A stretch of DNA of 64,000 nt from Pseudogymnoascus verrucosus (GCA_001662655.1 KV460210.1), one strand, 5' to 3'; counted from the stretch's first letter, positions 1-64,000 are shown. Numbers and translations are program-made. The notes: generated by a model from the letters alone, not told the origin.

Positions 1-706
1 TATATAACTCCTTATAATATAGTACTTAGTGTCCTTATAAATTTTACTATTAACATTAGCTTTTTCTAGTATAGATATAAGTTATGTTTATTACTATACT
101 TTATATAAGGGTTAAATATATAATATGTTAAGTTATAGTACTATAAAGCTATAAGGTAGTTAATTATTAGTTATTACTATTCTTACCTTATAAGGTAAAG
201 CTAAATATAAAATCTACTTATATTTGTTTTTACCCTATAGGGTAAAAACCTAGGCATCTAGCTATAGCTATAGGCAGTGCCTATAGGGCGTGTATAGGAG
301 CACCTACTACTCTAGTAGGTACGTGAAGGCCTCGCCCCTCGCTTCTAGGGCCTCCTCCTCCCCCTCCCCTCCCCCCTCCCCTCCCCTCCCGCTCCTCTGC
401 CCCCTCCTCCCCTCCGTAGCTTTAGCGTGGCCTATTGCGCTCGCTTACGCCTCGCCCTTGCTCGCTCTGTGTAGTACGTGGTATGGTTTACCGTTCATTA
501 TAGGGGGATAGGGGGGGAACGCTAGTCGGGCACCGTCTACGGTGGATTCGTAGACTAGTTATTGTAAAGATAGCTGCCGTTTTAGGTAAAAATCTCCAAT
601 TAAGTGCCTAATTTGGCAAGGCTCCATCCCTCACGGAAAATCTACAAATAAGTCCTGTTTCGAGCATAAATGTACAATAAAGTACCCGATTTAGCAAGTT
701 TCGGCC
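1..706 (-). mobile_element. RIP-degraded transposon remnant; nt 250-350 resembles the DUF3505/OrsD-type Cys motif found in fungal RecQ-helicase elements
   Basis: Nt 1-290 are extremely TpA-rich and CpA/TpG-poor. The minus strand reads AFTYLLE**VLLYTPYRHCL, which back-mutates by C>T/G>A reversal to AFTYLPEQQVLLCTPCGHCL. Three degenerate subterminal repeats lie at about 589-698, and composition returns to normal after about 706. Confidence 0.55.
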
Positions 707-907
707 TTATAGTAATGGATAAATTTTATTTATGGGGAACGCGCTGATATTAGGCAGTTGGAAGCAGTGTCGGTAGGGCGCTCTCCAACAACGAGCGCTG
801 CAGTGACTCGTCCCCCCCTCTGGAAACTATATAAAGCGCGATTTCTCTCGATGGCAAAAGATATCCTCCTATTATAACTGCTGATTGTTACCAATATTTA
901 CCATAAG

Positions 908-1864
908 ATGTCCGTGGATCAATTTGATAGCACTGCTGCCCCCAAGGCAGATGAGATTGTTGCATCTCTCATCCGCAATGGCGGCTGCGTCCTCCGCAAC
1001 TTCATATCCGATGCCACAATCCTCGATATAATTGAAAGGGACGTCCGCCCGCATATCCAGGCAGACAGGCCATGGGAGGGAGTCGACTTCTTCCCGCCCG
1101 AGACCCGGCGAGTTATGGGCTTGGTCGGCAAGTCGCGCGTCTTTACTGACACTATCCCCGCCAACCGTCTGTACCGTGACGTATGCTCGCGACTCCTTTC
1201 CTCAACATGTCGCTCCTGGTACGGCTACCAACTAAACACGACAGTCTCGGAACCCCAGCTGAGCAACACAATCGTCTTCTCCATCGGCCCAGGCGCCAAG
1301 CGCCAGGAGCTGCACCGCGACGACTCGATTCATCATAACCATCTGCCCGACCTGCGAAGTCACCAAGACTATCGCATCGGGAGGGATACTAGTGTAGGTC
1401 TCTTTGTGGCCGGCAAAAAGACTACGCGTGCAAACGGGGCTACGCGGTTCATTCCGGGGTCGCATCTCTGGGGCGAAGAGAGATGCCCTGATGAGGAATT
1501 GGCTTTCTACGCTGAGCTGCAGCCAGGCGATGCGTTTATTATGCTTGCTTCTTGCTATCATGGAGGAAGTGCAAATACAACTGCAGATGAAGAGAGGCTT
1601 GTTTACAGCTGTTTTATGACCAAGGGATTTCTTCGACAAGTTTGTCCACCCTTACAACTGTATTGTTTGGTCCACTGCTAATTTAATATGGAGGAGGAAA
1701 ACCAGTACCTTGCAAACTCCTCTGAACAAATCAGACAGTATCCCCGGGATGTGCAGATGCTTATTGGGTATTCAGTTAGTAAGCCGTTTTTAGGCTGGGT
1801 TAACCTTGACGACCCTCTTAAGGTTTTGTATGGCGATGACTTTGAAGGCCAGGGGATGCGGTGA
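908..1864 (+). CDS. Phytanoyl-CoA dioxygenase (PhyH)-family Fe(II)/2-oxoglutarate dioxygenase; 2 exons (908-1639, 1694-1864)
   Basis: Has the HRDD...YHGGSAN facial-triad motifs and NGATRFIPGSHLW. Splicing restores the family motif FLRQEENQYL. A TATA-like TATATAAA is at about 828. Confidence 0.9.
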
Positions 1865-2029
1865 AGTCTGGTTGCGTTGCCCTGTGCCGCCTTCAGCAAG
1901 TTGAAAGCTTAATGCGATAAAACGGCAGGTTGTTGCAGAATAGTATTAGGCGTCTTGTCGATCATAAAATAGATCGCTTATTACAATACATGCATCATCT
2001 CTCGAAGAATTGAGCTAGTGCGCAAAGCA

Positions 2030-3430
2030 TCAAACTGCCAGCAGCGGCTTGCCGTCCCTTTCCCAGGCTTTGGCATTTTCCAGCCAACATCCCGGCTTGT
2101 TTTTCCATAGCTCTTTAAGAAAAGATATCACAACTTCGTAATTTCTAAAGCCAGTCTTCTTGATAATGTCCCCGTACCACTTTAATACCAGATGCTGCTT
2201 TTCCTCACAGCCGTGGCATTCAGTTCCTGCAATGAAAACCGGCCACGTCAAGTGTTGGATCAGCGCATCGTTACATGCGCAGTTTTCCAATTTCTCAAAC
2301 AGCTCCTGCATAGTGAGAAACATCTCAGCATCTGCAGGTGTGAAGTTGTAAACACACTGGTACGCGTACAACAGTGCCGCAATGTGATGAACGTCAACAA
2401 GGTGGATGAAGTTTAGGCGAGTAGATTCATCGCCAAGAGCTGCTGATGTCGCCGCGCTCATTAAGGTGAGACCACGAGTCTTCTCAAACTGGATCCGCAG
2501 GGCAGCTGGAGTAGGAACTCTGTGCGCAGCCGTACCTATGTCTGTGATGTAGAGTGTGACTTGATGAATAAGTTTCATATACTCCGACAATAGGGCTTCC
2601 GGGTCACCATGCCTTGGTAGCACCACATCATCGATCCCAAGGTAGAGGCATGTCGTCGTTGACGCTAAGACGTCATGAATTGAAAACTGACCTCGTAGAA
2701 ACCTGAACAGCTCGCTTGACTCAGCGCTAGAATCTGAAAATCCGTTGACGAGGAGGCGTGCACCGAGCCGATGCGAGCACCATGCTGTAGACGTGTCTCC
2801 AATGCACTCATAGTTAGAAAGGATGAGCATCGCGGCCAGGATCCATTCCGCAGTCTCTAGGTCCAAGATTTCTCGCGGCTCTTCACAGCCGACGCGCTCT
2901 GTGATTCTGGAGAGCTCTTGCGTTATTCTCAAAACAACCACATCCCGTGCCTTGGGAGCAAATGCAACGATTGATGGTTGTGTAGGGCCCATGTGCTCGG
3001 CCGATACAGCAAGTATCGCAAGCAATATGATGGGCGATGATCTCGCCTTGGGCACAACAAGCCGCCTGTAAGGATTCAAAGGCGAATCTACCCAAACCAT
3101 GTTTCCAGCGATTCGTCTCGAGTAGTAAGAGACTAAATGCTCAATTTCGCTTGCGTTTGGCGCTTCGGCGGCCATTTTGGCTATCTTTGCAGCAGCCTCA
3201 GCCCAGGATGACTTTGACGGCACTGACAATCCGTCAGCGGGCACGACATCCTGAGACGCATCCTTAGGGTATTGCAGTCCTTTGAAACGGCCACGTACTG
3301 CTACAGCATTTGCCCATCGTAGGTTTCGTCCATAACCGGGGCATTCTATACTTCGCTTCATGCATTTGAGACAGGAGGGTGTGGTGCGATCACAGCGGAT
3401 CCTCCGACGGACACAGACTCTGCAATCCAT
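2030..3430 (-). CDS. Zn(II)2Cys6 transcription factor with Fungal_trans_2-type regulatory domain
   Basis: 466-aa ORF with N-terminal CRVCVRRRIRCDRTTPSCLKCMKRSIEC and C-terminal LTWPVFIAGTE motif. Confidence 0.9.
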   Translation of the reverse strand: MDCRVCVRRRIRCDRTTPSCLKCMKRSIECPGYGRNLRWANAVAVRGRFKGLQYPKDASQDVVPADGLSVPSKSSWAEAAAKIAKMAAEAPNASEIEHLVSYYSRRIAGNMVWVDSPLNPYRRLVVPKARSSPIILLAILAVSAEHMGPTQPSIVAFAPKARDVVVLRITQELSRITERVGCEEPREILDLETAEWILAAMLILSNYECIGDTSTAWCSHRLGARLLVNGFSDSSAESSELFRFLRGQFSIHDVLASTTTCLYLGIDDVVLPRHGDPEALLSEYMKLIHQVTLYITDIGTAAHRVPTPAALRIQFEKTRGLTLMSAATSAALGDESTRLNFIHLVDVHHIAALLYAYQCVYNFTPADAEMFLTMQELFEKLENCACNDALIQHLTWPVFIAGTECHGCEEKQHLVLKWYGDIIKKTGFRNYEVVISFLKELWKNKPGCWLENAKAWERDGKPLLAV

Positions 3431-3539
3431 TGCGCTGCACCCGGCGAATGCACCTTTTCAAGCCTTCTGTTAACCCCTCATTAGAGTTTTGATTCCTTCT
3501 CAATCACGCCAGTGATCGCCGCTTCGGCCGTACCCCCTT

Positions 3540-4037
3540 GCTTAATCGCGACTATTAAAGTCTATTTAAAATTCGGAGCACTTAGGGCAAGGTTCTATAA
3601 CAAAAGAATATAGCTCTAAATTTTAAAGATAGTTAAAGACGAAAATAATGCAGTCCGGGAGTTACTCTAGTGTAAGGAGATGGGCTAAAAACCACATGTT
3701 TTAGCTTTAGGATTTAGTGCTTATTAATGTGCATTAGTATAAATCTAGGCTCGCTATATTTTACTGAGCCACTATTCTTAGGCCTGGTTATGTGTGTGGC
3801 GTAGAGTGTCACGCGTGTGGCGTAGTAGCACACGAACTTTCTATAGGCAGGTGCGCGACAGCCACGCTAGCGCCTAGGCCTAGAAGCGCTCTCTCGTCTT
3901 CTTCTACATTACCATCGCAACGGTAGGATAATATAGACAGAGCCAGGGTTAACCTAACCCTATAATAGAGTTAGGGTATTTTATTTATATCTAACTACCT
4001 ATAAGAGCTAGCTATTCTAGCATTAACACCCCCCCCT
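3540..4037 (-). mobile_element. RIP-like degenerate TE remnant including a probable LTR (about 3807-4028) with adjacent polypurine tract
   Basis: TpA-enriched. On the minus strand AGGGGGGGG (4037-4029) directly precedes TGTTA (4028), and a TGACA end lies at 3807. No target-site duplication was seen. Confidence 0.45.
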
Positions 4038-4171
4038 AAGTACATTTAAAATCCTAAATGCAAACTTCCCTCCTTATATTCTTACATCCCTACACCACCC
4101 CACACCACCCATCCGCCCCCAACCCACCTAAATCCTAAGCCCCTCGCAAATATATCAAAACCACTCATCCC

Positions 4172-4932
4172 TTAAATCCCACTACTCCCCCCACCCCCCA
4201 CGGCATGCGCAAAAACCTTCGCTGCAAGCTGACTCAACAACCTCGCCTTATCCCCCTGCGGCAACTCCTGAAACACCGAATAAACACTCATCCCCCTCGC
4301 ATCCCTCACTGCTCCCAGTCTATTCCCCGCCACCGCCCCCGCCACCATCCCCGGGAAATTCGCCACAATAAACCCCATCGCCGCACCACTCAGTCCACCC
4401 ACCAGCGACCAGAACCTCCCCGTGGCCTGGCCAGCCTCATTCGCCATCCCCTCCTCCCGTAGCATCTCCTCGAACACATCCCCGAATTGCGCGGACTCGG
4501 CTTCTTCACGGTTGGGGTGCGTGTTGAACCCGAAGTTCTCCCACCAGTTCCCCCCGGCGCCGTCGGAGGGGCGCGGGATATCCCAGGCGTCCTCGTCGTC
4601 CGCAGCGGAGGGACCGGAGGTGAAGCCGCCTGGGGCGGGGTGGGGACGTGCGAGGTCGTATTCGCGGCGCCGGGTGGCGTCGGAGAGGGTATAGTAGGCG
4701 TCGTTTATGAGTTGGAATTTCCTCGTGCGAGAGGCGCGGTCGGGGGAGTCGGAGGGGACACGGTCGGGGTGTGTTTTGAGGGCGGCGCGTTTGTAGGCGT
4801 CGCGGATTTGTTGGGGGGTTGCGGTGGGGGGGACGTCGAGGACGGAGTCTGGAAGGGTTTGGTTAGAATGTGAGGGTGAGAGCTGGTGGGGGAGGGGGAC
4901 GTACAGTAATCGGGGTTACTGGAGGGAGCCAT
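4172..4932 (-). CDS. DnaJ/Hsp40 J-domain protein with C-terminal glycine-rich hydrophobic segment; 1 intron (about 4850-4904)
   Basis: Spliced product reads MAPSSNPDYYSVLDV...YKRAALKTHPDR...KFQLINDAYYTLSD...RREYD (HPD motif) and continues into ORF 4172-4477. Confidence 0.9.
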
Positions 4933-5829
4933 GATGGTAGAAGGGTCGAGAGATGAAGGATTTGAATATCCTTCCTTTAAGCTGTGTATGCACTGAAGAA
5001 AGATGTAAAGTGCAAAAGGGATGCCGTCGCAAACCTCCCTCTTAGTCCAGGTTATCACAAGAAACCCAAGAAACTCCCCGTCCCTCGGCCACCATCGTCA
5101 TAGCTGTGGCGCACCCCCAACCTGACATGTGGCTTGACTCACACACACACACGCACGCACGGGTATAATAATTCCGATGCCAAGAAATTTCCACGTGACT
5201 TGTTTTCGATTTTTGTTATCTTTCTTATCGCCTTTTTTTAGTCTAGGTCACGTTTTTTTTTGTTCTTGGACTTTTCTTTTCCCATTGTCACGTTTCTCAC
5301 GCCGTCGCCGGTCGTAGCTGCCGCGTCGTTCGTTCGTCGGCAAAAGTGTTAGGAGAAGGTCTGAGTCCCGTGTGTACCCGAGTAAACCCGCTCTGCACAA
5401 TCACCCCGCTTGTACCCCGCGGTGATAGGGAGGTGGTGAGTGACAAGTGCCCGCCAACAGAATTATAGTCACAGTAGTAGGGAAACGGCGGAGGAGTAGA
5501 AAAACGATAGCATATCCTCTTCGCTTCGCTTTTCACTTCTGCTCCTGCTCCTGCTTCTGCTTCTCCTTTCTCTCGTCCTCTTTCTCTTTTCCTGCGCGCT
5601 TAGATCGTCAATTTCTAAGCTGTCCCCCTTACGGCGGTCTTCTTCCTCCGGTATTCGCTCCGCCTCCCGTCGACGACCTCGGCACCTATCCGCACTGCGC
5701 CATTCTTTATATTCCTTTATACTGTATAGAGTGCACTCTCTCCCCCGGACTCTCTTCCTCTCTTCGCATACTATTGTATCAGTCCTATAATAAAACTACC
5801 CCAAGTTCCACAACCACACAGCCCCACCA

Positions 5830-8246
5830 ATGGCCCCCGATATCTCCAACGGCCTCAACGGCCACCCCGCCACCGACGACTCCAATGCCGAGTTATGGAG
5901 ACATCCCGACCCGACGTCGACGCAGATGCATGCTTTCAAGGAGCGTGTTAATGTTAAGTATGGGCTCAAGCTTGATCATTATGAGGAGCTGCATAAGTGG
6001 TCTGTAGAGAACATTAGTGACTTCTGGGGAGAAGTGTGGGATTTCACTGGGATCAAGGGGAATAGGGTTGATGAACCGGTAAGTGATAATTACTTTTATG
6101 TCACGTGGTTTTGTCTTTATACTTCCCTTTTCAGTATCATACAGATGTTGAGTTGGATGGGCATCTATATGCTTGAAGGCTTCTTCTCTAATGCAGCCTC
6201 TACTCCCTTTCAAATCTCTCAAGCTACCCTACTACCCCCCTTGCCACACATCACCCTCCCTCCCCCACCCCTCTAACCAACCCCCACCAACTAACACCCA
6301 CACCAGGTCCTCCCCCCCAACGCCCCCATGTACCCCCGCCCCGACTTCTTCCCCACCACCACCCTCAACTTTGCCGAGAACCTCCTTTACCCTTCTTCTT
6401 CCCCCGACCCCTCCAGTCCAGCCATCATTGAGGCCAACGAGACTTCTTCCCACCCAATCAGCTGGGCCGATCTCCGCGAGCGCGTCCGCCGCTGCACCCT
6501 CGCCCTCCAATCCCTCTCCCTCGCCCCTGGCGACCGCGTTGCCGGTTTCCTCGGAAACACAGCCAATGCCGTCGTCGCAGCGCTAGCAGCAGCGAGTATC
6601 GGCGTCGTCTGGACGGGTGTTAGTCCCGATACGGGGGTCCATGCGGTGCTAGAGAGGTTGGTGCAGATTGAGCCCAAGGTGCTGTTTGTGGATAATGGGG
6701 TTGGGTATAATGGGCGCACGCATGCGAGTGGGGTGAAGGCGAGGGGGATTGTCGAGGGGTTGAGGGGGAAGGGGTTGATGGCTGTTGTTGTGTTTGAGAC
6801 TGTGGTGGGGTTGGAGTGTGGAGTTGAGGAGTTGGCGGAGGTGATGGATGAGGGGGCGAAGGCGTGGGAGTATAAGGATTTTGTGGACAGGTATGTTTCG
6901 ATTTTATGCTTATCCCTTGGGTACTCGTCAAGCTACGTCTACAGCAGAACTAACACACACCTAGCGTCCCCAACCCATCCGCCCCCCAAACATTCACCCC
7001 CCTCCCCTCTTCCCATCCCCTCTACATCCTCTACTCCTCCGGCACCACAGGCGCCCCAAAATGCATCGTGCACTCCGCCCTCGGCACTTTGATCCAACAC
7101 AAGAAAGAACACATCATCCACGGCGACCTCCTTCCCTCCTCGCGCCTCCTCTACTACACTACCACAACCTGGATGATGTGGCACTGGCTCGTTTCCGCGC
7201 TGTCCGTCGGCTCTACAATCGTCGTCTACGACGGCTCGCCATTCCGTCCCGCGGGGGAGATGTCAATGCCCTACCTCATCGATTCGCTGAAGATTACGCA
7301 TTTCGGGACGTCGGCGAAATACCTCTCGATACTGGAGCAGAAACACACGCAGCCCCTGCTCCCGCAACCCGATGGGTCGAACGCGGCTTCCCTAGCAACG
7401 CTAAAGGCTATCTACTCCACTGGCTCCCCGCTCGCGCCGTCAACGTATAAATACATCTACGCCAACTTCCCACCTACAGTCCAACTAGCATCCATAACAG
7501 GGGGGACAGATATCATATCCCTCTTCGGCGCACCTAACCCCCTCCTCCCCGTCTACGTAGGCGAAATCCAAGGCCCCGCCCTCGGCCTCTCTCTCCTCGC
7601 CGTCTCACCCACGGGTGACCCAGTCGCGCCCTCTGAACCAGGGGATCTGGTAGCTACTGTCCCGTTCCCTGCTCAGCCTACTACGTTCTTCGGCGCAAAG
7701 GGGGATGCGAAGTATTTCGATGCGTATTTTGCCGTGTTTCCCAAGGTGTGGCATCACGCCGATTTCATCTCCTTCGTCCCGCATACCGATGCTGGGCGCG
7801 CGGGTACGAACAACGCCGCGTCAGGCCTACTGATGCTGGGACGCAGCGATGGGACGCTAAAGCCTGCGGGTGTGAGGTTCGGGTCCGCGGAGATCTACAA
7901 CATCCTTCTCGCGCACTTCCCCGAGGTCTCAGACGCCGTATGCGTCGGTCGTCGTCGCGCGGGTGACGCAGACGAGACGGTGTTGTTGTTCTGTATGATG
8001 GCGCCTGGGGAGACGTGGAGTGAAGAGCTGGGAGCGAGGATTAAGAGGGAGATTGGCACGAGGTTGAGCGCGAGGCATGTGCCGGGGGTGGTGTGTGAGG
8101 GGGGCGGGGTGCCGGTGACGGGGAATGGGAAGAAGGTGGAGGTGGCAGTAAAGAGGGTTGTTAGTGGGGTTGAAGGGGGGGTGGGGGAGAGTGTGGTTAA
8201 TAGGGAGGTTTTGGAGTGGTATCGGGAGTGGGCGGGAAAGAATTAG
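5830..8246 (+). CDS. Acetoacetyl-CoA synthetase (AMP-binding family); 3 exons
   Basis: Motifs include ELHKWSV...FWGEVWDF, LNFAENLL, ILYSSGTTGAPKCI, ITGGTDIIS, GRSDGTLKPAGVRFGSAEIY and GKKVEVAVK. Confidence 0.93.
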
Positions 8247-9099
8247 ATGGGTAGATGGGGGGGGGGAAGTAGATTTGAGGGTTTGGGTAATTAGACAAAA
8301 GAAGACAAAAGCGAAGATTTACCGTATCGAATAATCTCGAGGCAGGAATCAGTCGCCGTATGGCCATTCATCATGACCCCTCGTGATAACCCCTCCTCGT
8401 TGACGGTCTGGCGCTTAAGTGATACAGCGGCCAAGTTCCGCGGCAATGTCGCAACCACCACCAACCAACAGGGCTGTGATAGTATAACCACCCACCACAT
8501 TTATGTTGGCGGGGCTGATTAGATGGGATGTGTGTGTGAGGAGGTGTCTCGGTGTGTTGGCTTTGGTGGTGGTGGTGATTGTGGACGAATATTGCCGCCG
8601 TTGTATGAGAAGGTGTGGTCGCGATGTTGGAAATGGTGGCGATGTGATAGCGGTGCTATGGTCGGTGTTGGATATCACTTTTTCGGTTATGAGACAGGAT
8701 GGCGACCATTGCCGCCGATGTATGAATTGGGTGGTCGACTATCATGGTGGTTTCATGGGAGATTGATTCTATGTGAGAAAATATGGTACCTCGTTGGGTA
8801 GTTGGCGGCTGTGGTCTGCGATTTGAGGTCGCAACGACCGCGCCACTGTCGTTGGATACTTGGTAATTATAGAAGAGTCGTGAGGGGGTATAATCAATGT
8901 TGCCGCTGTTGGATGATTCGGGCGATGCCCACGATGGTTTCATATAAAAATCGAACATAGCGAGAAGCCTATAAAGCCAGTCGAAATCCTATCTATCGAA
9001 TCTCAAAATCAGAAATCAGAATCACATCACAGATCAACCCATCGTCATCACCACATCACAGCAAACCACAACCTCAAGTTTCCAGCAACCACCATCATC

Positions 9100-9479
9100 A
9101 TGATGTCCTAGCCATACCTCATGCCCGCCACTGCCGCCATGCCGACACCTACTAGTCTGTCTCTTCCCCCCTCACCCCCCCTTCCACCACAACACCACAC
9201 CAACTAACCAACCCACTCCCAGCCAGCTCCGCACTCCCACCCCAACCAACTCCCGCAGCCCAGCTCCTCGCCTCTCTCACCCCCCCCCACCGCTCAGCCT
9301 TCGACCGCGCTGTGTCCCTCGCCGCGAGAGGGCATCGGCGGGAGGCGCTGAGGAATTTTGTGGATGAGGCGCGTAAGGGCGGGTTTTGGAGGGAGGGGAA
9401 GATGCTGGTTGATGTTAGGGATGATGTTAGTGAGGTGAACTTTAGGGGGGTTTTAATGTATTATTGTTGTTCGAAGTGA
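9100..9479 (+). CDS. Small orphan gene (about 100 aa, one intron at about 9155-9221); in-frame TAG at 9109 if the first ATG is used
   Basis: Has a GTCTGT...CTAAC...CCCAG intron and an open frame through HRSAFDRAVSLAARGHRREALRNFVDEARKGGFWREGK...YYCCSK*. It shows the same C-rich to G-rich profile as neighbouring genes. Confidence 0.5.
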
Positions 9480-10161
9480 TGGGGCGCGTGGGTGTGAGGT
9501 GGATGGAGGGTGTTGTGGGGGGGAGGGGGTTAGAATTGGGTATTAGCGGGGTTTAGGTGGTATTCTTAGATTAGGGAAGTATATATTCGACAGGTGCGGT
9601 GTATATTAGATGGTTGATTAGTTTTATAAATGCAGGACATTTTATTTCTACTATTTGTATTTGAATGATAAATTCTGTTTTAATAAATATCCTCATTTTA
9701 ATCATAATTTCTATAAATTCTATTAATTCTAGTTACTATGCATGTCCCCCTTTCGGATTCTAGGTGGAATAAGTACTATATGCGGCATTTCAAGACTACT
9801 ATATCCCTTTCTGCCCCTCCTATCTCGACGCTTTCGGAGATTGCTTGATTCTCCTCCTTTACCAGCACACTCCTCGACAGCTTGCCATCAACGTAAATCC
9901 CATATCCACCTTCTAGCAAATTTCCAAACGACAACTTCACGCTGTCATTAAATTGCAATTAGCGCGCCATTCCCGTATCTCAGCTAGAACCGAGGATCAT
10001 AAAACTCACCTCGAACTCTGCTGCGCCTTCAACGTGCATCCCAGATATCGCCTCACGATTTAAGTCGGCGCAACTATGCCCCGGCTGACCTCCGAAGTTG
10101 CATCTCTGCTGTTTTTAGAAAGTAAATATCATTACTTCAAGCTTCAGCCAAGCTATGAGAA

Positions 10162-11661
10162 TCACCGATTCTTAGAGCCCAAATTTAGAGAACTCAACAT
10201 CGGATGGTTCTTCAGCTCCCTCACCACCCCCTCCCGTACTACTTCTAATGGCCAGTTCATATACTGGCGCCAGCTGACTGGCAAGGCGGATTGGATCCCA
10301 TTGATTTCTCTCCGTCCTATATCACCAACCCACCAAACCTCCTTATATGCCACGAGAAGCGCGAAGTAATGCGCGAGCAAAACCAACGCTCGCGGCTGCT
10401 TCTCACTAACTAAATCGATATATAGTTTCGGAGTTAGGATTGGGAACAAGATCAACAGCCGCAGAACATCTCCAGAGTTCTTCTTGGCGTCGACTGCGCT
10501 CTTCGTTGTGCCGATAAAACTTATCACCTTCTTATACACCTCTTCGATATCTGCATTCCAGGGCTCATCCCTTTCGTGGTCTTGGTTTCGTTCAAGCAGG
10601 TGGGCAAGACAGTTTGGATTCTTGACGGTAAAGGGGCCCTCAAGCTCCCACGGTTTCTTGCTTGCCACAACGGCGCCGAAGGCGGTCTCAAGATCCCACG
10701 GTCTCTTGCCCGCGAAAACAGCGCCATTCTCAGTTAATTCTTTATTATTATCCAAAATTTCCCTTGATAACGCCAATGGGTCATCCTTGACGTATGGATA
10801 TGCCTCGACGAATACGAATCCAGCTTCCTTCGTTATCAAAAGCCATTCTGTAGGAGGCGTATATGGGGTGGGCTCCCTGTCCTGTAATAGGACGAGAGCG
10901 CAAAGACGAATTACCGATGCTGTAAGAAGGGCCGCATCCGCGTTGGATTTATTAAGCTGGCTAACCTCATGCCGGTGAATTCGGATGGCTTGGCCGAAAT
11001 AGGTGTTGGATGCTTCTAAAGCCTCAACGTTTAGAGGCTCCGTCTTAGAGAGATGCATTGCGGTTATACAGTATATGGAATATAAGAGCGAGTCATGCTT
11101 CAATGCTAGACCAGGCATCTCTGAGACCCATATTTCCCGCGATCTTTCACTAGTAGATCCACTCGATGGTATGGAAACGGTCCATCCAGTGTTAGTCATA
11201 TACAGGTAAAGGAGTTTTAGCTCGAGCATGCGCCGTTTTTCTGCATGGGGGTTTTCTTTCGCAGAAACTGTCGCGTCGTTGGCTATCTTAGCCCTGGAGG
11301 TGGAGGCCGAGCTTTCATTTGATCTACTTGGCCCGGGCCTTGCATAATTGCAAGACACCTTATGCCGCTGGCAGCTTCCGCATAGAGGGTGGACTTCGTC
11401 ACACTGTGGCAAGTTAGGCATAGTATCTATAAATGCTTGGCACGGCAATCCCAGCAATGGAGTATTGACTAAAAGAAATGCGGACTATACTTTAACGCGC
11501 CTGGCTCGGCATTGCTGGCAACCATATCTTGACTTCTTATGATACAGTCGTGACGGAGGGTTAGCTACGCCAACTTCTGGCTTCCAATGGACGAATTGGT
11601 CTGCATCCCCTCGGGGTGGGCTCGCGCTGCGACTAATTGGCTGTGGTGAGAAATCCGACAT
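10162..11661 (-). CDS. Zn(II)2Cys6 transcription factor, Upc2/Ecm22-like (sterol-uptake-control type)
   Basis: The spliced cluster reads HKKSRYGCQQCRARRVK|CDEVHPLCGSCQRHKVSC. It is followed by LELKLLYLY and QPRALVLLAHYFALL...WWVGDIG motifs. Confidence 0.88.
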
Positions 11662-11903
11662 GGCTTGGTTTTGTTGTATCCTGTGATGTTGGACAAGTTA
11701 TGATGAAGTACTTGGGGAAACGATGACGGGCCGCGTCAGCCGCAGGTGACAGGGATCATAACCCCATAGGATGTCTTCACGTCCAATCTTTGACAATAGT
11801 TATACTTGTGCTACCTCGAAGTAGAAAATGGGATATGTGTAACAGCTAGTAATTCCAGTGACTATCATTAAAATATTCCAATCCTCCACTCAATATACAA
11901 CAC

Positions 11904-12762
11904 TCATTTCGTAGTTCTCTGAAACTTATTTGCGATGCCACGTGTGCGTATGCCAGCAACCGAGAGTACGATGATCGAGAGCATCTCCGGAACGACACTG
12001 AGGCAAATCTTGACCGCAAGAGACGAAGTGAAGCTAGACGACGGTCCGTAGGATGAGCCTGCAGCAAATATTTCTCGTAGTGCGATAAGTGGAAGGGCCG
12101 CCGCAACCCCGTGGAGCAACTATCTGCGGTTAGCTGGATTCAAGTTGAGACTTAAATTGCACCAACCTTTGTGCCATCAGCGGGTGGCCCGCCAGCAGCG
12201 TATTCCTGGGATGATCGGAATGATAGCAGCGTCCAAACTGCAAGGATGGCCCAACAGGCTAGAACCACTCCCATGCCAACTTTCATCAGCACATTCCCGA
12301 CGGAAGCCCCATCCTGCAACTTCACAATGCCAATAATGACCAGGACCATCGCTGCGATGACGGTGAGGTGGTACTGGATGACAAGAATCCATTCGAATTT
12401 CCGGTTGAGGGTGGGATCGCGAGAACGTCTCCTAAGATATGTTAGACGGTATTAGATAGGGAGAGAGGGTCGACCAACGCTTCATGGAGAATCCCAACCG
12501 CACCAAGAATCAGAGGTGAAAGTCCAACGCTCTGGAGAATTAGAGTAGCAACCCCCCCGGTGGAATGATTGTTGTAGGCGTTAAGTTGCACGGCGTTTCC
12601 GACTATGCGAATAACACAGAGACTGTGAAGGGCCATCCATCCGAGAAGGCCTCGTTTCCCATGCTTCCAGAGGCAGTATGTGACGGGTTGGAGAAGAAGG
12701 AGATATATCGCAAGAGAAGCTATGACGAGAGACTTCGGGTCGGCAACTCTTGGTGGATACAT
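11904..12762 (-). CDS. Fungal multi-pass integral membrane protein (DUF7702/RTA1-like); 3 exons
   Basis: About seven hydrophobic segments across ORFs 12442-12762, 12152-12349 and 11904-12119, with WKHG..GLLGW, SVGLSPL and VVPEM motifs. Confidence 0.75.
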
Positions 12763-13414
12763 TGTAGTGAAATTTGAGAAAGGGCGCGCGAGATGGGGAG
12801 AAGAATGCAGGCCATGATGAGCTGGCCTTTCGAGTTATATACACTTAAAAAAACATAAAGAGATCATACTTACGCGTCAGCCTTCAATATAACGTCGAGT
12901 TCAATTGGGACGGTGTTAGGCAGTGCAGCGACATGTATCCCTATTATGGAGCGAATGCGAGAAGGAACAAGCTTTACGGGACCCACGTCTCATCCTTTGA
13001 TGTGGATAAGCATTTTAAAGGCCTGTTTAGGTTTTTGTCAGATCCATCGTGTGGTTTCCAAATGCGCGACAAACATTACAGCCATCTTCAGCCTGCGCCT
13101 CAAATTGCCATTTACGGAACGAAAGCGAGAGCGACAGCAACAGTGAGATGACAGCCGCTAGTCAGGGGCCAGTCGTCGCAATTGTGGCTTGGTCGGTGCG
13201 GTCGGCTCGTTGTACCGGGAAGCAGCGATTGGTGGGAATAGTACAGTATGCACTTTGAGCCGTTTCGCATCGTGCGTGGCGCAATAGCTTGGCGGGGTTT
13301 ATGGCGTTTGTAATCAAAGACGACATGTTGTTCTGATCGCGGAAATAATCGTTGACTGTGGCATTCATTGCTTTCCTATTTGAATGGCTGTATAAATTGC
13401 CATTGTAATACAAA

Positions 13415-14417
13415 ATGCCAATCCAGCTCCCAGTTGGTCCTCTAGACCAGTTCCTTCTCTTCGGTATTGAACATGAACCCTGTTACTAGCTCAAACTGAC
13501 GCTGTCGCAGGGGACAGCATCACCGAGAAATCCAATGACCAGGAACACGGATTTGCGTTTGCTTCTGCCCTGCAAAATGGTAGGGTTAAGCGCACCCAGT
13601 ATCTTCAAGGCTAACACTACCTCCAGCCTATATGTTGAAGCTAGATGTGATAAATCGCGGGTTTGGGTAACCTACGTTCCCTTACAGATAGAAATTACTT
13701 CGACTAACATCCTCTCGTAGCGGTTATAACACAAATAACGCCTTGGAAATTCTACCTGCCATCCTACCCGCCCCTTCCCAGGCCCGCGTCCGGTTTCTCA
13801 CCATCTTCTTTGGCGCCAATGACTCTAATCTTGGCCCGCCTCTTGTGGACACGCAGTACGTGTCCATCCCGGACTTTACTCAGAACCTTAGAGACCTAAT
13901 CTCGCATCCCCTAATTGCTGCGCACAATCCCCCGCCGAAAATAATTCTCATAGCGCCTCCGCCAATCGAGGAGACGTTCATTGCCAGGGAAGACGTGAGG
14001 AACGGGTATACGGAGGTGATGAGATACAACCGTAATACTGCGCTTTACGCAGAAGCTGTGACGAAGGTGGGGAAAGAGACGGGGACGCCAGTTGTAGACC
14101 TCTGGAGTGTTTTCATGGCAAAGGCTGGGTGGGTTGGAGGGTACCATGAGGATGGGGTGTCGATGCCAGGATCAATTGCTGCGGGCTTCAGTGATGTTTT
14201 GAAATCATTTTTAGATGACGGTACGTTTTTGTCCTGTTATAAGGTTATAAGCGATGATGCTAATCTGCCAGGCCTCCATTTAACGCCAGCGGGGTATAAA
14301 ATTATGTTTGAGGAGGTTCTGAAGGTGATTAGGGAAAACTGGCCAGATCAGACGCCGGAGGCACTGAAGAGTCTACGTGATCTGCATGGACTAAAATTTT
14401 GGTACGAGGTGGAATAG
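13415..14417 (+). CDS. SGNH/GDSL esterase, IAH1-like; 5 exons
   Basis: Spliced blocks FLLFGDSIT, DVINRG, IFFGANDS and DGLHL correspond to SGNH blocks I, II, III and V. Confidence 0.9.
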
Positions 14418-14586
14418 AAATTGGTATGTGCATTCTCTCTCGAGTATATATATAGTATGTGCATGAATATATACATCCGTCAACGGAATAGAACCGCTCC
14501 ATCCACAGAACAGGCGTAGTTATTGCCGAATTGAATAGAACCGCCCAGTCCTTAAAGTAGGTCTAGGCATTGTCGAGTGTGTAGAA

Positions 14587-15416
14587 CTACCCAGTCCACA
14601 GAGCAGGCCCGGGGATTTTATAACTCGTCATGGTGACATACGGGTTGAATAAAATACCTGGGTCATTACTCTTATAAAGGCTGGAAGCAACAGTTCCCAC
14701 TGGGTTTGCTGTGCCAGAACCCGTCACGTCAATGTTCACGCAGAACGGATAGTTTTGCGCGCCATTGAGCGAAGTGCAACCGTGGCATGCGATAATTTCG
14801 TGGCGGAAGACATAATGACCTGCTATTGTTAGCAGAGGCCGGCAGCAAGGGGCCGGCTAAAGAAGAGACAGGCATACCTGGAGCAAGAGTCTTTGGCACT
14901 TTCGTAGTCCACGAATTGCCGTCAGCCATCAGCTTTCCAGCAGCCCAGACCTGACTGGTGAGGTCAATTCCAGACTCATCAATCTTGACAAACTTGAGCG
15001 CGGTCTTGTCCGCAGTTTTGCAGTCTCCGCTGCATTTGGCGACGTAGGTCAAGACAGGGCCGATGTTGTGTGGCCAGTCAGTCCATTGGAACTTGACGGA
15101 CCCACCCGCAGCAACTGTCGCCGAGACGTTCGCGTTGACTGCATTCTTGTGGCAGGCGATGTTGGGGTTTCTGCTTTTGTTAGTCTGCACTTAGTTTGCC
15201 AGGACTGACATACTGATATTCATTTGGAGGGACGAATCCAAGGTCCAACGCCTCTTCGTACCATCCTGGGGTCTGGGGAATGGGAACATGATTCACTAAA
15301 TCATACCAGTAGGAGACAAGCCAGCCTGAAGTGGTAACACCGTCTGCTACAATGCTGGAAACGTAGCCGTGCGCTGCGGCAGTGCCAGCCAAACCGAGGA
15401 TAGTTGCGATCTTCAT
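14587..15416 (-). CDS. AA9 (GH61) lytic polysaccharide monooxygenase, secreted; 3 exons
   Basis: Signal peptide [15 protein letters not shown] followed by His1 (HGYV), then [29 protein letters not shown] and Y.IPGP. Confidence 0.93.
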
Positions 15417-15955
15417 GATGATTGTCTTGCCTTGTTGCATTTGAATGAGAAATGCCAATCCTATATAATAGAGTTGGCCGGTTAAATTGATAGTGCCGTG
15501 TGACTACCATACTATAGAGTTGATGTAATTATTGGTGCGAAATGCTGTGAATTTTCCGAAGTTTCATAATTAAATTGCCGGGATTTAGAGTGCTCGGCGG
15601 CAGATCATCTGTGGGGGAATATAGTAAACACGCGACAGGCTACTCGCGCCGGATCGTCCAGAGTTAAGTGTTTGCAGTTTGAGGCGGAGTGCTCGCTCCG
15701 GATCGTCCAAGGTTTTTACAGTTCGAGACGGCTTCTCGCCCCGGACCGTCAAGTGATGGCGAGGCCAGAAAACCGCCAATCAAGATGCTAATCATGTAAA
15801 GAATGATAATTAATTGCTTTTCATTGTCATCATGAATCTCAAACTAACTCGTAGTAATTATAACCCCGCCATCTTCGAATACAAATCTTCCCCGCCACAC
15901 TCCCTTTATCCCCACATTTGGCCTTGGCCATCACTAAGATCTGCCTTTGGGCACT

Positions 15956-16709
15956 CTAGGCGGTGAAAGTGCGCCTCACCTTAGGGGCCTTTTGGCTGTA
16001 GTTGCTGACCACGGCCTTGATCGTCTTGCTGAGGGTGCTACGCTTGTTCTCCAACAGACGGGGCTCAGGTAGGAACAGGAGTTTGGCGGCATCAGCGAAG
16101 CACTATTCCAACAGTCAGTCATTTGAGTGTGTAGTCTTGGAAGAAAACCTTACGTTAATAGCGGGCTCGAGCTCGTTGAGAACAGCGATGAGAGGATCAG
16201 CCTTGATAGGAATGCTATCGCTGAACTTGTGCGACTTCAGGTTCAGGACGTTCATGAGAATTTGCTGGTCGATGAGGAACTATGGTAGAGGTTAGTTTCT
16301 ATCCGCGAGGAATCTTAGATCCTATACTTACATCATCATACGCCCAATCGATTGGGTACAAATCCTTCAACTCAACGCCTGGGAAGGCATGGGGAAGGCT
16401 GGCGGTCACCTCGTTGACCTTCTTCACAACAGCCTTCAATCCACTGACGATTTCCTATAAATCCTAATGAGAAACTGTTCTATATGGATAACTGGAAGAC
16501 GACTGCAAACTCACAGGGAATTTGCCCAAGTTGTCCGCGAATAGAGGCCCATCAACGCGGGTGATAATTCCAGCAGGTCCCCAGATGGATCTTGTGGACA
16601 AAGCCAGGCCCTGAAGGTCCTTGGTAAGTTGGCTGGTCCATTGGTTGGCGGCTGAGGGGGTAGCTGCAACGAGGGCGAAGAGCGCGGTGGCGGTGACTGA
16701 GAAACGCAT
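15956..16709 (-). CDS. Secreted helical protein of unknown function (UVI-1/HsbA-like); 4 exons
   Basis: Signal peptide MRFSVTATALFALVAA. Three GT-AG introns join into a continuous frame ending KVRRTFTA*. Confidence 0.7.
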
Positions 16710-19103
16710 GTTGGATAGTAGCTTGAGCTGAAGGAGGCAGGAGTTTTAATATGATAAAAGTTGGAGGCTGGAAGGCAGATGAGAAGATGCTGATGTCTGG
16801 ATAGCTGGTTGATGGAGAGATGAGGGGGAAATAGGCAACGCCTTTATAGTAATTCAGATACGAAATGTAGACTATGGACTCTTCCCCTATTCATCTATTC
16901 TCATCCGACTTGAAGCAGGGAGATAGTCAATGACGCAAGGAGATGTATATGCCACGGCTTGAAGCTCACCGTCAATCAATAGTTCCGTCGATCACGGCCC
17001 TTGCATCTCAGTTGGGACCCGGAGACGTATTTGAAAGTGCACAAGCTGAGCAGTGCACTTCTGAGGATGCATGCGATTGATTTAACATCTTGACAAACCT
17101 CGACTTAGCGTCGAGGCTGACAGCCACTGCAAAATAAATCACCAAGTTTGTCATCAAGTAGTAGATGCATCTCATACACATGTCATAAAACCTGCAGTCA
17201 TACTATGAAGTTATCAGCATACACGAATGAATTACCAGCAAGCGAAGCTGGATCGACTCGCCAGCAAACCGAGGAACGGGGACGGGGACAACGGGAAGGG
17301 CCATTTCAGGAGTAGGGCCTGTCTCTGTCACCCAAAGCAATCATACTAGCGTAGAGGCCTAAAATAATATGTTATCCTCATTCACATCCCAGGGAGGCTG
17401 GGGACGTTTGTGAGGCTCCCGAGCGGCTCGTTAAGTTTGGAGTCTGAAAAAAGAGGCGTGATGGAGTTCGGTTGGAGTAATTTCATGCCAAGAGGATTCC
17501 GCCATACTACGTAACATCACGGATGAGCACCTTGGGCGCTGTTGAAGTAAGACAGATATACAAAACTAGTCTTCTGCATACATAGATAGAGTAAGAGTAT
17601 ATGGCGAATGCTCTGATCCTCGAAGCGAGGATATCCGACGAGCTCGGTTGCAGCAATCGCGCGCCAAGAAATGATCGCTATGCCAGCAACACGGACAAAA
17701 ACTTTAAGTATACGTCGAAAATATGATGATCAGTTAGTTTGTACGTGGCGTAACGCTTGCTGGAACGAACTGTACGGAGTGTTGGAATTTGCGGAGAAGG
17801 GTGATACCCCCGGGTGCCCCGAAAGCCACCAACCCCTGGATCCAGCCCGAGGCGAGCTTCCGGCGCCGCTGGGATGGGGCAACGGGGCGCTAACGGCTGA
17901 TCGCCGCGCTAATATCACAGTTGATAACCCAAAATAGATGCTGCCCCTGCTCTAGCTCCGCATCACACATCGTACTTCGTATACGCTTGACTTGGCAGTT
18001 GACTTGTTCCCCGAACCCTTACTCGTGCATCTTGTGGGGTTGGTGTCTAAGCCGAACACAGACAAATCCCGCGTGTTGTCTTTCTTTACGAACTTTGCTA
18101 TCCCCTATTACGCAGGGAACCCAACCGAAGGATTATGATGTCTCGGCGGATGTTCATATGAAGTTTATCAGACGGTGCCCTTGTGTGATAGTCTTGCGGG
18201 GTGCGTTGAGTCGGATAGCAATCAATAATCGAGTGTCTGGCAAGTCTCCAAATAGGCCCCTTGCGTATAATTATATCTGCCAATAGGATTGAAATCCGAG
18301 GGGAGCTAGTTAAAAGGCTGGGAGGAGGTTTAAAGTTTGACGTTGGTGAGCTGAAAAGGTTCAAATGCATCTCGGGAGTCCATATCCGGTATGCGTAGTA
18401 TATTTTATGCAGCAAACAAAAAGACGTGGATTAAGTATGAGTTTCTCAGCTTGCAAACAAAATCCGGATGGGCTAAGAGCCGATTCGCTTTATGGTTTTA
18501 CTTGTTGATCTATACGCTATACGAGTTATCAGTATGAGATGACGTGTGACAAGGGATGAAAGGTCTGACTTGATGCTGGTTGGGAACAGTATGCTGGCAC
18601 CAACCTATTGGCATGGTGTTCGGACTCAACGTCTCCACTACACGGATTGTGAGTGACAGATAGGGATATATTTTCTGCATTTGTAAATATCTGTCGAGGT
18701 AAGGGGTGTTGGTTTTGGCTATGAGACCGAGGAAACGACCGTGGAGTCCCAACCACCGCTGTTCATCCCACGTGAAAATGATAACACTGGCTAGGAAAGC
18801 AAGGAGGTATATGTCATATGGTATTGACAAGTGCAGAGAAACTATCAAGAAACTCGTCACACAACTCAAGCAAACATACACAGCTGTCGTTTGGACAAGT
18901 GAATGGATTATCCTTGGCACTTATTAATTCCAACAGCGGCCTTAGCAATAGTCATCTCCTTCCCCAAGAGCGCTGAAAAAATATACAGGACAATCCAAGC
19001 TCCCAGCATGAGCAGACGCACTTGAGATGCACGAAGCCAAACCGTATACTGTCAACTCCGAGACCAGCGGATGCCCCCGCACTCACTCCACAGCGCCCTC
19101 CAC

Positions 19104-19457
19104 TTATGCCTCCGCCTCCCCAATGAAGTCCTCGAAGCTTCCCCACACGGTAAACTTCGTAGTAAAATGCGAGAACAGCAGCCTCATGAGCTCATTGGGA
19201 TTCTTCATTTGTCTATACGATCCTCGCTTAGACGGTTCCATAGTGAGCAGCATCCATCCCAATGCAATCTTGGAGGAGCGATCGTAGTCTCGGGGGGGTA
19301 GATCGCGCTCCTTGAGAGTTTCAACGCCGAGAGCGACGGTGTCCCAGGCGTCAGGATCGGTGATCAAAAGGATGGCCTGCAGCTGGCTCCGCCATTCTTC
19401 AAAGTTGTCGGGGTTCTTGAGCTTGTAGATCGAGTATTGTGGGGGTATTGGGGACAT
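19104..19457 (-). CDS. Stand-alone Ty1/Copia Gag N-terminal-like protein (117 aa)
   Basis: KLKNPDNFEEWRSQLQAILL...AWDTV...DRSSKIALGWMLLTM...NPNELMRLLFSHF resembles the Copia gag (Retrotran_gag_2/DUF4219) pattern. A canonical intron lies upstream at 19482-19531. Confidence 0.6.
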   Translation of the reverse strand: MSPIPPQYSIYKLKNPDNFEEWRSQLQAILLITDPDAWDTVALGVETLKERDLPPRDYDRSSKIALGWMLLTMEPSKRGSYRQMKNPNELMRLLFSHFTTKFTVWGSFEDFIGEAEA

Positions 19458-20169
19458 CGTTTGGTGTTTGGTCACGCGTGCCTGTTCTTAATGGTTAGAT
19501 AGCTTTTGGAAAGATATCCCTTGGTACATACTGGTTTGGGGCCCTCAAAGGTGGGAAAGGCTTCTGTAGCTTCAAGTCAAGGTAGACCGCCTAGTCGTTT
19601 TACTCCAAATGATTGGCCTGCTGACTACGTGAGGCGGATATGACGCATGGGACTGTGGAATAGGTGAAAGATCCGATGCCGAGAAAGTGCCAAAGGTGCG
19701 ATTGTATCATATATTTACGCTGCTTTTGCGTGAGGGAGGAAGGATATGGGCGGCGTTGAAAGAATGAGAAGGGCTCCCCCACAGGACATGAGGTTGAAGA
19801 GAATATAGAATTATGGGGGCGGACTTCACAAGCGTCGAGGGCGGTGCTTGTGAAGGAGGATAATTTCTCGCGCTTCACAGCTCTGGGTAAGGTTATCGAC
19901 TGTTTATCCGTGAGTTGTCTCCAGAAACAGCAAGAAGCACCATTCGTACCTGCCGTTTCAATCTAAATTAGGTAGTGTCAACTTCATATATTTCGTGTAT
20001 CTTGCCGTCACTCACTCAAAATAATAATAAATTTGGTCAATACATCCTGAATGACTCTCTATTCAACAGATCTTATGCACTATCTTTTTATAATCCTACA
20101 CTTCCTGCGTGTTGTACAATGATACACCTCAGCAACGCCAGAAATGCACTGGCATATCTCGTCACCGAT

Positions 20170-21173
20170 CTAAAAGATCTTTTCGGTCTCCTCAACTAGA
20201 TCCTCAACCTTGAAGGCTGGGTCTCCTTTTCCAAACAGCTCCAGTAGCCTCTTACGGTCAGCACTCTCGCTTCCAAACCCGTAAAATTTCTGCAGGCACA
20301 TCAGCAGAAATTTGGCCTCGTCGACAGTGACTCCCCTGTTCTCAACCACCTGGCCTTGGACCAGAACCACCTCCTTCTCCGCGGCCAATTCCAAGTGGTG
20401 GGTAATAGTTGTATGCGGCTGTGCAAATTCGCCTCTTAACTTGAACTCTGCGAGGTGAGTGAAGAGGACAGTGACAGTATCAGGCGCTGGGAATGTCCAC
20501 TGCAGCAGATGAATCTCTGCGCCCTGTCCTTCGCGGGGCAATGGTAGGATGAAGTGGGGGAACTTCTTTGCAGATGCTTCTATGGTCTTGTATGTCTCTA
20601 GCGGCACGGTCGCACAGAGTGACTGGGGGTTTGAGGCATGTCGGAGGCGCCATATCGTTTCGATTTCCTTGTAAGGAAGCTCTCTCGTCTTGGCGACGTC
20701 CAGGTACGATGAGAGTGTCCGCACACCAGGCGTGCTAGATTTTGAAGACGGAACTTTTGGTGGCGGTGGCGGGGGTGGGAATGGCGACTTGGCTGCAGCT
20801 TCGTTTATTGCTTCAGGAGCTGGTGGTGGGTGTCCGTCTATTGTGCCAGATGGAGTAGCAGGTTTCCTCTTCAGCTCCGTGATTTTATCCTTGTACGCTT
20901 CTTTCAACTCATTGACATCGCTCAATCCTTCCCTAACAAGAATTTTTGTCAGCTAAAGTTCACGATAATGGTCGACCAGAAAACATCGACTTACGCTTTT
21001 GCCTTCTTGGCCAGCTTCTCCTTATACTTCTCCAGAACCCTGTCTGGCTGTGCGTGAGTGACGAGGAAGCGAATGTCGTGGACCTGCGCCCATCTTCGCT
21101 GAGACGCGCGCAAATAGGGCGCGGCGCCACAGACGGTATACCGCAGTGCGTTTTGACAACGAAGAGCAGCCAT
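20170..21173 (-). CDS. ATP11: Mitochondrial F1-ATPase assembly chaperone Atp11; 2 exons
   Basis: Mitochondrial presequence, IETIWRLRH, PHFILPLPR, LFTHLAEFKLRGEFAQPH and LQKFY. Confidence 0.93.
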
Positions 21174-21636
21174 ATCGGCAAGTGGATGGTAAGATGGACC
21201 TTGATATAGACCTATCAATCTCACACTGTCAACGGAGCCGCAACGTCCCTTGTCCCTGGTCCCTCAATCGCAAATTGCTTACATAATGCGGCGCGGAATA
21301 ACTTCCGGACAGCACTCGGCTTTTCTGTGCCGTGCCTCGGCCTGATCGCCGAAATCCTTACCTAAGCACCGTTTATCCTAGGCTCTACCAGACTTTAGAG
21401 CGCCCATTCCCCGAAAATCCCCATATTTCCCCGCATTCTCCAATGGATCTCAGGTCCAAGTTACTCGATGTGGCAAGTGGCATAGCCCTCAGTTGTATCG
21501 TTACCTACATCCTCAACATATATATTCCGTGGGCTCCGGATCTTGACATTTATCTTTTCACCGTTATTGTTATTCTCAATTCTGCCCAATTTTTCAGTTG
21601 ATATCAAGCCCAGTCCTCTCGCCCGCCCCCATAACA

Positions 21637-23451
21637 ATGGTTACCAAATCTAGGTGAGGCGTGCTCATCCAAAATGACACGGCGAATTTCCTCTAACGTG
21701 AACAGTTTCCCCGATATTGATGTGCCAGCTGTCGATGTCTGGGGCCTGTTATTTGAGAGGAAAGATAGGCCGTTTTCTGATAACAAAGGTGAGCCTTCAC
21801 CCAAGTTAACACGGGCATGTCAGAACTCTAATACTGCCTGCAGTAATCTACGTCGATCCCGAGACGAACCGGTCATATACTTTTGCAGAGACAAAGAAGG
21901 CTGCGATTGAATTTGGCAAGGGTCTCAAGGCTCAATGGGACTGGAAGAAGGGCGATGTTCTTGCCCTCTATACACCCAACAGCATTGACACACCAGCGGT
22001 GATATGGGGAACCCACTGGGCCGGAGGAGTGATCTCTCCTGCCAACCCAGCCTACACTCCCGCAGAATTAGCTTTCCAGCTTAAAGATTGCGGTGCCAAA
22101 GCACTTGTGACACAGAAAGCATTCCTGGCGGATGCCCGAGCTGCCGCCAAATCTGTTGGCCTTTCGGAGAAGAGGATCATTATCCTCGGAGATGAAAGGG
22201 ATGACAAATTCAAGCACTTCACTAGCATTCGGAACCTCTCGGGAGCAACAAGATATGTCAGGACACGGGTGAACCCTGAAAAGGACCTCGCCTTCTTGGT
22301 CTATAGCAGTGGCACCACTGGCCACCCAAAGGGTGTCATGCTGTCACATCGCAATATTGTGTCAAACTTATTCATGCTCGCCGCAGGGGAAGGCAATAAT
22401 TTGAGTTCCGAAGGTGGACCCGATGGCAAAGGCGATAAACTACTTGCTTTCCTTCCATTCTTCCACATTTACGGTATGGCTTCCTTTCTACTTTCTCGTC
22501 CAACAACCACTAATATGTGCAATAGGCCTTACCTGCCTTATTCATTATGCATTCTTCAGAGGCCTCACCATATATGTCATGGCTAAATTCGATCTTGAGA
22601 GATTCTGCTCCATCATCCAGGAGAATAAAATTACCTTCGCCTATGCTGTACCACCAGTGGTTCTTCAGCTTGCCAAGAACCCAGTAGTTGACAAGTACGA
22701 CCTCAGCACAATCAGAATGATGAGCTCTGGTGCAGCGCCCCTCACTCGGGAAATTGTCAACGCATTGTATGACAAGCGCAACATCAAGGTCAAGCAGGGA
22801 TATGGCCTGTCCGAGACATCCCCTACGACACACTCGCAGCGCTGGGAGGACTGGCAAACGGCCATGGGCTCAGTCGGACCCCTTCTACCCAACCAAACCG
22901 CAAAGTTCATGTCGGCCGATGAGAAAGAACTTGAAGTCGGGGAGACTGGTGAGCTATGGGTCAAGGGACCTAATGTGTTCTTGGGTTACTGGAAGAACCC
23001 TGAAGGCACGAAGAACGCGCTCACCGATGACGGTTATTTCAAGACCGGTGACGTCGGTTTCCAAGACAAGAAAGGAAACTTCTATATCACAGACCGTGTG
23101 AAGGAACTTATCAAATATAAGGGATTCCAGGTTCCTCCCGCAGAACTTGAGGGCCTATTGGTTTCGCACCCGGACGTCGATGATGTTGCTGTTCTTGGCA
23201 TCTACAATGAAGATCAGGCAACCGAGGTTCCACGAGCATATGTCGTGCCCAAGGCTGGCGTTCCTGGGACACCGGAGACAGGCAAGAGGATCGCGGATTG
23301 GCTGTCCAGCAAGGTGGCTGGCCATAAGCGCTTGAGAGGAGGTGTTAGATTTGTTGATGTGATACCTAAGACCGCGAGCGGAAAGATCCTGCGGAGGGTT
23401 CTGAAGCAGCAGGCGGAGGCGGAGGAAAAGAAGGTCAAGTCCAAGCTGTAG
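21637..23451 (+). CDS. Peroxisomal 4-coumarate/phenylacetyl-CoA ligase-like AMP-binding enzyme; 4 exons
   Basis: YSSGTTGHPKGV, QGYGLSET, GELWVKGPNV, TGDVG, DRVKELIKYKGFQV and a C-terminal PTS1 signal (SKL). Confidence 0.93.
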
Positions 23452-23594
23452 AGCTTCGCGAAATATTTGAGGGTCCATAGCGTGGTGTGTCCCTTCACAT
23501 ATAGAACCATGTATCGTATATCTGCAGCGCATATATTTCAAATAACTTTTTAAAGGCATTGATAGGTTGAATTGATTGATTTATTATTGAAATA

Positions 23595-23686
23595 TGTTCG
23601 ATCAGTTCTACAAATTTAACTCTCATCAATTCGACTAATTTGACAGCCAGATCTCAAGTTATACGCTCTTGTCATCATTTCGAACA
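23595..23686 (-). ncRNA. Box C/D-like RNA, array unit 6
   Basis: Minus strand: TGTTCGA-a-ATGATGA...TTGA-hairpin-TGATGA...CTGA-TCGAACA, with a 7-bp terminal stem. Confidence 0.75.
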
Positions 23687-23889
23687 ACCAATCTCAACTT
23701 GTTAAGTGTTATTCTCCCTCTTGAGCTCTGTTCCGTTGGAACTTGAGCTGAATCCACACTGCAAAGTAAACAATTTAGAAAATAATGTAAGCAAACTATA
23801 AGTTAAATTTCTTTAGAGGGATGAGGGATGAGGGATGAGGGATGAGTTTAAATATGAAGTAATGCTGTTATTTGAAGTAGGTTTTTTTA

Positions 23890-23987
23890 TGTTCGATCAG
23901 TACCATAAACTTAGCTCTCATCAATTCAGCCCATTTTGTGGCCAAATCTCAAAGGGACCATCTAGGAATGCTTCATCATTTCGAACA
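23890..23987 (-). ncRNA. Box C/D-like RNA, array unit 5
   Basis: Same scaffold as unit 6 (TGTTCGA/TCGAACA stem, C box ATGATGA, D' TTGA, C' TGATGA, D box CTGA) with different spacers. Confidence 0.75.
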
Positions 23988-24224
23988 GCCAGCCTCAGCT
24001 TGAATTGGGTCGTATTCCCTCTTTTGAACTCTGTTCTGTTGTTGTGACGCTGCGAAGAAAAACAATTGGAAGGGAATGTGAAGTACAGTAACTGTTGAAG
24101 TTGGTTGAAGGGATGTATTTGGATATCGAATAATGCTGTTGTTTGAAGTGGGCGTTTTTTATCTGCTGTTGACGATCTTTCAAGACTCGCAGAATAATTT
24201 CAAGACTAGGGCCTCAACGACCCA

Positions 24225-24315
24225 AACTGTTCATCAGGCCTTATGTATCTCTCGTTGACCAGTCCAACTGGACGATCTCGAGTGTGTTCAAAGCTTTATC
24301 ATCATCTGAACAGTT
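24225..24315 (-). ncRNA. Box C/D-like RNA, array unit 4
   Basis: AACTGTTCA-g-ATGATGA...hairpin GATCGTCCAGTTGGACTGGTC...CTGA-TGAACAGTT, with a 9-bp terminal stem. Confidence 0.75.
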
Positions 24316-24367
24316 ATATAAACAAAAAAACAAAAATAAATGCGAAAAGATAGAAAGAAAGAAATCA

Positions 24368-24463
24368 AACTGTTCATCAGTAAATGCTTCCGCTGTCCTC
24401 AAATCAATCCAAGTGGATGATATTGGGATTGGGTAACGGGATGGAAACATCATTTGAACAGTT
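24368..24463 (-). ncRNA. Box C/D-like RNA, array unit 3
   Basis: AACTGTTCA-a-ATGATGT...CCCAATATCATCCACTTGGATTGATTTGAGG...CTGA-TGAACAGTT. Confidence 0.7.
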
Positions 24464-24531
24464 CAATTCATATAAGCAAAAAGAAAAACAAGCAGGAATG
24501 AATGCAAGAAAAAAATATTTGAAGTAAATAA

Positions 24532-24633
24532 ATCGAACTGTTCGTCAGTGGGTGTTTCCTGTTGCCTCAAATCAATCCAAACAGATGATATTGGGATAGA
24601 GAGGGATTGATACCATCATAGGAACAGTTCGAT
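24532..24633 (-). ncRNA. Box C/D-like RNA, array unit 2
   Basis: 12-bp stem ATCGAACTGTTC/GAACAGTTCGAT, C box ATGATGG, central CCCAATATCATCTGTTTGGATTGATTTGAGG and D box CTGA. Confidence 0.7.
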
Positions 24634-24695
24634 GTATATACAATAAAAGAAAAAAAAAAACAAGAAGTAAATGGTGAAAGATCGGTGAAATAAAT

Positions 24696-24800
24696 AAATC
24701 AAACTGCTCATCAGCAATTTTTCAGGGTACCTCAAATCAATCCAAATGGATGATGTTGGGAACAAGTAGTAGTATTACCATCATCTGAACAGTTTGATTT
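24696..24800 (-). ncRNA. Box C/D-like RNA, array unit 1
   Basis: 15-bp stem AAATCAAACTGTTCA/TGAGCAGTTTGATTT (one U-G wobble on the minus strand), C box ATGATGG, central CCCAACATCATCCATTTGGATTGATTTGAGG and D box CTGA. Confidence 0.7.
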
Positions 24801-24841
24801 GTATGCAGCAAAAACAAAAGCAAAGAAAAGATTGGAAGAAG

Positions 24842-25057
24842 TGTGGAAGAGGAGCTGTGGAAGAAGAACTGCGGGAGATGAACTGTGGAAGAACAACTGC
24901 GGAAGAAGGTCTGGTGTAAATACACAAACCAAGATCAAAGCCAATGAAGGATAAGATCAAGGCAGGGTATGTACAAGAAGGCAGAAGAATTGTTGTGCAA
25001 TACACAAACCAAGATCGAAATCCAATGAAGGATAGACCGAGGAAAGGTATATGTAAG
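24842..25057. repeat. Leader repeats: five imperfect 14-bp units (TGYGGAAGAAGAAC, 24842-24909) and a degenerate duplication with 80-bp period (24919-25057)
   Basis: Seen directly; TACACAAACCAAGATC occurs at 24921 and 25001. Confidence 0.85.
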
Positions 25058-25170
25058 GAAAGAGGATAGAAGGTTCGACAGGACACCGCTTGGTGGCAGG
25101 ACAAAAGAAAGAAAGGAAATGAGGAACAAAAAAAGAGGAAGAAGAACAAGAAGAGGGGGGGGGGAGGGGG

Positions 25171-25178
25171 TATTTATA
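25171..25178 (-). promoter_or_regulatory. TATA box (TATAAATA) upstream of the C/D-like array
   Basis: Minus-strand GGTATAAATACCCC followed by a CT-rich tract typical of fungal Pol II promoters. No protein ORF of credible composition lies downstream. Confidence 0.55.
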
Positions 25179-26715
25179 CCCAGGTGGCTGATTTCGAAAT
25201 CGCTAAGCGCGCTGATATTCACTTTAAGCGCGACTCTCACGGCTTCATGTCATTGGACAGAAGCGAAAGGTGAAGGGCGGGCAAACACTGCAAACAATTG
25301 CTAGCTCCTGATAATTGTTGGAAGTTGTGGTTAGACCAGTAGCCTAGGGCCTCAGTTACTGAGACGTTGCGCGTTGAGGTGAGTTTCTGTCGCTGAAAGG
25401 GTGAATAGGGGAAATTTCGTGCTGACCAGCACAGACGGTGGGATATGTCAAGCTAAGGGTAATTTTGGAGATGCTACAGTGCAGTGTTTGCCATACTCGA
25501 GGTAGGAGCTCTATAGCCTTTACTTCATATTCTACAATAGATTCTTCTACACCATACAAGGAAATCACATACAAAACGAGGGTTTACATAAATAAAACAA
25601 ACCCGGCTAGTGGCCTCCAAGGCTCATATTCTTATTCATGACCTTGTCAAAACACACAAAGGTAACATAACCACATCAAATGCACATCGATATCTGAAGA
25701 AAATATATTAAATGGGAAGGACCAAGTTTATAGATCTATGAATGCGAGCCACCACCCCCGAATTACTTGGCAAGGTTTGCTATCTCTCCGCCTTAATGAT
25801 GTAGGCCCCGTCTACTATGGATGGCAGGTACAGGACGGAACACCAGCGCCACTACAATATCCAAGACCAAGATATCCCAGGATGAGGCCCACACTCTCTA
25901 TATCGAACCCAGAAACCCTAAATTGACTTATCCAGAAACCCATGTGCCAAGCAGGGTGATCAGCAGTGGTAGCACCAGAGTAATAAATACCCGTGGGAGA
26001 CGCGACCAGCCCAACTACCAACGCATACAACATGCGCATTCCAAACCAAACGTTGAAGCATATCGATATAGTAGCGTGTGTGCATAAATGCCACGCAGAG
26101 ATAGCCAACGAAATACTGATGGGTCCTCCTCGGCCGAGTCCGAGATGGTGGCTTCGGAGCGGAGCATTACTATATGCAGTATATCGCATCAAGCAACACT
26201 CCATATCGCGCTTCTCCTTCACAAAGGACCCCGTTCGGTTGGTACCGACAGGTTTAAAGCGCATCGCGGCATAGCTGAATGACGAACCTCACGCCATGAA
26301 ACCGCGCGGCAGCGTTCAGGTGGTGGTAAGAAGTCAGCGCACAATTTCTCAACAGCCGGCTATCGAGAGATCGGCTCTATGCGTTTCGACGCGCCCCCAT
26401 CGTCCGGACGGCTCATCCACGATTGCTCGCAAATAAGCCATCTTTCTTATGTCTGCCTGCCTGATGACAGTATTGAGTTCTGGACATATTGGTGCCTTTT
26501 AACGTGATGCCCAGCACTAGCGGATTCAAGTGATTATTTTCTCTTGGACACTTGTAGTAGTTTGTGCCATATTAACAGAAAATGCGTGCTTCCCTCGTCC
26601 GACCCGCAATGGAACGATGTCCATCTAAAAAAGCGACTTACTTTGTAGGCTTTTTGCCTTATACTAAAGTCTGTTCTAGACGGGTTGCGGTTGTCGTACA
26701 ACATCCCTGAAGGCT

Positions 26716-29364
26716 TCAGCCTACAAATTCGCCACTTGCAAGCATTTCCCAGGGCTTGCCAGTATCCCAAACGTTTTGGATCAGGTTCCGTGCCTTTCTA
26801 ACCTTTGATGGAGTTTAGTAGTTGCTATTGTTACGGGATGGTTGTCATTCTTACCTGGCTCATCCCAATGCCTTCGACATTTCTCATCCTCTCCATTATA
26901 AAGCTCCGTTCCTCCGCATCCTGTGCATCGCACCCAGCACTAAACATGGGGAAAAGTAGGCATGCTTCTGCTGCAGACGCCTTTCTTACCCTGTGAAGAA
27001 GGCTAACAATCTCCCGCACTGCGGTTTGGACATCTTTGTCGGTCGATGGCTTGCCCAAAACCCGACGGTGCAAATGAATAAGACCAGCCCAGTGATATGC
27101 TTCATTTGTGGCAGCCATTTCGCGGCTATCCCACTGATATGTCTCTTCTTCTGACGAGTGTAGATGCGGACAATGCTGAATTAAAGAGCTAGTCCTTGCA
27201 TGTTCGAGATCTTCGAGTAGCTGTTCGGCTTGTTGTCTGACATCGTCTGCTGGTTGCCACCCGAGCCGTTCATTGCAGGTATCGTCGAAGCGCCTAGGAG
27301 CACACAGTGCAGCAAGATCTGCAATCTTGGATAAAATGGATGCGCATCGGCTTGTAAAACCAAGAAGACAGACGATCTGAAGACCATGCTCTCCTTCACT
27401 GTCATAAGCTACCAGACCCTCTGTTATGGACAGGAAGTTTTTATGTCCACCAGTAAGCCTACCCAGAACGCCGAGGTAGGCAAACCACCTTAATAGAAAG
27501 CCAAAGGTAGCTGAAATTTCACTGTTGGGGTTCGCTTCTCCTCGAGCAACAATCAGCTGCCTTGCTACAGTTAGATGTTGCTGCCACGGAATTTCGACCC
27601 CGAAGGCCTTGGGGCATATGATCTCGAGAGAGGCCAACATTATGGCCCCCGCAAGACATGAGTCAGTAACGATTTTCTTAGGATCGTCGATGGCGTCGCG
27701 GAGATACGAAAAGAACCCCTGGACCCATAGAGAAATTCTTGTTATTGGTTCTCGGTGGTTCAGGAGCCGAGCCCGGTGAGATGCAGAGTATGCCAGCACC
27801 AACTTCATCAAATGACTGCACTGCAGTGCCATTTGTGGCAAAATCTTTTGGAATGGATTTGAGCTACAATGGTGAGGAACGAGAAGTCTAACAAATTAGC
27901 TTGATTCCAGATGCGAGTATAGTAGTACTCACGTCGCAGTATGTGAAATAAAATGGTGGAAATAAAGGACATTCATTGGGTTCTCTTGTAGTATCGGCGG
28001 CAAAGGGTGGAATGATCGAGGAATTTTGACCCAGACCGGACTGATGGCATTAGTTTTGCGCTTTTGCATGGACATGGAGGTTTACCTTTCATAGTAACCG
28101 CCCTTTTCGAAGGCAGCCACTTTCGTTTGCTGGCCAAAACTAAAATCAAGATTGCTATATTCTTTCGAGATGGCATTTGCATCATCGTTCTTTCCAATAT
28201 CCAAATCTCTGAGCCCTTTGTCAACTCCCAAAGTAATAATGTCATCACGCGGATCTCCATATGGAAGAGGCGTTTGCTCTCTGCTAGTGGAGCCAGCAGT
28301 GCCCATGGCATTTGACATCCCAGGGGGACCAGAGAGCAGAGAGTCAATGGAAAGTCTTCGCCATTCGGACAGATGACTACCATTGGATGTGAGTGGCGCA
28401 AGCTTAACGGAGAGGCTTCGCTGCCCATCGTCACTTTGAGACGATGTTGACATTGGCGCGAAGGGCTGGCTAAAATGAATTCCGGTATTATAACGAGACG
28501 ACGAAGGGATGGGAAGTGCCATCTCTGTGAACCGAGAGTGGATTTCACTACTGGATGGCCCATAGCGGATCCGTTTCGAGGACCGTGTATCGCCTGCAAA
28601 ATCCACAAATGAGCTGCCCGTTGGACTTTCCATACCTGATTCCGAAGGTGATTTTATGCCATGCTCATCACGATATCTCTCATAGCTCTGCTCGAATGGT
28701 TGGGTATATAACGAGTTCAGAGACCCGTATTGAAATGGCGGAGATGCGCAAGGTTGCTGAGCATCCTGACCCGTTAATACGGGATCTATGGATATGATGT
28801 CTGTGGGTGGCTCCTTGATAGAGTCCAAACTTGGCGGTTCCATACCCCATGTTGCCAGCTTTGGGACGGTAGTATTCGAAGCCTTCTCAGTGCGGCGGTA
28901 TGAGTCGGTATGAGTCGGTACCTGGTCTGCAACATGCTCTCGGCTTGATGGTCGTGTGCCATAATATGTTCCGCTCAGCGGAGAGATGGACGCTTCGACT
29001 TTTACGGCCTCTTTCGGAGAGACGTCAAAATCAGCAGAGAGTGTATTGACATGGAAAATCGTCTGTCTCCCGCCTGTCGTCTCAGCCTTCCTCTTCCCTC
29101 TCCCATCCCAGTTCAACCGCACGCTATAGTCGCACACCTCATTCTGTCGCTGGCAACTGAGACATGTCGGGTGCGCCTCGTCGCACTTAACTTTTCGAGC
29201 TTTGCAGGGCCTAGGCAGAGATGGTCAGCGGCCATCACTTGCATTTAAAAGGTGACACGCGCAACCTCGCTGACTCAGCACGAAACAACGAATAGAACGT
29301 ACCAGCAACCATTTCTGCTGCGCTTCTTGGGCTCTGGCGCCCCAGGTTTCTTTGGGCGTGGCAT
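26716..29364 (-). CDS. Zn(II)2Cys6 transcription factor with Fungal_trans_2 domain; 5 exons
   Basis: MPRPKKPGAPEPKKRSRNGCW|PCKARKVKCDEAHPTCLSCQRQNEVC, then NPFQKILPQMAL and LLFPMFSAGC; last exon ends GEFVG*. Confidence 0.9.
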
Positions 29365-29831
29365 AGAAAGCTAGCCTTGAGGGTGAGGCGAGGAAGTTTG
29401 CGAATATGGGGTGGTTGTCAGAGCCTTGTGGCTATAGGAAAGCATGGGCATCACTACTAGTTGGCGCCTAGGATCCACTTGGCCGTGGTAGCTTTTGTCC
29501 GCCTGTAAACTGGCTCTGAACTACCGCGCCGCCATCATATTTAGTATTCGAATGGCTCTCCCAAAAACAATAGTCGTATCATAAATCATATCAGTGAGCG
29601 GCTTGTCAGCAGTCCATGTCCATGGTGCCAAAGTTAGTTCAAAACTTGGGGTATTAGCGGGGCAGCGCCGGCTTATCGGAGATAGATGATGGATAAGAAC
29701 CTGAGAAAAAAGGCGGGGAGATTTCAGTCGCGTGTGGGTTTATGGTTCACAACAAACGTCCGATTTGAGCAAGGGGTATCATATTTCAATATTTATGGAG
29801 GCTATAGTTCTATGCGTCCTCGCAGGAATGC

Positions 29832-31829
29832 CTATGTTATCGAGATGTTAATGATCTTGATGTCCTCTTCAGGCTTTTCTTTGTGCACTTTTGTGTTTTC
29901 GATCTTGTGAACAACATCCAAGCCCTGGATAGCTCTCCCAAAAATCGTGTGCTTGTTGTCTAACCAAGGCTATCCACGTGTCAGTTTTGCAATATACAGT
30001 ACGGTTTTGATTTTCACTTACAGTCTTTTCAGTCGTGATGAAGAACTGGCTTCCGTTTGTATTGGGCCCAGCATTTGCCATACTCAGGGTGTAGGGCTTG
30101 TCATGCCTCAAAGTGCTGAACTCGTCCTCGAATTCTTTTCCCCAGATACTCTCACCCCCGGTTCCATCACCGAGTGGATCTCCACACTGGATCATGAAGC
30201 GACGTATGACTCTGTGGAAAATAGTGTTGTTGTAGTAGCCGCGCTTTGAATGTGTAACGAAGTTCTCCACGGCTTTAGGTGCGGCGTCTGGGAACAGTCG
30301 GACGTGGATATCGCCATATGTAGTATGAATAACGGCGCTCGTTCCAGTCTCTGCCACCTTCTTTTCGACTGCCTTAAGCGCATTGAGATTCGTTGGCTTC
30401 TCGTTTTGAACATCTCGTTCAGATTTGGATATCTCTTCGTCATTGCTAAACATGTAGAACCTCTGCTTCCCGACGCCGGTCTCGATGAGTATGGGATCCC
30501 GAACTTCTGATTCTTGCAGCAGCGGATTGTTGGAAGCGGCCATCGCGATAGTAGTAACGCCTTTCTTCTGGGGTTGTCCTTGGTATGTTGCAAGGTTCAA
30601 AGCTCTAAAGTTCTCATCCTGGCCATATACCTTGACCACACGATTCGTGTAGGTATTGATGACCTTGGTGCCAAGTATCGACCCATACAGTATGAAATGG
30701 CCGCTCTCATCAAAGACCACGTTGACCTTGTTTCTTAATAACGGAGTATCAATCTCTCTTTCTGTAGCAAGCCTTCGGTTGAACTCGACATCTTCTAGTT
30801 TCTGCAACGCAGTACCGGCTTGCTGCATCTCTTCGATAGTCTGTATCGATTCATCATACGTTCGGTGCAGCTTTCCTGACGGAAAATCGAAAACTCGAAT
30901 CTTGCGGTCTGGGAATGATATTGTTGCAAACTGTGAACCGGTGGGAGAGACTGTAATAGAGGCCGGTACAGACTTTGCTTTCTTAAATTCAAAGAGGTCC
31001 GTGGAACTCTTGTATTCGAAGACGTTATCTGGCTTCTCATAGTTGCCGCCGGGTCTCCAGTACTCGAGCATGCCACTCTCATCTGCCGACACAACGCAGT
31101 TGTAAACATTGTTAAATGCCATTAGTGAGATAACGCTTCTATGGAGCCCTTTCACCGTATGGATCGGCTCCAGGTTGTCGCCCCTTCCGTCGTAAATTCG
31201 TATGGAGTGGTTGACCTCGTCCGATACCGCTAGCAGAGGTAATGAAGCGCCGCGCTGATGGACCCAACAAACGCATTTTGGCGTAAACTCCACAGTGAGC
31301 ATAGTCAATAGATCGAATGTGATCACATCGAATATCTTGATTGTCTTGTCCGCGCCAGCTGTTGCGAAACTCCTGCCATCTGCGCTCACTGAAACGCTTT
31401 TAATCTCGCCATTGTGCGCGCGAAACTCCTTCACAAACTCAACGCCTTCATTGCCTTTCTTCCAGAACTTAACATAGCCGTCGATGGAGCTGGTGATCAG
31501 GAAATCGGTGAGTGGTGTCATCGTAACGAAGGCTACCTGCTCCTTGTGCATGAGGGACTTCGAGTACCGTGCCGAAGTAGGCAGTGCTGCGACGTAGAGC
31601 TTCTCGTAAGGGAGAACCCGTCTCTTCTTCTTGGGTGCTGCTGAGGGCAATTGGGGGCCCATGTCATCGTCCGAAGATTCTGTACAATGTTAGCTATCGT
31701 GGGCATTGCATGTCACACTTGAAGCTCACCATCTTCTTCGGCGCCGGCAGGCCCTCCTTTCGGAGAGTCATTCACAGCATTAGACTCATTGTATGGCCTC
31801 TTATTCGAGACCTGCGCGTTTGAACTCAT
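29832..31829 (-). CDS. cyp15: WD40 plus cyclophilin PPIase (PPWD1/Cyp15 spliceosomal cyclophilin); 3 exons
   Basis: YSKSLMH and WD repeats, then the cyclophilin motifs FHRVIRRFMIQCGDP, LSMANAGPNTNGSQFFIT and WLDNKHTIFG. Confidence 0.93.
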
Positions 31830-32189
31830 GGTTAATCCTTGAGGTCAGGATTAGCAGAGGACGACTTGATGAGGCTGAAAATAGTTTTGGGTCGCGTCCT
31901 GTATGTAGCTGTAGCCTCACATCTTTGGATCGGTGGAAACGTTATTCCGAGACCGAACTGACCCTGGCCGATTTTCAACAAGGGCAAGGCTGAGGGACCC
32001 CATAAAAGCGAACGCCACTAACACCCCTGGACCTCGGGCGCGCCTGTCGTTTGGACATGTGCCGGATGCAGCTTATAGTATGTATTTAGTTGAGACTACA
32101 TATATCCAGGGAGTCTCTCCCTGGTCCGTTTACTTCACGATTATAAAATAAACGGTATAAAACTTCGAGCTTTTTGGACCAACGCAATC

Positions 32190-32991
32190 ATGGCAAAGTC
32201 AAAGTCTCCAATCTCTGCTTCGCGCAAGCATCCGCTCCAGCGCTTTGAGTCGCCATCCCGCGCGATATCATTTTTCTTGCACGCTCTGGGTCTCTGCTCT
32301 TTCTCTGGATCCTTCTGGTACATGATCAACTTCCCAACACAGATGAACCAGGCCTATGGCTGGCATTACCAGTATCTGACAATTATTGGACTCCTCGTGT
32401 CTACCATCACCTTCGGTTTTGGTCTTCTGGCCGATATCACCCTGTCGCACCGCCTCTTTAACATCAAGAACAGTCTGTCTCTGTGGTGCGCCCCGCTTGA
32501 GGTTCTGATCACGATTCTGTACTGGACCATCTCGGCCATCGACAGAGAGCTCGTTATCCCCCCGGAGATCAACCTGGACCCATATGCGGATATCAGCTTC
32601 CATTTCATGCCCAGCTTGTTGTTGGTCTTGGATCTCTTGCTTCTAAGCCCGCCCTACACCATCAAGAACCTCCCAGCGGCGGGTCTGAGCACTGCTCTGG
32701 CATTCACTTACTGGGCATGGATCGAGCATTGCTTCACTCACAACGGCTTGTAAGCGCCCTCGACCCCTAGCTAAATGCTATAATATGTTGCGCCGTTATG
32801 GTTCTAATGTTACTAGCTACCCATACCCCCTCTTTGACATTTTGTCGACCACCCACAGAGCGATTCTCTTTGGTAGCTCTGCATTGCTGATGACTGGGAG
32901 CACCATCCTCCTGAAATGGTTGTATGCAAAGATCAATGGAGTGGAAACTGGCAACAAGCGCACTACTCCTGCCAATATCAAGGGGGAATAA
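32190..32991 (+). CDS. FAR-17a/AIG1-like integral membrane protein; 2 exons
   Basis: GWHYQYLTIIGL, LYW, DISFHFMP and YPYPLF motifs with multiple transmembrane segments. Confidence 0.85.
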
Positions 32992-33346
32992 TTCACCTTT
33001 TTTTGCCCAGTCGCATGTGATAGGCCGCTTCATGCTATTAGGTTACCATTTAACGAAGGCAGCAATGATCTGCTCCCAAACGAAATTATGGAGGAATGAC
33101 TTAGACGTATCAAAATATCATTTGCAATTGGCTCCAATTTATCAGGCACGATTTGAATATGACGGAAATACCGCCAAACCATTAACTAAAAAAACTAATC
33201 TTTCGTTCATTTATTCTTTTGACCTATTGCCAGCGTGTACCATCCAACCCGGATACACCGATCAGAATGAGGATACCCTCTAGATCTCATGAGCTACTCC
33301 ATACATATGCAGAGAAGGAAATAATAAGCGTGAGGTCGTGACGTTC

Positions 33347-35682
33347 TCAAGCAATGATCTCCTCCGTCTCCTCGACGATCTCCTCAACGATCTCCTCAAT
33401 AACCTGGTCCTCGCCCTCATCAGTCTGCTTGATCAGGCCCTCTAGAGGATCCTCTGGCAAGCCCAACTCTCTGCGCTCAGCCAGAACCTCCTCCACAACC
33501 ATCTCTCTCCATGCGAGCCACTCGTCAAGGAGGTTACGCCTGTGCTCAACGACGGCCAAGTCGGCGGACGCGCCGCGATCAGCATCTTCTTGGTCGAAGA
33601 CCTTGCTGTACTCGCGGAGGTTCTTGCGGATCGCCTTTTGCTCGTCCTTCGTAAGGAGGGATGCTGGGCGGGGGCGCCAGAGCCATTGCTTGAACTTCTC
33701 AACTGGCTCTTCGCGTAATTGCTCGCCCTTGAAATCGTACAAGTGGTAACCGTTCTCCATCTACGAAGTAGTCAGTATAATGTCATCAGTGAGGAATAGT
33801 CAAACTTACAGTGTGTTTCCATACACTTGCGCTTGTGGCAACATAACGTCCGGTAGGGTCCCAGTCAATGTCAGTGACACCGAAATGGTCGGCAGTGTTC
33901 ATAAGCATAAGGTTGGCAGTCAAATCCTTCTCGGCCTCTGGCTTCTCGCCGTCAAAGTCCATATCGTAGAACTCAAGGTCGAAGCTTTGTTGCGAGTGGA
34001 CAGTCGCGACAATAACGAAACGTCCCTTTGGCGACCAGTAGATGGCGTTGCTGTTCTTTTTGTCGTATGTCCTAAGGTGCTTGAAGTTTCCGACGGCAGC
34101 GCCACCCTTGACCTTCTCGGGGCAGAAGAAAGAGACGGATGTCTTTGGGGGGACGGCAGTAGCGGCGACAACCTCAGCAGTGGTGATAGCAACGAACCTG
34201 TCACCCTTGGGCTCCCAAGCAAAGTTGATAACAGTGTCCTTGATCGAGTCAACGACCTCAACCGGGACTCCCTTCTCCTTCACGCGGAAAATCTCGAGAC
34301 TGGTAGCGAGGGACTTCTTGGACTTGGAGTGACGGTCAACCTTAACGCAGAGGTATGCACCCTCTGATTGCCAGTGGAGCTTGGCATCCGTGACACTGAA
34401 GAGATTCAACGTCCTGACAACCTCTTTCGATGGAACGCTCATCAGTCCAACCTTGGCAGGGTTGCTGCCAATTTCCGGAGTCCAGTAGCAGAACAGCTGC
34501 TCGTAAGTCTTAACACCATCGCGAATAACAGTTGCAGGTGCCCAATCGAAGTCGACAACACCATCGATCTTGATCGAGGTCTTATCAAGAAGACCCATCC
34601 TTGGTAGCTCGTAGACGGAGATGGATGTGCCCTGGTTTAGCCTGGCGACGTACTGGTCGTCCGAGGACCACTTGAAAGCCGGCCACTGCACCTTGCGCTT
34701 GACGGGCTGTCCGGCCTCATCTAACGATGCACCGGGAACGTCCAGGTTTGCGAAAGAACGAAGCGGCTTGCCGGTCTCAATATCCCAAATAACGTAGTTC
34801 TTTCCATCGTCGTCCATAGACAGAGCTGGGTGACCTTCCTCTGGAATGGAGATCGGCTTGTTGGACCAGGTGGTGAGGTACTTCTCTCCAGGAGAGAAGT
34901 CAACCAAGTTGACGAAGGGATGGGGGAATCGCTTCATGCGAGTCCAGGATGGGCCACCCCAAAGTTGAACACCCTGCATGTGAACGGACGTGAAGAACGT
35001 GCCTAGCGGCGACCACTGTACGAAGGTCTCGGTCCAGTGGGCACGGTCAACGATGTTCTCGGGGGCATCCCTCTCGTTGTTCCAGAAAACGCCAACGTTA
35101 TCACCCCTGAACATAACGAACTGGTCACGGCCACGTCCAGCAGGATCCGCGAGCCAGGAGCGGAGGTGCTCCTTCTCTGCGAACGGCTCGATTCTCGGTG
35201 GTGTGAAATCCTCGGGGACGGCTCCCTCGCGGCCGTAGCGCTCGATATCCGTAAGCTTGTTCACGCGCATCGTGTGCTTCTTATCAATAGCGACGCCATC
35301 AAGAGACTTGACTGCCGCGGCGGCCTCGGCTGGGGAAGCGTATTCGACGAACGCGAATCTACTGCCGTTAGCACCTGGGCCAGACTGTACAAGTTGGCCT
35401 TTCAACATACCCATCAGTTTGTCCACTCTCGCCAACTGGCATGAATACCAACTCCTCCTTTGTCTTTCCAACGGAGTTGAGCTTTCTTAACAAGAACTTA
35501 ATCAGCTTTGGCTTCGTCTCCTCGGTAACTTTAGGCAGTCCATCCACACAGACGAAAGTATCGAGTCCCTGCTGAAGCTGAACCTCGAATTTCTCTCTCA
35601 GGTCGGAAAAGTCGAGTTCCTCCTCGTCATCGTACTCCTCCTCCTCCTCCGGATCCGGAAGGTGATCAAAGGACGGCGCCAT
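33347..35682 (-). CDS. PRT1: Translation initiation factor eIF3 subunit b; 3 exons
   Basis: RRM (VDGLP...FAFVEY), beta-propeller motifs (WSPLGT, WTPE...NPA, WDPTGRY) and WRPRP...IRKNLREYS. Confidence 0.96.
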
Positions 35683-36062
35683 GATTGCGGTTGCTTCGCT
35701 GTTCGGTGCTGAACCCCTCAGTGTATAGTGGGCGTGTTTCGATTTGTGCGATATCCTTTTGGGGGGCTTTTGAGCCTGGTTAGTGCGAGAACAACGAGAA
35801 TAATATAGTATATATATGTGGGCATCGGCTTACTTGATGGGCTGGAGGATTTGCTGCGAGTTGGCTTCAGTGCTGTAATAGTATACCTTGTCGTCGCAAA
35901 TGTTAGGATTCTAGCTGAATATTTGATCGCGATGTGCGTGGGGCTCGCGCTAATTTTCGAAATTCGCTACGGTGGCCGATTAGGCGTGAAGCGCGTTCTG
36001 AAAAAGTAGCCCGCGCGTATAAACACTTTGAAATTGGTATAGGAGAGGTATAATCATTCACA

Positions 36063-37754
36063 ATGGCTTCTTTCAACCCTACGCAGATTTTCCAGAGTGA
36101 TGTGACGGAAGAGAAGGGTGAGAATGCTCGCCTTTCTGCTTTCGTGGGAGCTATCGCAGTTGGCGATCTGGTGAAGAGCACATTGGGCCCAAAGGGCATG
36201 GACAAGATCTTACAATCTGCGTATGTGGACAGCTATTTCATGTGAAGGATTTTACTAACTGGCAGTAGCTCTACCGGTGAGATTATGGTCACGAATGATG
36301 GAGCAACTATCCTGAAGTCCATCGCCTTGGACAACGCAGCCGCAAAAGTGCTCGTGAACATCTCAAAAGTTCAAGATGACGAAGTAGGAGACGGCACAAC
36401 ATCGGTCACAGTCCTGGCAGCAGAGCTCTTAAGAGAAGCGGAGAAGCTGGTCGATAAGAAGATCCATCCCCAGACGATCATCGAGGGTTACAGGATAGCA
36501 AGCCAAGCTGCTTTGGCTGCACTCGAGAAATCAGCTGTTGACCACAGCAGCAACAAGGAGGCGTTCAGGAAGGACTTGTACGCTATCGCACGGACAACTC
36601 TCAGCTCGAAGGTCCTGGCCCAGGACAGAGATCAGTTTGCAGAGCTAGCATGCGATGCAGTGCTACGTATGAAGGGTTCGTCCGATCTCAGCCACATTCA
36701 AATCATCAAGAAGGCTGGCGGAAAGCTGAGCGACTCCTATCTTGACGAGGGCTTCATCTTAGACAAGAAGATCGGTGTAAACCAGCCGAAGAGACTGGAG
36801 AAGGCAAAGATCATGATTGCAAACACCGCAATGGACACAGATAAGATCAAGATCTTCGGGGCCAGAGTTTCTGTTGCATCGACAAGCCAGCTTGCGGAGC
36901 TAGAGAAGGCAGAGAAGGAGAAGATGAGGGCTAAGGTGGAGAAGATCAAGGCACATGGAATCAACTGCTTCATCAACAGGCAGCTTATCTACAACTGGCC
37001 TGAGCAACTCTTTTCGGATGCTGGGATCATGTCGATCGAGCATGCTGATTTCGACGGAATTGAGAGACTCGCCCTGGTTACTGGTGGCGACATCGCTTCC
37101 ACTTTCGACCACCCGGAATTGGTTAAACTTGGACACTGCGATGTTATCGAGGAGGTTATCATTGGTGAGGATACGCTAATCAAATTCTCCGGTGTCGCTG
37201 CTGGCCAAGCTTGCACGATCGTCCTGAGAGGTGCCACCGAGCAGCTCTTGGACGAGGCCGAGAGATCACTTCACGATGCCTTGGCTGTTCTGTCACAAAC
37301 AGTCCAGGAACCAAGAACCACACTGGGAGGCGGATGCGCAGAGATGTTGATGGCCCGCGCCGTCGACGCAGCGGCCCTTAAGGTTGATGGCAAGAAGCAA
37401 ATTGCCGTTGCATCTTTCTCCGTTGCCCTCCGCCAGCTGCCAACCATCCTCGCAGACAATGCCGGGTACGATTCGAGCGACCTCGTGGCCAAGCTGCGAA
37501 CCGCCATCTATGACGGCATGACTACTTACGGTTTGGATTTGATGACACCTGGCGGCGGTATTACCGATATGCGCGAGCTTGGTGTCATTGAGAGTTACAA
37601 GTTGAAGAAGGCAGTTGTGTCGTCAGCATCGGAGGCTGCAGAGGTAAGCCAGACCCGAACCCGTCCTACCGTATTTCAATACTGACTTTTGCAGCTTCTA
37701 TTGAGGGTAGATAATATCATTAGGAGCGCACCAAGACGGAGGGAAAGACAATAG
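36063..37754 (+). CDS. CCT2: Chaperonin CCT/TCP-1 subunit beta; 3 exons
   Basis: [37 protein letters not shown] and [14 protein letters not shown]. Confidence 0.97.
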
Positions 37755-38627
37755 ATGTGGCATGGACAGGAGAACCCGGCTGTATTATGAGAAGGGGATT
37801 GCTAATGGCGAAGCCACTGTACCATAACCTGCCTTAATCACTTCGTAGTGACAATGAATGCACTCATGGTCGGGAACAAGGTGTAACTTGCCCATACAGT
37901 TTACGTAGTAATGCACTGATAGAGCCGAGTACAAATACAAGTGTTCAGTATTACATGTGCACCAAAGTCCAGCGAAGAAGAAATGCATTAGGAAGTAGGC
38001 TGCCAATGATGGATTCAATTTTATTATGAAATTCCCTACTTGGGCGAGTAGACAAAGGCCCCAATTCTTCAGCATGTGTGTCTTTAATATTGAGACAGCA
38101 CTGTGTGGATAAATTATAAAAAATTGTCGTCGGATGTGCGACTGCACTATAAATTCCGTGTTTTAAGGCTGATTGAAATACTACACTACACTGCCACGTC
38201 GGAGATTCAAGTAATTCCAGCAGCACAAAATCAATATTACAGATATTTTATAGAGTACGTAAACAATGTATACGGGAAGTTCTGAACCATCTGAAATTTG
38301 AAGCCTGTAGAATCGTAAGGAAAAGGTAATAAAGACTTGGGCTTCGTCAGCTCGCGATTCAGAATGCTAAACCCTGTCGCACAAGTTGAAACGCTCGCTC
38401 CCTCCCCCAACCTCGAGTTTATTTTGTGCGACACACAACACATACATTACTCGCACTCGAGTCGCTTTCTCTCCCCTTTAAACCATTGCTCGCAATTACC
38501 TATTGCTGTTATTGTCGAGAATTTGCGATACCAGTCCATCTGACGACTTCGAAGCCGCCGCTTGGGTGACCTGAGTCGATCTTGTCAAGTGCCAGGCACC
38601 GTACGGCGTGTTATTTCATGTCCCATC

Positions 38628-41600
38628 ATGCCGCGACGGCCTCCCGCCGAAGGGACTGCCGCGAATAGAATCCTCCTCGCGGTAGTGATATTACTCTTAC
38701 CATGGCTCATCGATGCTCAGCAGCAGCAGCAAAACGCGGGTCGTGATGTTGGAGACCAATACAAGTCACCACGCGAGGCCATCAAGGCGGACCCCATTGC
38801 GACCCTTGAGGCCACCACGCTCGGAAACAAAGCACAACGCCTCGAGTCGCCAGTGAACGCAGGTCGAGCGAAAGGCACACCAGGTGCAAATAAAAACAAA
38901 AGAGAAAATAATGGAAACGATGCGAGCGCTATCGCAGCTTTTGCTCCGGCGGGATCCGCCGTTCGAGCACCATCCACAGGACGATCCAGCATAGAGAATA
39001 ATGCTGGGCTCTCGCCGCAATCTGCGCGGAGTCTTGAGGATTGGGATGTAGAAGACTTTGTGCTTCTTGCGACCGTCGACGGGAAGTTGTATGCCCGAGA
39101 TAGGAAGACTGGGACACAACGGTGGGCCCTGGACGTTGACAGACCCGTTGTACAAACCACATACCACGAAAGGAACGGAACCGATGGCGAAGAGCATCAG
39201 CCTGTGGATGACTATCTTTGGATTGTCGAACCAAGTGCTGATGGCAGTCTCTTCGTTTATATCCCCAGCGGCCCCCAACCAGGGCTGGTCAATACGGGTC
39301 TCACCATGAAGAAATTGGTTGAGGAAATGGTGCCATACGCCGATACCGAGCCTGCTGTGGTCTATACTGGCGACAAGGTAACCTCACTGTGGACAATCGA
39401 TGCCAGGAACGGAGCAGTGCTTAAATGGTTTGGATCCGCGGGCTCGTTCAGCCCAGGAGAAGCCACATGCGACCGCCCAGATGGTTTTCAAGATCCGGAT
39501 GGTGAGGAATGTAGCACTCGAGGGACCTTGACATTGGGTCGAACCGAATACACAGTCGGCATTCAGGGAAAGGATGGTCATCCTATCGTCACTCTCAAAT
39601 ACGCAGAGTGGGGTCCGAACAATTATGACCAGGATCTATTACGCCAACACCGGAGCACCCTCGATGGGAAGTATATGTATAGCAGCCACGACGGAGGAGT
39701 GTTCGCATACGACTTAACTCGGTCGAAAGATAGAGGTGCCTTATACAATGCAAGGCTCCCGTCGCCGGTTATACGAGTCTTTGACGTAGCCCGTCCTGTG
39801 GATGCCGACACGAAGAATCCCGAACTTATCATCCTTCCTCAGCCAATACCACCCTTGGTGGATGACAGTCATGAAAGTATCCGCCATGCCCGGATATTTG
39901 TCAACCACACCGAGACCGGAGACTGGTATGCAATGTCTGGTAATAGCTACCCATTGGTTATCGACGGCCCCGAACAGGCACAGTGCGATACGGCGAATTG
40001 GTTGGAACGTGCGCGCTTCCATGAGCCGATGAACAATGCCCAGCTTCAAAAGGCACTTGTTGGACTTCACTCAATCGATGGCCGTAGACACGAGCCTCTG
40101 TTGACTATATCCGGACCAACCGATCAGGATGACAAATTGCAAAGCGAGAACGAAACTATTCATAAAGATGCAGTTGCAAATATGACATCCCCAGCGCTGG
40201 GCCCCAAACCATCAGTTCTATATCATGTCCGACAGCTTCCAACAACAGCAGTGACGAGTATAATTGAACTCGTTAATAATCCAATTACTACACTCCTACT
40301 CCTGACGCTACTGTTTTGGTACAACAGAGACATAGCCCGATGGATCAAGTCAACCTGCAACAAGTACATCAACATAATTTCAAAGCTCACGGGAAGGCTA
40401 GAAGAGGACGAAGACGTTGATGACTTCTCGAATATCGATGCGCCACTCAAACAGGATGCACCGGCTCCCGAAACTCTTCCGGATGTGGCAACGGTGGGAA
40501 GCTCAGACTCGTCGGACGATGCTAAGCCAACTGAAACGAAGAAACAAGATGGAAAACTAGCAGATGTGTCCACTGAGGCCCGCCGAGAACCGCTGGGAGA
40601 AGTTAACGCAAACGACGGTTCGCGTCCACCGAAGCAACCCAAGCCCGAAGGCAAAAAAGCTCACCGTGGAAAACGTGGTGGTCTCAAGCACAAGAAAGGG
40701 CAGAAGCAGACTCCGGTCTCAGATGGACCAATTCCATCATCTCCTGCTACCGTTGAGGATGCAGTCCGTGACGCAAAAATGCTTGGAGGGACTACCCGCA
40801 TTGAGCCAGATGTCGAAACTCTACCTAATGGTGTCAATGAAATCTCGGGCCCAATCCTACGCATGAACAGCCTCGAGGTTAACATGGATAAGCTTATTGG
40901 GACAGGAAGCAATGGCACAATGGTTTTCGAAGGCAAATTTGACGGACGAGATGTAGCAGTGAAGAGGATGCTCATCCAATTCTTTGAAATTGCATCCCAG
41001 GAGACGAAGCTCTTACGAGAAAGTGACGATCATCCTAATGGTATGCACCCAACCAAGTTATATATTGACCTCAGCAAGCTAACAATTTGGCCAGTTATCC
41101 GATACTATGCCCAGCAACAAAGCCAAGGATTCCTCTATATTGCGCTTGAGCTGTGCTCTGCATCTTTGGCAGATGTTATTGAAAAGCCGCAACTTCATCG
41201 CGACCTTGCACAAAGCGGAGAACGAGATCTTCCTAATGTTCTTTACCAGATAACCAATGGCCTCCAACATCTCCATAACCTTCGGATTGTGCATCGCGAT
41301 CTCAAGCCCCAGAATATCCTGGTCTCAATGGGTAAAGACGGCAGGCCTCGACTTTTAGTCTCCGATTTCGGACTCTGCAAGAAGCTCGAAGGCGAACAAT
41401 CAAGCTTCCGCGCTACCACTGCCCATGCAGCTGGTACATCTGGCTGGCGTGCCCCTGAACTCCTCCTAGACGACGACCTTCGCGAAGGCTCGGTTACGGC
41501 CATGGAGTCCACCCTCTCTAGCAGCCACAGCACATCAGGGATACCACTTGTCTCTGGTGATCTAATGCACAATCGCCGCGCCACTCGGGCCATTGACATC

Positions 41601-42248
41601 TTCTCACTTGGGCTGGTCTTCTTTTACGTACTCACTAAGGGATCTCATCCTTTCGATTGCGGCGATCGGTATATGCGAGAAGTCAACATTCGCAAAGGCG
41701 AATATAAGCTCAGCCCGCTTGATGTTCTTGGCGACTATGCTTTCGAAGCTACCGACCTCATCAGGTCTATGCTCGAGCAGGTGCCAAAGGCTCGTCCGAC
41801 CGCGAGGCAAGTGATGTCCCACCCGTTTTTCTGGTCGGCCAAGAAGCGCCTAAACTTTCTTTGCGACGTCTCAGATCATTTTGAAAAAGAGAAGAGGGAC
41901 CCTCCGAGTGACGCACTTATCGAGCTTGAGAGATGGGCGCCGGAAATTACTCGTGGAGACTTTATGAAACCACTCGGGAAGGAGTTTACGGATTCTCTGG
42001 GGAAGCAGAGGAAGTATACTGGTTCAAGATTGTTGGATCTGCTGAGAGCGCTCAGGAACAAGAAGAACCATTATGAGGATATGTCAGACAAGTTGAAGAA
42101 GGACGTAGGTCCTTTACCTGAGGGGTATCTGAGCTTCTGGACAAGGAAGTTCCCAAACCTACTCATTGGTTGCTGGAATGTTGTGTATGAGGTTAGATGG
42201 GATGAAGTGGATCGATTCAGAGAGTACTATGAGCCAGCATTGCTATGA
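38628..42248 (+). CDS. IRE1: Ire1 ER-stress sensor kinase/endoribonuclease; one 54-nt intron (41041-41094)
   Basis: Signal peptide, luminal LLATVDG domain, transmembrane helix, kinase motifs (GTGSNG, HRDLKPQN, SDFG) and KEN RNase motif (LLRALRNKKNHY). Confidence 0.96.
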   Translation: MPRRPPAEGTAANRILLAVVILLLPWLIDAQQQQQNAGRDVGDQYKSPREAIKADPIATLEATTLGNKAQRLESPVNAGRAKGTPGANKNKRENNGNDASAIAAFAPAGSAVRAPSTGRSSIENNAGLSPQSARSLEDWDVEDFVLLATVDGKLYARDRKTGTQRWALDVDRPVVQTTYHERNGTDGEEHQPVDDYLWIVEPSADGSLFVYIPSGPQPGLVNTGLTMKKLVEEMVPYADTEPAVVYTGDKVTSLWTIDARNGAVLKWFGSAGSFSPGEATCDRPDGFQDPDGEECSTRGTLTLGRTEYTVGIQGKDGHPIVTLKYAEWGPNNYDQDLLRQHRSTLDGKYMYSSHDGGVFAYDLTRSKDRGALYNARLPSPVIRVFDVARPVDADTKNPELIILPQPIPPLVDDSHESIRHARIFVNHTETGDWYAMSGNSYPLVIDGPEQAQCDTANWLERARFHEPMNNAQLQKALVGLHSIDGRRHEPLLTISGPTDQDDKLQSENETIHKDAVANMTSPALGPKPSVLYHVRQLPTTAVTSIIELVNNPITTLLLLTLLFWYNRDIARWIKSTCNKYINIISKLTGRLEEDEDVDDFSNIDAPLKQDAPAPETLPDVATVGSSDSSDDAKPTETKKQDGKLADVSTEARREPLGEVNANDGSRPPKQPKPEGKKAHRGKRGGLKHKKGQKQTPVSDGPIPSSPATVEDAVRDAKMLGGTTRIEPDVETLPNGVNEISGPILRMNSLEVNMDKLIGTGSNGTMVFEGKFDGRDVAVKRMLIQFFEIASQETKLLRESDDHPNGMHPTKLYIDLSKLTIWPVIRYYAQQQSQGFLYIALELCSASLADVIEKPQLHRDLAQSGERDLPNVLYQITNGLQHLHNLRIVHRDLKPQNILVSMGKDGRPRLLVSDFGLCKKLEGEQSSFRATTAHAAGTSGWRAPELLLDDDLREGSVTAMESTLSSSHSTSGIPLVSGDLMHNRRATRAIDIFSLGLVFFYVLTKGSHPFDCGDRYMREVNIRKGEYKLSPLDVLGDYAFEATDLIRSMLEQVPKARPTARQVMSHPFFWSAKKRLNFLCDVSDHFEKEKRDPPSDALIELERWAPEITRGDFMKPLGKEFTDSLGKQRKYTGSRLLDLLRALRNKKNHYEDMSDKLKKDVGPLPEGYLSFWTRKFPNLLIGCWNVVYEVRWDEVDRFREYYEPALL

Positions 42249-42985
42249 GATAGTTCTTTAGAACTCATAGAGTAGGACTCCAAAGCTTTAGTCACTTCGA
42301 GGAAGGCAATTGGCGGGCGGCTTTAGGCGCAGGGATTATATGAATTAGGATTTATAGTACTATGTAGCTCGCGACGAATTGAATTTATAGCAACCATTGA
42401 AACAGCCCATGCAATCCAATTGAATCTTACGGCGGCTATTCATTATTGGACGTGTGTATTTCTAACGATGGCATTCTCTGAAACTTAAAACGCCCATGAC
42501 GGCGCTTAAACGCGGGAGCGGCCGCATCTAGGCCTTTGGTTTGGCTGATCGTGGTCGCGACGAACCATCACGCACCCTCTCGTCAACTACGCCACATCCG
42601 GCCCTCACAAACAGCTACATTCATCCTACTTCCCGACTTGCTTGCCGGTTTGCTTCTTTTGGAATTATATATATATATATTTCATACTATCTGCATAACA
42701 GGGCTGGTTCTCTGCCATCACATTTGGAAAGAGTCCTGGCGAAGTGCGAAGTTGAGAAGCTGCAGTCGCATGCGCCAGCCAGAATTTAGCAACCACCACC
42801 ACCGACAATAAGCAAACTTCCATAAGATACGCTTCAAACTGCGCGTCAATTACACCTTGCCAAACATTGGGTGCCCTAAAGCAAACCGCTGTCATTTGCG
42901 CCAACTCTCAAACTCCAATACCGTTGAAACGAAAGTAATACATTCATAACCAGTTGCGTCACATTTCAGCAGTTTATCCGCCAAC

Positions 42986-43967
42986 ATGGGACTATCAGAG
43001 GAACAGATTCGCCAATTCAGCACCCATATCGATAATATTCTCAGCAAAAGCGACTTGGCAACTATATCAGTAAAGAAGGTCCGGAACCAGTTACAAGAGG
43101 TCGTCGGCCAGGACTTATCAGAGCAGAAGGTAACACAAGCCATTCCAGCCCAATCCCTTTGTTTTTACTAATATTTCTTCGATAGTCTGCAGTCAATGCC
43201 TTGATTGAAGAGCGCTTCGACAAAATCACTTCCGAGCCCCCGTCTTCGCCAGACGTGCCGATATCCAAAGGCCCGAGACCAACAACCAACGGCCACGTCA
43301 AGACCGAGGTCAAGGATGAGAGCACTCCGGATGACACAGACGGCGGCAGTGCCCCTCCGAAAAAGAAACAAAAGAAACAGTCGGCAGCAGACAGCGATGC
43401 GAAGCTAGCTGCTCTACTCCAGGCGCAAGAGAATAGCCGAGGCAGGGCCACAAGAGGCGGGGTTAATAAGAAGCCCGCAAAGGCGAAGTCGACAGTCAAG
43501 AAGAAGAAGAGCTCGGCAAAGGTTAAGGCAGCGGACGATAGTGATATCGAGCTGAATTCAGATGGGGAGAAGAAGGTGGTCGAACGGAAGGGAGGGTTTC
43601 ACGTCAGTCAATCACAACATACTGGGGGGGATTCTTTGGCTAACATCGAGTAGAAACAATACGCGCTGTCCGAGCCCCTGGCTGCATTGGTTGGTGAGCC
43701 TCAGGTATGTAGATTGAGAACCGCCTTGTGCTGTAAGCTAACTGGTTCCAGTCGTCTCGGCCACAGGTCGTGAAAAAGATCTGGGCGCATATCAAAGGAA
43801 ACGATCTCCAGGATCCGTCAGACAAGCGCCAGATATTTTGCGACAACAAGATGAAGCTTGTTTTCAAGCAAGACACCGTTCACATGTTCACTATGAACAA
43901 GTTATTGGGGAAGCACCTGTACGAGGTTGAGGAGCTCGCAGCAGAAGCAGCGGCAGCGCAAAATTAG
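42986..43967 (+). CDS. DEK-C plus SWIB/MDM2 domain protein (Uaf30/Tri1/Spp27-like); 4 exons
   Basis: IDNILSKSDL.TISVKKVR; DAKLAALLQ; KGGFHKQYALSEPLA; SRPQVVKKIWAHIK.NDLQDPSDKR.I.CD. Confidence 0.9.
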
Positions 43968-44627
43968 CCTGTCCGGTTGAGAGGCAAATTGGGGGTCAAT
44001 GGGGACAAAGGGCCTGGATATATGGCATTATTGGGACATATGGCGTTGTGCGTTGGCTCAAAAGCTATTATGCTGCATACCCATCATTAATTTGGGGGGA
44101 AACACTTTATGAATATTCACTTGGGGGGAGGATGATCCAGCAAACACTGGATATAGTGGCAGACATCGGAATTGATGATTTGAAATCGGACGGTAGCCGC
44201 TAGAACTTTGGCCGAGTGACTCCCATGTGATTCTACGCCACCCTCTCACACAGGGTAACAAAGGTCAAATAGCAAGGACATAAGATTAAAGTGAGGTGGT
44301 CGCAGAAGAAGACTTATTTCCACAGAGTCAGCCTTGGGCTTAGGCAGTAGCTGCGCATATGAATGACTCTGAATCGATCTGTGTGGCAGTAGCGCCAAGC
44401 CGCAGCCTCGTAGCCTCGCACACCGAGCCCTGCTATTAATGATTCGTCGACCCCACATCCCCACGCCCAAATTTCCACTCCAGCTCATCACCGCCGTAAC
44501 CACAAACAGCTCCAATAATTCCAGCGTACGCCCCCCATACAGGACCGACGCAGAATACATTGAATCAAGGAGATACATGTAATATTTATATCAAAGATTG
44601 TGCAGTACAGCAAGGAGAAACATTATT

Positions 44628-47101
44628 ATGGCGGACACAAACGCCACTGGCCCGGAGTCCGCCCAGACGACTGCCCCACCACGAGCACCCCGAGGAGATA
44701 ACGCCAGGGGAGGAAGGGGCGGCAGAAGAGGACGAGGAGGAAGGGCAAACAATGACGGAGAAGGAGCAGCAGACAATAACCAGAATGAAAGCAGAGCGCC
44801 GCGGCGGGGGAGAGGAGGCAATCGCGGCGCTGGTGCAAGAGGAGGCAACAGCACATTAACGCCCGCCGACCTGGCTACGCGATTTGCGCAGAAAGCAACG
44901 GTAGCAGAGGTCCCAGCTGCGACATCTCCTAGGATATTGGAACCGAAAGATGAAGAGGAGGATGTCGATGCGGAGGTGTGCTTTATTTGCGCATCGCCCG
45001 TTGTGCACAATGCCGTTGCACCTTGCAATCACAGAACATGCCATATCTGTGCATTGCGGATGCGAGCTCTCTATAAAACGAAAGACTGTGCCCATTGTAG
45101 AGTAAGTTTTCTTTCTTAGCTGCTTGTGGAAGTTCAATTGCTAACCCGAACCTCTAGACTGAGGCACCATATGTCATCTTCACCGATGATGCAACCAAAC
45201 GATTCGAGGACTATGCTGAGCGAGATTTTGCAAGCACGGATCACAATATCGGCATCAAATACCAGACGCAAGAGGTAATGGGCGACTCACTTATCCTTCT
45301 ACACTACAACTGCCCAGAACCTACGTGCGATATTGCCTGTCGCGCATGGCCAGAATTGCATCGCCACGTAAGGGGTACTCACCACAAGAAGATGTGTGAC
45401 CTCTGCACAAGGCATAAGAAAGTATTTACGCACGAGCATGATTTGTTTACGGACAAGGAGTTGCAGATGCATATGTCTAAGGGGGATGACAACCCAGGGG
45501 CTAAGGACCAAAGTGGCTTCAAGGGACACCCGCTGTGTAGCTTCTGTGGGCAGAGGTTTTATGGTGATGACGAGCTCTATGTGCATTGTCGGCAAAAGCA
45601 TGAGAGATGCTTCTTGTGCGACAGGGCAGACAGTCGGAATCCCCACTACTACGTCAACTACGAGTCTCTAGAGAGCCATTTTAAGAAGGACCATTATATG
45701 TGTATGGAACGAGAGTGCCAGGAAAAGAAGTTCATCGTATTTTCGTCCGAGATGGATCTCAAGGCACATCAGCTTGAGGAGCACGCCAATACCTTGTCAA
45801 AGGATGTAAGGCGAGATGCTAGAGTTGTCGACCTGTCGTCGTTCGACTACAGGGCACCATACTACCAGGAAAGACGTGGAGGAGAGAGCCAGAGGGAATC
45901 ACGGAATCGTGGGCGAGGGAGGGACCCAAATGCGGAGCCAATCCCAGCATCAACTGCGCAACCTCTACGTCGAGATGAACAAGCTTTCCAACGCCAAATG
46001 GCCATCCAGAGTGCACAATCAGTAACAACACGCACATTTGGCGGACAATTGACTGCGCCAACCCCAGCTCAATCGGCAGCAGCAACATCGGGCCGTAACA
46101 CTGGCGCAATCAACTCATCACGTCCATCTACGGCATCACGAGCGGCCCCAGCAGCACAACCTCAAGCCCCCGCAGTCGCCGAAGCTGACCTCTCACCACA
46201 AGAGCAAGCCCGCCGCCAACACCACATGTCCGTCATCTCGAAAGCAACCCAGCTTCTCAACAACGACAACCTCAAAATCACCCAGTTCCGCAACGCCCTC
46301 TCCTCCTACCGCTCCAGCGCCATCTCCGCCTCCGCACTCATCGACGCCTTCTTCGCCCTCTTCTCCGACACCTCCAGCTCCGCTCTCGGCACCCTCATCC
46401 GCGACGTCGCAGATCTCTACGAGGACGTCAAGAAAGCAGAGGGCATCCGCACCGCCTGGAACGACTGGCGCGCCATCAACGAGGATTACCCCTCCCTCCC
46501 CGGCCCCAGCGGCATCACCGGCAGCGCCAGCGTAGGCTGGGCCGGCGTCACCGCCTCCATGCCACCAAACGTCACCATCGCCCCTGCCAAGTCCTCGCGC
46601 GTCCTAAAACTCAAATCATCGACGCAGCAGTCTTCGCGCTCGAGTCAGAGCAGAAACGGGACCTGGACTAATACTGCCACGCCGAGTAGTTCGAGAAGCG
46701 AATCTGCGTTCCCGACTCTCCCGCCTTCGTCGTCGTCTGTGCAGCCGACACCGAGAGTTACGACGGTCCCGTGGAAGCCGTCATCTGGCAACGCAAGTTC
46801 GTCACAAAGTACTCCCCGCGCCACACCCCCCACATCGCGCCCTGCATCTCGCGTGGCCGGTGGTCGTGGCGGAGCTACGGGTGGCGACTTCCCATCGTTA
46901 CCGCCGGCGCCAAAACCTGTAAGCACGATCTTTGGATACGGCCGCGGGATGGTCCGGCGTGATACTGGACAGGGAAGCGGCGCCGGGGCTAGTGCGTGGG
47001 GAGCGTCGCAGCAGGAGGAGGTACAGCAGCAGCAGGAAGAGCAGGGGGGGAAGAAGAAGGGGAATAAGGGGAAGAAACAGGTTCTTGTGGCGTGGGGATA
47101 G
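44628..47101 (+). CDS. HEL2: RING/C2H2 E3 ubiquitin ligase Hel2/ZNF598; 2 exons
   Basis: RING CFIC...CNHRTCHICALRMRALY...CAHCR, then GFKGHPLCSFC, C2H2 fingers and a C-terminal KKKGNKGKKQ. Confidence 0.92.
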
Positions 47102-47537
47102 ATGAGTGGTTTTGGATGTGTGTGTGCGAGTTTTTAGTTGTCTAGCGTGTGTTGGGAAAAGTGATGATTAGATGATACACGCATAGCGAAGGGGTTTTGC
47201 GTTGTTATAGATTTCTGATGTTAAGATTACTTTAGTTTTACTCGTATTGTCTGAAGAGGCCAGGGTTCAAGGTTAGAGGAGTGTTCAAATGGGCTCCAAT
47301 ATATATATTGTTAAGCCTCCTCTCCTAGACATGCAATCAGAATACTGGTTAATATATACAGCCAGCCACCTTTTTTCCCTCTGATAGATGCAAATGCTGA
47401 CTCCAGGTATTACCCATCACCTTCATCCTTACGCCCTAAACGCCCTCAAAACACACTTCAATCCCATCAACGCCACTATTCCCCCATCACCCCCCCCCAT
47501 TAATTACTGCACCCCACCCCCCAAAAAAACCAACCCC

Positions 47538-48297
47538 CTAAGACGACGAACCCCTCCTCACAAGCCCAGCAACCCACCTCCGTCCCCTCTCCACAACGCC
47601 CTCTTCCGCCGGTGCACCTTCATTGTTCTTTCCCTTCCCCTTCAGCTCCTTCTTCTCCTTCACTTCCTTCTTCTCCCGCCCGTCCTTTTCGTCTCTCCCC
47701 TCCACAGACGACTCCTCCCCCTGGCCCCTCGTAGGCACCTTGACGATATTCGCCGCCCCCCCGCGCCCTACATGCGCACCCGCACCTTCTGATTCTCTCC
47801 TCGGAAGTCTGCAAAACACACCAGTTAGCCAAACCATCCACTCGTCCACTCATCCACCAGTAGAAGCAATGAAAGGGATAAAACATACGCAACAACATCC
47901 TGCGCCCTCCTCGCCCCGGCCTTCCCCGTATTCGCAACCATATTCCCACTCCCCCCGCGCCCCGTCGTATACACCTCCTCCTTCAGCGTCGGCGTCTCCA
48001 GGTCCGTCGGGGAGACTGGGCGCGGTGGCGCGGCGGAGATATTACCTACGAGCTTCGCATTAGCCACGACTCTCTCTCTGTGTGTGTGTGCGAGAAACGG
48101 TCCACCGTGTGCGTGGATGCTAGGGGAGGGGAGCTGTGTGAGGGAAGGGAAATTGTAGGAGGGGAAGAAGAAGAGGACATACCAGCGCCACCCCGTCCAT
48201 GCGCCGCATACCGACTTGTGGAAGTCGAGCGTCGCGTCGCTTCTTCGTAGGGACTTGGGTCTGCTGCCTCGCTGGTTGGGGGTGTAGTTTCTGGCAT
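47538..48297 (-). CDS. DUF3602/Par32-like protein with GRGGAGN repeats; 3 exons
   Basis: Repeats HGRGGAG|NI, TGRGGSGNM and VGRGGAANI. Confidence 0.82.
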
Positions 48298-49901
48298 TGT
48301 GATGGTGTTGTGGTGCTTCAATCGCTCGTTTGTCGTGGGTTGGGTTGAGTCAAGCTTGTGGTTGTGGTGGTGGTGGTGGTGGTAGTGGATGCGCCTCCGG
48401 TGGGTAGTTAGGTGTGACGCGGGGTTGAGCTTTAAAGGTCCGTCGGTGGTTGGTGTTATGACTCGACTTGAGAATTCCTTTGCAAATTCCACACTCAATT
48501 CTTCAGCAACAACAATAATAAAATAAACAACACAAGTAAAACCCTCAATCCAATATCAATCCCTTGTCGTGGTGGCAAAACAAGGTCCTAACCGCCGTCT
48601 TCGTCTTATGTACTCTACTATACCCATGCCCACCAGCCCTCCCTCTCCCCCGCCTCGCCTCGCCCCATCGTCGCCTGACTCAAAATTTCTGTACAGCGTG
48701 ATCCTCCTGCTGGTCCTGCGTACCCCACTACGACGGCGGGCCAGGCCTTTGTGGGGATCGACGCCCGTGTTTGCCGCGTCTGGGGGGTCAACACACAACA
48801 GTTAACACCACTCAACTAAACCACAGGGCGCACGCACGCACGCACGCACGTACGCCACGGGGAGCCGGTGGGTATGGGGGAATTGGAAGGGAGAGGTATA
48901 TCACGCATATATTCAAGGCTGGGATTGTGTGATTGTGTATATATCCCTCTCTGTCTGACAGACTGTGATGATTTTCCTTTTCTTTTCTTTTCTTTACGTT
49001 GTAAACACACGCGCCTTCCTCGAAACCGGTGTGCCCAGAAGAAGGAAGGCAGTAAAAAAAAAGGGCTGAGCCTCGCGCGGGCGCTTAAAATCTTTCACTT
49101 TCTTGTGAAATTTCAACCATACTCTCTCTGTCTGGCCTAACCTCACTCCCCCACGTACCTAGCTATAATTCTATACACAAATAACCTCCCCCCCACCCCA
49201 TCTGCCCAGCGCCCACCAACATAGCATATCCCCCATCAACACCCCCACCATCACCGCAGTCTTCCCGATCACAACCCATCCATCATTACTCACTCAACTC
49301 AAAGGTAGAGCCCCTCCCCTCCCCTCCCCTCCCCTCCCCTCCCACCCATCCCCGCCATCCATCCGTCAACGCCGCCGCCCCGCTAGTCCCGCTAACCCCG
49401 CACGCACAACAATCACCTATTCTCATGCCAGACCGCCAGACGCAATACAACAATCACTCCATCCAGCCCAATCTATCCCCCATCAAACCCCACAAAGCCC
49501 AGCCTAACCCAACCCAACCCCCAAGCAACCCTTCCCACAATCCCCCGTCCTCCACGGTGAAAATAGGAGATCCCGAACCCCTTCCTTCAAACATGCCCGC
49601 CCACCAAACACGTGTCCCCCAGCCCAGCCCCCTAAACCCAGAAAAACCCCCCCAACCCACCCCCCAAACTAAAAAAGGGCCGTAAATAAGTCTATCTATA
49701 TCTCGAAATGTCGTTAAAAAAAACCGAAAATAAAGTTAAAAAAAGAGGTTCCAGTTGATCTGGCCAAGCAAGCTCGGCTCGATTGACTTTTGGTTTGTCG
49801 GGTCGGGGAGTGAAGGTTGAGGTGGAGGTGGTGGAGGCGGGTTAGGTTGGACGAGCTCATTCAGCACTTTTGTTTTATGCTGATGAGTCTGGTGAGACAG
49901 A

Positions 49902-51346
49902 CTAGCTGTCGTCGGCGTATGCCATACTACTGGCTACATCAGGCTGCGAGCGCTGCTGCTCTCGTTGCGCGACGACTTCGCGGGCGTAGAACTCCACGAG
50001 CATCGTTCCGTATGCCTCTAGTTCCTCGACGGGGACGGCGAGGCGGAAGTCGTTGAGGAGGAGGAATTGCAGTTCCAGGTGGTTCAGTTCTGCTAGAGGG
50101 AGACCGCCGACCTATTGCTGTCAGTATACGTCCTTGGGGATGTGACTGCGAGGGGATCAAAGGGAAAAGGACATACCTTTGCATATCGAGAATTAGTATA
50201 AAACGTATCCGAGAAGAACTTGCTCGCGCACGTCACTCCCGATATCAGTAGGCGGTGGATGTTATAGCTGTCCACCACAAAGTAGTGCGCTAGGTTATAC
50301 TGCGGCGAATCCTCATCCGGCGGAGTGGCGTACTGTCCCCTCGCCGTGTCCTCAACGCTGCCATTCACGCTGAGCCCAGACATCGGCGTCCGTGGCATCT
50401 CCGGATCTTCATGCCGCGAGGTCGAGCGCCCAGTGGAAGGTCGAGAGGGGTGGCCATCAGAAGAGGGTGTCTCCCTCGTGCTATCTGTAGAACCAGCGTT
50501 CACGCGCTCCGTCATGCGGTCGAAGTAGACCAACAAGCTCAGAAACACCTCGTACGTCAGGGGACAGTACTTGTGTACCCGGCTCAGGTAGCTCAGGATG
50601 GTAATGCTTGGCACATTCTTCCCATGGAACGCCAGGACGCTCGTCGTCAGACCGGACATATTCGTATTCCCCTCCGACGGCGGCAATGGCATATGTAGAT
50701 GCTCATGCTGCCTGTCGTTCGTCGTCGTTATCTTCGTCAACAGCCCCGCAACCATCTCAATGATGTCCGTCACCGGCATAGCGGCAATCTCATATTTCGG
50801 CGTCGCCTCCCTCCCCAGCGCCCTGTATTCCGACGCTCGATTCGTCAAGAACTCCTCTGTGGCGAAGCTCTGTATATGTGCCAGGTCCCGCACCTTTATG
50901 GTACTACTCTCCTGCCTCAATGCGTCGTCTGCCGTCCACACCGGCCGCGGCGGCGGGCTCGTCGAATTCGCCGGTGACGCTAACACCGACCCATCGTGTT
51001 GTGGGATGTAATCACTCCGCGCTGGTGGTGCATGCTGGCCTGCCCTAGGCTGGCCGTGCTGCTCAAAGTACTGCTGGCTCGCAAAAGGCTGCCGCACGGT
51101 AGCCTCGTCCTCTGAGCTGGAGTCGGTCGGCGGCCGGCGGGGAAACTGCCCCGGGCGATCGTAGGACTCGTTCGCGATGCGATAAGGGATTTCGTTTGGT
51201 TGCCTCACGCGCTGGGTCGGCGGGGAGCGGCGGCGCGGGTTGGAGGAGGATCGGTAGCGCGGCGGGGAGTGCTGGCGCTCATCGCCTCGTCTCATGGTGG
51301 GGAAGTATCGGGTGTCTGTGACAGTCTCGCTGATCACAGCAGCCAT
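49902..51346 (-). CDS. Pho85 cyclin, Pcl6/Pcl7-like; 2 coding exons
   Basis: FHGKNVPSITILSYLSR, NIHRLLISGVTCASKFFSD.FY.NSRYAK|VGGLPLAELNHLELQFL. The start codon is uncertain. Confidence 0.9.
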
Positions 51347-52477
51347 ATTACACTAGAATGTCGAGGACTGCGCGAGGGATGATGTTAGTCTAGGTGTTCA
51401 CACTGTGCATAGACGCGTGGTGGGATAATGGAAGCAGGCTGAGCTGTGCCGGAAGTGGGGTACACAGGCCTGCCTGCCCGTCACGTCACAGGTAAAGGAG
51501 GGGCGAGGCGGAGTGGCCGTGAAGCTCGGCGAACGCGCAACAACAGAGTGGCGCGCCCAGCTGAACGAGAAACCGGGTTCGTGGTGAGACCCTGCGTTTT
51601 GGACTTCCGGCCGCCTCTGGTCGCCACGGTTCCCATATCAACCTTATCCTGAGCCACAGCTGAAGAGGATGTGGGGTGGATGCTGCCTGTGACGTGTCGC
51701 GCATGTAGACCCACGTCTTGCTCTGACCTGCGAACTATGGGCTTCAATGCAGAAGGCGCAAAAAGCTTACCTGCAGCATTCCTCTGGTGGCAAAACTGCC
51801 CGGTGTGTTGAATGTAATCGTCTCTCTTAGTTGTAGCTGCGAGAACAAAAGGCCTTGTTCGATATTTTTGCCGGGGGTGAGCGCGCTTTTGTAGGGTGAC
51901 GGATCGGGTGGAGCTGGATGTTTCGAGGGGATTATTCGAGGCTCCGATGGTTTCTGGTGGCGGGTATCAGGGGTATTTGTTGTTGTCGTGGTGGTTGTTG
52001 GGTCGTGAGATATGTTGTGGCGGTAATGGATGGCGAGATTTGGAGGAAGTCCCTTGGGGGTCGATATACGACGGACGTCACTGGCTAGCTTTAGTCGGAG
52101 CGGGCGAAAAGACACAGCCGCCCTCAGCGATAAGTAAAGAGGAGTAAGAGGTGAGGGATTTTGAAAAAGCAAAAACACACACACACAAATGAGGCACGAA
52201 ATAATTAAGCAGCAAGAGGAATCAATTGCCAACGCCGTCTATAGATGATCGCGAATATAGGATAGCGGGCGGGATGCGAGCGAGAGAGGGGGAGGGGGAA
52301 GAAAGAGGAGAAAGAGAGAGAGGAGAAGGAGGGAGAGAGAAAGTGGGAGAGATAATGCGGGAGAGCCACCTTTTTACATGGGAAGAGGGAGATGGGGACG
52401 GGGATGGGGACGGGACGGAGACGATCGATGATTGTCGCCGCATAACGCACGCTATGGGTACAGTTTGTACTAAGGGT

Positions 52478-53105
52478 GTAGTATGGGTGTAGTATGGGTG
52501 TAGTATGGGCATAGTATGGGGGTATACAGTACATTAGGGGTGATTTTTGAGTATTAGCTGTATTAGCTAGAAAGGTAAAAAGTGGTAAGATAGTGGTAGG
52601 GTAGTTGGTAGTTGGTGGTTAGTAGTGGTAGAATGGAGAATGCAGAATGGAGGACAATTCATTGGAGATTGAGTGGTAAGTGGGTTGGGTTTAGGGATGG
52701 GAGGGATGGGAGGGAGGGGATGGGATAGATGAGATATTGTAAATGCATGATGGCCTATCGTTTTCTAATGTGGTTGATTATGGTTGATTGTGGTGTTAAT
52801 TTGTGTATTAAAGTGTTTAAGGTGGTGTATTAGGTGTATTAGGTGTATTAGGTCTATTATTGTCTTGCTTTAACTTGCTTTAACTCGCAATGTCTTTCTG
52901 AGAGTGGTAGATGTATATTATCGAATAGACTGGCGTGGTGGTGGGCGTGGTGGGTGAGGTGGGTGAGGCGTGGTAAGGCGTGGATCGTCGAGGGGGGGCG
53001 TGTTGATGGGCGTGGGTAGTGGGTAAGAGGCGTTGTTAGGAGGCGTGGTAAGAGGCGTGGTAAGAGTCGTGGTAAGAGGCGTGGTGGTGGTAGTCGTCGT
53101 CGTGG
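52478..53105. repeat. G-rich simple repeats: GTAGTATGGG x4, GGTGTATTA x3 and eight GGCGTGG copies
   Basis: Seen directly in the long intergenic region upstream of the cyclin gene. Confidence 0.75.
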
Positions 53106-54557
53106 TAGTTCTAGCAGTTACAGGATGAGAAAGATGGGCTATTGGGATAAGATTATTGGGATTATTGGGATTATTGGTTATGGGTTACAGTATTGGGTTA
53201 TGGGCGAGTACTCGTTATGGGCCATAGGAAAGGCCATGGGATTGATAGGGAACAAGGACACTGATACAAGTATCACGAACCATAAACTCACCATAAACCC
53301 ACCACCAAGTAATACAGATCAAAAGTACACAGTACAACCATCCCATCCCATCCCATCCCATCCCGTTGGCTGTGGATGCGCATAGCGTATTGTACCGCGG
53401 AGGTCTGTGTCTGGACCACCTTTTTTTTTCCCTTTAAAGAATCCCCCCCCTAATGCCTGCCAAAAACCACGCCTGCGAATCATATCCCCTATCTGATCCC
53501 CGTGTTTATGGTCCATCGAACGTCGTGCGTGGTCCTGGGTCAGTGGTGAGGCCGCAACGGACCGGGTATCTACCTACCTTCCTTCATGCCCGGCCACAGA
53601 AGTAAGACACGAGGAAGACCCCATCTCCATTACCATAACCAACAATTGCCTGTAATTCCGTGTGGTGTATACATACAGCTGCTGTGTTGGTATAGATAGA
53701 CTTCCCGAATCCATGGCTGGCCCAGACCGAACGGGCTTCAATCAGCTAATCAATCAATCTCCTACCCGCCTCAACACCGACGTACCCCATACCAATTCCC
53801 ATACGCTGCACACGCTACGAATCATCCCCTTCCCCTTCTCCTTGATCTCCCCTCCCTCCCTCCCGTGCCACCCCCTACGCTACCATGCTTACTTGCTCCC
53901 TCCCCACCACCACCACCACCCACAGCACTCCCACGCCCCTCTGTCACGCCCCTCACACGCCCAACTACCACCATACGCACCATCACCACTACACCGCCTC
54001 ACATTCCATCATCATCGGATTTCACCATACCTGCACACATATCCCATTCCCCCTTCCATCCCCCTTGCTCCTCACCGCTTAGACCAGTACCGGACAGCAC
54101 CACAAACACCCACCTCCCTTCACCACACCACTCACCCATCTCCCCATCTCCCCATCCCCGATCTCCCATAATCCCCATTCGCTGGCCCGTCCCGCAACTC
54201 CTCCCCTCCCCCCTCCCCGGCTCCCTCGCCATCCATTCAGTACCACCACGCGCCGCCGCTCACAGCACATCATATTTCCCGACCACGCCGAAGCCGAAAC
54301 ATCACACACAACGACACGTGGGGGACATGGGGGGGGACGATCGCAGCAAAACGCGGAACCATCGGGTGGATATCAAATCTATTTCCCCATCCCCGAAAAA
54401 AATAACAAACGCCTAACCGCGCGCCCGCCCACCAACATACTTTGCCATTCCACTCCACTTCCCCCTCCCAGCCTTACCCCCCCTGGTCGCTTGTCCATCT
54501 TCCGCCACACGCCGCGCCACACCTCCTCGATCGCTGGGCTCGACTCGCTCTCTAGAC

Positions 54558-55622
54558 TCAGGCTACATTAACCTTATACCCATTATCCGGCAGGTACAAG
54601 TGCCTCACGGCACCCTTCTTCGTCAGCACCACCATGCGGATCACGCCTCCGGAGCTACCATCCCACTTGATCGCCTCGGCCAGCGCGCCCTTGACGAAAT
54701 CCACCGCTGCCGCCTCCTCGAAGCCCTCCTGCCAGTTCGCGTCGCAGTATCCGTAGATGTACGTCGATCCGGAGCCGCCGATCGCATACGACTGCTTGTG
54801 CAGCGAGCCGCCGAGGGGGATCGAGTACACCTGCCCGCCGTGGCGCTCGTCCCAGCCAGCGATGATCAGTCCAGCACTATATCGTCTGCGTCAGCATTTG
54901 TGCCATCTCCGTCTCCGTCTCCCATATCTCCCATGATCCAGCTCTCTCTCTCTCTCCCCTTCCCTCTCTCCCTCGTTCTGTGTGCGGGTATGGATGTGGA
55001 TGTCTGTCCTCACCTTAACCTGTCCTTATTGTTGTAGCACAGCTCCTGGAACATCGCCGCGGCCACCTGCGTCGTCGGCGGCGCCCCGTTCTGGATCCCG
55101 TACATCCCGAGCTGGTAGTGCACGATGTCCGCGACAGCCTGCGTGTCGGCCGCCGAGCCGGACCGGCAGCACCAGATCGTGTCGTGCACCTGCGTCAGCT
55201 TGTCCGTCACGCGGTTGGCGATATAGGCCCCGGTTGTGGTTCTGCTGTCCGCGCCTGTGTTCGTACGTCAGCCTTGCCCTTACTCCCACTCCTTCCTTAC
55301 TGCCAGTATGTGTGCGTACCTAATATGACGCCGTCTTTGAAGTTGATTGCCATGCTAGTTGGGGTCAGTTGGGATTCGTTTGTGGTTGCTGGCGCGGTGA
55401 GATCAAAGCTTACATTGACGTTCCTAAGCTACGGAGAAGGGTCAGTTGATGGTACTTGAAGCTTCAGACAGCTGTAACTCACTTCACCTCGCCCTTCTTG
55501 AGCCTGTCCATGTCGACGTGAATGCCATCTGCAATGATCCTGGTCAACAACAGCTTCACCGGGGGGAGCAGAGCCACGAATCACGCACCCTCATTCAGCA
55601 TTCCTGAGTTGCCGAACTCCAT
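54558..55622 (-). CDS. PRE3: 20S proteasome subunit beta-1 (caspase-like); 6 exons
   Basis: [58 protein letters not shown] and [11 protein letters not shown]. Confidence 0.95.
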
Positions 55623-56153
55623 ATTGTTGTGTTTTTCGGATTCTTATTTTCTTATTATACAAATGTCAAGGTCTATTCGTCGATTTGCGCGTGTTTGAAA
55701 GGGTGAGAGGTTGTTTTTGCTGTTTTGAGAGCTTCAATGTATGTTCCCTTGACGGGCGGCTGTCAGGCAGCTTGGTCTTCGTAACGGTTGGGGCTCCGAG
55801 AGAGTTATTCCGCTCCGAGATTCCAGGTTGGTTTGTTGATTACTACAATTACCACAAAGTTCCTTGCGCACGGGCCATCCTCGGAACTTTTGGGCGGCAC
55901 GACCACTTGGGCGCTATGTGTGTGGGGTGCGGCCGATGTTCGGGACTGCAACCAGACTTTATTTATCCCCCCACCATTGGGACTCATCAGCCCTCATCAG
56001 CCTCGTCTTACTCACCGTGCTGCGTTTCGTTCCTATTTGTATACACACGAGCTTTGAAGCATATCTAGAGATTCTTTTTTGCATACAAAACTTGTGTGAA
56101 TTGTAAATATATTCTTGCATTTTCTCAAATATCAACCCAAAATCTATCACAAA

Positions 56154-57497
56154 ATGGTTTTCCCTCCTCCGCCAGTCGATACCATTGGTAAGTCAACCCC
56201 GCTTCAACATCACCGTCAGACCGAGGGAAGCATCCCCACGGCTCAAGAGATGCTCTCTTAGCTGTCCTGGCCTTTGATCCCTCTTCAATCCTCTCCCAAC
56301 TCCTACATTACCCCTCCATCCCCCACCTTTCCCCTCTATCCGAGCAACAACTCACTGACCCGGCCCTCCCGCAGACTGGAACGACATCGGCTTCAAAGTC
56401 CGCGAAGTAAACGGCCACATCGAATGCCACTACTCCAAGAAGACCGGACAATGGACCGCCCCCAAATTCGTTACCGACCCCTTCCTCCGCATCCACGGCA
56501 TGGCCCCCGGCCTCAACTACGGCCAACAAGCATATGAAGGCCTCAAGGCCTTCCGCACCCCAAACAACACCATCCAGATCTTCCGCCCCTCCAAAAACGC
56601 CCTCCGCATGCAGCACTCCGCGGACTTCATCTCCATCCCCCAGATCCCAGAGGCTGTCTTCGTCGAAGCCGTCCACGCCGCCGTCGCCCTGAATGCCGCG
56701 CACGTGCCCCCCTTCGAGACAGGCGCTGCGATGTACATCCGCCCGCTCGTCTTTGGGTCTTCCGCTCAGCTCGGCCTCAGCCCGCCGGAGGAATACACTT
56801 TCTGCGTCTACGTCCTCCCCGTCGGCGTCTACCACGGCGTCCACCCCGTCAAGGCTCTCATCCTTGAGGACTTCGACCGCTCCGCCCCTGAGGGCACGGG
56901 CAGCGCAAAGGTCGGCGGAAACTACGCACCTGTCCTGCGTCACAGTGATAAGGCTCGCAATGAGGGCTTTGGAATTACGCTGCATCTCGATTCGCAGACT
57001 CGCTCGGAGATTGACGAGTTCTCCACCAGCGGCTTCATCGGCGTCAGGACCGAGGGAGATAAGACCACCATCGCGGTGCCAGATAGCAAGAATGTGATTG
57101 CCAGTGTGACTGCCGATTCCGTCCTCGAGATCGCAAAGTCCCTCGGATACACCGTCGAGAAGCGTTCGGTAAGAAGCCCCCTATCTCACTCTTGTTCCAT
57201 CCAGACCAGGTATCAGACCAACAGCTAACCCGCACCCACTAGATCAAATATGAAGAACTCCCCACCTTCACCGAGGTCGTCGCCGCCGGCACCGCTGCGG
57301 CACTCGTCCCCATCCGCTCCATCACCCGCCGCTCCCGCGACGACACTTTCCCCTACATCGCGGAGGAGACCGAGGAGCCGGGACCAGTCTTCACGAAGCT
57401 GCTCACGACGCTGCAGGATATCCAGAGGGGTAAGGCTGCGGATCCTTATGGATGGTGTGAGTTGGTGAAGGAGCCGGAGGCGGGGAAGTATGAGTAG
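56154..57497 (+). CDS. Branched-chain amino-acid aminotransferase (class IV PLP, TOXF-like); 3 exons
   Basis: LNYGQQAYEGLKAFR, YIRP, AKVGGNY (PLP lysine), IDEFSTS and GTAA. Confidence 0.93.
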
Positions 57498-58189
57498 GTG
57501 GGGAAAGGGGTTGGATATGTAGATAGGAAATAGAGGTGAGCATTGGGATAAATAAAATTATGTTGAATGCATGGTCTAGATTATTGAATCGGTGGTTTTG
57601 AGATTTATGAGCAAGTTGTGATGGGTATCGATCTTGGTGTTCTGAGTATATTGCATGACTGAAAAGATCTGCTCTTAGCTGACGAAATATGAGAACTTGT
57701 AAAAACAGCAGGCGGTCAACTTTACATCAAACTCATGTTGGACTGTTCAACGTGTATGAAAGGTCCTTTACTATTCATAATATGTGCTGTAGAATCCAAA
57801 ACTGAAAACGGAAAGCAAAACTAAAAGAGAAATCGCTGTGGTGAAGGGAAAGAATTCCCTTTATAAAACCCGAGACTGAAAACGGTAGAGCGCAAGTAGT
57901 ATTGCTATCGAGTCGGGCAAAAATTCCTTTCGTAACTTAACTTTCTTTGCTTACCTCTCTCCCATTAAGTGGCTCCTTGTACCCCCTCTCCCCCTTTGAG
58001 GCTATTCTACTCCTTTGAAGCTCCTCCCCTCCTTTGTAGCTCCTCTTCCCATTTATACCTCTACATGTCTCCTCTTCGTCCTCCACCTTCCATCTTCCAT
58101 CCTCCACACCTCTACTACCTCTTATTTCGTACAGTAAATCTACTACATCTTCATTGAAACCAAGATCCAACAACTTCAAACATCACAAC

Positions 58190-58976
58190 ATGAGCACTCC
58201 AAATACGTATGTATCTTAGGCACCTAAATCGAATTATGCTAACAGAGAGATCTCACGGCAACAGCCAGCCAGAAACCTCAGCTGGGGCTGCTTCTACGGA
58301 AGGTGTCCTTGTGATAGAGGACAAAATAAAAATCTCTCACGAAGCTATAATCGACTTTTCAAGCCCCATCATAACGGATGAGGATGTAGTCTGCTCTCAG
58401 ACGGATCGAGACGGATTCAAAGCTTTCGTCGAGGACCAAGGCGAGAGCGATCTTGGCAAGACTATTCGACTCATTGATTATATTGTGGCCAAAGAAATAT
58501 ACGAGTCATCCCAGGTATGTGATCTAATAAGTATCAAAGCTCAATCACTAACTGCTGCGTAGGCTGACTTGGTCAATGAACCTCGTTTCCATGGGGTTAC
58601 GATCCAAGAAACAGCAACCCTTGTCGTGATGCGCATTCGGAACGAAACCTTCACAAAATTAAAGACTTCCGAGGCAGCCTGGGAATTGTTTCTGATGGCG
58701 TTACGACAAGATGGTGTTGCCTGTGACTACAAGAACGAAACAGAGGCCCTCATACGGACGCTAGGGGGCACAGTTCCCATGGACGTATGGGATCGGATCT
58801 GGAGACAGTTCATGCCTGCCTGGCGTGCCGACGTTTTCCGTGCTTCCAGTGCGATGGCCAATGATTTGGTGAATTTCATAGATAGTTAGAACTCTGGGGA
58901 AAAAAGGTTTCAGGCCATCTTGGTATCGCTGCCTGATTGGATCAAGGAGTGGATGGAGAAGACGCTCAAGAAGTAA
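58190..58976 (+). CDS. Orphan protein; 3 exons; first stop TAG at 58887-58889 with a further 28 in-frame codons to TAA at 58976
   Basis: Canonical GTATGT introns at 58207-58264 and 58514-58562 join ORFs 58209 and 58569. No recognisable domain. Confidence 0.7.
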
Positions 58977-59580
58977 AGAAGGGGGATGTTGCTCTGCTGT
59001 TGTTTTTCAAGTCGACGGAAGGAGTGGGATGGAATCGGATCTATACTTAGTTAGAATGGAACCAGGTCAATACTTAGTTAGAATAGTAGAATAACTTGAA
59101 AAAGAGAAATGCATCGCATGGCTCGCCATATTTTTGTTCTTGGTTGTGATGTTGACGCTGAGTGGAATTGCCTGTATGAAAGAGGGTGAATGCGTTGTAT
59201 CCCAGTTCAACAGTTTGATATGTTGAGAATGTGACATGAGCACACTCCCACGGAGTTTAAATACCATGCAACAGTATCATAAACATTATTTGACAGTCAA
59301 ATGATATCATGCTGCTGCCAAAAACGATATATGAAAGCTCCTGAAATATTCGTATTGGGTGTAATTTCAGATCAAGTGTATAAGACTTGTTAATTGGCGC
59401 GAGCAAATGCCCAAAACATAAAGCAGAGACCAGTCCCGTGAAAATGACTAACTACAGGCCAAGAATAAAGGTTTGTGAACTCCATAATAGGATATGAAAG
59501 CACCAGCAATAATAATCACAGCTACAAGCCAACCGAAAGCACCAGCAATAGATGGCCTCAGCAACAACCTCCCTGTACAT

Positions 59581-61605
59581 CTAACAAAACCCGAACTTAT
59601 CGACCGATATGCCATGTTCGACATAATCGAGAGCTATCTGCCGGATCGTAGCACTACACAAGCATCCGCCACGAGACGCCCATTCTTCATGGACCATATC
59701 TGCTATTCTCTCTGCTTCCGCCGGCGACGGCTTCGTGATTTTGTTGCCCGTCTTTTTGCGTAACTTCTCGAGTTCGCCAACAGCTATACCCACAATATCC
59801 TCTGGATCTGTATCTCCAAACATATAGAGCTCTGCATGCTTATGCGATGATCCATATCTGGGTTGACACTTGCGCTTCTTCGCTGTATTATGCCACCCGT
59901 TTTCTGTATCGGAGCACTCTTGGTCCAACTCGTTTTGGTACCTTTTACCACTTTTAGGTCCACCAGTTTTGCGTTCACAGTTAGTTTCAACATACCGATC
60001 CATTAGCGCAACAGCATCGGTGACTGTGCAGAGTGCGCCTGGTTCGAGCTCATTGGCCAGGGCTATTTCGGCCAGCTGGCTGAGCCAACGTGCGCTCACA
60101 ACTTGCCCAATTGGGCCAGTATCCTCAAGTTTATGGGCCAGACGCCGGAGAGCGCACCCGTCCGTTTTATAATCAAGTGCGCCCCTGTACTCCGCACGTT
60201 TGAATGTAGGTAATTGGGTGAAGCGGCCCTCGACAACCTCACGTTTTATAAGCCCGTTGATACTTTGGCGTAGGATCTCATACCGAGCAGCCAAAGCAGG
60301 CTGGGGTATAATGATATGCCGACTACATCGATCGACAAATGCTGCATCAAGTGAATCGCTAAGGTTTGAGGTGCATACAATGAGCACATTGGCGTTATTC
60401 TTTACCATATCGAATCCGGTGAGAAGTGCATTTGTAGCGCGCACAGCATCGTGGACCTCATTCCTAGCGCTGGCTGTTTCGCGAGAGGCCGCAAGACTTT
60501 CGATTTCGTCAATCAACAGCACTATCAGAGTCTTCGGTTTTTCTGACGACTGAGACGCAAGGGCTTCGAAGATTGAGTGGATCTTCACGGCACTCTGTCC
60601 AAAGTATTGGGACAATAGCGTTGCGGCATTCAGCTGCAAAAGGATCGCATCTCCAAATGTCTTGTTGAGCCTTATGGCGAGCTTCTGGGCAAGCCCGATG
60701 GACAATGAAGTTTTTCCTCACTCGCATTAGCGCTACGTAATACATAAATGGGGTAAAAGTACCTGTGCCAGGCGGACCTGATAGAAGAACAAGTCGGTTG
60801 ACAGTTGACTGCGGGCTTTGGCGGGGTCTGTATGAGAACCCAACTAGCCCAAGGGTTAGACTCCATAGAAAATGGTATGTATATACGTACTGAGATTCGT
60901 CATGAAAACCACAAGTTTTTGCTTTATTTCCTCGTCGAAGATAAGTCTGAAGCGAAATTAGCCATGTAGAGACAAACGTGGGCGATCCACTGACCTGTCC
61001 CAAGCATCATCAAATTCAGCACTCGGAAGGAGTATGGCTTCGCCACACATAGACAGAGCTTCATCGGTTTCTACTGTCTTGCGATCTTCCAACGCGTAAC
61101 AATTGATCTGAACCATATACTCTTTCACCAAAATATATCGGCAGTCATCATCTGCGCCGACAAGCTCGACTGCTTTGAGGGACTGGAGGCAATCCGGAAA
61201 AAAACACTCTGCATCTACAAGATAATCACGTAAGCGCAATTGCATTTAAAAATATGGATGTATACCTACACAAGTCGTCGCCAATCAATTCGTGATCAAG
61301 CTCTACAGCATGAATACATTGTGATCGAAAGATAACCTCAACCTTGGTCGTGAGCTGCACAGATGTTAGCTATGGAAGTAAAGCTTAGAGCAGTAACAAG
61401 AATGATTGCATACCTCTGACAGGCTCCCTGTATAAGCGGGTTTCACCTGGGCCTCGATGTAGATGGTACCCATTCGGGTATTCGGGGAGTTGGCCTCGCC
61501 CTTGCTGGGCTGATGAGGTAGGTAGGCGTCAGAGCTGTCATCAGGTCCGTCGATGATCTCAAAATCACTCAAGTCCATGGCAACTGGCTTCGCCATGGGC
61601 TCCAT
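59581..61605 (-). CDS. PCH2: Divergent Pch2/TRIP13-family AAA+ ATPase; 6 exons
   Basis: LPSAEFDDAWD.LIFD, NRLVLLSGPPGT|GKTSL...LAQKLAIRL, LLIDEIESLA, NALLT and CTSNL...D.AFVDR. Confidence 0.82.
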
Positions 61606-62472
61606 CACTGGACCGAATAAGAGAAAACTTTGTCCAATGGAAATGAACGCGAAAAGTATTCAGTAGCTTGGAGGAGCTACTGAATTCTTGAAGGAAATAT
61701 GAGAGAGACAGGTCGGAAATCAGAGAGAAAGAGAGACGATCATGTATTGAAACCACTACAACGATGAGGGATAAGGAAATCTGATGACGGAATATAAGAG
61801 AGAGGTACTTTTTTTGGAGTGGTGTTGAAATGAGGTGTTGAAATGATCGAAGGAAGCAGGTTTGTGAGATGGAGGAAATTGGATTGAAAGTCACAAACAA
61901 ACAGTGAACTTGAAGGTCAAAACAGTCTGATCAAAGACAAACAAACAAACACTGAGAATCAGAATAGGAAATCCGATAATAAAACAGAAGGGACTGGTAC
62001 TTTTCTGCAGTGGTAGTGAAATGGATGAAGAAGGAAAGAAGGAAGTTTGTAAGAGACAAGCCATCCTTCATCTTAAGACTGTCGGTCCCTTGCAGCCTTA
62101 CCCGGCAAGGCTCCACCGGCAAGGCTCTGGAACAGAACCCCAGCCATCAGATCTGCGCGCGACGATACGCGATATAGTGCTAAATGTGAATAAAGCTCGG
62201 GCCTCAATTAAAGTCTGGAGGCGGGAGCTTCAACAATAAATCATCGACATTTTGCATTCAGCGCAGTATTCACAGTATTCGCATATTTACTTCCATTACC
62301 GTCTCAAGGGGTTTCAAGACGGATCCTGTCACTTCCAGTGTTTATCTTCACAATCTCATTCCATAGAAACTATCGCTTGCCACCTTTCGCACGAATTGTC
62401 CTCCACAATTTCTTGCGACTCCACCTTAAACCACCTCCCATAAAACATGCGACAGACATAAAATCACACTCA

Positions 62473-64000
62473 ATGGATCCTCCGCCGCGGCCGTCGATGG
62501 ATCGCTTCCGGATCCGTGTTGCTGTCTTTTCTCCAGAAGAGGCTCATAATCTGGAGGCAGTCCCGAAACATACTTTCGTTATTGCGAGGAGCCAGCATTT
62601 CCCCCTCCAAGATCTTCCCCTCCGCGAACTGCGTGACGTTGCGATAAGAAGATACAAGGACATATACCCCCAGGAGTCGTGAGTCCCCCCGTTGAAATTT
62701 TATCCTGCTGTGTCACTGATTTCATTTCCTGCCAGGCTGTTCCAAATCGCCCAGTCTACAGATGCTTATGGCGCCGACCTATACCTCAACGATCGCGTGG
62801 GCGACATATTCGCGGACAATGAAGTCTTGAGAGTTATCAAGGGCTCATCTATCAGAGACTCCCTGCCCCCAGACTACGTGAATGGGAGAGCCGGCAGTGT
62901 CCAGCCCAGCTATCCACTACAGCGAAAGCGATCCCCCGCCACTTCGAATCTCGGAGACAATTCAAGGGCTGGCAAGAGGCAAAAGGTTTACAGGCCAGAC
63001 GATCCAGTCCCGTCACGCGAGCGCGACCCATCCGACTCCGAGGAGGAGAATGTACTGCCAGAAGACATACTCATCGACGAGGTCATCCCCGATTCGCAGG
63101 TAAACGAGGTCGAAGATGTCGCTAGGCATATCAAGCAGGAGAAGCCCTCCCAAGCAAGCCGGCCAAGTTATAACCCGCCATCTCCAGTCCTAGGCTACAG
63201 AGACGATGGGGGAGTCGTTATTTCTGACTCTCAGGGGAAAGAAACATCAGGACGAAATACCACCCGGCAGACCCGTCAATCACTTCGAAATACCACCGAA
63301 GCCCGGGAAGATCTTCAAATAGCTGCAAAAGCCACCCCAAAACCGAGCAATGGCGCAGCTCGCCGTCCGTCAAATAAAAGGCGCGAGCGGTCTGATGACA
63401 TCTCGGATTTCGAAGAACATACGTCTATCACACCGACCATCACGCCGTCGCGAGGAATCTCAGATACTTATAGTGATTTCGAGACCGACATCGAACAGCC
63501 TTCCAGTTTTCTCAGGCGACGTGGCCGCGTTACTCCCCTGCGCAAAAACAAGAAGGCCTCACCGATCTCTGCAAAGCCGAAAGTAATACAATATGGAAAG
63601 AAGGCAGCAACTAAGAGCAAAGCAAGCGGTTCAGACAACTCAACACCTAAAGCAATTACACCATCCACTCCTGCAATCACTCCTCGTTCGGCAAGTATGG
63701 CAAACAGTGGCCCTATACTGCCAGGTATGACTCGTCAACCCGATAGTGCTTCAACCGACAACGTCGATGACAAGAGTGAGGAGGGTGTGGACGCAGGAGC
63801 CGAAGAGGCTGCACAAGAGGTTTCAAGGCTTACATCTGAATCGGCGGGAAAGAAACGCGCCGCGGAACTAGAACAGGAGAGTCGTCGCACAGGTCAATCC
63901 GAAGGGAGACCAGAAAAGGCAATGGATCAGGCTAGGATTGAAAGAGAGGCAGTCGAGAAAAAGAGTACTGCTACAGCCATTGCTACGGCAAAGATAAAGG
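62473..64000 (+). CDS. Nucleolar Net1/Tof2/Dnt1-like protein (Cdc14-binding N-terminal domain); truncated by the window edge
   Basis: LRELRDVAIRRYKDIYP..|LFQIAQSTDAYGADLYLNDRVGDIFADNEVLRVI resembles the Cytokin_check_N pattern. One intron at 62679-62735, then an open low-complexity frame to the end. Confidence 0.65.

Follow-up and report, generated by a model that had tools for sequence, protein, structure and literature searches.

The box C/D cluster

The 64-kb stretch of Pseudogymnoascus verrucosus DNA analysed here (the window) contains six box C/D units, u1 to u6, on its minus strand at positions 23595-24800. The cluster has genes for an acyl-CoA ligase and a Zn2Cys6 factor as its neighbours in the window, and no credible protein-coding ORF was found across it, the ORFs there being short or of low complexity only. 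A scan of both strands for R-UGAUG-N followed by CUGA, with a closing stem of 6 bp or more, yielded six candidates in the 64 kb, all of which were u1-u6, while the same scan of block-shuffled sequences yielded 0.46 candidates on average and 2 at most (50 runs). Every unit carries the eukaryotic boxes AUGAUG[G/U/A] and CUGA, has a terminal stem that joins C and D, and is 91-108 nt long. The unit periods from u1 to u6 are 165, 166, 148, 326 and 301 nt, and the spacers measure 12-20 nt. The preliminary description of the locus had announced six guide-type box C/D RNAs on the minus strand, with a period of about 145-170 nt for u1-u4 and 12 spacer strings, all of which were recovered as quoted; its size range of 91-105 nt was right at the lower bound and too low at the upper one.

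An Rfam search of the whole window at gathering thresholds gave no matches, and thus no unit reached the threshold of any family. At E <= 10, the region 23400-25000 yielded six weak and generic C/D matches, none of them to u1-u3. The best of these sub-threshold matches was that of u6 to snoR64 (25.6 bits, E 0.049; gathering 45), and u5 matched SNORD116 weakly (18.7 bits, E 4.8; gathering 35). The unit sequences had no occurrence in the literature text searched.

Structure of the units and linkers

In u1 (24696..24800, minus strand, as are all units and linkers; 105 nt), the C box AUGAUGG at 24784-24778 and the D box CUGA at 24714-24711 are joined by a 15-bp terminal stem and enclose a degenerate D' (CCAA) and a central hairpin; the unit folds at z -4.44 and scores 107.9 bits with a covariance model of u1-u4. 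A U-rich linker (24634..24695) separates it from u2 (24532..24633, 102 nt), which has its C box at 24619-24613, its D box at 24548-24545 and a 12-bp stem (z -3.35, 106 bits). Beyond a second U-rich linker (24470..24531) lies u3 (24362..24469, 108 nt), with C at 24453-24447, D at 24380-24377 and a 15-bp stem that includes G-U pairs (z -4.31, 104.4 bits). The third U-rich linker (24316..24361) leads to u4 (24225..24315, 91 nt), with C AUGAUGA at 24305-24299, D' UCGA at 24281-24278, D at 24237-24234, an internal hairpin and a 9-bp stem (z -2.45, 72 bits). The last two units are paralogues with 7-bp stems: u5 (23890..23987, 98 nt) has C AUGAUGA at 23979-23973 and D at 23900-23897, and u6 (23595..23686, 92 nt) has C at 23678-23672 and D at 23605-23602; in both, a D' box UUGA and a C' box UGAUGA are joined by an internal hairpin.

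The C and D boxes are thus perfect in each unit, and u4-u6 add a D'/C' pair joined by a hairpin. The internal hairpin is retained in u1-u3, where the GA of D' has been lost (CCAA, as against U[C/U]GA in u4-u6). The C' boxes are an odd UGAUUUGA in u1-u3, of a CGAGAG type in u4 and UGAUGA in u5 and u6. Degenerate C' and D' boxes are described as frequent in fungi in the N. crassa study (PMC2780460). Folding was clearly better than that of shuffled sequences for u1-u3 only, with z values of -2.5 for u4 and -0.3 for u5 and u6.

Putative host transcript

Upstream of the cluster on the minus strand, we read a CCAAT motif at 25252..25256 and, about 370 nt upstream of u1, a TATAAATA motif at 25171..25178; the former may act as a promoter element and the latter as a Pol II TATA box. 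No promoter motif for filamentous fungi is given in PMC4138321. The pyrimidine-rich (C/T) stretch between the latter motif and u1 (24801..25170, minus strand) would be the leader of a non-coding host transcript. It contains a direct repeat spaced by 81 nt that carries donor-like GTTTGT sites, and 5.3 copies of a 14-nt repeat (24835-24908), the units of which end in CAG; its sole ORF (24781-25173) encodes 130 aa of low complexity. An AATAAA motif at 23580..23585 on the same strand, 10 nt past u6, is a possible 3'-end signal. No splice signals were seen around u1-u4. The splice signals around u5 and u6 are weak, as are the donor-like sites for a long intron with u1-u4.

Scaffold, spacers and duplication history

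To quantify the divergence among the units, we compared their parts separately. The central 31-nt element is identical at 28-29 of 31 positions (90-94%) among u1-u3, in line with the 2-3 differences first noted, and the terminal stems are less conserved (69-93% identity). Spacer identities among u1-u3 are 42-65% for A and 44-59% for B, which is the level of shuffled sequences; the sole pair to exceed this level, and only slightly, is u2 and u3 (p 0.05 and 0.037). The initial observation of a kept scaffold with dissimilar spacers is borne out by these values. The linkers have mutual identities of 63-68%, compared with 58-59% in shuffles.

A series of A-U in u1, G-C in u2 and G-U in u3, which had also been claimed, is real and is located at stem pair 10. 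Compared with u4, u5 and u6 have one extra G-C stem pair that was inserted on both strands. Together, the compensatory pair and the compensatory inserted pair suggest that selection acts on the stems at the level of structure.

The six units do not form the uniform family that had been proposed. The covariance model, built from u1-u4 only (MAFFT misaligned the 3' ends of u5 and u6), matched these four units at 72-108 bits along with three antisense shadows, and missed u5 and u6 at E <= 10. There are two sub-families, one of u1-u3 with a diverged u4 and the other of the u5/u6 pair. The latter is part of a tandem duplicate (23560..24222, minus strand) with two copies of about 300 nt, each comprising about 190 nt of upstream flank and either u5 or u6. 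The copies are 71-73% identical, with 187 identical columns, 44 transitions and 31 transversions in an alignment of 262 columns. Few columns align within spacer A of this duplicate, which is 20 nt in u5 and 14 nt in u6. No unit period of the array was detected by TRF.

Repeat-induced point mutation (RIP) was considered as a cause of the divergence and rejected, with a TpA/ApT index of 0.58 and a (CpA+TpG)/(ApC+GpT) index of 1.5.

Since divergence of the linkers almost equals that of the spacers, the duplicates are presumably old, and drift or retargeting would be enough to account for their differences. With spacers only at the shuffle level and linkers similarly diverged, the pattern is accounted for by old duplication and a constrained scaffold, and diversifying selection need not be invoked.

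A related locus in P0121

The reading frame across u3-u4 matches P0121, a JGI 'hypothetical protein' and the single related locus found, with 85% identity over 72 residues. This comparison involves a single translated ORF at a short distance and shows non-synonymous-type changes only. On this measure, spacer A, the central element and spacer B of u3 have one detectable change each, and there are no detectable changes in the 22 codons from the stem to C' of u4. The linker between the two units has at least five substitutions and four codon-sized insertions (12 nt) in its middle, its last ~17 nt being unchanged. The D-side spacer B of u4 is altered by substitutions and a 1-nt indel. As regards spacer turnover, which the preliminary description had put forward as a check, u4 spacer B differs in P0121, and both spacers of u3 and u4 spacer A are kept. 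The annotated start of the P0121 protein falls within the C box of the orthologous u3.

A translated search with the u1 ORF found no relative among 16 candidates. For the u5 ORF, the 728-aa bacterial-type repeat protein P0122 was rejected as a chance match that shares a short common motif only.

Search for guide targets

We compared the spacers with a panel of eukaryotic rDNA present in bacterial assemblies, recovered by means of the ITS4 primer (59 loci). The panel includes a plant repeat with complete rRNAs (L035), 18S and 5.8S genes of Pezizomycotina (L016, L038) and positions 1-2200 of Pezizomycotina LSU (L007, L004), and its LSU 3' third is from plant only. Against these borrowed plant and Pezizomycotina rRNAs, none of the 12 spacers beat its shuffled versions (RNAduplex, 100 shuffles, p 0.13-0.94), nor did a string that stood in for the central element (p 0.59). 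Nothing over chance emerged from the panel in an exact-run scan, in ungapped scoring (30 shuffles), in a gapped antisense alignment (40 shuffles) or in a box-anchored scan of all 59 loci. With this borrowed panel, 0 of the 12 guides formed an antisense duplex of 10 nt or more in guide register.

The strongest panel scores were those of the u5 region against 18S 1374-1389 (33.5, with a null maximum of 32) and of u5 spacer B (p 0.13). In conserved 18S, u5 has two possible pairings of 10 bp: one begins at position 1 upstream of D' and includes a G-U, and the other begins at position 2 upstream of D and is all Watson-Crick. Neither exceeds chance (p 0.13 and 0.34), with 1.5-3 comparable matches per shuffled guide. 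The targets of snR72-78-type clusters are 18S-A28, 18S-U578, 25S-C2197, G2288, C2959, A876 and U2421. A search for the corresponding guides gave no significant antisense of any kind, nor any of 11-12 nt or more in guide register, in fungal 18S, in fungal LSU 1-2200 or in plant LSU 1883-3401. The nearest case, a match of u6 spacer A to the 5' end of 18S over 11 positions with one mismatch and two G-U pairs, is no better than chance.

The D' guide of u4 has an 11-nt core, GCUUUGAACAC (24284..24294, minus strand; positions 3-13 upstream of D'), that is antisense at 11 of 11 positions, and in the correct register, to the ES6 region of the eukaryotic 18S consensus (Rfam SSU). The nucleotide that faces guide position 5 is a G, which is not known to be 2'-O-methylated in yeast or human. 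The family-wise chance of this match is 3.05% (2000 shuffles), the reference being the consensus and yeast and not the 18S of the host. The core is also perfectly antisense to yeast 18S as represented by a primer in the text of PMC9176245, and the single Pezizomycotina 18S in the panel (L016) differs from the u4 complement at 3 of 11 positions. A check of an Arabidopsis paper (PMC8351944), which concerned a different region, showed none of six queried position names. As the u4 D' guide fits ES6, at least u4 is, judging from the match, probably an ordinary rRNA methylation guide, for an 18S ES6 G that is not a known site in yeast.

Comparison with known snoRNA clusters

Two studies describe it as the rule in filamentous fungi that C/D snoRNAs are clustered in non-coding host genes (PMC2780460; PMC2377427). 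The snR72-78 cluster of yeast and its Ascomycota counterpart, clusters I-VI of N. crassa and two clusters of A. fumigatus likewise consist of several C/D snoRNAs on the same strand. Such clusters, like the one described here, are reported to span 1-1.5 kb and to be part of a non-coding transcript made by Pol II, with protein genes on either side (PMC5824354; PMC2780460; PMC2377427). Six units in about 1.2 kb is also the number and size that the snoRNAome paper gives for a conserved Pezizomycotina cluster (PMC5824354). The conserved Ascomycota cluster consists of unrelated snoRNAs with fixed targets, whereas the units here would be paralogues of one another. In N. crassa there is one snoRNA per intron, unlike u1-u4, which lack flanking splice signals.

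Nearly all snoRNA families in fungi are said to be single-copy in PMC5824354. The sole C/D family named there as having several paralogues kept in Leotiomycetes is CD_41 (AM921940 = Afu-298), which is stated to be absent from Saccharomycotina. Table 1 of PMC2377427 gives Afu-298 as a 93-nt intergenic C/D RNA, initially an orphan. The cluster and CD_41 are alike in that both have several Leotiomycete paralogues.

The mammalian SNORD113/114 and SNORD115/116 arrays are likewise made up of paralogous C/D units arranged in tandem within a non-coding host, and have no rRNA complementarity. Copies of SNORD113/114 differ in their antisense regions. These imprinted arrays differ from the cluster in having tens of copies, one per intron, and in being tissue-specific, and have no sequence kinship with it. 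Plant polycistronic clusters, with which the work of Barneche et al. is reportedly connected, resemble the cluster in that tandem duplication gives rise to paralogues whose scaffold is retained and whose guides are new or changed, and their units are separated by U-rich spacers. They belong to another kingdom and usually mix unrelated C/D and H/ACA genes. Such plant clusters are covered in the N. crassa paper (PMC2780460).

Interpretation of the cluster

The best explanation, which we hold with good confidence, is a lineage-specific non-coding Pol II gene of about 1.6 kb (~25140-23560, minus strand) with six tandem-duplicated box C/D snoRNAs in a Leotiomycete. The cluster is a lineage-specific case of a well-known kind of RNA gene and not a new guide-RNA system.

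By analogy with snoRNP biology, the C/D motif of each unit would form a kink-turn, to which Snu13 would bind first, followed by Nop58, Nop56 and the methyltransferase Nop1. Loading of these proteins had been proposed before and follows naturally from the perfect C/D motifs, as far as sequence can tell. Outer stems of 12-15 bp would aid snoRNP assembly in the precursor. Cleavage within the U-rich linkers may free u1-u4 from the polycistronic transcript, and u5 and u6 might, at a guess, be released by splicing or debranching, after which exonucleases would trim the units up to the bound proteins. The stretch just 5' of D or D' would pair with the target, and the nucleotide opposite the fifth guide position would be 2'-O-methylated. 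Guides other than that of u4 may have divergent parts of the host rRNA, snRNA, tRNA or nothing as partner. The kept scaffold and differing guides would reflect old duplicates in which the parts needed for assembly are under selection and each guide is kept or lost. This model gives no account of the central element, which is the best-kept part of u1-u3 despite a D' without GA and an odd C'.

It is possible, if somewhat unlikely, that most of the units are orphan C/D RNAs that have non-rRNA targets (snRNA, tRNA, pre-rRNA spacers or mRNA) or that act through the central element. The higher conservation of the central 31 nt than of the stems does suggest a sequence-specific role, while the string standing in for it was no more complementary to rRNA than shuffles were. 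Of the 12 spacers, 11 yielded no rRNA target. Spacer A of u1 resembles the antisense of the U2 branch-site region, with a known methylated A opposite position 5; this resemblance is interrupted by one bulged base and lies beside a degenerate D'. No tRNA genes were found in the 64-kb window, and there were no matches or complements of at least 12 nt to the spacers elsewhere in it, both of which argue against targets nearby. Filamentous fungi are reported to have C/D RNAs directed at U2 and U6 as well as sites predicted in tRNAs (PMC2780460; PMC5824354), and nine A. fumigatus C/D RNAs were initially reported to be orphans (PMC5824354; PMC2377427, Table 1).

We consider it unlikely that all six units guide rRNA methylation at lineage-specific sites and that their targets were missed only as an artefact of the foreign rRNA used. 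The choice of reference clearly matters, since the borrowed L016 18S hid the 11-nt match of u4 that was found in the consensus and in yeast, and since the LSU 3' third was plant-derived. The two minimal 18S matches of u5 are correctly placed, yet they occur at chance level. More predicted sites are reported for N. crassa than for yeasts in PMC2780460, but rRNA is mostly conserved and guides for core sites should have been visible, which was the case for none of the 12. Furthermore, u1-u3 have no usable D' box, and the changes and 1-nt indel in the D-side spacer of u4 in P0121 are unlike those of a working guide.

A broader proposal is that of an evolvable C/D family in Leotiomycetes, with tandem births, a fixed scaffold that includes the sequence-conserved central element and its non-canonical C'/D' motif, and guides that were retargeted, some of them beyond rRNA (for example to U2 or mRNAs); we regard it as quite unlikely.

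That several units are decaying snoRNA pseudogenes in a transcript kept for one or two working copies is very unlikely in our view. Decay would fit the degenerate D' of u1-u3, the spacers without a target, the folding of u5 and u6 no better than that of shuffles and the unstable spacer B of u4 in the P0121 comparison. It is at odds with the perfect C and D boxes of all six units and with stems maintained with a compensatory pair and a compensatory inserted pair. The central element of u1-u3 has remained at 90-94% identity while the linkers drifted to near the shuffle level, u3 and u4 are better kept than their linker in P0121, and the RIP indices show no repeat-induced mutation.

The preliminary description had favoured an undescribed eukaryotic array similar to the TIGR arrays of prokaryotes, perhaps with another Nop-domain protein as its partner. 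Archaeal C/D sRNAs and TIGR-Tas do share with the cluster the order C, guide, D', C', guide, D and the fifth-position rule, a layout that is universal to dual-guide C/D RNAs. The TIGR paper (PMC12045711) derives the archaeal and TIGR layouts from Nop-domain binding and notes clustered snoRNA arrays in archaea, plants, yeast and vertebrates. As described there, TIGR arrays are long and regular, keep their repeats within a locus, adjoin a Tas (Nop-domain) gene and target DNA (PMC12045711). The cluster differs in its kink-turn-type C/D motifs, in the long terminal stem that each unit has of its own, in lying behind eukaryotic CCAAT and TATA motifs, in a guide that fits rRNA and in having no Tas-like gene among the ORFs scanned. 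No Nop, fibrillarin or nuclease-effector domain was found in 38 ORFs of at least 110 aa selected from the 112 listed for the window. A diversifying counterpart of TIGR or CRISPR, with spacers swapped or selected to differ, is extremely unlikely: dual spacers at the shuffle level between elements kept at 90-94%, the unlike length of spacer A within the 71-73% duplicate of u5 and u6, the fast change of u4 spacer B between relatives and the lack of an Rfam family all suit it, but there are merely six units in two sub-families, no repeats are kept across the locus (the u1-u4 model misses u5 and u6, and TRF shows no unit period), linkers are almost as diverged as spacers, P0121 retains both u3 spacers and u4 spacer A, and the u4 guide fits 18S with no spacer match elsewhere in the window.

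Significance

No new class of RNA-guided system is opened by the locus. If the cluster corresponds to CD_41, it has already been catalogued. The P0121 case illustrates that snoRNA loci are being mis-annotated as proteins. Were the retargeting reading true, the array would show the birth of guides and the switching of targets in nature, within one locus. Drift and switching of guides among paralogues are treated as rare in fungi in the fungal snoRNAome paper (PMC5824354). If the preferred explanation of a lineage-specific snoRNA gene is true, the cluster would be a compact case of snoRNA paralogues in which the scaffold persists and the guides drift or change targets, and it predicts one new 2'-O-methylation, at a G in the ES6 region of 18S. 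It would also add a new lineage-specific set of C/D snoRNAs for Pseudogymnoascus and its relatives, the small RNAs of which are barely annotated.

Organization and genomic setting of the array

The full signature of a box C/D snoRNA was found in six units on the minus strand between positions 23595 and 24800. When both strands of the 64 kb were scanned for R-UGAUG-N followed 45-125 nt on by CUGA, with a flanking stem of at least 6 bp, six candidates were obtained, all of which were units of the array (u1 to u6, in order along the minus strand), as compared to a mean of 0.46 and a maximum of 2 candidates in 50 block shuffles. The six-unit observation is therefore confirmed, far beyond chance, and every spacer string quoted in the preliminary description was present as given. 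The units are located at 24800-24696 (u1, 105 nt, terminal stem of 15 bp), 24633-24532 (u2, 102 nt, 12 bp), 24469-24362 (u3, 108 nt, 15 bp), 24315-24225 (u4, 91 nt, 9 bp), 23987-23890 (u5, 98 nt, 7 bp) and 23686-23595 (u6, 92 nt, 7 bp), with C-box to C-box spacings of 165, 166, 148, 326 and 301 nt from u1 to u6.

The array is situated in a gap of about 3.4 kb between the 3' ends of an acyl-CoA ligase gene with AMP-binding domains on the plus strand (ORFs at 21810-23451) and a Zn2Cys6 factor gene on the minus strand (ORFs at 26831-29224). A cyclophilin-WD gene located 5 kb away shows 93-96% identity to Pseudogymnoascus proteins, which places the fungus among the Leotiomycetes, near this genus. 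Directly seen on the minus strand upstream of the array are a CCAAT motif (25256-25252), a TATAAATA motif (25178-25171) and a C/T-rich leader in which short repeats of two types occur, and an AATAAA motif lies 10 nt past u6. The ORFs across the region are all short or of low complexity. With promoter-like and 3'-end-like motifs and no solid ORFs, the locus thus looks like the non-coding host genes or polycistronic genes for snoRNAs reported in N. crassa and A. fumigatus (PMC2780460, PMC2377427), and we infer from the sequence that it is transcribed and processed.

One of the leader repeats, at 24835-24908, is a 14-nt tandem repeat in 5.3 copies with a 28-nt super-period, the units of which read on the minus strand as a pyrimidine run followed by CAG, like splice acceptors in a row. 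The other, at 24918-25040, is an element of about 35 nt present twice, 81 nt apart (CCTTCATTGG.TTT.GATCTTGGTTTGTGTATT on the minus strand), each copy of which contains a donor-like GTTTGT site and may represent an alternative first-exon end of the putative host transcript. The window has a normal fungal gene content, including a second AMP-binding gene of the acyl-CoA ligase type (6295-8243), separate from the one at 21810-23451, and genes for an IRE1-type kinase/RNase (38544-42245), a ZNF598-type RING protein, a CCT subunit, eIF2A, ATP11 and an AA9 LPMO.

Paralogy and selection within the array

Comparisons of identity by segment identified u1-u3 as close paralogs. The identities among these three units were 90-94% for the central 31 nt, 69-93% for the halves of the terminal stem, 42-65% for spacer A, upstream of D', and 44-59% for spacer B, upstream of D. 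The spacer values were at the level of same-composition shuffles, with only the u2-u3 pair marginally higher (p 0.05 and 0.037), and the U-rich linkers were 63-68% identical versus 58-59% in shuffles (p at most 0.033).

A covariance model built from u1-u4 and searched against the window scored u1-u3 at 104-108 bits and u4 at 72 bits; beyond these it yielded only three antisense shadows in the window and missed u5 and u6 at E ≤ 10. The latter two are the halves of a separate tandem duplicate of about 300 nt, into which some 190 nt of upstream flank are incorporated and which contains 187 identical positions, 44 transitions and 31 transversions in 262 aligned columns. The array is therefore composed of 3+1+2 units rather than six equals, a duplication history that is directly visible in the alignments. 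The u6 copy of the duplicate carries a perfect 7-nt repeat in 4.4 copies (23816-23846; minus-strand unit CATCCCT) that the u5 copy lacks.

Selection at the level of structure is visible at two places: stem pair 10, which is A-U in u1, G-C in u2 and G-U in u3, and an extra G-C pair in u5 and u6 relative to u4, inserted on both strands. Compared with shuffles, folding was much better for u1-u3 (z -4.4, -3.4 and -4.3), moderately better for u4 (z -2.5) and no better for u5 and u6 (z -0.3). In u4-u6, an internal hairpin connects a D' box of the form U[C/U]GA to a C'-type motif, while u1-u3 have kept the hairpin with CCAA in the D' position, the central 31 nt being conserved to the extent noted although this D' lacks GA. 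Repeat-induced point mutation was rejected as the source of the divergence (TpA/ApT 0.58, (CpA+TpG)/(ApC+GpT) 1.5). No special mechanism is needed for the contrast between conserved scaffold and differing guides, since the linkers show the duplications to be old and the paralogs share constraint only on the parts involved in snoRNP assembly.

Sequence conservation in a relative

We also searched proteins with the translation of 24244-24462 (minus strand), which extends from the C box of u3 to spacer B of u4. A single match was obtained, the 87-residue hypothetical protein P0121 (source jgi, on a 13-kb contig), which is 85% identical to the query across 72 residues. No relative was recovered in similar searches that used the u1 and u5 ORFs. 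The P0121 reading frame opens with the second ATG in a C box and spans two snoRNAs, orthologous to 24190-24450 in the window. Because its start falls inside a C box, it is a spurious gene call over the orthologous snoRNA locus of a close relative. Comparing codon by codon, by which only residue-altering changes are seen, we counted one change each in spacer A, the central element and spacer B of u3, none in the 22 codons from the stem to C' of u4, including spacer A, and at least five changes plus 12 inserted nucleotides in the u3-u4 linker; spacer B of u4 contained substitutions and a 1-nt indel, and the D box and 3' stem of u4 were unchanged. Over this short distance, and in these small numbers, the u3 spacers and the 18S-matching guide of u4 were thus preserved no less well than the scaffold, and better than the linker, and the D-side spacer of u4 was not kept. 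The last 17 nt or so of the linker (24316-24332, minus strand; TTTTTTGTTTATATAAC) are unchanged in the relative, with the indels in the middle of the linker, and a TATAT motif is also found ahead of u2 and u3; this linker end may be a processing signal.

Relationship to known systems

Dual-guide C/D RNAs all have their elements arranged as C, guide, D', C', guide, D. The locus had been likened, as a possible new eukaryotic guide-RNA system, to TIGR arrays, the defining features of which are a neighboring Tas gene and regular repeats that are conserved along the array locus. In the present case, no Nop or fibrillarin domain was detected in any of the 38 scanned ORFs of the window, the covariance model separated two sub-families instead of uniform repeats, and TRF saw no array at the locus. 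In the description of TIGR-Tas, tigRNAs and snoRNAs alike are traced to one mode of Nop-domain binding, and snoRNA clusters are noted for archaea, plants, yeast and vertebrates (PMC12045711). The TIGR-like reading is therefore not supported, and we file the locus as a box C/D snoRNA cluster of a known kind, which is new or possibly already catalogued.

No Rfam family reached its threshold anywhere in the window. At E ≤ 10, there were six weak generic C/D matches of 11.7-25.6 bits (thresholds 35-45), which fell on u4, u5 and u6 and left u1-u3 without any, and the unit sequences did not occur in the literature searched. The snR72-78-type cluster, conserved across Ascomycota, likewise has six units, which in Pezizomycotina occupy about 1.5 kb (PMC5824354), but guides for its targets were absent from the spacers of u1-u6 when compared with borrowed rRNA, and the array is therefore not that cluster. 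By description, it could belong to the same family as CD_41 (AM921940), the paralogs of which persist in Leotiomycetes in a survey where fungal C/D families are almost always single-copy (PMC5824354); AM921940 is Afu-298, a 93-nt intergenic C/D RNA listed initially as an orphan (PMC2377427, Table 1).

Predicted targets

For the target analysis, we assembled an rRNA panel from eukaryotic rDNA contaminating bacterial assemblies, recovered by the ITS4 primer site in at least 59 contigs (L001-L059). The panel included a complete plant rDNA repeat (L035), 18S and 5.8S from Pezizomycotina (L016, L038) and Pezizomycotina LSU to about position 2200 (L007, L004), so that the 3' third of the LSU is covered by the plant sequence. 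Several assemblies contained many contigs of about 300 nt ending just beyond the ITS4 site, which looks like carry-over of ITS amplicons, and L035 and L028 are plant rDNA within gut-bacterium MAGs.

None of the 12 spacers paired better than its own shuffles with the borrowed plant and Pezizomycotina rRNA (RNAduplex p 0.13-0.94), nor did the central-element stand-in string, and ungapped, gapped and box-anchored scans of the same sequences agreed. Positions 3-13 upstream of the D' box of u4 (24284-24294), on the other hand, are a perfect 11-nt antisense to the Rfam eukaryotic SSU consensus, and the guide also matches yeast 18S, as read from a primer sequence spanning the ES6 region (PMC9176245). 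In the Pezizomycotina 18S sequence L016 (2033-2060, ES6 region), 3 of the 11 positions in the pairing stretch differ from the consensus, which shows how easily a snoRNA target is missed with rRNA from another organism; in this panel, one or more real candidates were masked in this way. A perfect 11-bp duplex starting at positions 1-3 arose by chance in 3.05% of 2000 trials with 12 shuffled guides and 5.4 kb of rRNA. We predict that u4 probably guides 2'-O-methylation of 18S; no target is assigned to the other five units. The nucleotide opposite position 5 of the u4 D' guide is a G, which is not known to be methylated in yeast or human.

Two minimal matches of u5 to conserved 18S, in the right register, were both at chance level. 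Spacer A of u1 resembles a complement of the U2 snRNA branch-site region and would place the methylated A of that region opposite position 5; the pairing is broken by one bulged base and adjoins the degenerate D'. A C/D RNA for U2-A31 is described in N. crassa (PMC2780460, section 6). We regard the pairing of u1 with U2 as a lead and not a result.

Proposed working and significance

By analogy with established snoRNP biology, each C/D pair in the precursor would form a kink-turn, helped by the long outer stems, on which Snu13, Nop58, Nop56 and Nop1 would assemble. Endonucleases would cut within the U-rich linkers and exonucleases would then trim the fragments to the mature RNAs, in which the guide adjoining D or D' would select the nucleotide for 2'-O-methylation. 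The locus is of modest interest for the one new 18S methylation predicted for u4, and provides a neat case of how snoRNA paralogs evolve, in a group of fungi for which paralogy of this kind has been described as rare.
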